NCBI GenBank assembly: GCA_002269645.1 | Contig: NIVC01000759.1 | Location: forward strand, 186,001-250,000 | Length of the DNA stretch: 64,000 nucleotides | From: Macrostomum lignano | Taxonomy: Eukaryota | Direction: 5' to 3' | Shown here: positions 1 through 64,000 of the stretch, one piece after another | Layout: every line of letters starts with the position of its first letter | Numbering within the stretch: the stretch's first letter is position 1 | Program-made: the position numbers and the translations under genes | The notes under the pieces: model-generated | What the model was told of the DNA's origin: nothing | Seen by the model: only the letters and a program-made list of their open reading frames with translations | Databases searched by the model: none

Positions 1-786
1 CACTTGTTACCAGATACAACAGTGCCATAAAGTTGTTTTCATACTCTGAACTCATTATAGGGCTGTTGAGATTCTTAACGAGTACCGAGAGATGGTACGA
101 CACGGAAACATTTTCATGTCTCACCAAAGGATTCGGACTCAAATGGAACAATGTAAAATTGGATATTTCCGTGTCTCCTATTGGCTGACACACCTTCACG
201 CTGTCAATGTCCATGCAGAAAGCGTTATTAGTCGGGTCGGAGTCGCGCACCGTTTCATTTTCCGACGCGCTGAAGCCGATGCACAGGTAGGACGCTGAGA
301 CGCACTGGCCTCCTTCCGGCATCGTGAAGTTGGCGGTTATGACGAACTCAAACTCCTCATAAAGCTTATATGAGCCTTGCAGGTTGCCTTCAATGACAGT
401 CACAGGGTTGTGTTGGAGGTAAAACTCCTGGTCAACTGGAGGATACACGCTTGACGACTTGTTCAGAAAGTAAGAGAAAAAATTCGCCAGAACTGTTGGC
501 GGAGCAGCCTCTGGAATGTCGGCGCTGCCACTTGCGTGCTTCAGACGGATTGTTGCCGTGTACCGACTGGCGCAGCCGCGAACCGGCACTGGGTCGAAAG
601 TAACGTTAAAAGCAACGATGCTCATGTCCACCGTGATGGTGCAGACTGGCTGGCCCTGGTCTTGAAGATTCGCGCAGCCGCACTGAGGCGTGAGCGCTGA
701 GCCACGAGGAATGCACACGGTCATATTCTCACTTGAGCACTCGGCATCCATAGTGCACGCATCGCTCACCTGGCCTGATTCTGTTG
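1..786 (-). CDS. Exon of a secreted/extracellular Cys-rich protein (probable 3' part of the discoidin/C-type lectin gene A); runs to or near the window edge
   Basis: Acceptor ttcag ends at 787. The frame is open: ATESGQVSDACTMDAECSSENMTVCIPRG...CQPIGDTEISNFTLF, with many Cys and N-x-S/T sites. Phase 1 matches the donor AAG G|GTGAGA at 895. Confidence 0.65.
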
Positions 787-894
787 CTGAATTCGAATCG
801 AGATAGGTAAAGGCAAATGAGTTGAGCAATAATTAATGAACCAGAGAGTCTAGCTATATAACGCAACTTTGAGTGTAAACAGTGTGTTTCTCAC

Positions 895-1559
895 CCTTTG
901 GGATCATCTTCGGCGCAAACAGCCGCATTCGAACCGACACACCGTTGTCGGCAGGCAGGTCTGGCATCCATCGAGGAGCTCCATTTGAATCTGCTGCCAG
1001 CTTGACAAGATTTTTGCCATCGCACTGACTTTGCCACCACGGTGAGAGCGGCTGGGCACAAGACAGGTTTGAGAACAGGCCGAACTGAGCGTTGTTCAGC
1101 TCAACAAAGGTGTACTCGTCCAGAGTTCCCGTCCGGCAGTCTTTCGCGTGCATCGGGTAGCCGCCCGCTCGAGACCCGACCCACCACTCTTTGCACTCGA
1201 CATACTTGCCGAGTCCCTGCGAGTTCGTGGCCTCCAGCCTCAGTGTCAGCGGCCACTGACTCGCAAAGTATGTCGGCAGCAGCTCGAGGAAGTCGAGTCC
1301 GGTCCAGAAGCTCATCTGGTCAGCTTGCGTGAAGTTGAAGTCCATGGCGGGTCGGTCCAGAGCGAATCCAGTGCGGTAGTCGACTGGGTGCGTCCGGTCT
1401 CCAGGTTCGGGGACAGCTTCTGGTACACGACCAGGGAGTTTCGGAAGCAAGGCAGGGTGGCGGATCCGAGGTAGGGGTGCTCGAGCGTTACTGATTGAGT
1501 GCCATTGCAGATTGCCTGATCAATCACTGTAATGCGCATTGTCAAATAAACAAATGGAT
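895..1559 (-). CDS. Exon of the same extracellular protein, with an apparent 1-nt frameshift near 1390
   Basis: Acceptor gacttcag ends at 1560 and the donor GT is at 894-893. The 5' part reads DPFVYLTMRITVIDQAICNGTQ...NLETG and the 3' part, in another frame, VDYRTGFALDRPAMDFNFTQADQMSFW...APKMIPK. Confidence 0.55.
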
Positions 1560-1624
1560 CTGAAGTCATTATGAATTTATGTTGCTGGTAATAATGGAAG
1601 CAATTACAAGCTTTGGCATCTTGC

Positions 1625-1825
1625 CTGTTAGGTTTTTCGCTCGGACGAAAAGATCCATTTTGATTCCTAAGCTGCGATCCCACGTTGTCGTCAACCGCAG
1701 TTTGTCCGTGTAGGCCAGGTTAACGATGAGGTAGTACACCGGGGTGAAAATTGTCGACTTCGGTATCTTTACTGGAGCCTGGAACAGAGTTTCAGGACAT
1801 GCGATTAAAGCCAACTCTCTGCTCT
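1625..1825 (-). CDS. Exon of the same extracellular protein (phase 1-1), followed by a 65-nt GC-AG intron
   Basis: Acceptor ttcaacag at 1826, translation SRELALIACPETLFQAPVKIP...RAKNLT, donor ACAG|GCAAGA at 1624. The frame is compatible with both neighbouring exons. Confidence 0.5.
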
Positions 1826-2648
1826 CTGTTGAAGTCACTTTTTAGTCAATGAAGAATAAATTAATAATATTCCTAATATTCTTAATAATAATAATATTTT
1901 TGGTACTGAAGCCAATTTTCATTGGTTTTATTTAAACTGAAGGTCGATTCACTAACAGCATAGCTTGCTTGCGATTAACGTCATGACGCGTCTGGTGGAA
2001 GGAGAGATCAGCAAAGAGGTTGCAGGTACAAAAGCTGGTCGCACGAGGGTATCGATGAAAATTACGGCCCCATCGACCATCGAAGCACAATAATATGGAG
2101 TGCGCGGTATCCATGCTTCATGAATGAAGTGCAACCAAAAAACGGACTGACGGCCTTCACTGTCATAGACTAGACTTTTGCGGACTGACCACGATAAATT
2201 TCGTTAAATTAATAATCGGGTGGTAGCCAGCACCATCGACTATAACAACTATATAGCTATTCATTCTAAACTCGGGTAATAAATATTTTTTGCTAAATTG
2301 TGATTTTCATGTTTTATTTTATGAATTTAAAGGAATGCCATTAACAGTAGAAAGACTACGCTTTTTTTCCCCATGGGGAAAGACCATGGGGGTGTATAAC
2401 AAATACACACAACCAATTTCACCATAGCTCGCAAACCGAATAACCGATTTTCGTAAAAGTCCACCATTTGGGTCAAAATTTCCCCCCTTTCCAACGAATT
2501 AACTTTCAAAGTCATCCGACGTCAGCATCGTCGAGATATTCAACGATTCTTGTCGAAGACACTGGTGGCAAGGACAACCAACACTACACTGTATAAACCT
2601 TTATAGTGAATCCATATTGGCTCAATAATCTGGATCCATCTGTCGGAG

Positions 2649-3192
2649 AGGCCTTTCTTCTCAGCATCCCAGGAACTAGGGTCCCCTTCATCACCGTCTG
2701 GAGCATCGGCGGCGACCGTCGGGACCTTCAACAAAAGCACCCGATCGGCATCGCAGAGACGGCTGCGTTCCCAAAACTGAAATGGAAGAATCCTCTTCTG
2801 CATGCAGCATTCAGTCAGTAGACATAATCGGTGAATGAGATGGATGACGGCGACCCTCTAGGTTGACCTGTAGACATACAAGCGACCTTCGGGACCTTCA
2901 ACGGAGTGCCACCACGCGGCCCCGACGAACTGGCACCCCCAACATCGTGAATTTTCTGTCAAGGCACCAAACCAGGCATGTCTGCATATTATACAATGGT
3001 CCTGCACCATGTTCAGCATTCAGCTCTGTCTGGACGACCTTCGGGACCTTCAACGGAGTGCCACCACGCGCCCCGACTAGCTGGCACCCCCAACATCGTG
3101 ATTTTTCTATCAAGGCACCAAACCAGGCATGTCTGCATATTATACTATGCTTTTGCACCGTGTTAAATTGGAGAGTTGCAGATTTAACTGGC
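2649..3192. repeat. Left arm of a ~545-bp inverted repeat (partner 3967-4511), containing a 152-bp internal direct repeat
   Basis: Near-perfect reverse complement of 3967-4511. The unit gaccttcgggaccttcaacggagtgcc occurs at 2884 and 3036. Confidence 0.95.
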
Positions 3193-3830
3193 CCAAAGCG
3201 GGCCGAAACGTGATGTTGCTGTCCACCATGCATCACGACAGACAATTGCTTCCCAATGGCAAGCCTGTAGCAATAGGCTCGTACTACAATTCTACCAAGA
3301 GTGGCACGGACACCTGCAACAGGATATTCCGCACATCCGACTGCAAGCGAAAGTCCGACTCATGTGAGAAGGCAATCTTCTCCGGCGGCATACTCAACAT
3401 AGCAGCTGTGAATGCCGCTGCTATCTGGAGACTGGCGCACCCGGAGCTCTGCGCCTCGCCGAACTATCGCAACGAGTTCCAGCGCAAGGCGGCTGCGCAA
3501 CTTCTGCAACCTCTGATCGAGGAGCGCTCGCAATCGGCCGCTCTTCTTCAAAATCTGTCCAATCATCACAGGCTGATGTTCCAGCTCGCAGGTTGTCGAA
3601 TCAACGACGAGCAAATGGAGGAACAGGCACGCAAAGCGGCGGCTGTGGTGTCAGTTGGTGCCAGAAAGCACTGTGCAACATGCGCGAGACAAAAGTCAAA
3701 GGATGAGAAGCGTGCCTTGAGTGCGACAACAAGGAAGTGTTGCATGTGTGACGAAGGAATTTGCCGAAGACACTGCCATGGAAGAGACAGTGATCGTCAC
3801 CATTACTGCCCACGTTGTGCACCAAATTAA
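3193..3830 (+). pseudogene. C-terminal fragment of a piggyBac transposase (end of DDD domain plus Cys-rich domain)
   Basis: Motifs VMLLSTMHH, KPVAIGSYYNSTKSGTD (cf. KP..I..YN.TKGGVD) and GILNIAAVNA, plus a C-terminal cluster CATC...CCMCDEGICRRHC...CPRC. The N-terminal part of the transposase is absent. Confidence 0.85.
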
Positions 3831-3966
3831 ATAGTGACAATTGACTCAGCCTTTGTGTCTATGTGTCAGTGTTCAGATCCTTCTGCTTTGAATTTGCTGT
3901 AATATCATTTTTGACCTGCTGTAATATCATTTTTGACAAATTAAAAATATTTTATATTATTCAGTC

Positions 3967-4511
3967 GCCAGTTAAATCTGCAACTCTCCAATTTAACACG
4001 GTGCAAAAGCATAGTATAATATGCAGACATGCCTGGTTTGGTGCCTTGATAGAAAAATCACGATGTTGGGGGTGCCAGCTAGTCGGGGCCGCGTGGTGGC
4101 ACTCCGTTGAAGGTCCCGAAGGTCGTCCAGACAGAGCTGAATACTGAACATGGTGCAGGACCATTGTATAATATGCAGACATGCCTGGTTTGGTGCCTTG
4201 ACAGAAAATTCACGATGTTGGGGGTGCCAGTTCGTCGGGGCCGCGTGGTGGCACTCCGTTGAAGGTCCCGAAGGTCGCTTGTATGTCTACAGGTCAACCT
4301 AGAGGGTCGCCGTCGTCCATTTCATTCACCGATTATGTCTACTGACTGAATGCTGCATGCAGAAGAGGATTCTTCCAGTTCAGTTTTGGGAACGCAGCCG
4401 TCTCTGCGATGCCGATCGGGTGCTTTTGTTGAAGGTCCCGACGGTCGCCGCCGATGCTCCAGACGGTGATGAAGGGGACCCTAGTTCCTGGGATGCTGAG
4501 AACAAAGGCCT
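3967..4511. repeat. Right arm of the ~545-bp inverted repeat
   Basis: Reverse complement of 2649-3192. Confidence 0.95.
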
Positions 4512-4802
4512 TTACGACTGATATGCATAGTTTCCTGAGCCGACGTGGTTTCATGATAAGATTTTGTGAACAGAAAAAATTTGCCAATGTTGGTGGTTTT
4601 TGCCACCGGACACCCCGAGGAGAATCGTTGGATATCTCGACGATGCCGATTTTTCGTGATTCTTGGAGTTGCTTCATCGAATAGAGCGGAATTTAGCCCG
4701 TGTTCAGGATTTTGATGGCAATTGGTTGAATATTTTTGGAGATCCAGACAAAAGAAAAATGTGTGTATTTGAAATACACCCCCATGGTCTTTCTACTGTT
4801 AA

Positions 4803-5626
4803 AAAACATTGAGGTTACATTCTGTAACGCTTTTGTCCATGGCAGAGGAGATTGGTTTCGTAGAATACCCGCAAGTGAAACAAAGGGAAATATATAGACT
4901 TAGCGAGTGTACACAGTGTGGGATGCAACTTGCCATCATCATTAAGCTCCCGCTAATTTCCCGCGAAATCACGTGGCGACAACAAGCAGGCCAGAATCTA
5001 TGAGACCGCTAACGTAGGAAGGATCTGCTGCCTCAAGAAACTAAGGGCGATCATCTTTTTCCGAGGCTGTTGGCTACTAGCGACGGAAACGTTACGTTCT
5101 CCATGAAACAAAACCGCGGTGATAACTACCTGCAGCGATTTATACTTAATCTTAGCGATAAAGTCGGGCTGTCGAAAGCGTATACGAACACTTATTAGAT
5201 CATAAGTGTTAGATCAGTATTATGTTTTATTTAGTTACTAAAAAACTGCGTTAATTATTAAGGTAATTCATGTATAAAATAGCTGCTGGCCATAATCTGG
5301 CCGACATAATGTCTGTTACCGGACAGATCTCAGAAAGAACAACACGACGATATCTGGCGAAGCATCGTGACCGCTCACTGCAGAACAGCGCAGCTGTTTC
5401 CGAGGCTCTTCAGTTGCGTACTGGTGGAGAAGCGCCAATCTCTATTTCATATCTTGGTTCGACTGTCATTGGTGAAGAAGAGTCTGTCGCCATCCCTGCT
5501 CCTGATTCGGCTGCAACAAACTCAGTCATATCAGGCCTGAGCTTCACTGGCATCAGAATTCACGACCACCCTGTTTCTAAGTTTTGTTTCTACGGGTGCA
5601 CGTTTAGTGATTGGAAGTTTAATTGA
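4803..5626 (+). pseudogene. Crypton-like tyrosine recombinase relic (DUF3504-like), interrupted upstream by the piggyBac
   Basis: Fragments read ETKGN, ARIYET, HLFPR...NRGDNYLQRFILNLSDKVGLSKAYTN, a degenerate H-S-V-R, then GHNLADIMSVTGQISERTTRRY (catalytic Tyr region) and C-terminal FCFYGCTF. There are stops and frameshifts. Removing the piggyBac restores MPLKNIEV across the TTAA. Confidence 0.7.
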
Positions 5627-7189
5627 TTTTGGAAGCCATTTAGTAAATGACACTCTGAGAGACGCTTTGACGACATTGTTTTGTCAAATATTTTAAACGT
5701 ACGTTAAAATGGTGCTAAAAGTACATATAATGACCCGTCATCTGAATGCCAAGTCTTCATGTCAAGCCTTCTCTGAAGCCTAACTACAAGAAATTGTTTA
5801 TTAGCTAGATAAATCCGGTTTTAACATTTGACAAACTTCTGTCAAATTTTAGAAACCTACATTATATAGCCTTTGGTGTTTTTCAATGAGCACTGGAATG
5901 CTAAGAAGGCTTAGAAGCTTGTATTTAAGTGCGGAATTTGAGTAATTTTAAGAATTAAAAAGAAGTGAAGGACACATGAAGTATTAGCAAAATCCTTGGC
6001 AGCAAACTTTGAAACTTTCTGGCAAGCAGATTTCCTGCTAGCAAATCTTGTACTTCCGCAGTACTCCCGAATACAATGCATTTAATTTCTAGGCTTGTGC
6101 TATATAATATAATGTAATATAATATAATATAATATCTAATATCTAACCTGGTTCGATTCCGTACGCTACTACAGTTATTTGGTGGTCGTGTTTGAAAATT
6201 TCCTGGGGCTCTCGTGCAATTCACACCCCTGAGGGTCAAACCCCAAAGCTCAGAGAGTGCATATGCCTGAAGATTAGAAAGTCAGGGCATGTACACTAGC
6301 ACAGAATTGCCTCAGCCATGGTGGCCACCACCATTAAAAACAACATTTAACAGGGCCAAAAGCTGACTCATCTCTTACTCATCTCATATTTCCCACTGTC
6401 TGTTCAATACTGGACTCCGGCAGAGAGCCCTCGCTTCGATAAGCCGCTTTTATTTTCGGACTGAGCTGACATCCCCTTTTAAAATCAAAATAAAAAACTC
6501 ACCGGGTTTCCAGTTTTCAAATCATTTGAAGTCATGTCCCATTTTTTGGTATCGTAGTTGTAAAACTCCAGATTAAAGTTAAGATCTTCAGCAGCAAAAA
6601 GCATGTTCGGGATGTAATTAAGCATCAAAATGCTATGCAGTATGCTCTTCATGGTCAGTGTCATCTAAAAAGATTGCAAGCATTGCTATTAACTATTATT
6701 AAATGTCCTTGTTTAAACCCAGACTGCCAGTTGCCCCTGTCCTCACCGTCAGCCGGGCGCCGGTCCAGAAGCCGTCGGCCTGCAGGGGCAACCCAGCTGT
6801 GCTCACGACGGGATTCGATACTTTGGTGATTGATTCGAAGCTCTCGAAGGCGTTCTCATTTTCAGATGCTGAAATTCAGAGTTACGTGTATTGTTGTTGC
6901 AAAGGAGCTGAAAGTTTAGCCCCAACTCCTTGCACATCTGCTCTATTAAATGGTAAAACTGCAAAACTTCAAAACTTGCTGATTGAACAGCATAGTGAAC
7001 ATGGGGAGAAGTCAATCGAATGCTGTGCAGGTGAGGCACAGACCAACTTGCATTTTGAAGCTGTTGATTTTTCAGTCACACAAACGAAGCAGAGCATCGA
7101 CCAGAAAATCCTTCGGACTATGGGATCAGCGCCAACGACACTTCATTCTGGCATGTCAACGGCAGGGAAAACGGCAGCCGTGACAATGA

Positions 7190-9356
7190 CAAAGTATATG
7201 TTTCGAATGGCACCTTTTGGCATCAACTCTATCTCTGAATATTACAACAGGAGACTGGACAGTGTTCTGCAGGGTTTTAAAGATACTCGTGGACGACTGC
7301 ATAGTTGCAAGCGCCGACTACGACAGCCACGTCCAAGCTGTTCGTGAATTTCTTAATCGATGTGACGAGAGCGAAATCGCATTAAATAAGAAGTTTGTCT
7401 TCGCCAAAAAAATGCCAAGGTTGCTGGATTTTTGCTCTCACAGAACAGCTATCAGGTGGACCCAGACATGACAGCAGCCATTGCTCAATTTCCAGAGCCA
7501 CCTAATATTACAGAATTACGTGCATTCATGGGCTTAGTGAATCGGATAGGACCATTCACAGACTCGATCGCGGAATGTACCTCAACGCTAAGACCTCTTC
7601 TAGGCACAAAAAATTCATCCATCTGGAATGAGGAGCACCAAAAGGCCTTCGATAAGGCACGAATCCACCTGTCCAAAGTTCTATCTTTGGCATACTACGA
7701 TCAGATAAAGCGAACAGCATTGCAACAGATGCGTCAAGATTGAAGGGACTCGGAATAGTCCTTAAACGGCAGCAAAAAGATGGCACATGGCTAATGTTAC
7801 AAGTTGGATCTCGATTTCTAGCTGATGCAGAAACGCGATATGCTATGATTGAGCTCGAATTGCTAATAATTGTATGGGCTGCACAAAAGTGTCATCTATT
7901 TTTAGAAGGATTGTTGGCGTCATTTGAAACCGTGACGGATCACAAACCACTTATTCCGATCCTAAATAGCTATCAACTGGACCAAATTGAGAACCCACGG
8001 TTACAGCGCCTTCGCGCCAAGCTTAATCGTTATAACTATGATGCTAGATGGGTTCGAGGTAAAGACAACGAAGACGCCGATGCACTATCAAGGTTCCCCA
8101 TTGCAAATGCGACTGAGGAAGACCAGATTGACGAGAGTCAAGCGGTAAGCAGCGTGAATTTACTTATGATGGCAATAGAAGATACGGAAATTGATGTTAA
8201 CATGAAGAAACTACAAGAACAAGTGAAGAATGATGCAGAAATGCAAGACCTTATCCGAGTTATCGAGAATGGAAATGGATTTCCAAACGACAATGCTAAT
8301 CTGCCAGTTAATCTAAGACCATATTGGCACGCCAGACATAAGCTCGTTGTCGAAGATGGGATCATTCTCAATGGATGTCGATGCATAATTCCTAAAGACA
8401 TACAACGAGAAGTTTTGAGAACTCTGCACGCGAGTCATCAAGGTGCTACTAAAACCAAAGCAAGAGCAAGGATGACAGTCTATTGGCCCGGCATGGAACG
8501 TAAAATAGATGACACAATAAAACAATGCAAGGCATGCCAAGAAAACCGGCCAAGTCAAACCACAGAGTCGATGATGCAGAGAAATCCGCCAGGAAGGTGT
8601 TTCCAGGAAGTTCACGCGGACTTTTGTGAATTTCGCGGCAGGCAATTGCTAGTGATAGTGGATTGCTACTCAGGCTGGATCAACGTCTGGAGTTTCGGAC
8701 AAAACGCTCCGGTTTACAAGCTTATCAATGCATGCCGTGAGCTATTTCGTCAGACAGCCGTACCGGAATCCTTCTGGTCAGACTCAGGCTCTCACTTCAA
8801 AGCCAACGTCTTTGTAAATTTTCTGAAGAGATGGGGAGTTGAGTCCAGATTCTCATCGCCTTACCATCACCAAAGCAATGGAAGGGCTGAATCCGCAGTT
8901 AAGTCTGCCAAGAAGATTATCAGAGGATCTTGGGACTATCGAAACAACGACATAGACAAGGGCAAGATGGCAGAAGGCATTCTGTAGAAGAGTCTTGGCC
9001 GAATCAGAATTGGCTCGACTGTGGTTCTACAAGACCCGACAACCAAACTGTGGCAACGGAGGGGCGTGGTGGTGGAGGTAGGCAAACACCGCGACTACCT
9101 GATCAAGCTAGCTAATGACCGAATACTACGGAGAAATCGTATCTCCGTCCGGCCAACACTACCATGGAACGCCGATTATCTGCAACAGGCGACTAACAAG
9201 CTGGTGGATCAAGAACGTACCAAACGGACAATCAGAGACTTGGGGATCAGAGGCCATCGGAGAGACCTCGCGTTAGCGCCAGGTCGACAAAAAATCCCGC
9301 CAGTTCGGTTTCAGTACAGCCGACTGGGGCAGCCGAAAGTTCAGTTTCTTGAGTAA
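7190..9356 (+). mobile_element. Degenerate Ty3/Gypsy LTR-retrotransposon pol (RT-RNase H-integrase)
   Basis: RT: YMFRMAPFGINSISEYYNRR, LVDDCIV. RNase H: GSRFLADAETRYAMIELELL, VTDHKPL. Integrase: HASHQG...YWPGM...CKAC, VHADF, SDSGSHF, SPYHHQSNGRAESAVK. Several frameshifts and stops. Confidence 0.95.
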
Positions 9357-9367
9357 ATAATGACTTG

Positions 9368-9588
9368 AAAGGGGAGTTGGTGTAGATGATAATACCGTAA
9401 GTATATGGCCCTGACCTAAAGCCTACGTGCTAAGAGACAAGGCGAGAAAATATATAGAATCAACTTGGCTCGCCATCAGAGCAAGCCCAACATTGAAATA
9501 GATATAACAAACAGCAGCCACAGATGCCAGAGGCAACCTTACAATTTTGCGCACGTCTGCCGCATCTGTGAGGCTCCGCACCCGGTAG
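9368..9588 (+). mobile_element. Polypurine tract and start of the Gypsy 3' LTR, cut off by the BEL element
   Basis: aaaggggagttgg is followed immediately by TGTAGATG at 9381, just after the integrase stop. Confidence 0.55.
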
Positions 9589-10104
9589 TGTTGTAGAAAT
9601 TGAACAAGTCAAAGGGCCGTTAATTTAGCTAACATGAAAAATAAAAAATTAAGCGCTCACTGAGAGGCCTGCAATACCATATAATATATTTAACTATAAG
9701 TAGTCTCTCGCAACAGCCACCCCACCATGCGCACTGAGGAGGGGGGACGCCAAGCGTACACACAAACCAGAGGGTGCTAGGCAGGCACACAACTAACCCT
9801 AACACTCCCCCTAATGATGCTTCATCATTACAACAGACTTGATAACTAAAAATGAAACGCACCATCACCAGAGTACTAAGTTATCGAAAAAGCAGAAACA
9901 CAAAAGGCGCAAAGCGCAAAAATGTAAACACCGTCACCAGCGTACTGTAAATTAGAGAAAACCAAATGTTGCGTTGAGAAGTGTGCTCACAGAGCACGAG
10001 AACGATAAGCTAGGATAAGAACTTGAAGATTGAAACTAAGGAGAGATAAAGACTGAGAACTCAGATGTCAATCATCACTGTCAGTTTTAGAAAAGTTAAG
10101 AACA
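9589..10104 (-). repeat. BEL 3' LTR (right boundary approximate)
   Basis: The first ~180 bp match 14690-14867, and the segment lies directly after the integrase stop at 10107. Confidence 0.7.
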
Positions 10105-10106
10105 GT

Positions 10107-11158
10107 TCATTCAGTCACGGCTTCTAGCAAAATCAGGTTCTCAACCGGTCGGCGAGTCAAGCATCTCCTGGGTCCGCGGCCTGGCTTTTGCGCGACTCGA
10201 ACTGTTGCCGATCTCACTGCTCCGTCTCGTCCCGGATGCACCGCCTCGATAATGCCAGTACACCAGGTAAGCCTCGGTTGGCCAGCTTCGCCTTTCACCA
10301 GGACGATGTCACCGACCGTCGCCTCTCGGATCACGCCATGCTTGGGATTGAGCCGATGTTCACGCAGGCTGGTCAGATATTGCCGCACCCAGCAGTCCCA
10401 GAAGGTGTGAAGTCTGGCGCGCATTCGCTTAAGCAGTTTTGGCAACGGTAGCAGAAGATCTGGTGCGCAACTAGAAGTAGGCTCCGCTGCCAGCCGCTGC
10501 AACACCAGGAAGTGTGCCGGTGTCAGAACTTCTCCTTCGGGTTCGGCATCCACGTAGAGCAGAGGGCGGCTGTTGAGCACCGCCTCTACTTCCATGAGCA
10601 CAGTCAGCAGTTCATCCAGTGTGAGACTGGAATTTAGGAGGGTCTTGCGCAGTGCCAGTTTTATATCCTTCATCAGTCTCTCCTTGAAGCCTCCTTGCCA
10701 AGGAGCGCGTTCGGTGATGAACTGCCAGGTGATCTTTCGTGTGGCGCAGAACTCTTGGACCTTTTGACTCTCTGATGCTTGCAATATCCGCGCGGCTTTG
10801 GCGAATGTCTTAGCGTTATCGTTGATGAGACTAGGGATACCTCTCCCGCATAGAATCTCCTTAGGGCTCTTAAGAAAGTTTCAGTTGTTAGATCATTCAC
10901 CAGTTCTAGATGAAGCGCTCGCGTTGCTGCGCAGGTGAACACCAAGATGTAGCCCTTCTCGACAGCAGTGTCCTCTATCAGCTTGACCGGACCACAGTAG
11001 TCGAGCCCGCTCCACTCAAACGCTCTCATTGCTTTCACGCGAGATTCTGGCAACGCAGGAACTTGCTTCACAGCGAACGGGAGTCCCTGAAGACGCCTGC
11101 AGACGACGCATTTTCCAAGAATTGCCAGTAGTAGCAAAATGGTACGGTCAGGCCCACG
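10107..11158 (-). pseudogene. BEL/Pao integrase (frameshifted)
   Basis: CVVCRR, SGLDYCGP, FTCAATRALHLELV, WQFITERAPWQGGFKERL, LNSRPL, LTPAHFL, FWDCWVRQYLTSLRE, GDIVLV, GRDGAVRSATV. Confidence 0.92.
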
Positions 11159-11325
11159 TCGCTGATTGGCTGGCCAATCAGCGAGGGGGAGCCAATCAGC
11201 GATGAGGAGGCCCCGGAGGCGGGGCGGGGCAGGCCGGAGGTAGGGGTGGGGCAAGCCCAGTAGTGGGGTCGGGCAGGCCGGATTAGGGGGTCGAGCAAGC
11301 CTAGGAGTGGGGTCGAGAGCAGGCC
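11159..11325. repeat. Left terminal inverted repeat with hairpin, CCAAT repeats and GC box
   Basis: TCGCTGATTGGC-TG-GCCAATCAGCGA (11159-11184), a second GCCAATCAGCG at 11191 and GGGGCGGGGC at 11221. It is the reverse complement of 13817-14040. Confidence 0.9.
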
Positions 11326-11635
11326 CAGGGGTGGGGTCGAGCAGGCCAAGGTGGGGTCGGGCAGGTGGGATGAGGAGTCGAGCAAGCCTAGGGGTGGGGT
11401 CGAGCAGGCCCAGAGGTGGGGAGCAGGCCAGATGAGGGGTCGGGTAGCGAAGTGTCTGGAGTGTCCAAGGGTGAGTTGACTGAGTGTCCAAGATGGGTAT
11501 CGAGATGTGAATGAGTGTCCACTGGTTAGTGTCCTTTACCGCATGTGGTGACATGCAAGACAGAGTTTCAATGTGATCGGTCAACGGGTAGAGGGTCCGA
11601 TTGCTTGTAATTTCCAAGTAGAGAGGGGTAGAGAT

Positions 11636-11792
11636 TCTATTGGTCGAGAAAGCATTTGAAGTGATTTCCCCGGAATTTCCTAGTATAATGTGGGGAAGGG
11701 ATTCTATTGGTTCTAGAATCTAGAGGCCCCTGGTGCACAATTTGATTGGTCAACACACCCCGCGAGAGAAGGGGTCCAGTACCCTTTATAAG
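11636..11792 (+). promoter_or_regulatory. Putative promoter of the PC4-like ORF (three ATTGG boxes and a TATA-like element)
   Basis: ATTGG at 11639, 11706 and 11745; TTTATAA at 11785-11791. Confidence 0.45.
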
Positions 11793-11961
11793 CAAAGCAC
11801 CTTGCGCTCGCTAAGCTTCATGCAATTTTTTAAAACGATTTCTGATGGCGTTCAAAGAGCTACTACATGGTTATCGCATCAGCCTGGTGCCGGACACACG
11901 GACCATCAGTATTAGAAAGTGATTCAAGTCTGGCGAGGATCATCGGCCAGGTCTGCCCGGC

Positions 11962-12468
11962 ATGGAGCTCACCATCCATCAATTCCGATACCTGGCCAGC
12001 TTGAAAGAGCGCTTGGAAGAGTTCGCTGACAGGAAACTCGATGCGCAATGCCTTCTGGGTGGCAACAGGCAAGTGGTGGTCAAAGATGGTGCAATCTCAC
12101 TCTGGCGCCTTCCAACAGTGCTCGGCCCCGTGCTGCACTTGAGACATGCCCTGCCGCTACCAACTGAGCAATGGCGACAGCTGTGGCAACACAGGCAATG
12201 GATATTGGAAGAACTCGAAAGACCCGCCAACCCGTGGTGGCTCGGAAACTACCCCTCGGAGCCCGAAGAGTGCGCGGAGTGGGCGTCGAAACTCTCGATG
12301 GACCAGCTGGCGATGTGGCCAGAGACGCAGCCAGCAGAGTGGGATGACCATTGGGAGGCATGGCAGGCAGTCCAGACCGAGTTCCACAAACGCTATGTGC
12401 CATCAGCGGAGCCCAGCCAGCAAGCTGAAACTCCCACGCCACCAAGGAAGCGCGCGCGCAAGAATTGA
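11962..12468 (+). CDS. PC4/Sub1-like ssDNA-binding domain protein with C-terminal basic NLS
   Basis: LLGGNRQVVVKDGAISLWR...ALPLPTEQWRQLWQHRQWILEEL resembles the PC4 pattern LG..R.V.V...IDIRE...GISL..EQW..L. The protein ends PPRKRARKN. Confidence 0.55.
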   Translation: MELTIHQFRYLASLKERLEEFADRKLDAQCLLGGNRQVVVKDGAISLWRLPTVLGPVLHLRHALPLPTEQWRQLWQHRQWILEELERPANPWWLGNYPSEPEECAEWASKLSMDQLAMWPETQPAEWDDHWEAWQAVQTEFHKRYVPSAEPSQQAETPTPPRKRARKN

Positions 12469-12507
12469 CTTCCTTTTACTGTGCATTTCGGGCCATAATA
12501 CTGCCCA

Positions 12508-12867
12508 TCATGCTTTGATTCCGGGCGATAATACTGTTATGCCGTTGAGGAGCTCAGTCAGAGTCCAGCAAAGTAGGTTCGAATGCTTGTCTGCATGCAA
12601 AATGCGGGAGAGGGCATCAGCTGCAGTCTGAGCCTCAACCACGCTGCAAGCACCAGCTATAATACAACGATACGAATGAAACAAAATCAAATTTACAGAG
12701 GCAGTAAACTCGAACACAAGTCCGTTAAAAATTTCCGGCTCGTAGGTGCCCCGATGCGGCCAGTTACACTTGACTTCCTCCAATCGGAGTGGATGCCGAC
12801 CCGCGGGAAAGGCCGTCACAGAGGTAATAGTCTTGATGCGAATCTTTGGCAGACTGGTCAATCGCAA
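12508..12867 (-). CDS. Single-repeat TATA-binding-protein-like ORF (no in-frame ATG; start possibly frameshifted)
   Basis: HPLRLEEV...TYEPEIFNGLVF...NLILFHSYRCIIAGA...RIL aligns by eye with the TBP repeat FPIRLEGL...SYEPELFPGLIY...LLIFVSGKVVLTGA...PIL. Confidence 0.85.
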   Translation of the reverse strand: MRLTSLPKIRIKTITSVTAFPAGRHPLRLEEVKCNWPHRGTYEPEIFNGLVFEFTASVNLILFHSYRCIIAGACSVVEAQTAADALSRILHADKHSNLLCWTLTELLNGITVLSPGIKA

Positions 12868-12874
12868 GAAGCAT

Positions 12875-13015
12875 TTTTATTGGTCAGCAGACCCGAGTCA
12901 GATATTTTGAGAATCTTGACTTTTGTCCAGATGGTCCGATTTTCGAGTGAGTGGGTTTCTATTGGTTAGAAAACTTTGGTGTCGGTGCAATGAGGCCCAA
13001 AATCTATATAATCAA
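12875..13015. promoter_or_regulatory. Putative bidirectional promoter between the TBP-like and RING ORFs
   Basis: ATTGG/CCAAT at 12879 and 12961, TATATAA at 13005-13011, lying between divergent ORFs. Confidence 0.45.
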
Positions 13016-13086
13016 GGCGCCTGGGCTATTTGAGGCTCAGTTAGTGTACCTTTATGACTATACAAAATTTAAGCTGTTAATTTACC

Positions 13087-13422
13087 ATGGCTCACCAATA
13101 TCAGATAAATCAGATAAAGAAAATTATTCAATGCGGTATTTGCCTGAACGAATGTTCGGATCCACGGGCACTACCTTGCCTGCACACCTTCTGTGCTCAC
13201 TGCATCCATGGCTTGCCGCGAACTCAGCAGATAATGATTAACTGTCCAATGTGTAGGAGGCTTTGCGAACTGTCTGATCCGGCAGCTTTGCCAAAAAGCT
13301 TTTACTTTGAACAGCTTAAGACAGTTGTCGCAACTTTTAACTTACAACCATCGACGTTGCCAGCAAGGGAACATGCTGGTATTGGTCAATCACCAAAATA
13401 TATGGTGGAGATATTAGGGTGA
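13087..13422 (+). CDS. C3HC4 RING finger (TRIM/RNF17-type), N-terminal half of a probable RING-Tudor protein
   Basis: CGICLNECSDPRALPCLHTFCAHC...CPMCR...LPKSF. Confidence 0.9.
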   Translation: MAHQYQINQIKKIIQCGICLNECSDPRALPCLHTFCAHCIHGLPRTQQIMINCPMCRRLCELSDPAALPKSFYFEQLKTVVATFNLQPSTLPAREHAGIGQSPKYMVEILG

Positions 13423-13830
13423 TAGAGATTATCTCCCCTAATCACTTCTACTGCATCCTACCAGAAACTCCGCCAACAGAGTTTCTACCTACGGAACTTT
13501 CGGGTCTGCTCAGTCTAGCAGAATCCCACGAAGTTGGGGTAAAGGAGATGTATGTTGGCCGCTTTTCCCGTGCGCTATGTCACAACGTCGACCGGTATTA
13601 CCGCATGCGGATTCTAAGCATAAATGTGAGCACTAACACTGCCACGGTGCTGCTAGTCGACTATGGTCATATCGATCACTCGAAACCCATGTCTGAGATC
13701 TACCGGCTAAAAGTCCTCGATCCTATCACGGCAATGCTAATGAAAGCACCGGAACGCGCGATACGCTGCCACCTTCGCAGCATTAGCGCCTGCCCGCCGT
13801 GGGCAACTAATGACGCGGCCTGCTCTGGAC
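13419..13830 (+). CDS. Extended Tudor domain; the ORF continues into the right TIR (stop at 13988)
   Basis: VIEIISPNHFYC...DRYYRMRI...ATVLLVDYGH...SEIYRL...PERAIRCHL follows the eTudor pattern. One extra G in TTAGGGTG at ~13417 would fuse it in frame to the RING ORF. Confidence 0.85.
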
Positions 13831-14040
13831 CACTCCTAGGCTTGCTCGACCCCCTAATCCGGCCTGCCCGACCCCACTACTGGGCTTGCCCCACTCCTAC
13901 CTCCGGCCTGCCCGACCCCACTACTGGGCTTGCCCCACCCCTACCTCCGGCCTGCCCCGCCCCGCCTCCGGGGCCTCCTCATCGCTGATTGGCTCCCCCT
14001 CGCTGATTGGCTCCCCCTCGCTGATTGGCCAGCCATCAGT
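13817..14040. repeat. Right terminal inverted repeat of the cassette
   Basis: Three CGCTGATTGGC copies (13983, 14001, 14019) and an imperfect terminal hairpin TCGCTGATTGGC-CA-GCCATCAG. Confidence 0.9.
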
Positions 14041-14606
14041 TCTCGGCTGTGATGTTAAGGCTGGCGATCGAATTTCTTGGCTTCTCCTGAAAGGCATGAT
14101 TGCAGGTAGCTAAACTTGTCGACGACGCTGAGGCTCGCGTTATCGTGGATGCTGGAACTGAAGCGGTCCCAGAATGCAGTCCATTGCGTCCTATCTCCAT
14201 TGAATGCTGGCGGCGGCAGCCTGATGGCCGGCGTAGTCGTCAAAGCAGCATTCTCTTGCGGTGACGTGGATGGAGTTGACTCTTTCGTTTGCTGCTGCTC
14301 TTTAGCCTGTATGCGGCTTTCTCGCTCGACCTGAAGACTCTGCAGTCGCTTGGCGAGACTCGAAATCATCTTCCCAGCCAGCAGCTCGTACTTTATTGTC
14401 TTCTCCACTTCCTCTTGGAGTATTTTCTCGTCGATCTCAACGAACAGCTCTTCATCCGCTACCAGCAGCTGTTGCTTCTTGAGGCGCAGGGCTTCCAGTA
14501 CGCTGTCGATTTCTTCCTCATCAGCCCCTGAGTTGAGCAGGTCTTGGGCTTTCTGGGCCAATTTGGTGACCGTCGATCTCAAAACTCCACACTTTTTGGA
14601 GTCCAT
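14041..14606 (-). pseudogene. BEL/Pao gag N-terminal part (DUF1759-type)
   Basis: LPPPAFNGDRTQWTAFWDRFSSSIHDNASLSVVDKFSYLQSCLSGEAK, continuing after a frameshift as IASLNITAEN up to the cassette junction. Confidence 0.9.
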
Positions 14607-14679
14607 GCTGAACTAATGAGCATTCATTAAGTCACTGTAGCACTATAGAGCCAATACTTCACTTTACTGTGATTTTAGT

Positions 14680-14867
14680 TTGGGCGCCATGTTGTAGAAA
14701 TTGAACAAGTCAGAGGGCTGTCAATTTAGCTAACATGAAAAATCAACAAATAAGCGCTCACTGAGAGGCCTGCAATACCATATATATATTCAACTATAAC
14801 TAGTCTCTCGCAACAACCACCCTACCATGCGCACTGAGGAGGGGGACGCCAAGCGTACACACAAACC
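14680..14867 (-). repeat. BEL 5' LTR (truncated) with primer binding site
   Basis: On the minus strand ...CTACAACA is followed by TGGCGCCCAA (tRNA-Lys-type PBS). Identity with the 3' LTR stops at 14867. Confidence 0.85.
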
Positions 14868-17102
14868 TCTGGGCCGTCTCTGGGTGCGACCGAGCTGGCT
14901 GGTTTTCATGGAGACGGACGCCCTCCAGCAGGGTGGCGGCATCATGGTCCACCGATCGGGAGATCCAAGGGACTTCGTGTTCGTTGGATTCGATGATGAT
15001 GCGGCAGGCCGCCTGGCAGACGAGCATGGCAACACAAAAAAGAGCGCTACAGCTAGTGGCCATATAACATCAGAATACGCTTTCAGTGTCACAGGCCAGG
15101 TCGCGAATGAACACCACGCCGCCGGCCGAATCCGGGGCCCCGGCGTCAGCCAGTAGGCAGTCAATGAAACGCCGAGTGCGGGTCTGAGTGCAGCACCACC
15201 TGCACCGGCTGTGGGCGGTACGACTCGGCGCGGATGATGTGGCTTGAGGACGCAGGTACGGATTCAGCACCGGCTGAAACCGCGATAACAGCATCCGCGG
15301 TCGCCTGCATCCGGTTGACCAACTTCAAAGATCAGGACTGAAGGCAGATACCTCAATGCTCCTCAAGCCTCGTCGTGCCCGGATTCTTAGGAACTGCGAC
15401 GATGTGCGCCGTAGTCATTTCGTTGGGTGCCTCCTCACCAAAGAGCACGCGATCTCTCTCGACCTCACTGGCCACACAGTGGATGCACAGCGCATCGATG
15501 AGCACCTCATTCTGACCCAACGCTTTCCCGCCCGGTGACTGTTAGGCGAGCCTCACAACGTCGGCTTTGCTGAATGGTGCTAGGTTGAAGCTCTCCTCTG
15601 CCGGCAACGGTATCTCCAGCGGCAGCGTCAGACTGTCTGGCTGGCAGCGGGGCTGGCGGCGCGTTGACAATGGCGGCGAAGAACTCACGCAGCTCGTTCC
15701 TGCGCTGGTCCGTAGAATCGCCTGCCAGGTTTAGCAGAATGCGCCGCTTTCGCCCCGTCAGAAAATTGATAGCCGACCAGGCCACGCGACCTCTGGCATC
15801 GGGCCGAGCGGCAGAGATGGCCCGAATGGGTTCATCAACAGCAACCTGCTGGCGCTGCAGATAGACAGCCGCCAAGACCTCCTCTGCCACGCGGGTTGGT
15901 CGCCTGCTCAAAAGGAGTCTCTACAGCTCTTCCCTCGCTTGCCGAATCGCGGAGTCGTCTTGCCATACCGGCTGCCCCCGCTGGGCCGGTCGCATCAGCG
16001 GGACTGCTTGTTTCGCGGCGGCTCGAACTGAAGCGCACACCTCCGCGTACTCGGCACCTCCATGCTTGCCGCTGAGCGCAGTGATGAAAGCGCTAGCAAA
16101 GCGGCTGTGCTTGTTGGCGTCCCTGAGTGCGTGGTAGTAGCGCCGCGGTGGCCGCTTCGGCGGACGGTAGAGCGAAAAGACGAAGGTCGCAGACGAGGAG
16201 TCGATAATCGGACCGCAGAGCCAGAGGCGTGCGTGATGGCGCGGCAATTGATGACGCGGCGGCGCTCGCTGAAGCGCACCAGCACATGATCGAGCTGTGC
16301 CTGCCTCCGTGTTGCGTTCCGGCCTCACGCATTCCGCCGCCTGCGCTTGTAGCCCACAAAAGTTGCGAGCTTGTCCAGCGGCTTGCGGAAGCAGGTGTTG
16401 GTCGACACCATGTCCTGCCTCTCTAGGAAGTCCTCCAGCGCTCCGGTTTTGCCGCTCTCACGCAGTGTGACGAACAGTGACCGCTCGGACCTACGCAAAA
16501 CCACGTTCAGGTCACAAAGGATGATCACTGTGTCACGCTGCCTCCTCCACCTGTACCGAAAGCTGCTCGAAGAAGTCTTGAGCCTCATCAGGACGGGTGG
16601 AAGGGGGCGCATACGCGCAGAACAGGCGAGCGTTCCGGCCTTGAAGCCGGACGTCGATCCAAAGCAGCTGAGGGGACAGAGAGACGCAGCGACAGCTCTG
16701 CTACAGCCTCGGTCCGACCAGCGCTCCAACTCCTCCACGACCTCGTTGGTCCGCCAATGTGTAGTAGAGGGTCCATCCGGCGCCCAGATCCTCACAGTGA
16801 AGCCCGGATCAGCCTTGATAGACACCTTCTGCAGTGCGGTGACGTCACAGCTTAGGTCGAGCGCTAGCTTTGCCAGAGCCCCTCTCCACCAGGCAGCCTT
16901 GAGCGTGCGGCAGTTCAGCGTCCCAACCCAAAGCGTGCCTTGTGGTACGGCTGGGGCTCGATGTAGATAAGCCTCTCGGTCCCAGGCCCGCTGGCCTCAC
17001 CATGTCGCCAACCGCGCCGATTTCGCTCACGCCGACGCTCAACACGCCGACGCTCGCTCCGCTGCCCTCGCTTCGTCCTGCCGCTGTTGGCCGCCGCAAC
17101 AT
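14868..17102 (-). mobile_element. Degenerate RTE-like non-LTR retrotransposon (APE endonuclease plus partial RT)
   Basis: GTLNCRTL, DVTALQ, VIILCDLN, NTCFRKP, QLDHVLV, LRSDYRLL (APE); then AWSAINFLTGRK and LLSRFQPVLNPYLRP (RT approach). Many frameshifts. Confidence 0.85.
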
Positions 17103-17204
17103 TTAAGCGCGGCTCATCGCCTTGACCACTCGGAGGTCGTGGCATTTAATTGCACCAAGGTGCAAATAAATTAAGACAGATTTGGTGGCCATCTTCATGT
17201 TCAA

Positions 17205-17450
17205 GGAGCGGCTCGAGAAGAACCGATCACCCTAAATCTGGAAAACAGCGCGGCGGTGGTAACGCAGCCATGATGACCCTGCTGAAAGAGCGGCTCGAGA
17301 ACAGCCGGATAGCCCTAAATCTGGAAAACAGCGCGGCGGTGGTAACGCAGCCATCATGACCCTGCTGAAGGAGCGGCTCGAGAACAGCCGGATAGCCCTA
17401 AACCTGGAAAACAGCGCGGCGGTGGCAACGCAGCCATCATGACCCTGCAA
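17205..17450. repeat. Tandem repeat, ~82-84-bp unit, 3 copies
   Basis: gagcggctcgagaacagccggatagccctaaatctggaaaacagcgcggcggtggtaacgcagcca is repeated. Confidence 0.9.
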
Positions 17451-17988
17451 ACTGCCACTCTTGCTGCACTCAAGCACAACATCAGCTTCTGTGAGTTTTA
17501 CATGCAGGGCGCCTGGCAGCTGCTCAGTGACCCGCTCTCACGGGCGCTCACCCACCTTCGGCATTTGCTACTCTTTCTGGTGCAATTCTACGGCACCCAG
17601 CCTTGGCCTGTGGAGGATAAGACTCCTGCTGCCTTAGCTACCGCGTCGCTGATCAATTGGACGTGCAACTTTGGCAGTGCGTTAACAGTAAAAAGTATTT
17701 TTTCTGCCTTTTTCTTTTTTAGGTTTAGGGTTGCTACCGTCCCCTTTCGTGCCAATGCTGCTCTGCTCTTGTACTCGTATCTTAGGTTTAAAATGTAAAG
17801 CAATTATCTACCGTGATATGAACGACCCAAAGGTGACCTACGAGAGCATTCTCGGATGATGGCAAATCGCGTGACTAAAAACTTGAGTTGAATTTACTTT
17901 TCAATCCATTCTGGATCCCCAACCCTCTGAGCCAAGATGGCTTATAAAATAATAAAATAAAATAATATAGGTAAAGTGCGGGTCTCAC

Positions 17989-20900
17989 GCCGGCAGAAGA
18001 CAAGAACTCCAACGGAGCTGTTCAGAACCTCGTTGCTGAAGGCATGGAAGTCTCTCTCGGGCTTCTTGGTCAGGACGAACTGCTGCCCGCTCTGCCGGAC
18101 ATAGTTGCAGTCGGCCACGAAAGAGCCGTCAAGGCACCTCTTCACCGCTTCGAACAAGGAGACGTTCTCTGGCGTGGAGCCGGCCACCTCGTGCGAGCTA
18201 GTGGGGTAGTAGCGGTCCAGTGTGGGCAGGAAGTACGGCTCATCGCAGCTGCGGTTCCACCTTCGGGCTGACGAAAGTAGAGTGGCGGGTGTTTAGCTCG
18301 TGAAAATTACCAGTAGAAGACGTTCTCGGTGATCTGAGAGATTCCGAGATGCACTAATAACGCGTATCGCGTGTTTCAGGCCTCACCGGCAGTGACCTCG
18401 CAAATGACGTGGGCGGAAATGGTCGAATTGGCGGAGCCCCACCAGCTCATGCGGCTCAGGTTGGCCAGCGCCAAGGTGTGCTCCGGCTGGCTCTGGAACG
18501 GCTCCCAGAAGCTCCACTTTATTTTTGCGGAGGGGCTGCCCTCGATCGCCCAGCCGCTGCCGTCCCTGACCAGACCCAGGTGGACCATGAACTCGCTGGT
18601 CAGGGACCCAGCGAACTGCAAGGCCGCCATGGAGACGATGATGTTGTCCTCGAAGGAGCGCGGCAGGAATAGGCGGCCTCTGTCCATCCAGTGGATTCCG
18701 GCGCAAAACTGCTGGCCCAGGACGCGGTGCTGCGGTTGCTTGGCGGCGAAGTAGCACTGGCCGTTGAAGTAGAAGGACGAGGCGGGGCATTCTGTGGGGC
18801 GGTTGGGACCAGCACATAATTTTAAGCAGCCGGCAGATTTGAGAAAGAACAAGGCAGACAGGCCAGAGGCAGAATGCGCTGGATTTTGCCTTGACTTTCA
18901 TCGAAGATTCTGGAGAACCCATAGCCGCTGAAAACTGTCCTCTCAGCTAACGCTGACTGCATCAGTTCAAGGTTTTTGAGTAGTTTTGCAGCTCCCTTTA
19001 CATTTTTCCACCAAATTTTTCTGTTGCATTGTCGCTTCTTAGCCTCAGGCTTGAGAAGAGTCTTGGCATCGTCCCCTCGCCTCCGGCCCCCTCATCGATC
19101 GGTTCAGAGCGGTGGGACTCCTGGGGGGGGACCACTTACGAAATGTGAGAAATAATGAAAGAAAGGGAAGAGGGGTTGGGAGCGCAATGATGCGTGAAGC
19201 GAAAGAAGACAATTGAGCTGGAAGATGGGCCCTCCTCTCCTGAGGGCCTTTCATTCAGACCAAGTCAGTGCTTCTGCAGCACAGGCAAGCAGGCCACTAA
19301 TTGCCATAAGGCGTGTGACTGTCAGCGACTGCCAGCTCCAGCTCGCAGTGCCTAAGAGACGGTGCTGTGCATCCATCAAAACAACTTTGCTATGAGCTGC
19401 CGCGCCGTGCGGCAACGCAGAGCCACGGTTTGATGACGTGCACTTGCAAGAATAGCTACCTTCAGAATGTCGCTTTGTTTCAGTAGGAAAACTTCTAGAA
19501 TTTTTCATAAGCTTTTCTCACCAGTCTGTAAATCTAAAAATAGACTGTCAGTAGCCCACATCAATTAGCCAGTTGGGGAGAGAAACCCCGCTCTGCTGAA
19601 GCACCGATGTTTAGTTAAATCAGACTTTTTTGTAAAAAAGCAAGAAAACACGAAATGGAGTGGTTATATTTCCCATGATGTTTCCATTAACTACCCCTGT
19701 TTTGCCTGCAACTGTTCTTTTACTCGGTAATTACTTCTAGCATGCTGGTAGAAGCGAGTTTTCGTAGTTTCGGCTGCAATTCGCAATAAATGTAGTGGCA
19801 CAGTGGCGCACATCGGAAGGCTCAGACTGGCAGAAGCTTGCGATGGAGAGAAAATCTTAGGAGCGCTACACAAGGCAAGCTGGGCTAACGCCCCCGACTG
19901 CCGGCAACCCGCGCGGCTATCCCCTGTCCTTCCACCGCCCTCAGCAGGGCTTGGACTCAACCGCATGTCCTTCTCTAGCCATGGCTGTTTTGCCAGACAT
20001 CGCTACCTCCAGGAAGCAATCCGTAGTGAAGAATGCCCATTCTGCCTCTCCCGAGTTGAGAATGCGGAGCACTTCATCTGTGAATGTCTCAGGACAGGCT
20101 CACAAACCCGGACCTCTCCGACGTTTTCAGATTTGAGAGTCTCTGAAAGCTCATCGGCTACCTAAGGGCTACCGGACGAGCGACCATCCAACTCTTGGAG
20201 GACCGCGCTGCAGACACCGCTCCACCGGATCTGCCCGTAGTCGCCAGGGGTTAGCGGAATGAGCGGGAACGCCCCCCCGCCGCTGCATCCGGATGCCCGG
20301 AACCCCCTGTACGCTCAAAAGTTTATCAAACTAAATTTTCATCAAATACTTTCGGAGACCAAGCAAAGAGCAAGCAAAGTTCTAGACAAATTCTGTTGTT
20401 CCTATCGGCTTTGTGTATTTTTAGATGGAAAGAATCAATGAAGGTATGATAGGTTGCTAGATTAAACACATGAGATGAAAAGACCCCGAATGTCAAAGAT
20501 TACTCAAGTCAAGGTACAGTTTGTTCAAACCATTTTAAGATTGATCCCGCAAATTTTTGACCCGTGGAATTGCTGCTGGTAACGGAAACCAGATTGGTAA
20601 CTATTGAAAAACGGGATTTTACACAAATAGGAAATTTCATAGTTCGGCCGTGCAACCTACCGTCTGCCAGGCAGCCATGAAGTTTGAAGGTCACATTTTC
20701 GCAGTCTCTGCCTTGAAAGTAGACTCTGAATCTCGCCGCGTTGATGGTACCGTTCAAGGCGTACATTGTGCCGGCCTCGTCCTCTGGGTCGATTGTTAAG
20801 ATCTGTCAATTTGAAATGGCGCGCATAAGGCGTGAAAAAGTAATTGCCATCATTTTGAATTGCTCGCATTGAGAACAGAGCAACTCACCAGGTTGTTGTG

Positions 20901-22902
20901 CACAACATTGCTAGCGCCATCGAGGAAAGTGACGGTCATCGTCTGCGGCTGAGTGCAGTTGGCTCCCGTCAGAGTCAAGTTGGTCAGGTGGTACAGGTCC
21001 ATTAGGAACACGGTCTGGAAAGAGTGTGCAGTGCTGAGCGCCACGGATGTTGAGTTGATTTGCACCGGGATCGGCTCAACCAGTCTGTATCTCTCAATCG
21101 GTGGGCACTCTGAAAGTGGCGTTATGTGTGACTTGACTGTGATCTGAAATTACTATTGGCTGGATGATATGGCAGTTTAGTTAAATTACATATACGCAAA
21201 TTTGCTTATTTTACTTCTCATGCATATGCATGAGTGAGACAGGATTTTACCATTTCTGTCCTGAACTTTCACTGTACACTCAAAGTCATGTTGTCTTCCC
21301 GCTTCATGACGACAATTCTGTTTTACACTGCAAAAGTGCATTTTCCTCACCAGCGGGCAGACCGATGAACTCGATCTTGATCGACTTGTTGCCAACGAAA
21401 TCCACCGGCGTGAGCTTCAGCACCCTGGCCTGGATGCTGCCGTGTGGCAGCGAGTAGGTCTGGTTGATCATGTCGCTGCTGTTGATGCCCGGCAGCAGAG
21501 CCGGTGCGCTGGCCCCGTAGGTCTGCAGCGACTCCAGCAAGCTGCCGTAGGCCAGGTGAAACGTCTTCACGTAGATTTCCGGCGAGTCCTGGCCGATCAC
21601 GTAGCCCCAGATGAGGTTGGCGAGGTCGAACTCGAACAGCAGGTAGTCGGAAGCGGCGAAGCCGTTGTTGCAGGACTGGTTGGCCAGGCTGGGCTCGCCG
21701 TCCGTCGACCAGCTGAGCTTCACGGCGACCGGCGGAAACTCGGCGTACGAGGCGCCCACTGCGCTGACCTGGTGCGGCCCGTAGGTCACGAGTGGCTGAT
21801 CATCGCCTGCAGGTGATTGGGACTCGCTGCAGGTGATTGGGACTCGCTGCAGGTGATTGGGACTCGCTGCATGTGATTGGGACTCGCTGCAGGTGATTGG
21901 GACTCTCTTGCAGGTGATTGGGACTCGCTGCAGGTGATTGGGACTCGCTGCATGTGATTGGGACTCGCTGCAGGTGATTGGGACTCTCTGCAGGTGATTG
22001 GGACTCGCTTGCAGGTAATTGGGACTCGCTGCAGGTGATTGGGACTCGCTTGCAGGTGATTGGGACTCGCTGCATGTGATTGGGACTCGCTTGCAGGTGA
22101 TTGGGACTCACTGCAGGTGATTGGGACTCGCTGCAGGTGATTGGGACTCGCTGCATGTGATTGGGACTCGCTGCAGGTGATTGGGACTCTCTTGCAGGTG
22201 ATTGGGACTCGCTGCAGGTGATTGGGACTCTCTTGCAGGTGATTGGGACTCGCTGCAGGTGATTGGGACTCGCTGCATGTGATTGGGACTCGCTGCAGGT
22301 GATTGGGACTCTCTTGCAGGTGATTGGGACTCGCTGCAGGTGATTGGGACTCGCTGCATGTGATTGGGACTCGCTGCAGGTGATTGAGATTCACCTGATT
22401 GGGATTCATCTTTAGGAATGGGTTTGTGAAGAGCCTTGACTCTTCTCGGACTCTCCGCCGAGAGAACTTTATTTGAAGTAAGCATTGAAAAATTTGCGCA
22501 TGTCAAAGCTGTCAAGCATCGGGCTTTTCAATATTGAAATCGACAACCTAAAATACAAAAATTCCATGGTCTCTACATGTAAAATTGACCATCTTGGAGG
22601 TTGTGGAAGGTACCTTAAACCAGCTCCTACATCTAGTGGGAAACTCAACTAAATGACTTACATGGTAGGGGATAAAAATCCGAACGATCTGACGAAAAAA
22701 CTAACCTAAATCGATTCTATTCGTAATAATCAGCCTTCAGCTACGAGTTGCGTCCTTGATGGAAGCCCCCACAACCGGTGGCGCCCCCTTGCCTCAAACT
22801 CAAAAGCCGCTTACCGAGCACGGCTGGCAACAGAAGCGCGGCAAGGCAGCAGGCCAGGAAGGCCAGCCGAGCTGATCCGGGGCTGTCGCTGCTGGATGGC
22901 AT
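17989..22902 (-). CDS. Gene A: secreted modular protein (signal peptide - F5/8C discoidin - degenerate discoidin - C-type lectin - unknown domain)
   Basis: Exons 22902-22815 (signal peptide MPSSSDSPGSARLAFLACCLAALLLPAVL), 21806-21351 (F5/8C: DYLLFEFDL, YVKTFHLAY, IQARVLKLTP, IKIEFIG), 21109-20889, 20802-20661 (TFKLHGC), 18791-18387 (CTL: CP...FNGQCYF...FC...W...VICE) and 18267-17989. All junctions are GT-AG and phase-consistent. Confidence 0.8.
19800..20300 (+). mobile_element. 3' fragment of a non-LTR retrotransposon (C-terminal CCHC knuckle), in an intron of gene A
   Basis: SHGCFARHRYL...CPFCLSRVENAEHFICEC, a pattern also seen at the end of the LINE at 39.2-40.6 kb. Confidence 0.6.
21807..22400. 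repeat. 20/21-bp minisatellite abutting the exon-2 acceptor of gene A
   Basis: Minus-strand unit cgagtcccaatcacctgcag; the last unit supplies the AG. Confidence 0.95.
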
Positions 22903-23644
22903 GGCCCGAGTTGCGGACTGGTCCCGCACTGTTTCAGTTGCTTTATCGCTGCGCAGAAAATTTTAAAACGCGTTTATCTCCTCTCTGCAGTCGGCGCGCT
23001 CCGCTCAGCCCGCAGGCCAGCTGGCGTTCCATCTTATTGCCTTCTGCCTAGGGATCGTTTGTCTTGACAACAGCCACAACAGCCCGACAAGCCCAGCTCC
23101 CCAGAGTCCCCTTAGAAGTTAGCTAGTTGTAGTTGAGTTGGAGGGGAAGAAAACTTGAAAAGCTTCCAAAACGACGCGCAGGTTAATTCAAATCAGCATA
23201 GCAACAAGCGATCAGGGCGGAGAGAGCGAGTGCAGAAAAGCACCTGACTGCACGGCAACCTGCCTGCTGTTTGGATGCAGAAACATTTCTGCCAAGAGTT
23301 TCCAAAATGATACGAGAATGTCGGCCTGCGTTCCGCATCCGTGGCTCACAGCCCAACTCTAACCCATCACTCCTGCATGGTTTGGAAGACGGCCGGCCAA
23401 GCATTAAAATTTTCTCACCAGGGCTTCAACATGCCGTCAGGAAAATCATAGTTTGAAACCAAGATGTCTAATCGAATGCGTTTAGCCAACTGCTGTAGCC
23501 TTAGAAGCCTGCATCCTCATTTTGCCGCACTACGAGCTATTGCATGTACTGTGTATGGCACTCCTGTGTTTAATGACACTTCTGTATATGGTAGCTCGTG
23601 CCTTAGGCATTCATAATCATAACTGTGCCTAATGGAACTCTATT

Positions 23645-24170
23645 ATTGTGTCTAATGCCACTCCACATTGTCTAATAGAAGTCTATATCGTGCATAATGC
23701 CACTCCACATTGTCTAATGGAACTCTATATCGTGCATAATGCCACTCCACATTGTCTAATGGAACTCTATATCGTGCATAATGCCACTCCACATTGTCTA
23801 ATGGAACTCTATATCGTGCATAATGCCACTCCACATTGTCTAATGGAACTCTATATCGTGCATAATGCCACTCCACATTGTCTAATGGAACTCTATATCG
23901 TGCATAATGCCACTCCACATTGTCTAATGGAACTCTATATCGTGCATAATGCCACTCCACATTGTCTAATGGAACTCTATATCGTGCATAATGCCACTCC
24001 ACATTGTCTAATGGAACTCTATATCGTGCATAATGCCACTCCACATTGTCTAATAGAACTCTATATCGTGCATAATGCCACTCCACATTGTCTAATGGAA
24101 CTCTATATCGTGCATAATGCCACTCCACATTGTCTAATGGAACTCTATATCGTGCATGCCACTCCACATG
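23645..24170. repeat. 42-bp minisatellite, ~12 copies
   Basis: Unit aatgccactccacattgtctaatggaactctatatcgtgcat. Confidence 0.95.
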
Positions 24171-24433
24171 GTGTACAATGGGCACTCCGTGTTATTTCCA
24201 ATGGCACCGAGATGGTAATTTTTATTAAAGGCGCAACATGAAGGCAACAGCTGCAAATATTTTTGCTTCCAAAACTCTGGCCAGCTGCAAGGCCACCGGC
24301 AATCAGAAAAACTGCAGCCTTCGCTTACAAACTTCGAGTATATTTCATTTCTCAGGCATCAAGCAAATTTATTCGAAATCAGCAAACAGAGCCACCGCCT
24401 TCACTCAAATCGGTTCTTCAGCACCGCGGCTGC

Positions 24434-25655
24434 TCAGGCCACCAGCACGCAGGAGCCGCCAACTGACTTGATCTTCTCCTCGGCCTTCTTGCTGAAGAAT
24501 TTCGCCTTCACGATCACCGGCACCTTCGGCATGTTGCCCTTGCCCAGCACCTTGAAGAAGCCCTGCGAGCGCGATGACGGTTGGAGCGGGTTTAATAACA
24601 CCCCGTGTTTACCACCTGACAGTCTGACACCCCGTGTTTACCACCTGACAGTCTGACACCCCGTGTTTACCACCTGACAGTCTAACAACACCCTGTGTTT
24701 ACCAACTGACAGTCTGACACCCCGTGTTTACCAACTGACAGTCTAACAACACCCTGTGTTTACCAACTGACAGTCTGACACCCCGTGTTTACCACCTGAC
24801 AGTCTGACACCCCGCGTTTACCACCTGACAGTCTGACACCCCGTGTTTACCAACTGACAGTCTGACACCCCGTGTTTACCACCTGACAGTCTGACACCCC
24901 GTGCTTATCACCTGTCAAACTGATATTTAACACACCTGACACCTGATATTTAGCACACCTGACACCTGATATTTAGCACACCTGACATCTGATATTTAGC
25001 ACACCTGACACCTGATATTTAGCACACCTGACACCTGATATTTAGCACACCTGACATCTGATATTTAGCACACCTGACACCTGATATTTGGCACACTTGA
25101 CACGTACTTAGCACACCTGACACCTGATATTTAGCACACCTGACATCTGATATTTAGCACACCTGACACCTGATATTTAGCACACCTGACACCTGATATT
25201 TAGCACACCTGACATCTGATATTTAGCACACTTGACACCTATTTAGCACACCTGATGACACCTCAAATCCAGCACCATCTACACCCAGTAAAAAATTTAA
25301 TCACAATTTAGAAACCTCAAACTCGACTTACCGCCTGCAAGCAGTCAATAACGGGCACTTTGCCCTCTTTGTTTCCATCCTTATACTTGTCGTAAGTCTG
25401 CTGGGAGACCAGAGACCAGAGCTTGTCAGTGTTGACAGCCGGGCAGTAGTAGGGATTCCGCCTGAGATGGAAGTGGCGCATGCCAACCTTGCCAAAGTAG
25501 CCGGGGTGGTACTTGTCAAAGTTGGTGCGGTGGTGGTGGGCGCCGCCGGCGTTACCGCGGCCGCTGGGGTGCTTGCGGTGCTTGCCGATCCGGCCGTGGC
25601 CGTGCGACACGTGGCCGCGCAGCTTGCGGGTCTTTGTGGGCTTCAGCTTGGACAT
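24434..25655 (-). CDS. RPL27A: 60S ribosomal protein L27a (uL15), 2 exons, 150 aa
   Basis: Exons 25655-25332 and 24562-24434: [36 protein letters not shown]...[12 protein letters not shown]...[27 protein letters not shown] at 24373-24368. Confidence 0.98.
24595..25255. repeat. Two adjacent intronic minisatellites in RPL27A (29-bp and 23-bp units)
   Basis: ccccgtgtttaccacctgacagtctgaca (24595-24915) and ctgatatttagcacacctgacac (24920-25255). Confidence 0.95.
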
Positions 25656-25996
25656 GGCGGCTGGGGCTGAAGTCGGGCGATCGGAGCGATTTTCATTGCG
25701 TGTATACTGATTATGTTTAACAGAAAGAATACCACAACTATATCATGCCAAAAATAATTTACATACTTCTATGGCATGCCTCACATGTCTCAAAAAACAT
25801 CCATGGGGATGCAGCCTAATGGTCTAGCACTCTTATGTTCCTATGGGCAAGGCTCAATTCCATGTGCAGTCACATTAATCTGGGGCTAAATTAGAATCTC
25901 AGCTTGGTTATAGTTGTGCAGTTAATTCCTTTGTTTCCTAGCCCCCAAGGAACAGTGAAGTGTACATGCTTAATAGTTAGGGCTGCTGCTAAACAC

Positions 25997-26610
25997 AGTG
26001 GTGCAACCAGGAGGGGCGGGCGGTTGCCTCACCCCCTTAGGTGGAGACCAGAAAAAAATCAAAGGGGGGGCCAAGCCAATTTTCGATAAAATACAGAGCC
26101 GCACCCCCTCCGCCCCCTTGGGTCTTTACCCTCCAGAATCCGCCTCATTGGGTCCTTACCCTCCAGAATCTGCCCCTTGTGTCCTTACCCTCCAGAATCC
26201 GCCCCCCCCCTTGGGTCCTTACCCTCCAGAATCCGCCCCCTTGGGTCCTTACCCTCCAGAATCCGCCCCCTTGGGTCCTTACCCTCCAGAATCCGCCCCT
26301 TGGGTCCTTACCCTCCAGAATCCGCCCCCTTAGGTCCTTACCCTCCAGAATCCGCCCCCTGGGTCCTTACCCTCCAGAATCCGCCCCCCCCCCTTGGGAC
26401 CTTACCCTCCAGAATCCGCCCCCCTTGGGTCCTTACCCTCCAAAATCCGCCTCCTTGGGTCCTTACCCTCCAGAATCCGCCCCCCCCTTGGGTCCCTACC
26501 CTCCAGAATCCGCCCCCCCCCTTGGGTCCTTACCCTCCAGAATCCGCCCCCTTGGGTCTTTACCCTCCAGAATCTGCCCCCTTGGGTCTTTAGTAATAAT
26601 GTCTCTTGCC
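25997..26610. mobile_element. MITE-like element (CAGTGGTGCAACCAG start) with an internal ~30-bp minisatellite expansion
   Basis: Homologous to 58089-58290 and ~34870-35620. The unit ttgggtccttaccctccagaatccgccccc is amplified over 26120-26590. Confidence 0.65.
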
Positions 26611-26888
26611 AGCTATATGGCAATCTAAAGTTGCCTAATATTAAAAACAGGTTACATATAGCCCTATATACATAATAGTTACATATAGCCTCAGATTTAA
26701 TATTTAAAATATTTTATACTAATAGAGAAAAAAATGAGACATTGGCTATAGAAAAAAGCAATATTAATAGCATTTATAGCCTTTATATATTATATTAAAC
26801 TTACATTGACTTTGCTGATCTTGCTACAATTTTCGGGCTATTCTTGCTATATTAGATTAAAGTGATAAAGCATTATATATAACATAGA

Positions 26889-27521
26889 CAAGCTGTTGAA
26901 ACCCGCGGATTTTGAACCCGGGGAATTCCAATCCCCGGAACTATTTTTGCATGTATTCTAAAATCTAAAGTCATTCTCAAACAAAAAATTGTTAATAGTT
27001 AGTAGGATAGAAGGTAAACATAAAATGGAGCACATTCGTGTAAAATTAGAATTTGAGGCAAACATTGATCTTGTTGGCTGGCGTGCTGCGCAGAATGTCA
27101 AGCAATGTCTGCCTGACTCTAAAACATGTATTGGCAAACTCTGGCCTCTGCCTCACCCTGCCTCCCTTGGATCCTTTGAAACATCTATCTTCTCTTCTGT
27201 TTCCTCTTTTCTCTCTCGTCCCTCCTCTCTCCTCTCATCTCTTCTCTTTCATCTCACTTATCTCACATATTCTCTCTCTTCTCTCTCTCTACTCTTTTCT
27301 CTCTCCTATCTCCCCCTCTTCTCTCGTCTCTTCCTTCTCCTCTCTATTCTTTCCTCTCTTCTCTCTCGTCTGCTCTCTCATCTCTCATTTCTCCTCTTTT
27401 ATCTTTTCTCATTTTTCACTGCTCTCTACTCTCTCTTCTCTCTCCACTCTTCTCATTCCTCACTCTCCCCTCTCTTAACACTTCCCTCTTCTCTCTACTT
27501 TCTTATCTCTCTTTTCTACTC

Positions 27522-27599
<78 letters not shown>

Positions 27600-29145
27600 C
27601 TTTCCTCTTTCCTCTCTCCCTCTTCTCTCGTCTCTTCCCTCACCTCTCTACTCTCTCGTCTTTGCTCTCTCATCTCTTCTCATTCCTCTCTGCTCTCCTC
27701 TCTCTCTCTCCCTCTCTTCCTTTCTCTCTTATCTCTCCTCTTCCGTCTCTCTTCTCCTCTACTCTTTCCCCTCTCCATTCTCCTCTTTCCTCTCCTCTCT
27801 CCTCACTCACTTCTCTCTCCCCACTCACTTCTCTCTCCCTTTGTCTCTCCTCTCTCCTCTTGTAATCTCTCCTCTGTTCTCTCTACTCTCCCATCTCTCG
27901 TCTGTTCACTCTCGTCTCTGCTCTCTCACCCTCTTTCATTTGTCATCTTTACTGTATCATATTTTCTCTCACCTCTCTCCTCTGTACTCTTTTCTTTTCC
28001 CTCTTTCGACTCCTCACTTTCCTTTCTCTCCTTTCTTCTCTCTCTCTTCTCTTCCTTCTTCTATACTCTCTTCCTCTCTTGTCTCTCCTCCTTTATCTCT
28101 CATTTCTCATCTCTCCTTACACCTCTCTCATCTCTACAACCTTATCTCTTCTCTCTTCCCTTTAATCTCTTATCTCTCCTTTCACCTCTCTACTCTCTGT
28201 TCTCCTCTCTCCTGTCTCCTCTCATCTGCAGCTCTTTGCTCTCTCATCTCTACTCCCTTCTCTCTCCTCTCTACTCGCTCCTCTTATCTCTCTCATGTCG
28301 CTTCTCTTTTCCCCTCTTCTCCCCCCTCTCTCTCTCATCGTCCTCAACCCCTCATCCCTCCTATTATCTTCTATCTTTTCTCTTATCCCCTCTCTCGCCT
28401 CTCCTCTCTTTTCGGATTGTCCATTTCTTCTTTTTTCCACTTACATCTGCCCCTCAGCCATGAGCTGGATTCTTTATCTGGCCTTTAAGTTAAAATTCTG
28501 CCCATCCATGCTTGGAAAGCCAGTTTGTGGGACGTAGTACTCTCATGGTTGCTCTCATGCTTTGATCATGTCATCTTTCTTGCCAATTTGCAGCCCTGAA
28601 AGGAAATTGTGTATCTTTAGCTCCACTGCAGTCTGCATCAGTCTAACAACCAAGGAAATATGCATTTCTTAGGAGGCCATTTAAATTTTAAAGTACTTTT
28701 AACAGAAACTTAAAATTTCCATAGTGTGACTAATTTAGTAGGGTTGTATTGGATTGCAATGCCTTTTCATAAATCTTTCGCTTTTAAAAACCATGCTGGA
28801 TTCCCTTGATTTGCCAATTGCCAATTGACAGAGAATAAGTCAATGAAAAAAATGTGTCAAGTTTAAAGTCAATTGCTTTATGGGGAGCAAAATTTTGGCA
28901 GCTGAAAGTTAGTCAATTTTGAAACCCCTTTTATATATATCTGGACCTCGATAAGGAAAGAGAAGCAGATAGGTGGAAGTTGGGATGGCTATCTTGCTGA
29001 CAAAAAATAGCCTAATTTTAAAAATGCATAGTGCTGTTCAAGATTAACTTTAAGACTCTAAATTTTACATGATTATGTCAAATTAGTTGAAGATTGTCTG
29101 TCAAATTTGAAAATAATCAGTAGAAGTGGAGTGGCCCTATGGAAG
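26889..29145 (+). mobile_element. Interspersed repeat with CT-rich interior (Helentron-associated/DINE-like), copy 1, 3' truncated
   Basis: Starts caagctgttgaaacccgcgg like 54760. The flanks of the CT-rich core are collinear with copy 2. Confidence 0.6.
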
Positions 29146-29889
29146 ATACTCTCTTTCTACTATTAATATTAATTAGCAACTTAATAGCTATTATTAATAA
29201 TATACTAATTATTTTTAACCAAACAAATTCATAAACACTGATATAATAATAGATTTGAAACTAATTACTTATAATAAAAAAACTTTAATCTTTTTCAATG
29301 TTTATACCAATTTATTCCTTATCATTATATCTATTAAATCTATTAATATCATTATCTATGTATCAAAAAAGCATTGCTAGGCCCCTATAAAATTTTATCA
29401 AGAAAGCATTGCTTAAATATGCTATTAATAATTCTATATAAAAAATGGGATAAAGATGCAAATGGGTATTTAATCTTTTGTGCTAGGCTACTTGATTTAT
29501 TAATTAGATTATTATTTAAAGGTCAGGCTATGCTGTACAATAAAAGTTAAAACCATAAAAAGAATGCTTTTAAAATAGGCCCCCTAATATAATTCTATTA
29601 TATAATATTGGCACATGACTAAGACTGCAACATACCAAGACTGCCATAGCTATTACTGAATAGGCCTACTAGTATTGAGGGGGAGCTAAAACTAATCTTC
29701 TAGCATTGCTATTCCTCACATAGGTTTATCTCTCACAGCCTTGTCTTACTGGCTTTCCTATCTACTTATCTCTTCTTTAGCACCATCCAATAACACATTG
29801 AGCCAAATTCCTCCCCCAGCTCCTCAAGTGTGGCAGTCTTAGTATGTGGCAGTCTTGGTCCTATACCATAATATCTATTTCCCCAAGAC

Positions 29890-30110
29890 TTGAAGATCCA
29901 ATATACTAAAAATGGTCTGTCGGTATGTGTGTGTGTGTGTATGTGTGTGTGTGTGATTGATTTTAGCAAAAACGGCTCAACCGATTTTCTTCGAACTTGC
30001 ACTGTTCGATCAGAAATTTTCCCGTGACAGTACATGCATCGTGGCTAAGAAATTGCTTGATGCTAAAGGGATTAAATATTCGAAAAACATGCTTTTTTGC
30101 AAAGGTCAAG
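29890..30110 (-). mobile_element. Probable 3' end of a DINE/HINE-like element
   Basis: On the minus strand: aaatttctgatcgaacagtgcaagttcgaagaaaatcggttgagccg, a (CA)n tract, then cagaccatttttagtatattggat. Confidence 0.45.
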
Positions 30111-30589
30111 CAGCTCTTTCGACTTGAAATGCATCGTAAGAATGCTAGCAGAAAAACTGACTGGTTGAATTCTGATTCTGAAATAGATTGCATCACAATA
30201 CACTTTATTTATCGTCTGTGTACTGGCTGAATTTGACACTCAATTGAATTGCGTCACAGCTTTGAGTGTGAAATCATAGTGCAGTACTGAATTTATATTA
30301 CGTAACCATATTGTAAACTTTCATAGACACTGGTACTGACTTGCCTAAGAAATTGATTATGTCATAACTGCTTCGTGAGACTTTTTACTCTACCTGACTT
30401 GGTGTGAGTGTTGAATTATATAAGTGGTACAACATCACTGATAACTTCGATGAGAGCTAGCCTAGAGCTGAACAGACCAGACTGCTAATGCAGCGACCTA
30501 GGTTCGAATCTAAGTAGTTTAAAAGTAGTAGTGTAAAATTTTTTATTAAAAGGTTTTATTAAAGGACTAAATAAAAACACTTAGATTAC

Positions 30590-32895
30590 TGCACTCGATA
30601 AGCCAAGGATTATTGCTATTAATAAACCAAGGACTACTGCACTCGATAAACCAAGGACTATTGCTCTTGGCAAACCAAAGATTACTGCACTTGATTAATC
30701 AAGGATTATTGCTATTAATAAACCAAGGATTACGGCACTTGGAAAACCAAGGATTACTGCACTCGATAAACCAAGGACTATTGCTCTTGGCAAACCAAGG
30801 ATTACTGCACTCAAGAAGCCAAGAATTATTGCACTTGGAAAACCAAGGATTAATGCACTCGATAAACCAAGGACTATTGCTCTTGGCAAACCAAGGATTA
30901 CTGCACTCAAGAAGCCAAGGATTATTGCTATTAATAAACCAAGGATTACTGCACTTGGAAAACCAAGGATTACTGCACTCGATAAACCAAGGACTATTGC
31001 TCTTGGCAAACCAAGGATTACTGCACTCAAGAAGCCAAGGATTATTGCACTTGGAAAACCAAGGATTACTGCACTCGATAAACCAAGGACTATTGCACTT
31101 GATAGGCCAAAGATTACTGCGCTTGATAAACCAAGGATTATTGCACTTGATAAACCAAGGATTATTGCACTTGATAAGCCAAGGATTACTGCGCTTGATA
31201 AACCAAGGATTATTGCACTTGATAAACAAAGGATTATTGCACTTGATAAACAAAGGATTATTGCACTTGATAAACAAAGGATTATTGCACTTGATAAACC
31301 AAGGATTATTGCACTTGATAAGCCAAGGATTATTGCACTTGATAAGCCATGGATTATTGCACTTGATAGTAAAGAATGTTGCACTTGATAAGCCAAGGAT
31401 TAATGCACTGGATTATTCAAGGATTATTGATATTAATAAACCAAGGATTACTGCACTTGGAAAACTAAGGATTACTGCACTCGATGAACCAAAGACTATT
31501 GCACTTGATAAACCAAGGATTATTGCACTTGATAGGCCAAGGATTACTACACTTGATAAACCAAGGATTATTGCACTTGATAGGCCAAAGATTACTGCGC
31601 TTGATAAACCAAGGATTATTGCACTTGATAAGCCAAGGATTATTGCACTTGATAAACCAAGGATTATTGCAGTTGATAAGCCAAGGATTATTGCATCTGA
31701 TAAACCAAAGATTATTGCACTTGATAAACCAAGGATTATTGCACTTGATAAACCAAGGATTATTGCACTTGATAGGCCAAAGATTACTGCGCTTGATAAA
31801 CCAAGGATTATTGCACTTGATAAACCAAGGATTATTGCAGTTGATAAGCCAAGGATTATTGCATCTGATAAACCAAGGATTATTGCAGTTGATAAGCCAA
31901 GGATTATTGCATCTGATAAACCAAGGATTATTGCACTTGATAAACCAAGGATTATTGCACTTGATAAACCAATGATTATTGCACTTGATAAACCAAGGAT
32001 TATTGCTCTTGGCAAACCAAGGATTACTGCACTCGATAAGCCAAGGATTATTGCTCTTAATAAACCAAGGATTACTGCACTTGGAAAACTAAGGATTACT
32101 GCACTCGATAAACTAAGGATTATTGCTCTTGGCAAACCAAGGATTATTGCACTTGATAGGCCAAGGATTACTGCACTTGATAAACCAAGGATTATTGCAC
32201 TTGATAAACCAAGGACTATTGCACTTGATAGGCCAAGGATTACTGCGCTTGATAAACCAAGGACTATTGCACTTGATAAACCAAGGATTATTGCAGTTGA
32301 TAAGCCAAGGATTATTGCACTTGATAAACCAAGGATTATTGCACTTGATAAACCAAGGATTATTGCACTTGATAAACCAAGGATTATTGCACTTGATAGG
32401 CCAAGGATTACTGCACTTGATAAACCAAGGATTATTGCACTTGATAGGCCAAAGATTACTGCGCTTGATAAACCAAGGATTATTGCAGTTGATAAGCCAA
32501 GGATTATTGCACTTGATAAACCAAGGATTATTTCACTTGATAAACCAAGGATTATTGCACTTGATAAACAAATATTGCACTTGATAAACCAAGGATTATT
32601 GCACCTGATAAGCCAAGGATTACTGCGCTAGATAAACCAAGGATTATTGCACTTGATAAACCAAGGATTATTGCACTTAATAAACCAAGGATTATTGCAC
32701 TTGATAAACCAAGGATTATTGCACTTGATAAACAAAGGATTATTGCACTTGATAAACCAAGGATTATTGCACTTGATAAGCCAAAGATTACTGCACTTGA
32801 TAAACCAAGGATTATTGCACTTGATAAACCAAGGATTATTGCACTTGATTAATCAAGGATTATTGCTATTAATAAACCAAGGATTATTGCACTAG
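30590..32895. repeat. 24-bp minisatellite, ~95 copies with variant units
   Basis: Unit gataaaccaaggattattgcactt. The long ORFs in several frames come from the repeat. Confidence 0.95.
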
Positions 32896-33029
32896 CTGAG
32901 AAGCTGATTACTGCGCTGTCTAAAAAAGAGATTATTGCGCTCGCTGAGACGTGGATTGTTGCACAACCTGAGAAAGCGATTATTGCATTAGCGGAAGTAA
33001 CATTTGCACTAGCTACTTGCTGTCTCGTG

Positions 33030-33400
33030 GATGCTTGCTCTCGAGGGGGGATACTTGCTATTTGGGAGAGGGGGTACTGGCTACATGCATGGGATTCTTT
33101 CTATCCAGGGATGCTTGCTATTCAGGGATTCTTGCTATCTGCAGGATGCTTGCTATCTGCAGGATGCTTGCTATCTGGGTGGATGCTTCTATAATATCTG
33201 GGGGGTGCTTGCTATCTGCAGGATGCTTCTATAATATCTGGGGGTGCTTGATATCTGCAGAATGCTTGCTATCTGAGTGGATGCTTGCTATCTGGGTGGA
33301 TGCTTCTATAATATCTGGGGGGTGCTTGCTAATCTGCAGATGCTTGCTATCTGTGGTGATTCTTGCTATGAGCATTAGAGGATGCTTGCTATCTGCGATT
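33030..33400. repeat. Degenerate ~16-18-bp tandem repeat
   Basis: ggatgcttgctatctg is repeated. Confidence 0.85.
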
Positions 33401-35019
33401 GTTCACTTTTGGAGGGGGTTGCTTGCTGTCTTGGGAATATTTTCTATTTAGTGAAACGATATTTTGTTGACTGTTTGTTAATTTTAGAGAAAAAGTGATT
33501 TTTTTAATTTTGCAAACATCTTAGTCCGTGACAATTTTACACGAATAAGGTGATTTTTAAAATGTGAAGAAGGAATTAGTGTTTAAGAAAATGTGTTTTT
33601 TTATTGTTTTCCATGAACTATTTTTGCTCCTTTCTTATTGGGCGCCCCGAAGGGGGGCCGCACTAGATTGCTAGTCTATATCTATGCCTAATACAAACTA
33701 TTACCAATAAGAAATGAGTGAAATATATAGACCTAGGCTACATTTATTATCATTTATTTGATTCTATTTAGATATTTAAAGCTATGGCCATCTTGGTTAT
33801 GCACTAGCTAGGCTAGACTCTAGACTAGAGTAGAGTCCTTTCTATAGGCCTAGTGTTAGGGCCTAATTATTAAAAACAAATAACATTATTAGAGGCAAAA
33901 AAATAGCTTTTTAAAAATGATTTAGTAAGCATTCTCAGTTCTCAATAAATCTGCAATGTAATTTAGGCTTAGCCAAAGCCATATAGGCCTACCTAACCAA
34001 TTTAGCAATCAGCATCCTGCTAGATTTAATAATATACCATTATACCAATTAGTATAGCAAGTATGATAACTAAAAATAGACCCCTTTGACAATGTTCGAT
34101 GTAGCAAAAAATCATTTATTGACTTTGGTGACAAAACAATACACTCTAGTTCCTAGACCTAGTCTAGTCGATACGGTACATGTAGGCGGTAGTGTACTTT
34201 CGGCGACTTTGCATAGTGATTTGATAATATAGCTTTGTGCGCTAATGCTCGGATAATTGTTGTTTGTTTTTGCAGTGCATTGTGAGCACATGTACATGTA
34301 TTTCACTGTTTAATAAACTTTATTTAAATTAGTGATCGATCGAGCGCATTTCTGAGTGCTACATGAACGATCAGGCACCAAGGACCACCATAAGTAGAAG
34401 CCTAGCCTACGGGGTTCGTTAAAGAGAAAATTTTGAGCCAGTGCGTTCTTGAAAGACGTTTAAAATACGCTTCTAGTAAAACGAATGTCGCAAGATCTTT
34501 TATTTATTGGCGCAATATATACCAAGACCTATACTATTTTCAACATTATCTATTGTTTAATAATTATCCCTTGAAATAAATGTCTATCACTAATACTAGT
34601 TTGTTGTTTTCTTACTTTTTAACAGCGAAAGAAAATAGCGTGCGATTGAATTAGTAGTATTGAGGCTAAATTGAGCATATTTTTTTTCTATTAAAAAGTA
34701 CTCTTTATCCTTTGGAGTTAGTCTAATTAAAACCAGTGCCTGGCAACTACACCTCAGAGTCAGAGTTGTCAATTTTTAATTCCTATTAGATTTGAATGCA
34801 GTGAAATAAAAGAATCTTATAGACTTTGCTTTAAATAAGCCAATAGACAATAGTCGCCAAAATACTAGATTTTTTCATTTTGATAGCCACTCAAAATACC
34901 CCCCGCCTAATTAAGGCAGAAACCTTAAAAAATCAAAGAGAATTTTCGCCAGAATACAGAGCCACTCTTCTGCCCCCTTCCCTTGGGTCTTTACCCTCTC
35001 CAGAATCTATCCCCCTTAA

Positions 35020-35592
35020 CACCAGAATGGAATTCTTGTACAAAAGTTGTTACGCGTTTGTGCGCGCTTGTCAAATTCGTGCGCGCTTGCGTGCTGAAAT
35101 GGAGCCTACTTGCGCGCTCTTAAAGGTGTGTGCGTGCTCCATCGTATGCGCTTGCAAAGAAGCTGTTTGCCGCAGAATCACAGACAGGATTTGACTTTTA
35201 CATGCATTCAACATGTTTATGTGCCATGTAGTGTATGCGCGCTCAAGTTCTCCTATTTTTCATAGTCCGAAGGTTGTTTTTACGCCGGAAAATTTTAAAC
35301 AAAAGTAAAACAAAGAATAATAGTTTTTAGCAAAAAAAGTAACTTTAAAGTTTAGTGAAACTCTTATCATTTTTAAAAAATATTTTCTCCAAACAATTAT
35401 AGTGTTCAAGATACTTTACACTTAAAGTACAACTTTCTAATTTACGTCGGCGTAAGAATTGAAAAACTAGAAAATTCATTTTTAGCCATGATCTGCATTA
35501 TTACTTTTTACAGCTGGCGTGCGCGCTTGCGCGCTGCTCCAAAAACGTGCGCGCGCGTTTTCCTACCCCCGAGCAAGAATTCCATCCTGGCC
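35020..35592. mobile_element. TTAA-flanked MITE (Kolobok- or piggyBac-type) nested in another MITE
   Basis: TTAA at 35016-35019 and 35593-35596; imperfect TIR CACCAGAATGGAATTCTTG / GGCCAGGATGGAATTCTTG. Confidence 0.75.
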
Positions 35593-36059
35593 TTAACAGA
35601 AATTTCTGGTTGCACTAGGGCCTACAAGGCACTATCATCATAATTTATTTTATTACATTCTTATACTTATAAATGAAATATATATTCTTTTTTCCATTTT
35701 AGTTTAGCATAGCTCATTTTCATTCTAATAGTTAAATATATTATACCAAATAGACTTAATCTTAGATTTGTCATTAGGATATTATACTTTCAAGAGTATA
35801 TAAAATGTTTATCTGCATTTGTGGTAAATCTAGGATTTTAAAAATAGACAAGTACATAGGCCCAACTTTTTAGGTTGGCCCCAAAATTAAACATGATCCC
35901 ATTTACCCCTTTTATATGCAAGTCTAGCCATGAAAATAGTTGGAGCAAAAAACTGGTTTATATATATATATATATATATATCTGCATATATATATCTAAG
36001 TGTTAATATATTAAATATAACTATCTATTTCAATAATAATTGTATATAAATCTGTACAC

Positions 36060-36705
36060 AGTCTAATCTTACTAGCATCTGGTATACCTATCTCATTAGC
36101 ACATCAATCTGGTATCATATATCTTACTAGTATATTAATCTAGTATACCATCTCAATAGTACCCCAATCCGATACACCCATCTCCCTAGCATACCAATCT
36201 AGTATACCCATCTCACTAGTACACTAATCTTATATACCCATTTCACTAGCAGACCAATCTAATGCATCCATTTCACTAATACACCAATTTGATATACCCA
36301 TTTCACTAGCATACCAATCTTATATACCCATCTCACTAGTACACCAATCTAATACACCTATCTCACTAGCATACCAATCTGATACACCCATTTCACCAGC
36401 ACACTAATCTGATACATCCATTTTATCAGTACACCAATCTGATACATCCATTTCATTAGTACACCAATCTGGTACACCCATCTCACCAGTACACTGATCT
36501 GGTACACCCATCTCACTAGTACACTAATCTTACATACCCATTTCACCAGTACACCAATCTGATACATCCATTTTACCAGTACACCAATCTGATATATCCA
36601 TTTCACTAGTACACCAATCTGGTACATTCATCTTACCAGTACACCGATCTGGTACACCCATCTCACTAGTACACCAATCTGGTACACTCATCTCACTATT
36701 ACACC
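36060..36705. repeat. 30-bp minisatellite immediately upstream of the SLC38A9 start codon
   Basis: catctcactagtacaccaatctggtacacc is repeated, with variants. Confidence 0.9.
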
Positions 36706-36806
36706 AATTTGTGCATGTTCCAGCCAGGTTTCTGACTCACCCAGCCTTTCGAGGCCGACTACCTTTTAAAAAAGGAAACACTGGGACAGACGAGCTCTAG
36801 AAGTCC

Positions 36807-47755
<10,949 letters not shown>

Positions 47756-48231
47756 AGGTGAAGTGCTAGCCTACTTATAGTAGGACAAGCGCGCATGTTT
47801 CTCCGCGATGAACAGAAATATTTTAACTTTTAAAACTGGAATATGGGTTATTAGCTGACTTAATTGTTAAACAGTGTTATGAAATATTACAGTGCAGTAG
47901 AATCACGCAGTTTTCACATCTAATTCGATAGCGTCATTACTAAACTAATTGAATTTTTATCTTTGTCATTTTTTGTGAATATTCTCTATTAGCTTTGTTC
48001 CCCTCACTCTAACATTCTCGTTGCTGAGCAAATTCTGCTATTCATACTACTCCCCTTGTCAGTATTCAGTACTGCACGTATCCATTTTTTACTTTGATTG
48101 TGGTTCCGAGCTGTCTCCTCCTGCCTGCCAAATACAAAATAAATTTTTGGATGGAAATTCTTCCTCAGCCAATCAAATGTCAAACAACTGCTGTTTCGGA
48201 TTGTCAGTTTCTAGATCGCATATTGGGGTGC

Positions 48232-48875
48232 ACAGGGGCCCTGACTTTCTAACCATCAGGCATGTACACTCTGTGCCTCGGGGGGGCCCTGACTTTCTAA
48301 TCATCAGGCATGTACACTCTGTGTCTCGGGGGGGGGGGCCTGACTTTCTAACCATCAGGCATGTACACTCTGTGTCTCGGGGGGGGGCCTGACTTTCTAA
48401 CCATCAGGCATGTACACTCTGTGCCTCAGGGGGGGGCCTGACTTTCTAACCATCAGGCATGTACACTCTGTGTCTCGGGGGGGGGCCTGACTTTCTAATC
48501 ATCGGGCATGTACACTCTGTGTCTCGGGGGGGGGGCCCTGACTTTCTAATCATCGGGCATGTACACTCTGTGTCTCGGGGGGGGGGCCCTGACTTTCTAA
48601 TCATCGGGCATGTACACTCTGTGTCTCGGGGGGGGCCTGACTTTCTAATCATCGGGCATGTACACTCTGTGCCTCGGGGGGGCCTGACTTTCTAATCATC
48701 AGGCATGTACACTCTGTGCCTCGGGGGGGGGGCTGACTTTCTAATCATCAGGCATGTACACTCTGTGCCTCGGGGGGGGCCCTGACTTTCTAATCATCAG
48801 GCATGTACACTCTGTGCCTCGGGGGGGCCTGACTTTCTAATCATCAGGCATGTACACTCTGTGCCTCGGGGGGGG
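48232..48875. repeat. ~45-bp minisatellite with variable G-run
   Basis: cctgactttctaatcatcaggcatgtacactctgtgtctc(G)n; a single inverted relative lies at ~6255-6290. Confidence 0.95.
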
Positions 48876-51243
48876 GGGGGGGGGTGGACCGTCATGAGTG
48901 TGAATTGCACCACAAATGAATGTGTTTTCAAATTGCCGGTTGCTTTCGCAGACTGGGCCGGTGAGGCCGCTGCCGCCTCCCCTCCCTCCTAATGATCGAC
49001 CCAAAAAATTGCGAATTTCCAAAGACTAAATGAAACAGCAAGCAGGTACATGCAAACCAAGCTCGGATGACAGGAGCTCAACTTTAACCACCTCTGGGAC
49101 GTACACGTAGGAGACAAATGCATCCACCTTTTTAATGTTGAGGCAGGGGGCTGGGCGACATTGGTTGTCACACAACCGGCGAGAGGCATTACTCTCCATT
49201 CCACCGACTCCCCTGAGCAGGCACACAAGCGCGCGGATACGTACGCATTCATATGCACCGGCACACTCGCACAGGAGTGTAGCGGCCCTAATTTATTGTT
49301 TGGCATGTACAAAGCGTGTTAATTGTTAAGGAGAGCCAAGCTGAGAATTCGATCTAGTCCCAAAAATTAACTTGACTGCACTTGGAATCGAGCCTGGGCC
49401 GCTGGCACACCAGAGCGCCGCGCTTGACCACTGGGCTGCGGCCCCATCCGATGTGCTTACCGTGAGACTAATTAAGACCAGAAGCCATAACTGCCCAGAA
49501 CACTAGGACTCTGCATGCACAACCCCAGTAGCGGCTCTGCAAGTCACGTGTGCAGAGTGCACATGCGCTGCAAAGCTTGCCTGCATGCATGCCGTTTGGT
49601 AAGGCTGGTGGTGAGTTTGAACAGACGATCGAGTCTCTGATGCGGCTTCTAACGTATCGTGTAGTTGCAAATTCATGCACGAGCTACTGTACACGGTGTA
49701 CATGCATTTCTGACCCCTGAGCATGCACTCAAGGGTTTCTGACCCCATTATAATGTACATCCCATCGTCTGGCCGTCGTCTGCACCAGCGCGCCAGCACT
49801 AAAAGGGGGGCGTCAGCATCAAAGGGATTAATAACGAATAGTCTAAGGTACATATATTCATTTAAAAAAATTTCTTTTGTGTTAATTTACATTACTATAT
49901 ACGAGTTCTTATGACTATAATAGTGCAGAGAGAGATTAGCTAAGAATTTAGAGAATATGACTCAGGTAAGCTCCATAATGTGCTTGCTTTGACAGTCACA
50001 TAATCAGAGTGACCTTTAATTTATTTGATTGTCACATGGGTGACCGCTTGTTTGCTTGTCACATTGATCACACGGTAGTGATCGTTTATTTGACTCTCAC
50101 ATTTATTGTAGATTTGCTTTATTTAGAGACAACAAAGGCTTGGCCACCGGGCGGCCTTGAGCGCCAATATATATTTAGTAATCGATATTGCGTAGGTTGG
50201 AGTTGGGCCTGATAAACAAGAAGCCTGCAAACTGATTGGCTGCAGGGTGACGGGAAAGGCAGTGTACAACTGAGTGTCAGAGAGCTGAGCGGTGTACGAC
50301 CAAAAATAACTGGTCACACGACGATACGAGTGACCGTTTAGTTGACGGTCACATTGCATGGAGGGCCACACGAGTGACCGTTTATTGATGGGGTGGAGGG
50401 TCACACGTGATAGTTTTTTGATGATCAGAAAACAGTGAAACTGTGACCGTGACAATTTCACACGGGTACATGCATGGTGCGATTGCTCGCATAGTGCGAG
50501 AGCCATTCCTGCAGAACTGCTACCAGACTCAAACTTCTGCTCAAAACCCAGTCTCTTTAGCATGATGGGTGGAGATCCAGCTCACCCAGTACAGAAGCTT
50601 CACAGAGCACAGCTGTTGGAACTTCAATGCTGCACAGATTAAAAGAAATAATCGAGTTTGTTGAAAACCAATTTTGCTGGCGCTAATAAACTTCGAGCGG
50701 CTATCAACAATTAATATTCACGCATTTATTATCAATAAATTTAATTGGCATGCAGAGAAATTGTTTCAGCAGGCAGGAACAGAACGCATTGCTGGATACA
50801 CGGGCGGCAGGGGGGCATGCTGCAATGGTTTTGAACAACTATCAAATAAAATAAAATTTGAAAAACGGGCAAAACAAAACCGGATTCAGCGAGCAGAAAT
50901 ACAGTACAGTATGCAGCGAGTCTGCTTCTTCTAGAAGAGGCAAAGAAGCAAGAGAAATAAAAACAAAATCGGTGGAAGCCAGGTTAATAATTCAGAAGAG
51001 AATATTAAAAAACAGCATCCAGTCCGACGCGATAAACAGATTCGCAAAACTGAAATCGGATAAAAAAGGAGGAAGCCGTGACAAGCCAAATTAAACCAGG
51101 CAAAACAGATTCTCTTGGAGGCAATGAAAACAATTGTATAAAAATAGAGATAAAACGCTAGACATGCTACTCATGCGTGTAACAGCGACAATTTTTAATT
51201 ATGTCGTCTAAAACTTTTACGAACTAAGAAATTCATTTTGGTT

Positions 51244-53505
51244 TCAGGACCTGGTTTCGTAGAAGCCGCTCTTGCCGATGTACCGAACCCACTTGATGAC
51301 GTCATGATCCGAGTAGTTCAGCTTGGACTCGAACACCTTCAGGTAGCGGACTTTGAAGCCGGATGGAGCGAAGGGCACCTGCGGGAATTTCAGTGTGAGA
51401 TTCCGATGCAAGTTTGGGATTCACATGCAGCTAATGTACATGGGATTCTAATGTACAGTGTGAGATTCCAGTGCAGCTGATGTAGTGTGGGATTCACATG
51501 CAGCTAATGTACATGGGATTCTAATGTACAGTGTGAGATTCCAGTGCAGCTGATGTAGTGTGGGATTCCAGTGCAGCTAATGTAGTGTGGGATTCCAATG
51601 TAGCTAATGTACAGTGTGGGATTCCAATGTAGCTAATGTACAGTGTGGGATTCCAGTGCAGCTAATGTACAGTGTGGGATTCCAGTGCAGCTAATGTACA
51701 GTGTGGGATTCGAATGCAGCTAATGTACAGTGTGAATTCCAGTGTAGCTAATGTACAGTGTGGGATTCCAGTGTAGTAATGTACAGTGTGGAATTCCAAT
51801 GTAGCTAATGTACAGTGAGGGATTCCAGTGCAGCTAATGTACAGTGAGGGATTCCAGTGTAGCTAATGTACAGTGAGGGATTCCAGTGTAGCTAATGTAC
51901 AGTGAGGGATTCCAGTGTAGCTAATGTACAGTGAGGGATTCCAGTGTAGCTAATGTACAGTGTGGGATTCCAGCAAGCAGTGATCCGACATAGCCACCTC
52001 AAAGTTCATGGAAATGGGCGGCCGGGTCCACTTCTTGGCTTTGTCGGTGGAGCTGAGCATGTCGATCTCGGCGCTCAGCTGCAGCTCCTTCATGCCGCCC
52101 ATCCGCTTGATCTTCCACACGATGGCGTTGTCGGAGGCCTTGTACCTGGCCCGGCCCTTCATGCAAACCACCTGCACTCCGCTGGTGTTCAGCGGGGTGG
52201 GGATTCGAACCTCAACCTTCTGGGCCAGCAGGGATGGCTTGAAGTTGCTCTTGACCACCACCTTGACCTCCATGCCGGACCGGCCGGTCTCGCGCACTAA
52301 CGGGATGACCCGGAACGGCAGGCTGATGTCCTTGGTGGTCCGGTAGGTCATGAGTTCGAACTCGCCGTCCGGCGGGATGAACGAGATGGAGTGCTCGGTG
52401 TCGAACTTGCTGAGCTTCACGCACTGGTGGAACTGGCAGTCGTCGATGGCGATGTGGCCGGACTTGCCCCCGCCGCCTCCCGAGGCTTCGCCAGCGCCGC
52501 CGCCGCGCCTGCTGTCCACCACGACCTTGTCGTTGATGCCGAACTTGCACTCGGGCATGCCGGACAGGTAGGACTTCATTCGGACACGGCCGGACACGTG
52601 GGCGGACAGCACCTGGCCCTGGGGCGACATCAGCAGGTTGACGGACTCGATCACGTCAAGGAACAGCTCGTTGCGCCGGTACTTGATGCCCTCCCGGCGC
52701 CAGGCAATCTGTCCCGTGACCTGCGGGATATTCAATGGTATACGGATGCTTGGGCGGTTGAAATTAATAGACAAAATAGAAGGCTGTCTACGCAACGGAA
52801 CGCTCACTACGTCAATTAAGGTTAGCTGAAGGTTCAAACATTAATATTAATAATTTATGAAGGCTTAGTGAAGTTAGTGAAGGCTCTCTACGTCATTTAG
52901 GAATCTCAACGTTAGACAAGGATCCCTACGTTAACGAAGGTTCCCAAACTTAACTAAGAATGCCTACGTTAAAGACGGCTCCCTTCGCTACGATACCCTA
53001 CAATAAATAGTCGAGGCTCTTTACGTAAATGAAGTCTCCCCCACCCCACCTGATTGGTAATTCTCGTGGTCTCCTCCTTGGTCTGCGCCCTGACGCCCTG
53101 CTGGGTGATGTAGGTCTTCAGCACGCCCGTGTCGGTGTTCTGCGGGTAGCCGTAGTCCAGCAGCTCGTCAAGCAGCTCGTAGATGAGCACAAAGTTATTC
53201 TTGATGTTCTCCTCGTTGATCTTGCCGAAGTAGGACACCATGACTTCGATCATCTTGTAGAGAAACTGGAACACCAGCGATGCGCTGACATTCTTCTTGG
53301 CCACCGCGCACAGCCAGATGTTCGACCGCTTCACGTGGAAGAAGCTGGTGCGGCCGATGCTGCTGACTGGCGACCGCACCTGCTGCCTGGCGTGAATGAC
53401 GTTCACCCTGAAGGCGTCCACCGCCTCGCGACCGATGTCGTCTCGGTAGACCCGCGAGATTAGCACCTCGCCTTTGTGGTTGTAGATGAATAGGCCGCCT
53501 ATCAT
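51244..53505 (-). CDS. AP2M1: AP-2 complex subunit mu, 3 exons, 437 aa
   Basis: Exons 53505-53050, 52720-51998 and 51378-51244: [23 protein letters not shown]...[23 protein letters not shown]...[14 protein letters not shown]...[26 protein letters not shown]...[16 protein letters not shown]. Confidence 0.98.
51400..51970. repeat. 29-bp minisatellite filling AP2M1 intron 2
   Basis: ggattccagtgcagctaatgtacagtgtg is repeated. Confidence 0.95.
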
Positions 53506-54759
53506 GGCTGAGCTGTGTGACACTGCCCTGCTCAGCTGGCAATCAGCTGGTGCATGCATGCAACGGTACTAAATAAATAAATTTTTGTCAACATCCATAA
53601 CAAAGGACAGAATAGCTAAGGGGTTGATATGCTCATATATACGATTGGGAATACCCCAAATAGAGCACTAAGGATATATATATATAACAGGGTGCAGTAG
53701 CTTTGGGGTTAACAAGAATGCAAACAAATTTTATACAAAACTATAGAATCAATAGGCCTACCTATCCAAGGTTTGATATTATATATTTATTGATTTGCTT
53801 GACAATTTATATTGAAATATATTATAACAATCTGGCTATTAAGCATTATTGAAGATTATAAGCATAAAGACATAACAAGACAGGTACTGCAAATATTGTT
53901 GTTGGCTACTAAATATTATCTATAACTAAAATCAAAACTCAATAGAAGGGAAAGTTACATTATTTTATAATATATTTACTGAAGTTAATGTTTTAGAAAA
54001 TAAAAAGATTTATATATTATCTAAACAAAACTAGAGGCTATAGTAGGCTTAAACCTATATGAATAAAACCTTTATATAAAAGAAATATATTGTATAACAA
54101 GTAGCCTTGTAAAATATTATGATAAAGTGACCAAATATTGAAATACCTAGAACTTAGCTACTTAATACTTTGATATCATATCAACTAATCAGTGAAATGG
54201 TAAATGACAATGCATTGCAACACAGATTAGTACATATGGTAATGCATACAAAACTATTAAAAAATTTAGATACTTTATCTTCCTATTAAAACAATATAAC
54301 CACCAATAAAATGGCTACTCGTCTTAAATATAATTTTTTTTTAAAAATTCAAACACTAATACAAATTTTATATACAATCTTTATACTTTAATTTACTTAC
54401 AATTGACATGCTTAGTAGATGACAAAATGACTCCCTTAAATTAGTATATACAAATTAAGATGGCAAAATGACTAGAACCAAAGTGGGATCATAGATACCA
54501 TATTAAATGACAAAATGACTCCCTGTTATTGTATATTGATTAAGATAACAAAGTGACTAGAACCAAGAAGGAGTCATAGATATCCTATTAAGTAACAAAA
54601 TAGATTATAATGACAAAATAGCAGATAATAAAATGATTAAGAACTACATAAATACTAAGGGTTAGACAAATCATATTTTAGAGATTTTTTAAATTTGATT
54701 GAGATTTGAGATTAGGTTTAATTAACATTTGTAGGCCTATTTACACTATTTTATCTATT

Positions 54760-57457
<2,698 letters not shown>

Positions 57458-58088
57458 ATACTAATATGGTTATTTGTTTAATATGTACTATGATAGTAAT
57501 AATAGAAGGAAAAACAATTATTATATAATATTGAGCTGGTTAATAACTTAACATATACAAACTCTCAAATCTATTATATGGTAGGCCCCTATACTAGAAA
57601 AAGTGACCTCCTTTATTATATTTTTAATATTAGAAAAATAAATTTACTCATGATATATGCACATTGTTGGAAGAGATTTCAATAATAAAAGACCTTTTTG
57701 TATTGCAACACTAAGACCTTTTTTGCATTACAATATTTTGGTATTTTGCATGCTAATAGCTAGGGCCCACCATATGTCAGCTCTGCCTCTGTGGCATAAT
57801 TTTCAGGTAAATTATTCTATACACCAGATATTTTATGCCAACCCTTTTTCATGTCCATTTTATGCTAGAATTTTCTTGTGTATATATTATTATTAATTTG
57901 GGAATGAGGATATATATAAAATATAAATTATATGACCTAATATTGTTGTTGTTACTAATAGACCTAGTCATGTAAGTCACAAATCCTGACTTTTTTAAGA
58001 TCTTAAAACTAAGATTGAGATAAAAAAGTGCCAAGATCTTGATGATTAAGAATAAGATTGAGATTAAGATCTTGTCTAACCCCTTAAT

Positions 58089-58290
58089 CAGTGGCGCAAC
58101 TAGGGGGTCAAGGGGATGGTTACCCTAACGATTAGCTTAGGTGGAGACTAGAAAAAAGTCAAAGGGAGACCAAGCAAATTTTTGATAAAATATAAAGCTG
58201 CATTCTTTCCGCCCACCTTTAGGTTTTTACCTTCCAGCTTCCAGAATCTGCCCCCCTTCAATAATTTTTAGTTGCATTATTACTAGGGGC
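58089..58290. mobile_element. Short MITE (CAGTGGCGCAACTAG...TAGTTGC), same family as 25997
   Basis: Terminal inverted similarity and shared internal ttaggtggagact...caagc...ccagaatc. Confidence 0.6.
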
Positions 58291-60969
58291 AGTAGAACCT
58301 AATATTTTAGGAGGGCACCAGGCACAGAGCAAGGGGGGCATATGTACCTTTATAAGCTACTAATTATAGCCTAAAATTAGAAAAAGCACTAAAAATTACC
58401 ACATGGACTTATTTTCTGGGTGGGAGAGAGGCACATACATTTGGTGCCACAAGCTCTTGCCACCCATGACTAGGGCCTATTACCCCTAATAAATAGGCCC
58501 TATTATATTTAGATTTTATAGCATATTATTGACCTTTGTTAGCTTTGTAATAAGGCCCAATGAAAAGAAATGATGCAATTGTTTATGAGTAGGCCTGTTG
58601 CATGATCCTTTGGTTTCCTACTCTAAATTATTTAAACCCCTTTTTGAACTTTTCAGAATCTAACAAGCTCACAGAGTTCTTGCAAGAGTTTACAGAGTTC
58701 TATGTAAAGTAGTAGTGTGCTATCCAGTTAGAGGATATTGCCAAAGTGCTAATGGAAGAAAGCTTGGCACCATATGAACTCCTATAGGTACATTTTGAAC
58801 AAATTGTTGCTAGTTCCAAGCATAGCTTGAAACTTAGCTTTGCAGTTGCCCCACATTCTTTCTACAGTATTTGTGTGAACCACTGGGTTGTTCGGGTCCT
58901 AGAAATATAGCAACTGGTTGACCGTCAAGGGCAACTAATGTATTATCATGGATTAGGCCTAGCGACAGGGGCATAGCCAGGAATTTCCTACAGGGGGATA
59001 GGCCTACACCAATGTGAATTTTCTACAGGGAGGATATAAGGTAAAAGTGCTATGACAGTCATATGGTAGCATATATAGCAACAAAGGGCAACAAAAAAGT
59101 TTTGGTCAGGCTCTTCAGGGGGGAGTTGGGGAGGGATACATCCGGGACATCCCCCCTATCTCCCCCTCCCTATACCCCTGGTTGGCAAAAGTGTTAGAGG
59201 TGGCCCATTAGTCTAGGGTTTAAAAAATTTAGAGCAGGAAAGGAAACCAAAGGATTGCTGCTTATTGTTAGATATTTCATAGGCCTATTTGATTGCAAAC
59301 ATAGATGTAGCAATATAGTTTTGTATAAAACTTTCAGGTTTAATTATATAGATTTATTATAAGCATAAGAGCAATTTCCCAATTTTAGGCCCTATTTTTT
59401 ATCAAATTCAAAGAAAATAAAAGCAATCCTACAAGGCTAGGCCTAAAATATGTGATGAATAGGGTAAATCAATGGGGTCATATTCTTTGAGGGTCTATGC
59501 CAGATGTCTCTACAAGTATAAGTATAATATATTATATGACCTATCTTACACTAGGATAAGTAAGATTAGTAAGATAATAACACATTAAATGGCTGATTAG
59601 TTAGCATTGTTATTGTCGTTGACAGAAATACAAAGTAGGCCCCTAATGCCAAGGCCAGGGGTTTGTTTGTAAGCAGCAAGCTGAACATAGTGATGTCGCT
59701 TTAAATAAAAACCTGTAAATTAGGCCTTATGCGAACCTAAAAACTTTCTTACTCATAAGTACCCGTTGATAGCTACCAATAATATGGTAGAGGCTCAAGA
59801 GCATACACTCAGTCTGAGAACTCCGACTTCACTTTGCTTCACAGTGACTAAAACAAATTCCAAGAATATATTTTTAAAAATGTTCAATCATTTGATACCG
59901 ATGCTGATAATAAGTAAAATAGTGATGTGAAAAATAACAAAATACTTTCAGAAGTAGTGTTCGCCTATCTGCTTATTGCATTAAAAACTTACGCTGTGCT
60001 CGGAGCTCGGAGCTCTCGATCAGCCTCAAAATGTCGAAGGTCGACGTTTCACAAAGCTTAAAACCTCAAAAACCTAGAAATCCACAATTTTTCGACGTTC
60101 ACTGGCTCAAGTTTTCACATTCGTTATAAAGTCTTGTTAGTTGTGCTGGCTGCTGAAAACGGCCACCATTATTTCGAATATGGAAAATTTTAAAGTGTAG
60201 AGCTTCGCTCAAGCAAGAATAAGTATTTTTGAATTTTAAATTATTTTAAACTTTAAATTTTTAAAGTATTTTTGAACTTATCAATGTAAAAGATGGAGCT
60301 TGTAAAATAGACCTATCTTTGTGTAAAGGTTCAGCTCAAATTTTGTAGAGGACAAATTATCGACTTGTTTAGGAATAGATCTAAATCGGAAAATGCATGG
60401 AAACCCGGGGGTTAACGGCCGACTCATACGCAAAAGTATATATTTGGTCAATGATCAAGAGGCGATATCTACATGCATAATACAGTACAGATAGTATAGT
60501 ACACTACACAAGTTCAGCGTGTCGTAACATAATTCAAAGTGGGGGCTATTGGTGGGAGGGCACATTGCACATGATTTTTTTAATATAAGGGCACCCAAAC
60601 TCCTCCTGTTATGTCAGTTTGTGACATTGATTGTGACAACCGGGCCAATATTCAATTCTGTGTTGGAAGTCGCCAAAAGTCTGAAAAAATTGTTCGAATT
60701 TTCAACTACATGTACTTCAAACATTGCGCAACTGCACTGCACTATCAATATTTATCTCAAATGAATGAAAACTGCCAGGGCAAAACCAGTATTTTTCTGG
60801 ACCTCTTGGCTGCCTCCTTCAGTTCCTCTTGGCGCTGTCTATTTATTATTTTATCTGACGGCATTTTAGTGCTTTTAGTTGCAGCGCCAGCAGCGGTTTA
60901 AGTCTTGGGATTACGGCGGACTCGGAATTTCGATCAAAGATGCCAAAGTAAAGGGGCTAAATACTAAAA

Positions 60970-61490
60970 CAGGGGTTTTGCAGGCCAAATGTGGCCCGCA
61001 AAGCCTCTCTATCCGGCCTTTGGGTCCTTTGAATCTTCGCAATAGCAATCCGGCCCGCTCGATGTTTGTGTTTCTTCTCAGCTTTCTCTTCCCTCACCTC
61101 TCTCTTCTCATATATTCTCCTCTCCTCTCCTCTCCTCTCCTGTCCTCTCCTCTCCTGTCCTCTCCTCTCCTCTCCTCTCCTGTCCTCTCCTCTCCTCTCC
61201 TCTCCTCTCCTCTCCTCTCCTCCTCTCCTCTCCTCTCCTCTCCTTTCCTCTCATCTCTTCACCTCTCTCCTCTCCTATTTTATCTCTCTTCTCCTTTATT
61301 CCTTCGCCTCTCCTTTCTCCTGCGCTCGTATTTCTCTTCTCTATTCCCCATCCTCTCTCCCTATAGCCCGCAGTCATCAGGGACTCCTGGGCGCGCGTTT
61401 CGCTTATGGGGCCCAGCGAAGCGGACCCAGAAGGGCAGTCATGCGCTGTTCTCAATCCGGCCCTTGAGGTAAAAAGTTCGCTGACCCCTG
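60970..61490. mobile_element. hAT (Charlie-type) MITE with internal (CTCTC)n microsatellite
   Basis: Ends CAGGGGT...ACCCCTG, 8-bp flanks tactaaaa / aactaaaa (7 of 8 match), and ggccc subterminal motifs. Confidence 0.75.
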
Positions 61491-62312
61491 AACTAAAAGC
61501 ACTAGGCTTAGGCACATTAAATAAACCACTGTAGTGGAGTGGGATTGAGAACAACATGAACTTTTATATCAGCTGGTAGCCTTAGCTTCCAAGACTCAGA
61601 AAAGCCAAAGCCGAAAACCGGCCGACACTTGCTTGAAATTCAAAAAGGGGACTTGCAGGGTCATGCTTAAAATAGGGGGCTCCAGCCCCCCTGTGCCCCC
61701 CCCCCCCCCCCGGTTCCGACACCCCTGGTACATCAACACACAACCGGCGAGAGGCATTACTGCCCATTCCGCCGACTCCCCTGAGCAGGCATACAAGCGC
61801 GCGGATACGTACGCAGGCACACACTCACACAGGAGTGTACAGCGGCCCTAACTTTATTTTATCGTTAGGCATGTACACTTCACTGCGCCTTGGGGGGTTG
61901 GCTCTCTGGGCCGCTGGCACATCAGAGCGCTGTGCTAGACCACTTTTCTACTGCCCCCGGACCTTTGCTCTACTGTACACTATTTCCTCCGCAAGAATCG
62001 TTTGTTGCCATGACAACCTTCCTGCGCATTTGGAGTGTCAGGTTTGACCTTCCTCATCCTCAACTTCTACTCATAACCAGAAAAACAATGCTGGGACAGG
62101 GATCGGGATTGGACTAGATTGGATCCTTGGCCTCTCATTCTGACTGGCTGTAGACGAGATAAACAAAGCCTAAACAGAGGATGGCATAAGATGGGGTGTT
62201 AACTGGCTGCAAGGCTGGAAGCGGAGTGTCGACTAGAAGTTTTCAATATCGCCCGAATCCGAGAGAGACACTCAAGCAAAAAGTAATTTAAACACAGTGT
62301 TCAGCACAGATC

Positions 62313-63745
62313 ATGCAGTCCAGCAGCGAGAGCCGGTCGGCTCAACTGGTCTTGATCTGCTTTGCCGTGCTTCAAATGGCACCGTCTGTGCTCAACTACT
62401 CCGATATTGGTAAGAGTGATCCAGCTTCGGCTGGAGTAGCTGCAGGTTGCTTGGACAAGCCAGGCGGGTGTGACGAAGAGATGCTGCCTAGCCTTGCTGA
62501 CTCACTCGTCGTCGGTATTGAAGGTGGCGCGCAGCAGGCCATGTCACACCCCCACATAGCGTTGACTTTCTTGCAACGTAGAATAATTTCGGTCAATTTT
62601 GTTGGCTGCAAAATCTTATTCCTAATTTCGGGTTTTGTTATACTGTTAAAATGATAGTCTAGTTGCGATTTACATTTTTCTAAGCCTTACAATAAAAAGT
62701 ACTTCCTTAGCAGAATATTCTGGTCCCATCAACAGTTGTAAAAGTACCTCACTGTACTCTTAAAGGATAAAATGATCAATAATTCTTGAGTTCCTAAAAA
62801 TTCTTTACGCTATCAATCACCGGCCATCAAAGCTCCTTTTAAAGGTTTCTAAGTGTCACGTACGTTCTTCTGGACGAAATAAATCTAGCTTAAGTAAGAG
62901 AGTTGCAGGCGAGTCTTAGGGAGTTGCAGACGAATCCCAATCAGGTAAATCTCAATCACCTGCAGCGAGTCCCAATCACCTGCAGCGAGTCCCAATCACC
63001 TGCAAGAGAGTCCCAATCACCTGCAAGAGAGTCCCAATCACCTGCAGTGAGTCCCAATCACCTGCAAGAGAGTCCCAATCACCTGCAGTGAGTCCCAATC
63101 ACCTGCAGCGAGTCCCAATCACATGCAGCGAGTCCCAATCACCTGCAGCGAGTCCCAATCACCTGCAGCGAGTCCCAATCACCTGCAAGCGAGTCCCAAT
63201 CACATGCAGCGAGTCCCAATCACCTGCAGCGAGTCCCAATCACCTGCAGCGAGTCCCAATCACATGCAGCGAGTCCCAATCACCTGCAGGCGATGATCAG
63301 CCACTCGTGACCTACGGGCCGCACCAGGTCAGCGCAGTGGGCGCCTCGTACGCCGAGTTTCCGCCTGTCGCCGTGAAGCTCAGCTGGTCGACGGACGGCG
63401 AGCCCAGCCTGGCCAACCAGTCCTGCAACAACGGCTTCGCCGCTTCCGACTACCTGCTGTTCGAGTTCGACCTCGCCAACCTCATCTGGGGCTACGTGAT
63501 CGGCCAGGACTCGCCGGAAATCTACGTGAAGACATTTCACCTGGCCTACGGCAGCTTGCTGGAGTCGCTGCAGACCTACGGGGGCAGCGCACCGGCTCTG
63601 CTGCCGGGCATCAACAGCAGCGACATGATCAACCAGACCTACTCGCTGCCACACGGCAGCATCCAGGCCAGGGTGCTGAAGCTCACGCCGGTGGATTTCG
63701 TTGGCAACAAGTCGATCAAGATCGAGTTCATCGGTCTGCCCGCTG
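62313..63745 (+). CDS. Gene B: paralogue of gene A (signal peptide exon plus F5/8C discoidin exon); continues beyond the window
   Basis: Exon 62313-62409 (MQSSSESRSAQLVLICFAVLQMAPSVLNYSDI, G|GTAAGA) and exon 63290-63745, ~99% identical to 21806-21351. Confidence 0.8.
62932..63289. repeat. 20/21-bp acceptor-containing minisatellite of gene B
   Basis: cgagtcccaatcacctgcag units; same family as 21807-22400. Confidence 0.95.
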
Positions 63746-64000
63746 GTGAGGAAAATGCAGGGTTGTTACGGTGCCCCCTGGATAGCGCCTCCCCCCTCCC
63801 CCTCGAGGTGGAGCCTCTGGTATTGACGCCTCTCGCTGTCGACCCTCGGCACGCGCTGCGCCCCCTCCCCAAAGGCGCCTCCAGGACATAACCAGGTTCA
63901 CCAGGAGCTAAAATGACTCTGAATGGCGGGCTCGTGACTGTATTCTGCTGTCTAGGAGGCTAGCGGGTGTCGAAAGACTCAATATTCTACTCTCAAAACA

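Follow-up and report, generated by a model that had tools for sequence, protein, structure and literature searches.

The 64-kb stretch of DNA analysed here (the window) contains a 2.9-kb unit that is bounded by inverted repeats, carries the remains of a PC4-like, a TBP-like and a RING-Tudor gene, and sits within a BEL/Pao LTR retrotransposon rather than in unique host DNA (Table 1). The unit is present once in the window. Public assemblies searched for an exact copy of the window's RING ORF yielded none, and no match in the protein searches reached 100% identity. An earlier note made from the letters of this DNA had described four intronless ORFs; there are in fact three genes, because the RING and Tudor ORFs belong to a single frameshifted gene, and none of the three is intact. 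Relative to intact relatives, the PC4-like gene is interrupted by a stop, the TBP gene has lost its 5' part, and the RING-Tudor gene has both a frameshift and a loss at its 3' end. The note was right about the 39 bp separating the convergent stop codons and about the absence of a transposase, which was found neither in the unit nor in the rest of the window. The same is true of polymerase and capsid genes, and a TBLASTN search of the 64-kb window with 24 polymerase relatives gave no match. Within the unit, Pfam detected no rve-type integrase (the integrase pieces in the flanking DNA are those of BEL/Pao), and there is no gene for a double jelly-roll major capsid protein, a penton, a packaging ATPase or an adenain-like protease. 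No RNA family was found in an Rfam search of the window, and a scan for bacterial-type promoters and terminators, which is not relevant here, was empty.

Table 1. Features of the unit and of the retrotransposon sequences on its two sides (positions in the window).
Feature	Position	Strand	Remarks
Left flank: 3' part of BEL/Pao LTR retrotransposon	9589..11158	-	Integrase C-terminal part (DUF5641, rve_3) 10110-11158; LTR 9589-9768
Left terminal inverted repeat	11159..11447	.	Tip palindrome 11159-11184; 18-nt CCAAT-box units 11173-11209; GC-rich 22/44-nt tandem units 11204-11444
Upstream region of PC4-like gene	11448..11844	+	Repeated short words, three inverted CCAAT boxes, TATAAG
PC4-like gene, one in-frame stop	11845..12468	+	Two tandem beta4-alpha halves, predicted PC4/Sub1/Pur-alpha-type nucleic-acid-binding fold
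Spacer between convergent stop codons	12469..12507	.	39 bp
TBP-like gene remnant, 5'-truncated	12508..12870	-	Second TBP repeat only; frame without ATG
Upstream region of RING-Tudor gene	12871..13086	+	ATTGG at 12879 and 12961; TATATAA 13005-13011
RING-Tudor gene remnant	13087..13815	+	One frameshift; about 70 codons lost at 3' end
RING domain	13129-13260	+	Part of RING-Tudor gene
Tudor domain	13425-13775	+	Part of RING-Tudor gene
Right terminal inverted repeat	13816..14040	.	GC-rich 22/44-nt units 13830-13971; three 18-nt CCAAT-box units 13982-14029; tip degenerate
Right flank: 5' part of same BEL/Pao element	14041..14867	-	gag fragment 14058-14606; LTR 14690-14867

The inverted repeats at the ends of the unit are genuine and far beyond chance level, so the description of the unit as bounded by inverted repeats stands. 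The best pair of arms (11173-11315 and 13869-14011) shows 94% identity over 143 nt, the tips pair at 95% over 43 nt (11167-11209 and 13993-14035), and gapped BLASTN gives 88% over 186-188 nt. When gaps are allowed, these repeats, which are also a defining trait of Polintons/Mavericks, extend to about 190-290 nt, the right one being shorter than the left. Both consist of 18-nt CCAAT-box units together with GC-rich 22/44-nt units. The exact word CGCTGATTGGC is found six times in the 64-kb window (1.2 expected), with every copy at the two ends, and the 9-mer GTGGGGTCG occurs seven times (0.3 expected), all within the two repeats, a count matched by none of 100 shuffles. CCAAT/ATTGG words number 17 in the unit, by raw count about twice the density of the whole window. 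Arrays of CCAAT units together with the conserved GC-rich word form a terminal-repeat signature that annotators can use.

The left tip is a 26-nt palindrome with an 11-bp stem (-12.9 kcal/mol; z = -5.3 in folding against shuffles), which is nothing more than two inverted CCAAT units, and the right tip folds no better than shuffles (z = 0.27). The term "hairpin-ended" in the earlier note is therefore weakly justified at the left tip and fails at the right one, and the ends are not hairpins of the parvovirus type. The left-tip palindrome and a very distant polymerase match (24% identity), named PolB of a "monodnaparvovirus", could be cited for a hairpin-ended element resembling parvoviruses or bidnaviruses, but this is extremely improbable: the palindrome is short and confined to one end, no Rep/NS1 or parvoviral capsid gene occurs in the unit, and TATA promoters and tandem-array repeats are unlike parvoviral telomeres.

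Upstream of the PC4-like gene are short repeated words (11625-11644 and 11692-11711), ATTGG (inverted CCAAT) boxes at 11639, 11706 and 11745, and TATAAG at 11787-11792, a motif layout suggestive of a putative Pol II promoter. An alternative genetic code was rejected as the explanation of the single in-frame stop, because neighbouring reading frames end at the same codon. Beyond its two halves, the protein has a conserved Trp-rich C-terminal region and then a basic tail. The PC4-like assignment of the earlier note holds at the level of the fold and by family profile, but not by Pfam, in which the window protein has no PC4 match (PF02229); its relative P0004 scores 17.6 bits (E = 0.0027), under the 25-bit cut-off. 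The profile of the family, in which six relatives show 42-54% identity, was compared with the PDB, and all of the top six matches are Sub1/PC4 (best E = 0.012). An AlphaFold model (pLDDT 78) predicts two halves per chain, each with the beta4-alpha fold of ssDNA-binding proteins, a topology described for PC4-like domains (PMC7549692). In a Foldseek search with this model, the top five matches are MoSub1 (probability 1.00, TM 0.66-0.70 on the target, rmsd 2.1-2.3 Å, 66 columns), followed by MRP1/2 and Pur-alpha. Metagenome contigs scanned with the PC4-like profile yielded a single true relative (L008); two other candidates (L009 and L010) were rejected as bacterial RND-transporter loci with a chance match to a short peptide.

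The TBP-like assignment is confirmed by a Pfam score of 32.1 bits (PF00352, cut-off 22.9) and by the match of the family profile with solved TBPs (E = 5e-12). Intact relatives have 193-199 aa and two TBP repeats, both of which are present in P0001 and P0002, and share 60-63% identity with the window remnant. The remnant aligns with them from about residue 100 onward only and covers profile positions 98-192 of 194, so that it retains one repeat of the two-repeat saddle. An ORF upstream of TBP in two of the related contigs (L001 and L003) has no Pfam match and no counterpart in other loci.

Pfam also bears out the RING and Tudor domains of the third gene (RING families up to 30.8 bits; TUDOR 26.1 bits, cut-off 23). 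These are parts of a single gene split by one frameshift, as the intact relative P0036 is one ORF of 293 aa, with which the window shows 51% identity in the RING (residues 3-81) and 41% in the Tudor domain (residues 90-222). A short intron joining the two domains was rejected, because the sole GT...AG candidate seen by eye leaves the frame unchanged and the P0036 ORF is uninterrupted. The open frame of the gene continues into the right terminal repeat. A specific kinship with the piRNA-pathway proteins named in the earlier note is not supported. RNF17/TDRD4 and Qin/Kumo have the same domain order, a RING and then an extended-type Tudor (PF00567), but they exceed 1,000 aa and have several Tudors, whereas the relative here has 293 aa and one Tudor; moreover, its RING is closest to TRIM2/3/56. 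The canonical methyl-arginine cage appears incomplete in the alignment of three family members, from which the cage residues were read (the predicted structure of a relative has a pLDDT of 35): H, M or Y stands at the Asn position, and Leu at one of the aromatic positions. The family has only weak matches among solved Tudor domains, and the other Tudor matches in a representative search are mostly long multi-Tudor proteins. The RING-Tudor gene is joined to the element solely through its position in this window.

Intact relatives of the window genes occur in metagenome and SRA contigs, and dN/dS ratios of 0.13-0.34 show them to be under purifying selection. The contigs are short (0.9-6.2 kb), and the links that they provide among accessory genes, repeats and polymerase are pairwise. 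L004 encodes a 1,269-aa PF03175 polymerase (protein-primed DNA polymerase) after its PC4-like gene; in L005, the PC4-like gene faces the C-terminal end of a polymerase 73% identical to that of L004, and its orientation towards the polymerase differs between the two contigs. An Endonuclease VII/HNH-type motif is present in the polymerases of this lineage, a difference from Mavericks/Polintons and adintoviruses, and the polymerase of L004 has no sequence match in the PDB. They show 39% identity with L014, which was recovered from the sample that also gave the TBP contig L001, and 33-34% with L013 and several genes of the sea slug Elysia crispata, in whose genome the polymerase relatives are multicopy. 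In L013, the neighbours of the polymerase are an rve integrase and a protein whose major-capsid (Capsid_N) match is weak (E = 0.0014, under the cut-off). Profile searches found neither PC4-like nor TBP genes in the polymerase loci L012-L014, and no contig among those found bears all three accessory genes together with the repeats and the polymerase. Scans of a viral contig collection with TBP, PC4-like, polymerase and Tudor queries yielded no relatives.

The gene order of the left part of the unit recurs in another contig. L006 bears, in order, GC-rich tandem repeats, CCAAT boxes and a TATA, the PC4-like gene, and a convergent TBP 3' end that is 85-89% identical to L003. In this contig GTGGGGTCG occurs six times with a 30-nt period and points the same way with respect to the gene as in the window, and it occurs in none of 14 other loci. 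Minisatellites are abundant throughout the 64-kb window, which might suggest that the locus is no mobile element and reflects a host retrogene cluster or an assembly chimera between inverted minisatellite arrays. We consider this highly improbable, because the repeat word and the gene order are found again in an unrelated contig from a metagenome, whose protein is only 47% identical, the relatives are linked to a protein-primed polymerase, and the inverted arms are in register across 143 nt.

Because PC4-like relatives adjoin a polymerase, and this polymerase is 33-34% identical to the integrase-adjoining and multicopy sea slug polymerases, the unit probably derives, by internal deletion and decay, from a polymerase-carrying element that resembled Mavericks/Polintons or adintoviruses (MELD type). 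The earlier note had offered a virus-like or satellite element, or else what deletion had left of the core of a larger element. The polymerase-linked relatives and the truncated or interrupted genes favour this last option; as it stands, the unit is not a working element.

The site of insertion bears on how the unit arrived. Its flanks are non-contiguous parts of the BEL/Pao element: the gag fragment on the right covers only profile positions 1-44 of 148 of DUF1759, and the part encoding protease, RT and RNase H is absent precisely where the unit lies. We found no target-site duplication, as no word of at least 5 nt is shared within 40 nt of either end, and the 5-6-bp duplication of Polintons/Mavericks is thus absent. 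With the middle of BEL/Pao lost and no target-site duplication present, end-joining capture of a defective linear genome would fit better than clean integrase-mediated insertion, and the locus is a case of virus-like insertion with loss, and without duplication, of the target. The two LTRs are 93% identical and the terminal repeats of the unit have diverged about equally, which marks this copy as old.

The same junctions, at which several kb of the retrotransposon are gone and no duplication was made, would be expected if the unit were an endogenised piece of an exogenous midsize linear dsDNA virus that lacked an integrase and resembled adenoviruses rather than Polintons, and whose defective genome with both ends was captured once by end joining where a chromosome had broken. 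MELD viruses of animals that have no integrase have been reported (PMC8502044), and neither an integrase nor a capsid gene has so far been found in contigs of the PC4-like/TBP lineage, the closest of which are too short to establish that an integrase is absent. However, the nearest polymerase relative with context (L013) adjoins an rve integrase, and the polymerase relatives are multicopy in a mollusc genome, as is typical of integrating Mavericks; an origin from such a virus is therefore conceivable and rather unlikely.

Non-autonomous DNA elements and defective linear viral genomes usually take the form of deleted derivatives in which both ends are retained. The unit could accordingly be read as a non-autonomous satellite, or "mini" element, which full-length relatives still copy and move in trans and whose genes would be its own helpers. 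Both of its terminal repeats are kept with 88-94% identity, and L006 may be a second short derivative that keeps a terminus and the PC4-like gene. This is nevertheless quite unlikely, given that all three genes are broken, the right tip has lost the palindrome, the copy is old by comparison with the LTRs, and it is single in 64 kb with no target-site duplication.

Under the preferred reading, a deleted derivative, the parent would have been a midsize eukaryotic linear dsDNA ("MELD") element of the Maverick/Polinton or adintovirus type, from which both terminal inverted repeats and pieces of three accessory genes survive. Its terminal repeats, with arrays of CCAAT units at the tips and the GC-rich word further inside, may have been replication origins and protein-binding ends. 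Host RNA polymerase II would have read every gene from its own CCAAT and TATA promoter, and the two-repeat TBP encoded by the element may have favoured those TATA promoters. The PC4-like protein would have bound single-stranded or melted DNA, as a helper of strand-displacement replication or as a transcription co-activator; a DNA-binding role is proposed because of the double beta4-alpha fold, the basic nuclear-type tail, and the position of the gene, which is always beside a terminus or the polymerase. The protein with a TRIM-like RING and a single Tudor domain may have acted as an E3 ligase against a host target. At least two internal deletions would have taken out all that lay from the middle of the TBP gene to the RING promoter and from the Tudor domain to the inner right repeat, and the remainder carries one stop and one frameshift. 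The copy in the window is a fossil that probably has no function today.

More tentatively, this may be the fossil of an undescribed animal lineage, probably spiralian (flatworm or mollusc), of Maverick/adintovirus-like viruses that would bring basal transcription and replication helpers of their own, namely a two-repeat TBP and a double PC4-like DNA-binding protein placed at the genome terminus, as well as a TRIM-like RING-Tudor ubiquitin ligase directed against a host pathway, in which short derivatives retaining both ends (the window unit and L006) would be recurrent defective or satellite forms. The locus serves as a pointer, as it connects three gene families that would otherwise be anonymous with each other and with a protein-primed polymerase. 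If the link holds, some invertebrate Maverick/adintovirus-like elements encode their own TATA-binding protein and PC4-like DNA-binding protein, which gives them an independence in transcription that is otherwise linked with much larger DNA viruses, as well as a putative RING-Tudor ligase.

PC4/Sub1 and the wider family of Pur-alpha, Whirly and MRP1/2 (PMC7549692) share a beta-beta-beta-beta-alpha unit with the PC4-like protein, in which the unit is predicted to be doubled in one chain, and the top structural matches of the model are Sub1-ssDNA complexes. PC4/Sub1 is a homodimer, whereas the two halves here belong to a single polypeptide. The PC4-like protein also differs from PC4/Sub1 in its extra conserved Trp-rich C-terminal domain, in its score under the Pfam PC4 threshold, and in having a replication gene as neighbour. 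Given these differences, a role in transcription is no better backed than one in replication through ssDNA binding.

Polintons/Mavericks are defined by an encoded protein-primed PolB and a retrovirus-like integrase (PMC5499653), and they and the adintoviruses combine PolB and an rve integrase with terminal inverted repeats and double jelly-roll capsid genes. With these elements the unit has in common terminal inverted repeats of a few hundred bp, and PC4-like relatives that adjoin a PF03175 polymerase 33-34% identical to an integrase-adjoining one; in contrast, genes for a polymerase, integrase, capsid, ATPase or protease are missing from it, as is a target duplication of 5-6 bp. TBP is listed among the genes of MELD viruses with an adintovirus-like PolB (Starrett et al. 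2021, PMC8502044, Figure 5 legend), where the TBP-bearing examples come under non-animal datasets; compared by description, these viruses show the same trait, a TBP homologue together with a protein-primed polymerase in a midsize linear dsDNA. Searches with the TBP of the window brought up no named relative. The claim of the earlier note that no described family has this gene set is therefore true in part: the backbone is known and TBP has a precedent, but we found no description in the literature of a Polinton or adintovirus with PC4-like and RING-Tudor accessory genes, and the accessory gene set of the lineage looks new.

Similarly to non-autonomous DNA transposons and defective genomes of linear dsDNA viruses, the unit has kept its termini, has lost the genes for replication and integration, and is a small fraction of the plausible length of its parent. 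Multiplicity is the hallmark of successful non-autonomous elements, whereas the unit is known from one mutationally decayed copy in 64 kb. The inverted terminal repeats of adenoviruses are the ends of a protein-primed linear replicon and carry sites for ubiquitous host factors. The type and spacing of these sites differ from those of the CCAAT-unit arrays, but the ends of the unit likewise carry words that resemble binding sites, which by analogy may be putative sites of this kind.

The inverted repeats that bound the 2.9-kb unit (11159-14040) are real, as the earlier note had claimed (see the table). Beyond the arms reported by the repeat finder, the match extends to 186-188 nt at 88% in a gapped blastn alignment. 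The outer end of each repeat consists of 18-nt tandem units with one CCAAT box per unit; the left repeat has 2.1 copies and the right one 2.7. As an exact word, CGCTGATTGGC is found six times in the window, always at the two ends of the unit (1.2 expected), and the 9-mer GTGGGGTCG is found seven times in the 64 kb, always within the two repeats (0.3 expected; no shuffle reaches 7). Paired arms, tandem units and end-restricted words together establish the terminal repeats. The description of the unit as hairpin-ended is only weakly true: the left tip carries a 26-nt palindrome of two inverted CCAAT units, which as single-stranded DNA forms a stem of 11 bp (z = -5.3, -12.9 kcal/mol), whereas the right tip folds no better than shuffles (z = 0.27). 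No second copy of the unit is present in the window, so that it is single-copy within these 64 kb.

Features of the unit, its insertion site and the remaining window (window coordinates)
Feature	Position	Strand	Description
Inverted-repeat arms	11173-11315 / 13869-14011		143 nt, 94% complementary (repeat finder)
Tip arms	11167-11209 / 13993-14035		43 nt, 95% (repeat finder)
GC-rich 22/44-nt tandem units	11204-11444 and 13830-13971		inner part of repeats
BEL/Pao LTRs	9589-9768 and 14690-14867	minus	93% identical over about 180 nt
BEL/Pao integrase C-terminal part	abuts left repeat	minus	DUF5641
BEL/Pao gag fragment	abuts right repeat	minus	DUF1759, profile positions 1-44 of 148 only
Ty3/gypsy-type pol fragment	7740-8984		open frame
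RNase H ORF with flanking arrays	38915-41470		433 aa; RNase H domain 39217-40515; arrays 38915-39202, 41101-41470
Adaptor-complex medium subunit gene	51953-53559	minus	two neighbouring ORFs
Large satellite/minisatellite arrays	27191-28336, 30584-32893, 41949-43016, 43402-43892, 45331-46500, 48235-48876, 55067-56043

The genes within the unit were identified at different levels. The TBP-like frame is matched by Pfam TBP (32.1 bits; cut-off 22.9), which bears out its earlier identification. It has no ATG. Its relatives P0001 (199 aa) and P0002 (193 aa), 63% and 60% identical to the window remnant, each have two TBP repeats, and the frame aligns with the second of these alone; the window TBP gene has therefore lost its 5' half. 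The PC4-like frame, read from an upstream ATG (11845-12468), contains one in-frame stop. Pfam gives no match for this ORF, and the PC4-like call holds at the fold level. The gene has six relatives at 42-54% identity, one of which has a Pfam PC4 match below threshold (E = 0.0027), and a profile of the relatives searched against the PDB has solely Sub1/PC4 as top matches (best E = 0.012). The AlphaFold model of one relative, P0004 (pLDDT 78), has two beta4-alpha halves, the topology of the PC4-like fold (reviewed in PMC7549692). Foldseek ranks Magnaporthe Sub1 structures in its first five places (probability 1.00, target-normalized TM 0.66-0.70, rmsd 2.1-2.3 A), followed by MRP1/2 and Pur-alpha. 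A short word around ATAATACT repeats just 3' of the PC4-like stop codon (window 12480-12540; contigs L006 1640-1660 and L003 1175-1195). Spotted by eye, without statistics, it has two occurrences in the window and one in the L006/L003 lineage, and is possibly a 3'-end signal common to them.

In Pfam the window matches TUDOR (26.1 bits; cut-off 23) as well as several RING families, and both identifications are thus confirmed. RING and Tudor had been taken for separate ORFs, but an exhaustive search with the Tudor part recovered P0036, a 293-aa protein encoded by a single ORF, which is 51% identical to the RING piece (P0036 residues 3-81) and 41% identical to the Tudor piece (residues 90-222). 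The two pieces are therefore one gene split by one frameshift in the window copy. Some 70 codons are missing from the 3' end of this copy, whose open frame continues directly into the right repeat; that this repeat is the shorter one fits a deletion that took its inner units as well. The RING is of the TRIM type (TRIM2/3/56 closest, E = 9e-12). By alignment, the one Tudor domain appears to have lost the canonical Asn, with one aromatic of the methyl-arginine cage replaced in all three family members. A direct PIWI/piRNA-pathway role is therefore possible but unsupported. Among named Tudor relatives, the nearest comes from the flatworm Macrostomum lignano.

With one stop in the PC4-like gene, one 5' truncation in the TBP gene, and one frameshift and one 3' truncation in the RING-Tudor gene, all genes of the unit are broken. 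No polymerase, integrase or capsid relative was found anywhere in the window. The observation in the earlier note is correct for the most part. The locus is a fossil: the suggestion of a working mini-element fails, and it is the alternative offered with it, the deleted core of a larger element, that the evidence supports.

On either side of the unit lies a part of one and the same minus-strand BEL/Pao LTR retrotransposon (9589-14867). The two parts are not adjacent in that element: its protease, RT and RNase H region is absent precisely at the position of the unit. No direct repeat of at least 5 nt flanks the unit ends, and the gag and integrase fragments abut it without target duplication. 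Because target duplication is absent and target sequence was lost, entry by end-joining capture is favoured over clean integrase action at this single locus. The decay of the unit and a repeat divergence similar to that of the BEL/Pao LTRs indicate that the copy is old.

Elsewhere the window contains fragments of other retroelements, numerous minisatellites and a gene for an adaptor-complex mu subunit. A Ty3/gypsy-type pol fragment lies just upstream of the BEL/Pao element; its open frame has RT-RNase H, integrase zinc-binding and rve core domains. An ORF with an RNase H domain is flanked on both sides by arrays of one and the same 76/149-nt tandem unit, possibly the ends of another retroelement. 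The large arrays comprise TC/CT-rich kilobase tracts, a 24-nt unit (x96), a 22-nt unit (x54), a 49-nt unit (x13) and a 12-nt unit of tandem CAGT (about 41 copies, 491 nt), and they explain why the composition profile shows blocks of extreme strand skew. The two ORFs matching Adap_comp_sub (E = 6e-74) and Clat_adaptor_s belong to an ordinary host gene and are separated by a short intron. Rfam finds no RNA family in the window.

Relatives of the unit's genes link it to a DNA polymerase. In the 6.2-kb JGI contig L004, a 1,269-aa protein with PF03175, which denotes family-B polymerases of the protein-primed type, is encoded next after the PC4-like gene and on its strand. In L005 it is the C-terminal part of a polymerase that the PC4-like gene faces. 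Despite 73% identity between the two polymerase C-termini, the arrangement is thus tandem in L004 and convergent in L005, and therefore either the gene order at the terminus is not fixed or the contigs show opposite ends. The L004 polymerase shares 39% identity with its counterpart in L014, a contig from the same sample as the TBP contig L001, 33-34% with several genes of the sea slug Elysia crispata and with the L013 polymerase, and 24% with a PolB named for 'monodnaparvovirus'. Beside the L013 polymerase lie an rve integrase and a protein that weakly matches a major capsid protein. Neither a PC4-like nor a TBP gene is found in the polymerase contigs L012-L014, and both are therefore lineage-specific accessory genes. 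Just before the polymerase domain, an Endonuclease VII/HNH-type motif (Pfam PF02945) was seen in the polymerases of L004 (2069-5878; E = 1.2e-4, 22.3 bits, just under the cut-off of 23.6) and L014 (1601-5053; E = 1.3e-5, 25.4 bits).

The terminal organization recurs in a relative. Contig L006 begins with GC-rich 30-nt tandem repeats that include six occurrences of GTGGGGTCG, oriented towards the gene as they are in the window; the word is absent from the 14 other loci. The repeats are followed by CCAAT boxes and a TATA box, the PC4-like gene and a convergent TBP 3' end, which is 85-89% identical to that of L003, a contig from the same sample. Terminus, PC4-like gene and convergent TBP gene, in this order, are therefore the ancestral arrangement rather than an accident of the window. 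In L006 (1997-2268) the TBP 3' untranslated end is retained with a (TG)n tract in place of the coding part, which is either a second truncated derivative or a microsatellite assembly artefact. An open frame upstream of TBP, with 85% amino-acid identity between L001 (1-222) and L003 (2-307), overlaps the TBP promoter and start; it has no Pfam match and nothing similar in other loci, and is probably the end of an adjoining element gene. Two samples, ERZ27315222 and ERZ27315224, each hold two of the three gene families. The relatives are under purifying selection (dN/dS 0.14 for TBP and 0.13-0.34 for PC4-like; rough values, as dS is mostly saturated). This family picture is built on short contigs and pairwise links. 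TBP, PC4-like, polymerase and Tudor queries found no relative in a viral contig collection, nor did the L004 polymerase match anything in the PDB; two metagenome-scan matches to the PC4-like profile (L009 and L010) were rejected as false positives from bacterial RND-transporter loci.

The parent was most likely a linear Maverick/Polinton- or adintovirus-like element with its terminal repeats as replication origins. CCAAT boxes and a TATA box lie upstream of each gene, in the window and in relatives, and these are promoters that an element-encoded TBP would plausibly have favoured. The PC4-like protein, whose gene adjoins the terminus or the polymerase and which has a basic C-terminal tail, is as likely to have been a single-strand-binding helper of strand-displacement replication as a transcription co-activator. 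The window copy has both ends and none of the machinery, and in this it resembles a defective genome or a non-autonomous derivative.

Polintons are defined by two genes, for a protein-primed polymerase and for a retrovirus-like integrase (PMC5499653). The window unit has neither and therefore does not qualify as a Polinton itself, though it is probably derived from one. The earlier note knew of no described family with this gene set. TBP does appear on the list of genes of midsize eukaryotic linear dsDNA (MELD) viruses with an adintovirus-like PolB (PMC8502044, Figure 5 legend). No mention of PC4-like or Tudor genes was found in the adintovirus paper, nor of TBP, PC4 or Tudor in the 2024 survey of double jelly-roll viruses, and literature searches on Maverick/Polinton with TBP, Tudor or Macrostomum turned up nothing specific. 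What is new against these known elements is the set of accessory genes carried by the unit's parent lineage.

Follow-up and report, generated by a model that had tools for sequence, protein, structure and literature searches.

The window (the whole stretch of DNA analysed here, 64 kb long) carries at positions 13087-13830 of the plus strand a broken copy of a RING-extended Tudor (RING-eTudor) gene, consisting of an intact C3HC4 RING, a linker and a Tudor core with its N-terminal SN-like strands. The RING portion is encoded by an ATG-initiated ORF of 111 aa (13087-13422, plus strand) that scores above the cutoffs of the Pfam RING models zf-RING_UBOX (30.8 bits, cutoff 25.2), zf-RING_2 (28.3 bits, cutoff 27.3) and zf-C3HC4 (27.1 bits, cutoff 21), with eight of eight zinc ligands in C-x2-C...C-x-H-x2-C-x2-C...C-x2-C spacing at residues 16-56. 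The profile matches and the ligand spacing bear out what a first-pass annotation of this DNA had described, namely a C3HC4 RING ORF whose stop overlaps an ORF for a Tudor domain. Among solved structures, the RINGs of TRIM2 and TRIM3 are the top matches to the RING ORF (1.2e-12), and it is the RING together with the helix after it that is covered and that resembles these proteins; they differ from the window in that here a Tudor follows the RING, without B-box, coiled coil or NHL repeats. Upstream of the RING ORF, a TATA-like octamer (13005-13012, plus strand; ~75 nt 5' of the RING ATG) and two inverted CCAAT boxes (ATTGG; 12879-12883 and 12961-12965) were read from the sequence as consensus motifs only.

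The Tudor ORF (13419-13988, plus strand) lies in another frame, its start being overlapped by the RING ORF stop. It matches the Pfam TUDOR profile with 26.1 bits (cutoff 23) over profile positions 13-119 of 121, and with 24.4 bits in a six-frame scan. Its translation contains YYR and VDYG and then the His, all as first read, and alignment reveals the N-terminal strands of an extended Tudor in the window copy.

Relatives and integrity of the RING-Tudor copy

An exhaustive HMMER search, in which the Tudor ORF was compared with 1.84 billion proteins chosen at 50% identity to represent a set of 15 billion, returned 147 matches, nearly all of them giant multi-Tudor proteins at ~30% identity, with "protein tudor-like" and TDRD1 as named examples. 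Two closer matches, each with a single matched stretch, stood out (P0004 and P0006), and no other relatives comparable to them were found among these 50%-identity representatives. P0004 is a continuous RING plus Tudor protein of 293 aa, encoded on a 1,014-nt contig from the public run SRR24204725, that is 51% identical to the window RING ORF (7e-29) and 40% identical to the Tudor ORF (4e-34) in pairwise comparisons; when it was compared with the window by tblastn (2.7e-51), both parts were matched and their order was kept. Because P0004 is continuous and aligns to both ORFs in order, we conclude that the RING and Tudor ORFs are halves of one gene. The earlier proposals that the two ORFs belong together and that a minimal RING-Tudor fusion exists thus hold, the latter in the form of P0004, in which the fusion is intact. 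The P0004 gene is intronless on its contig. On this contig (L001, 1-1014), a TATA-like motif lies ~110 nt before the ATG and the end falls 21 nt past the stop, and repeats flanking the gene may have interrupted the P0004 assembly on either side.

P0006 (PAA70739) is a partial two-Tudor protein of Macrostomum lignano whose second Tudor, the nearest annotated Tudor, is 41-44% identical to that of the window. There is no RING exon within 10 kb upstream of the P0006 Tudor gene, and comparison of the window with a 22.6-kb M. lignano locus revealed only two short repeats in common (59 nt at 86% and 87 nt at 76% identity).

In the window copy, the frame shifts once between the RING and Tudor parts, and no internal stop interrupts either homologous stretch. 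Both frames are open together over 82 nt; the first ATG of the Tudor frame is not encountered before residue 51, and the GTG "start" of the Tudor ORF is an artefact of the bacterial ORF rule. No X_XXY_YYZ slippery heptamer was found in the 82-nt two-frame overlap, and a programmed -1 frameshift was therefore rejected. An intron was also rejected as the source of the frame change, no GT/AG pair in the linker combining the required length class with a plausible size. The frame change could be an assembly error. The first-pass annotation had bridged the frames by a single added G, but the junction peptide obtained in this way does not agree with the relatives, as the Tudor-frame homology to P0004 and P0006 starts several codons upstream of the ORF start that had been used.

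The Tudor homology to P0004 and P0006 ends at ~13802-13823, and at 13816 the right arm of an inverted repeat starts (see below). The C-terminal ~70 residues of P0004/P0006 have no counterpart in the whole 64-kb window. As the homology stops at the start of the repeat arm, the last quarter of the Tudor module is absent, and the window Tudor amounts to about three quarters of an extended Tudor with an OB-fold half that is incomplete at the C-terminus. The assignment as an extended Tudor therefore stands as far as the TUDOR profile score is concerned, but not for the C-terminal ~70 residues. The decay of the window copy is slight, with an intact RING and with frames that lack internal stops; at the divergence of the long terminal repeats (LTRs) of the surrounding element, the neutral expectation is only 1-2 stops, and the stop-free frames thus neither support nor refute selection. 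The copy nonetheless cannot make a RING-Tudor protein, and judging from the sequence the most it could yield, if driven by its own TATA-like promoter, is a peptide of 111 aa comprising the RING alone.

The methyl-arginine cage and the known RING and Tudor proteins

The pocket of extended Tudors for symmetrically dimethylated arginine (sDMA) is built from four aromatic residues and one Asn (PMC4152741). Across 37 canonical eTudor segments, cage positions 1-4 are aromatic in 92, 97, 95 and 100% of cases and the fifth position is Asn in 92%. The corresponding residues are C/Y/L/Y with H at the Asn position in the window copy, S/Y/L/H with M in P0004, and Y/H/L/F with Y in P0006. Aromatic residues thus occupy two of the four positions in the window, and P0004 and P0006 likewise lack a full cage. 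The first-pass annotation had noted the exchange of the cage Asn for His, which is correct; the loss is wider, however, with two of the four aromatic positions gone as well. A precedent is offered by eTud10 of Drosophila Tudor, in which cage positions 1 and 3 are Ser and Leu (the aligned window residues being Cys and Leu), and which does not bind methylated Aubergine (Aub) peptides in isothermal titration calorimetry (ITC) (PMC4152741). Given the degenerate cages and the non-binding of Tud10, the whole small clade (the window copy, P0004 and P0006) is unlikely to read sDMA in the canonical way. The earlier suggestion that this Tudor binds PIWI proteins or methyl-arginine is thus not supported, in view of the C/Y/L/Y/H cage, the Tud10 precedent (PMC4152741) and the truncated OB-fold half.

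Cage-independent contacts are known for other eTudors, as the upstream Tudor of Krimper (eTud1) binds Ago3 independently of sDMA (PMC10711660), and a role of the intact family in protein docking is therefore possible. Both eTud10 and Krimper eTud1 are complete domains within large multi-Tudor scaffolds that lack a RING fusion, unlike the window family. The proteins of this family have a TRIM2/3-like RING and, directly after it, one extended Tudor, P0004 being the sole intact example found, and they might act as E3 ligases whose eTudor docks a partner without a canonical methyl-arginine cage.

An AlphaFold model of P0004 built on a 4-row alignment reached a pLDDT of 40.6 and was not used; the model from a 42-row alignment was used in its place. 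In the latter, most 10-residue blocks of the Tudor half have a pLDDT of 72-95, while the RING half remains below 50. The part that is missing from the window copy is modelled as a confident helix, strands and the terminal helix of the OB-fold half. The P0004 model matches the solved eTudors of TDRD1, Papi, TDRD2, Krimper, Qin and SND1 at 1e-10 to 1e-7, although the model leans to canonical eTudors because these fill most of the 42-row alignment.

RNF17/TDRD4 of vertebrates and Qin/Kumo of Drosophila combine a RING with several Tudors in proteins of 1,000-1,800 aa that belong to the piRNA ping-pong pathway. Like the window family, they have an N-terminal RING-type zinc finger and extended Tudor(s); the window family differs from them by its single eTudor in a protein of 293 aa (P0004) and by its degenerate cage. 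With a general eTudor profile derived from the relatives, the solved structure of Qin Tudor 3 (7oc3) came up at 1.4e-17; the P0004 model matches this structure too. One Tudor stretch was detected in the window by six-frame scan and one in P0004, no match named RNF17 was returned, and Qin appeared only among the general eTudor matches; the Tudor has its top solved match in TDRD1, and the RING in TRIM2/3. As the family has a single Tudor and a RING of TRIM2/3 type, and as neither RNF17 nor Qin is its specific best match, we do not count it as a member of the RNF17/Qin family, and consider it a small variant of the RNF17/Qin RING-plus-Tudor theme.

The eTudors of TDRD1 (5m9n and 4b9w) are, among solved structures, the top sequence match to the family profile (5e-5) and also the top fold match to the P0004 model (3e-10). 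As in the family, SN-like strands are followed in them by the Tudor core and then by an OB-fold C-terminus. According to the entry descriptions, these TDRD1 domains were crystallised with dimethyl-arginine peptides, and the 5m9n pocket reads F/Y/Y/Y/N compared to C/Y/L/Y/H in the window. Moreover, the TDRD1 eTudors are complete, whereas the window copy lacks the C-terminal part of the fold.

The inverted-repeat-bounded segment and its BEL/Pao host

The RING-Tudor copy is located within a ~2.9-kb segment (11160-14041) that is bounded by inverted repeats of ~200-280 nt and contains three intronless ORFs. The arms were defined by repeat search, TRF and arm alignment: the left arm (11160-11445) comprises 18-nt CCAAT-containing repeats, a GC-rich box and 22/44-nt tandem repeats, and the right arm (13816-14041) begins where the Tudor homology stops. 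The two arms are 88-94% alike, with an exact inverted core of 110 nt (11173-11282 equals 13902-14011). This core holds two 18-nt CCAAT-bearing units as well as the GC-rich box; at their outermost ends, both arms are near-palindromic. If the two arms carried convergent promoters, sense and antisense transcripts of the enclosed segment would result.

Head-to-head with the RING ORF and 220 bp from it lies a TBP-like ORF (12508-12867, minus strand; 119 aa) with a single TBP repeat, which scores 32.1 bits with Pfam TBP (cutoff 22.9) and is matched by solved TBP structures at 3.5e-7 and weaker, those of archaea being closest. Canonical TBP has two repeats, and a six-frame scan found no second repeat in any frame nearby. 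The third ORF (ORF168; 11962-12468, plus strand; 168 aa) is an orphan of no family, separated by 40 bp from the TBP-like ORF and preceded by a TATA-like motif (11787-11791) ~170 nt upstream; it returned no Pfam match, no significant PDB match and no IMG/VR relative. The ORF168 product is Trp-rich, with a basic stretch at its end.

The segment is framed by the remains of a BEL/Pao-like element on the minus strand. Its 5' LTR (14690-14867, minus strand) is a direct repeat of the 3' LTR (9589-9768, minus strand); these 180-nt repeats are 93.3% identical, such that 6.7% of positions differ. A PBS-like 12-mer starting with TGG (14689-14678, minus strand) comes after the 5' LTR, and a purine-rich tract precedes the 3' LTR. 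Next to the right repeat arm lies the N-terminal part of gag (14055-14606, minus strand), with a DUF1759 match (4.3e-14) over profile positions 1-44 of 148, and gag is cut off at this arm after DUF1759 position 44. The C-terminal part of pol (10107-11165, minus strand) is present as two overlapping ORFs in different frames. DUF5641 (4.6e-14) and a weak rve_3 match fall within 10107-10784; the upstream ORF has no Pfam or PDB match, and the stretch 10785-11165 is assigned to integrase by position only. We take DUF1759 and DUF5641 together to be the usual marks of BEL/Pao elements. Neither protease nor reverse transcriptase (RT) nor RNase H was detected in a six-frame Pfam scan of 11401-14060, and the rest of the space between the LTRs is taken by the gag and pol remnants, leaving no room for these enzymes. 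The BEL/Pao retrotransposon is thus dead, its enzymatic core being replaced by the inverted-repeat-bounded segment, and both BEL junctions coincide with the outer ends of the arms. The window at large is eukaryotic DNA full of transposon remains; a Ty3/gypsy-type pol remnant (7740-9356, plus strand) with RNase H, integrase zinc finger and rve core adjoins the BEL/Pao 3' LTR, and with this remnant directly beside the LTR, transposons are nested or adjacent here.

The exact core of the arms bears on the relative age of segment and element. At the divergence of the LTRs, a 110-nt stretch would be free of differences with a probability of 6.5e-4. As the 110-nt core is exact compared to LTRs that are 93% identical, the segment is probably younger than the element, barring gene conversion, which could account for the arm identity in place of youth. 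The segment was therefore probably inserted or formed after BEL/Pao integration, and the RING-Tudor gene is accordingly not one of the BEL/Pao genes. It also runs antisense to the BEL/Pao element and lies outside its sense-strand gene set. The label "element-encoded" given to the RING-Tudor protein in the first-pass annotation is hence not supported: the gene is antisense, resides within an insert that replaces the BEL/Pao core and looks younger than the element, and no second copy of it was found.

Origin of the copy and the piRNA pathway

On balance, we regard the RING-Tudor copy as probably a decayed passenger copy of a rare lineage-specific RING-eTudor gene, carried in an inverted-repeat segment that is nested in a dead BEL/Pao element. 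The segment would have entered, or been rearranged into, the BEL/Pao element after insertion of the latter; its entry or rearrangement would have removed protease, RT and RNase H, and it is through the same event, or through an earlier capture of the segment, that the RING-Tudor gene would have lost its 3' end. This sequence of events and the role of the intact family are both inferred; the analysis covered a single genomic copy.

A related but unlikely reading holds that the segment (11160-14041) is a second mobile or virus-like DNA element or part of one, for instance a TIR/foldback-type transposon or a Pack-type carrier, that landed in the BEL/Pao element with the RING-Tudor gene, the TBP-like repeat and ORF168 as its passengers or accessory genes. 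The inverted repeats of ~200-280 nt with their exact 110-nt core and internal tandem sub-repeats would suit such an element, as would the compact arrangement of the three intronless ORFs (40 and 220 bp apart, with a TATA-like motif upstream of two of them) and the fact that P0004 is likewise intronless on its contig. Two of the three ORFs, moreover, correspond to cellular domain proteins only in part, one to half a TBP and the other to an eTudor that is truncated. Gene fragments are known to be carried inside transposons, as in Pack-MULE-type transduplication and as passengers of LTR elements, and Pack-MULE-type carriers resemble the window, by general knowledge, in that partial genes for cellular domains lie between inverted repeats in transposon sequence; they differ from it in that a target-site duplication, a transposase family and multiple copies were not found here. 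A six-frame Pfam scan revealed no transposase or other mobility gene in the segment, no convincing target-site duplication emerged (a single 4-nt match among 17 x 18 boundary choices), and the BEL flanks of the segment are not contiguous, with ~3 kb missing. Furthermore, neither a second copy of the RING-Tudor gene nor one of the segment exists in the 64-kb window, and no relative was seen in viral or metagenome contigs.

The latter searches covered several collections. A word-indexed protein search with the Tudor ORF gave no matches, and none of six window ORFs looked up by exact match was present among the 15 billion proteins. Tudor patterns yielded nothing in JGI metagenomes, and none of 50 metagenome loci with a TRIM-like RING had a window-type Tudor, an ORF168 or a TBP-like ORF beside it. 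Scans of the TBP-like ORF, ORF168 and the Tudor against IMG/VR were also empty, and a virus-derived origin gained no support from them. A word-indexed protein search with the BEL gag fragment returned no matches either. As even this gag fragment has no relatives in the protein set, the source species appears to be poorly represented in the searched collections, and the absence of other copies is therefore weak evidence.

It is very unlikely that the three ORFs are host genes in their original place, flanked on either side by unrelated transposon insertions. The closest annotated Tudor does belong to a Macrostomum lignano host gene, and the ORFs have promoter-like motifs of their own, but they are embedded between gag and pol remnants that share one strand, one matched LTR pair and a PBS-like site, both junctions lie exactly at the inverted-repeat ends, and two of the three ORFs are truncated domain fragments.

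Highly improbable is also the anti-defence function proposed at first, in which a working RING-Tudor protein, whose frame change would be explained by misassembly or by programmed frameshifting, binds PIWI and ubiquitylates or sequesters it to counter piRNA silencing. In its favour are the intact RING, the lack of internal stops, the TATA-like motif upstream, the position of the gene within transposon sequence, the intact RING-eTudor protein known elsewhere (P0004) and a theoretical proposal that transposons encode mimics of piRNA factors (PMC6367137). Against it, the last ~70 eTudor residues are absent, and the cage reads C/Y/L/Y/H where Tud10, with a small residue and Leu at positions 1/3, fails to bind methylated Aub (PMC4152741). 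Moreover, the element around the gene is dead and has no RT, the gene is antisense to this element and the insert probably postdates it, a slippery site is lacking, and no other copy was found anywhere searched. Ubiquitylation or sequestration of PIWI by the window copy is thus unlikely.

Transposon-encoded mimics of piRNA-pathway proteins have been invoked speculatively to explain the fast evolution of the pathway (PMC6367137), and a transposon-borne RING-Tudor protein, if real, would be the first concrete candidate for such a mimic. The present analysis removes this candidate as it stands, the copy being a broken and truncated passenger with a degenerate cage. What still stands is the minimal architecture of one RING and one eTudor, intact in at least one organism (P0004) and with a close Tudor relative found only in Macrostomum, as well as the compact three-ORF inverted-repeat segment in place of the BEL/Pao core. 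As a long shot, the RING-eTudor family might travel as inverted-repeat mobile cargo in flatworm-like genomes, with intact members hijacking or disturbing the Tudor-scaffolded piRNA machinery independently of the cage and with the window copy as a decayed example.

Rfam and tRNA scans of the window were empty. Elsewhere in it, the only clear cellular housekeeping gene seen is a 295-aa ORF (51950-52837, minus strand) that strongly matches (6e-74) the family of adaptor-complex medium (mu) subunits. An RNase H domain (2e-13) is encoded by a 433-aa ORF (39217-40518, plus strand) in the GC-rich block that spans 36-42 kb, and this ORF probably belongs to a further retroelement. At 17225-17473, an 83-nt unit occurs in three tandem copies (95% and 71% identical to the first). 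Three blocks (26001-28000, 42001-44000 and 54001-56000) are extremely asymmetric between the strands, with a GC skew of -0.35 to -0.54 and an AT skew of -0.25 to -0.34, and probably represent satellite or simple-repeat DNA; the long ORFs they contain resemble artefacts of low complexity, one instance being a spurious 'Enas' match (41864-43243).
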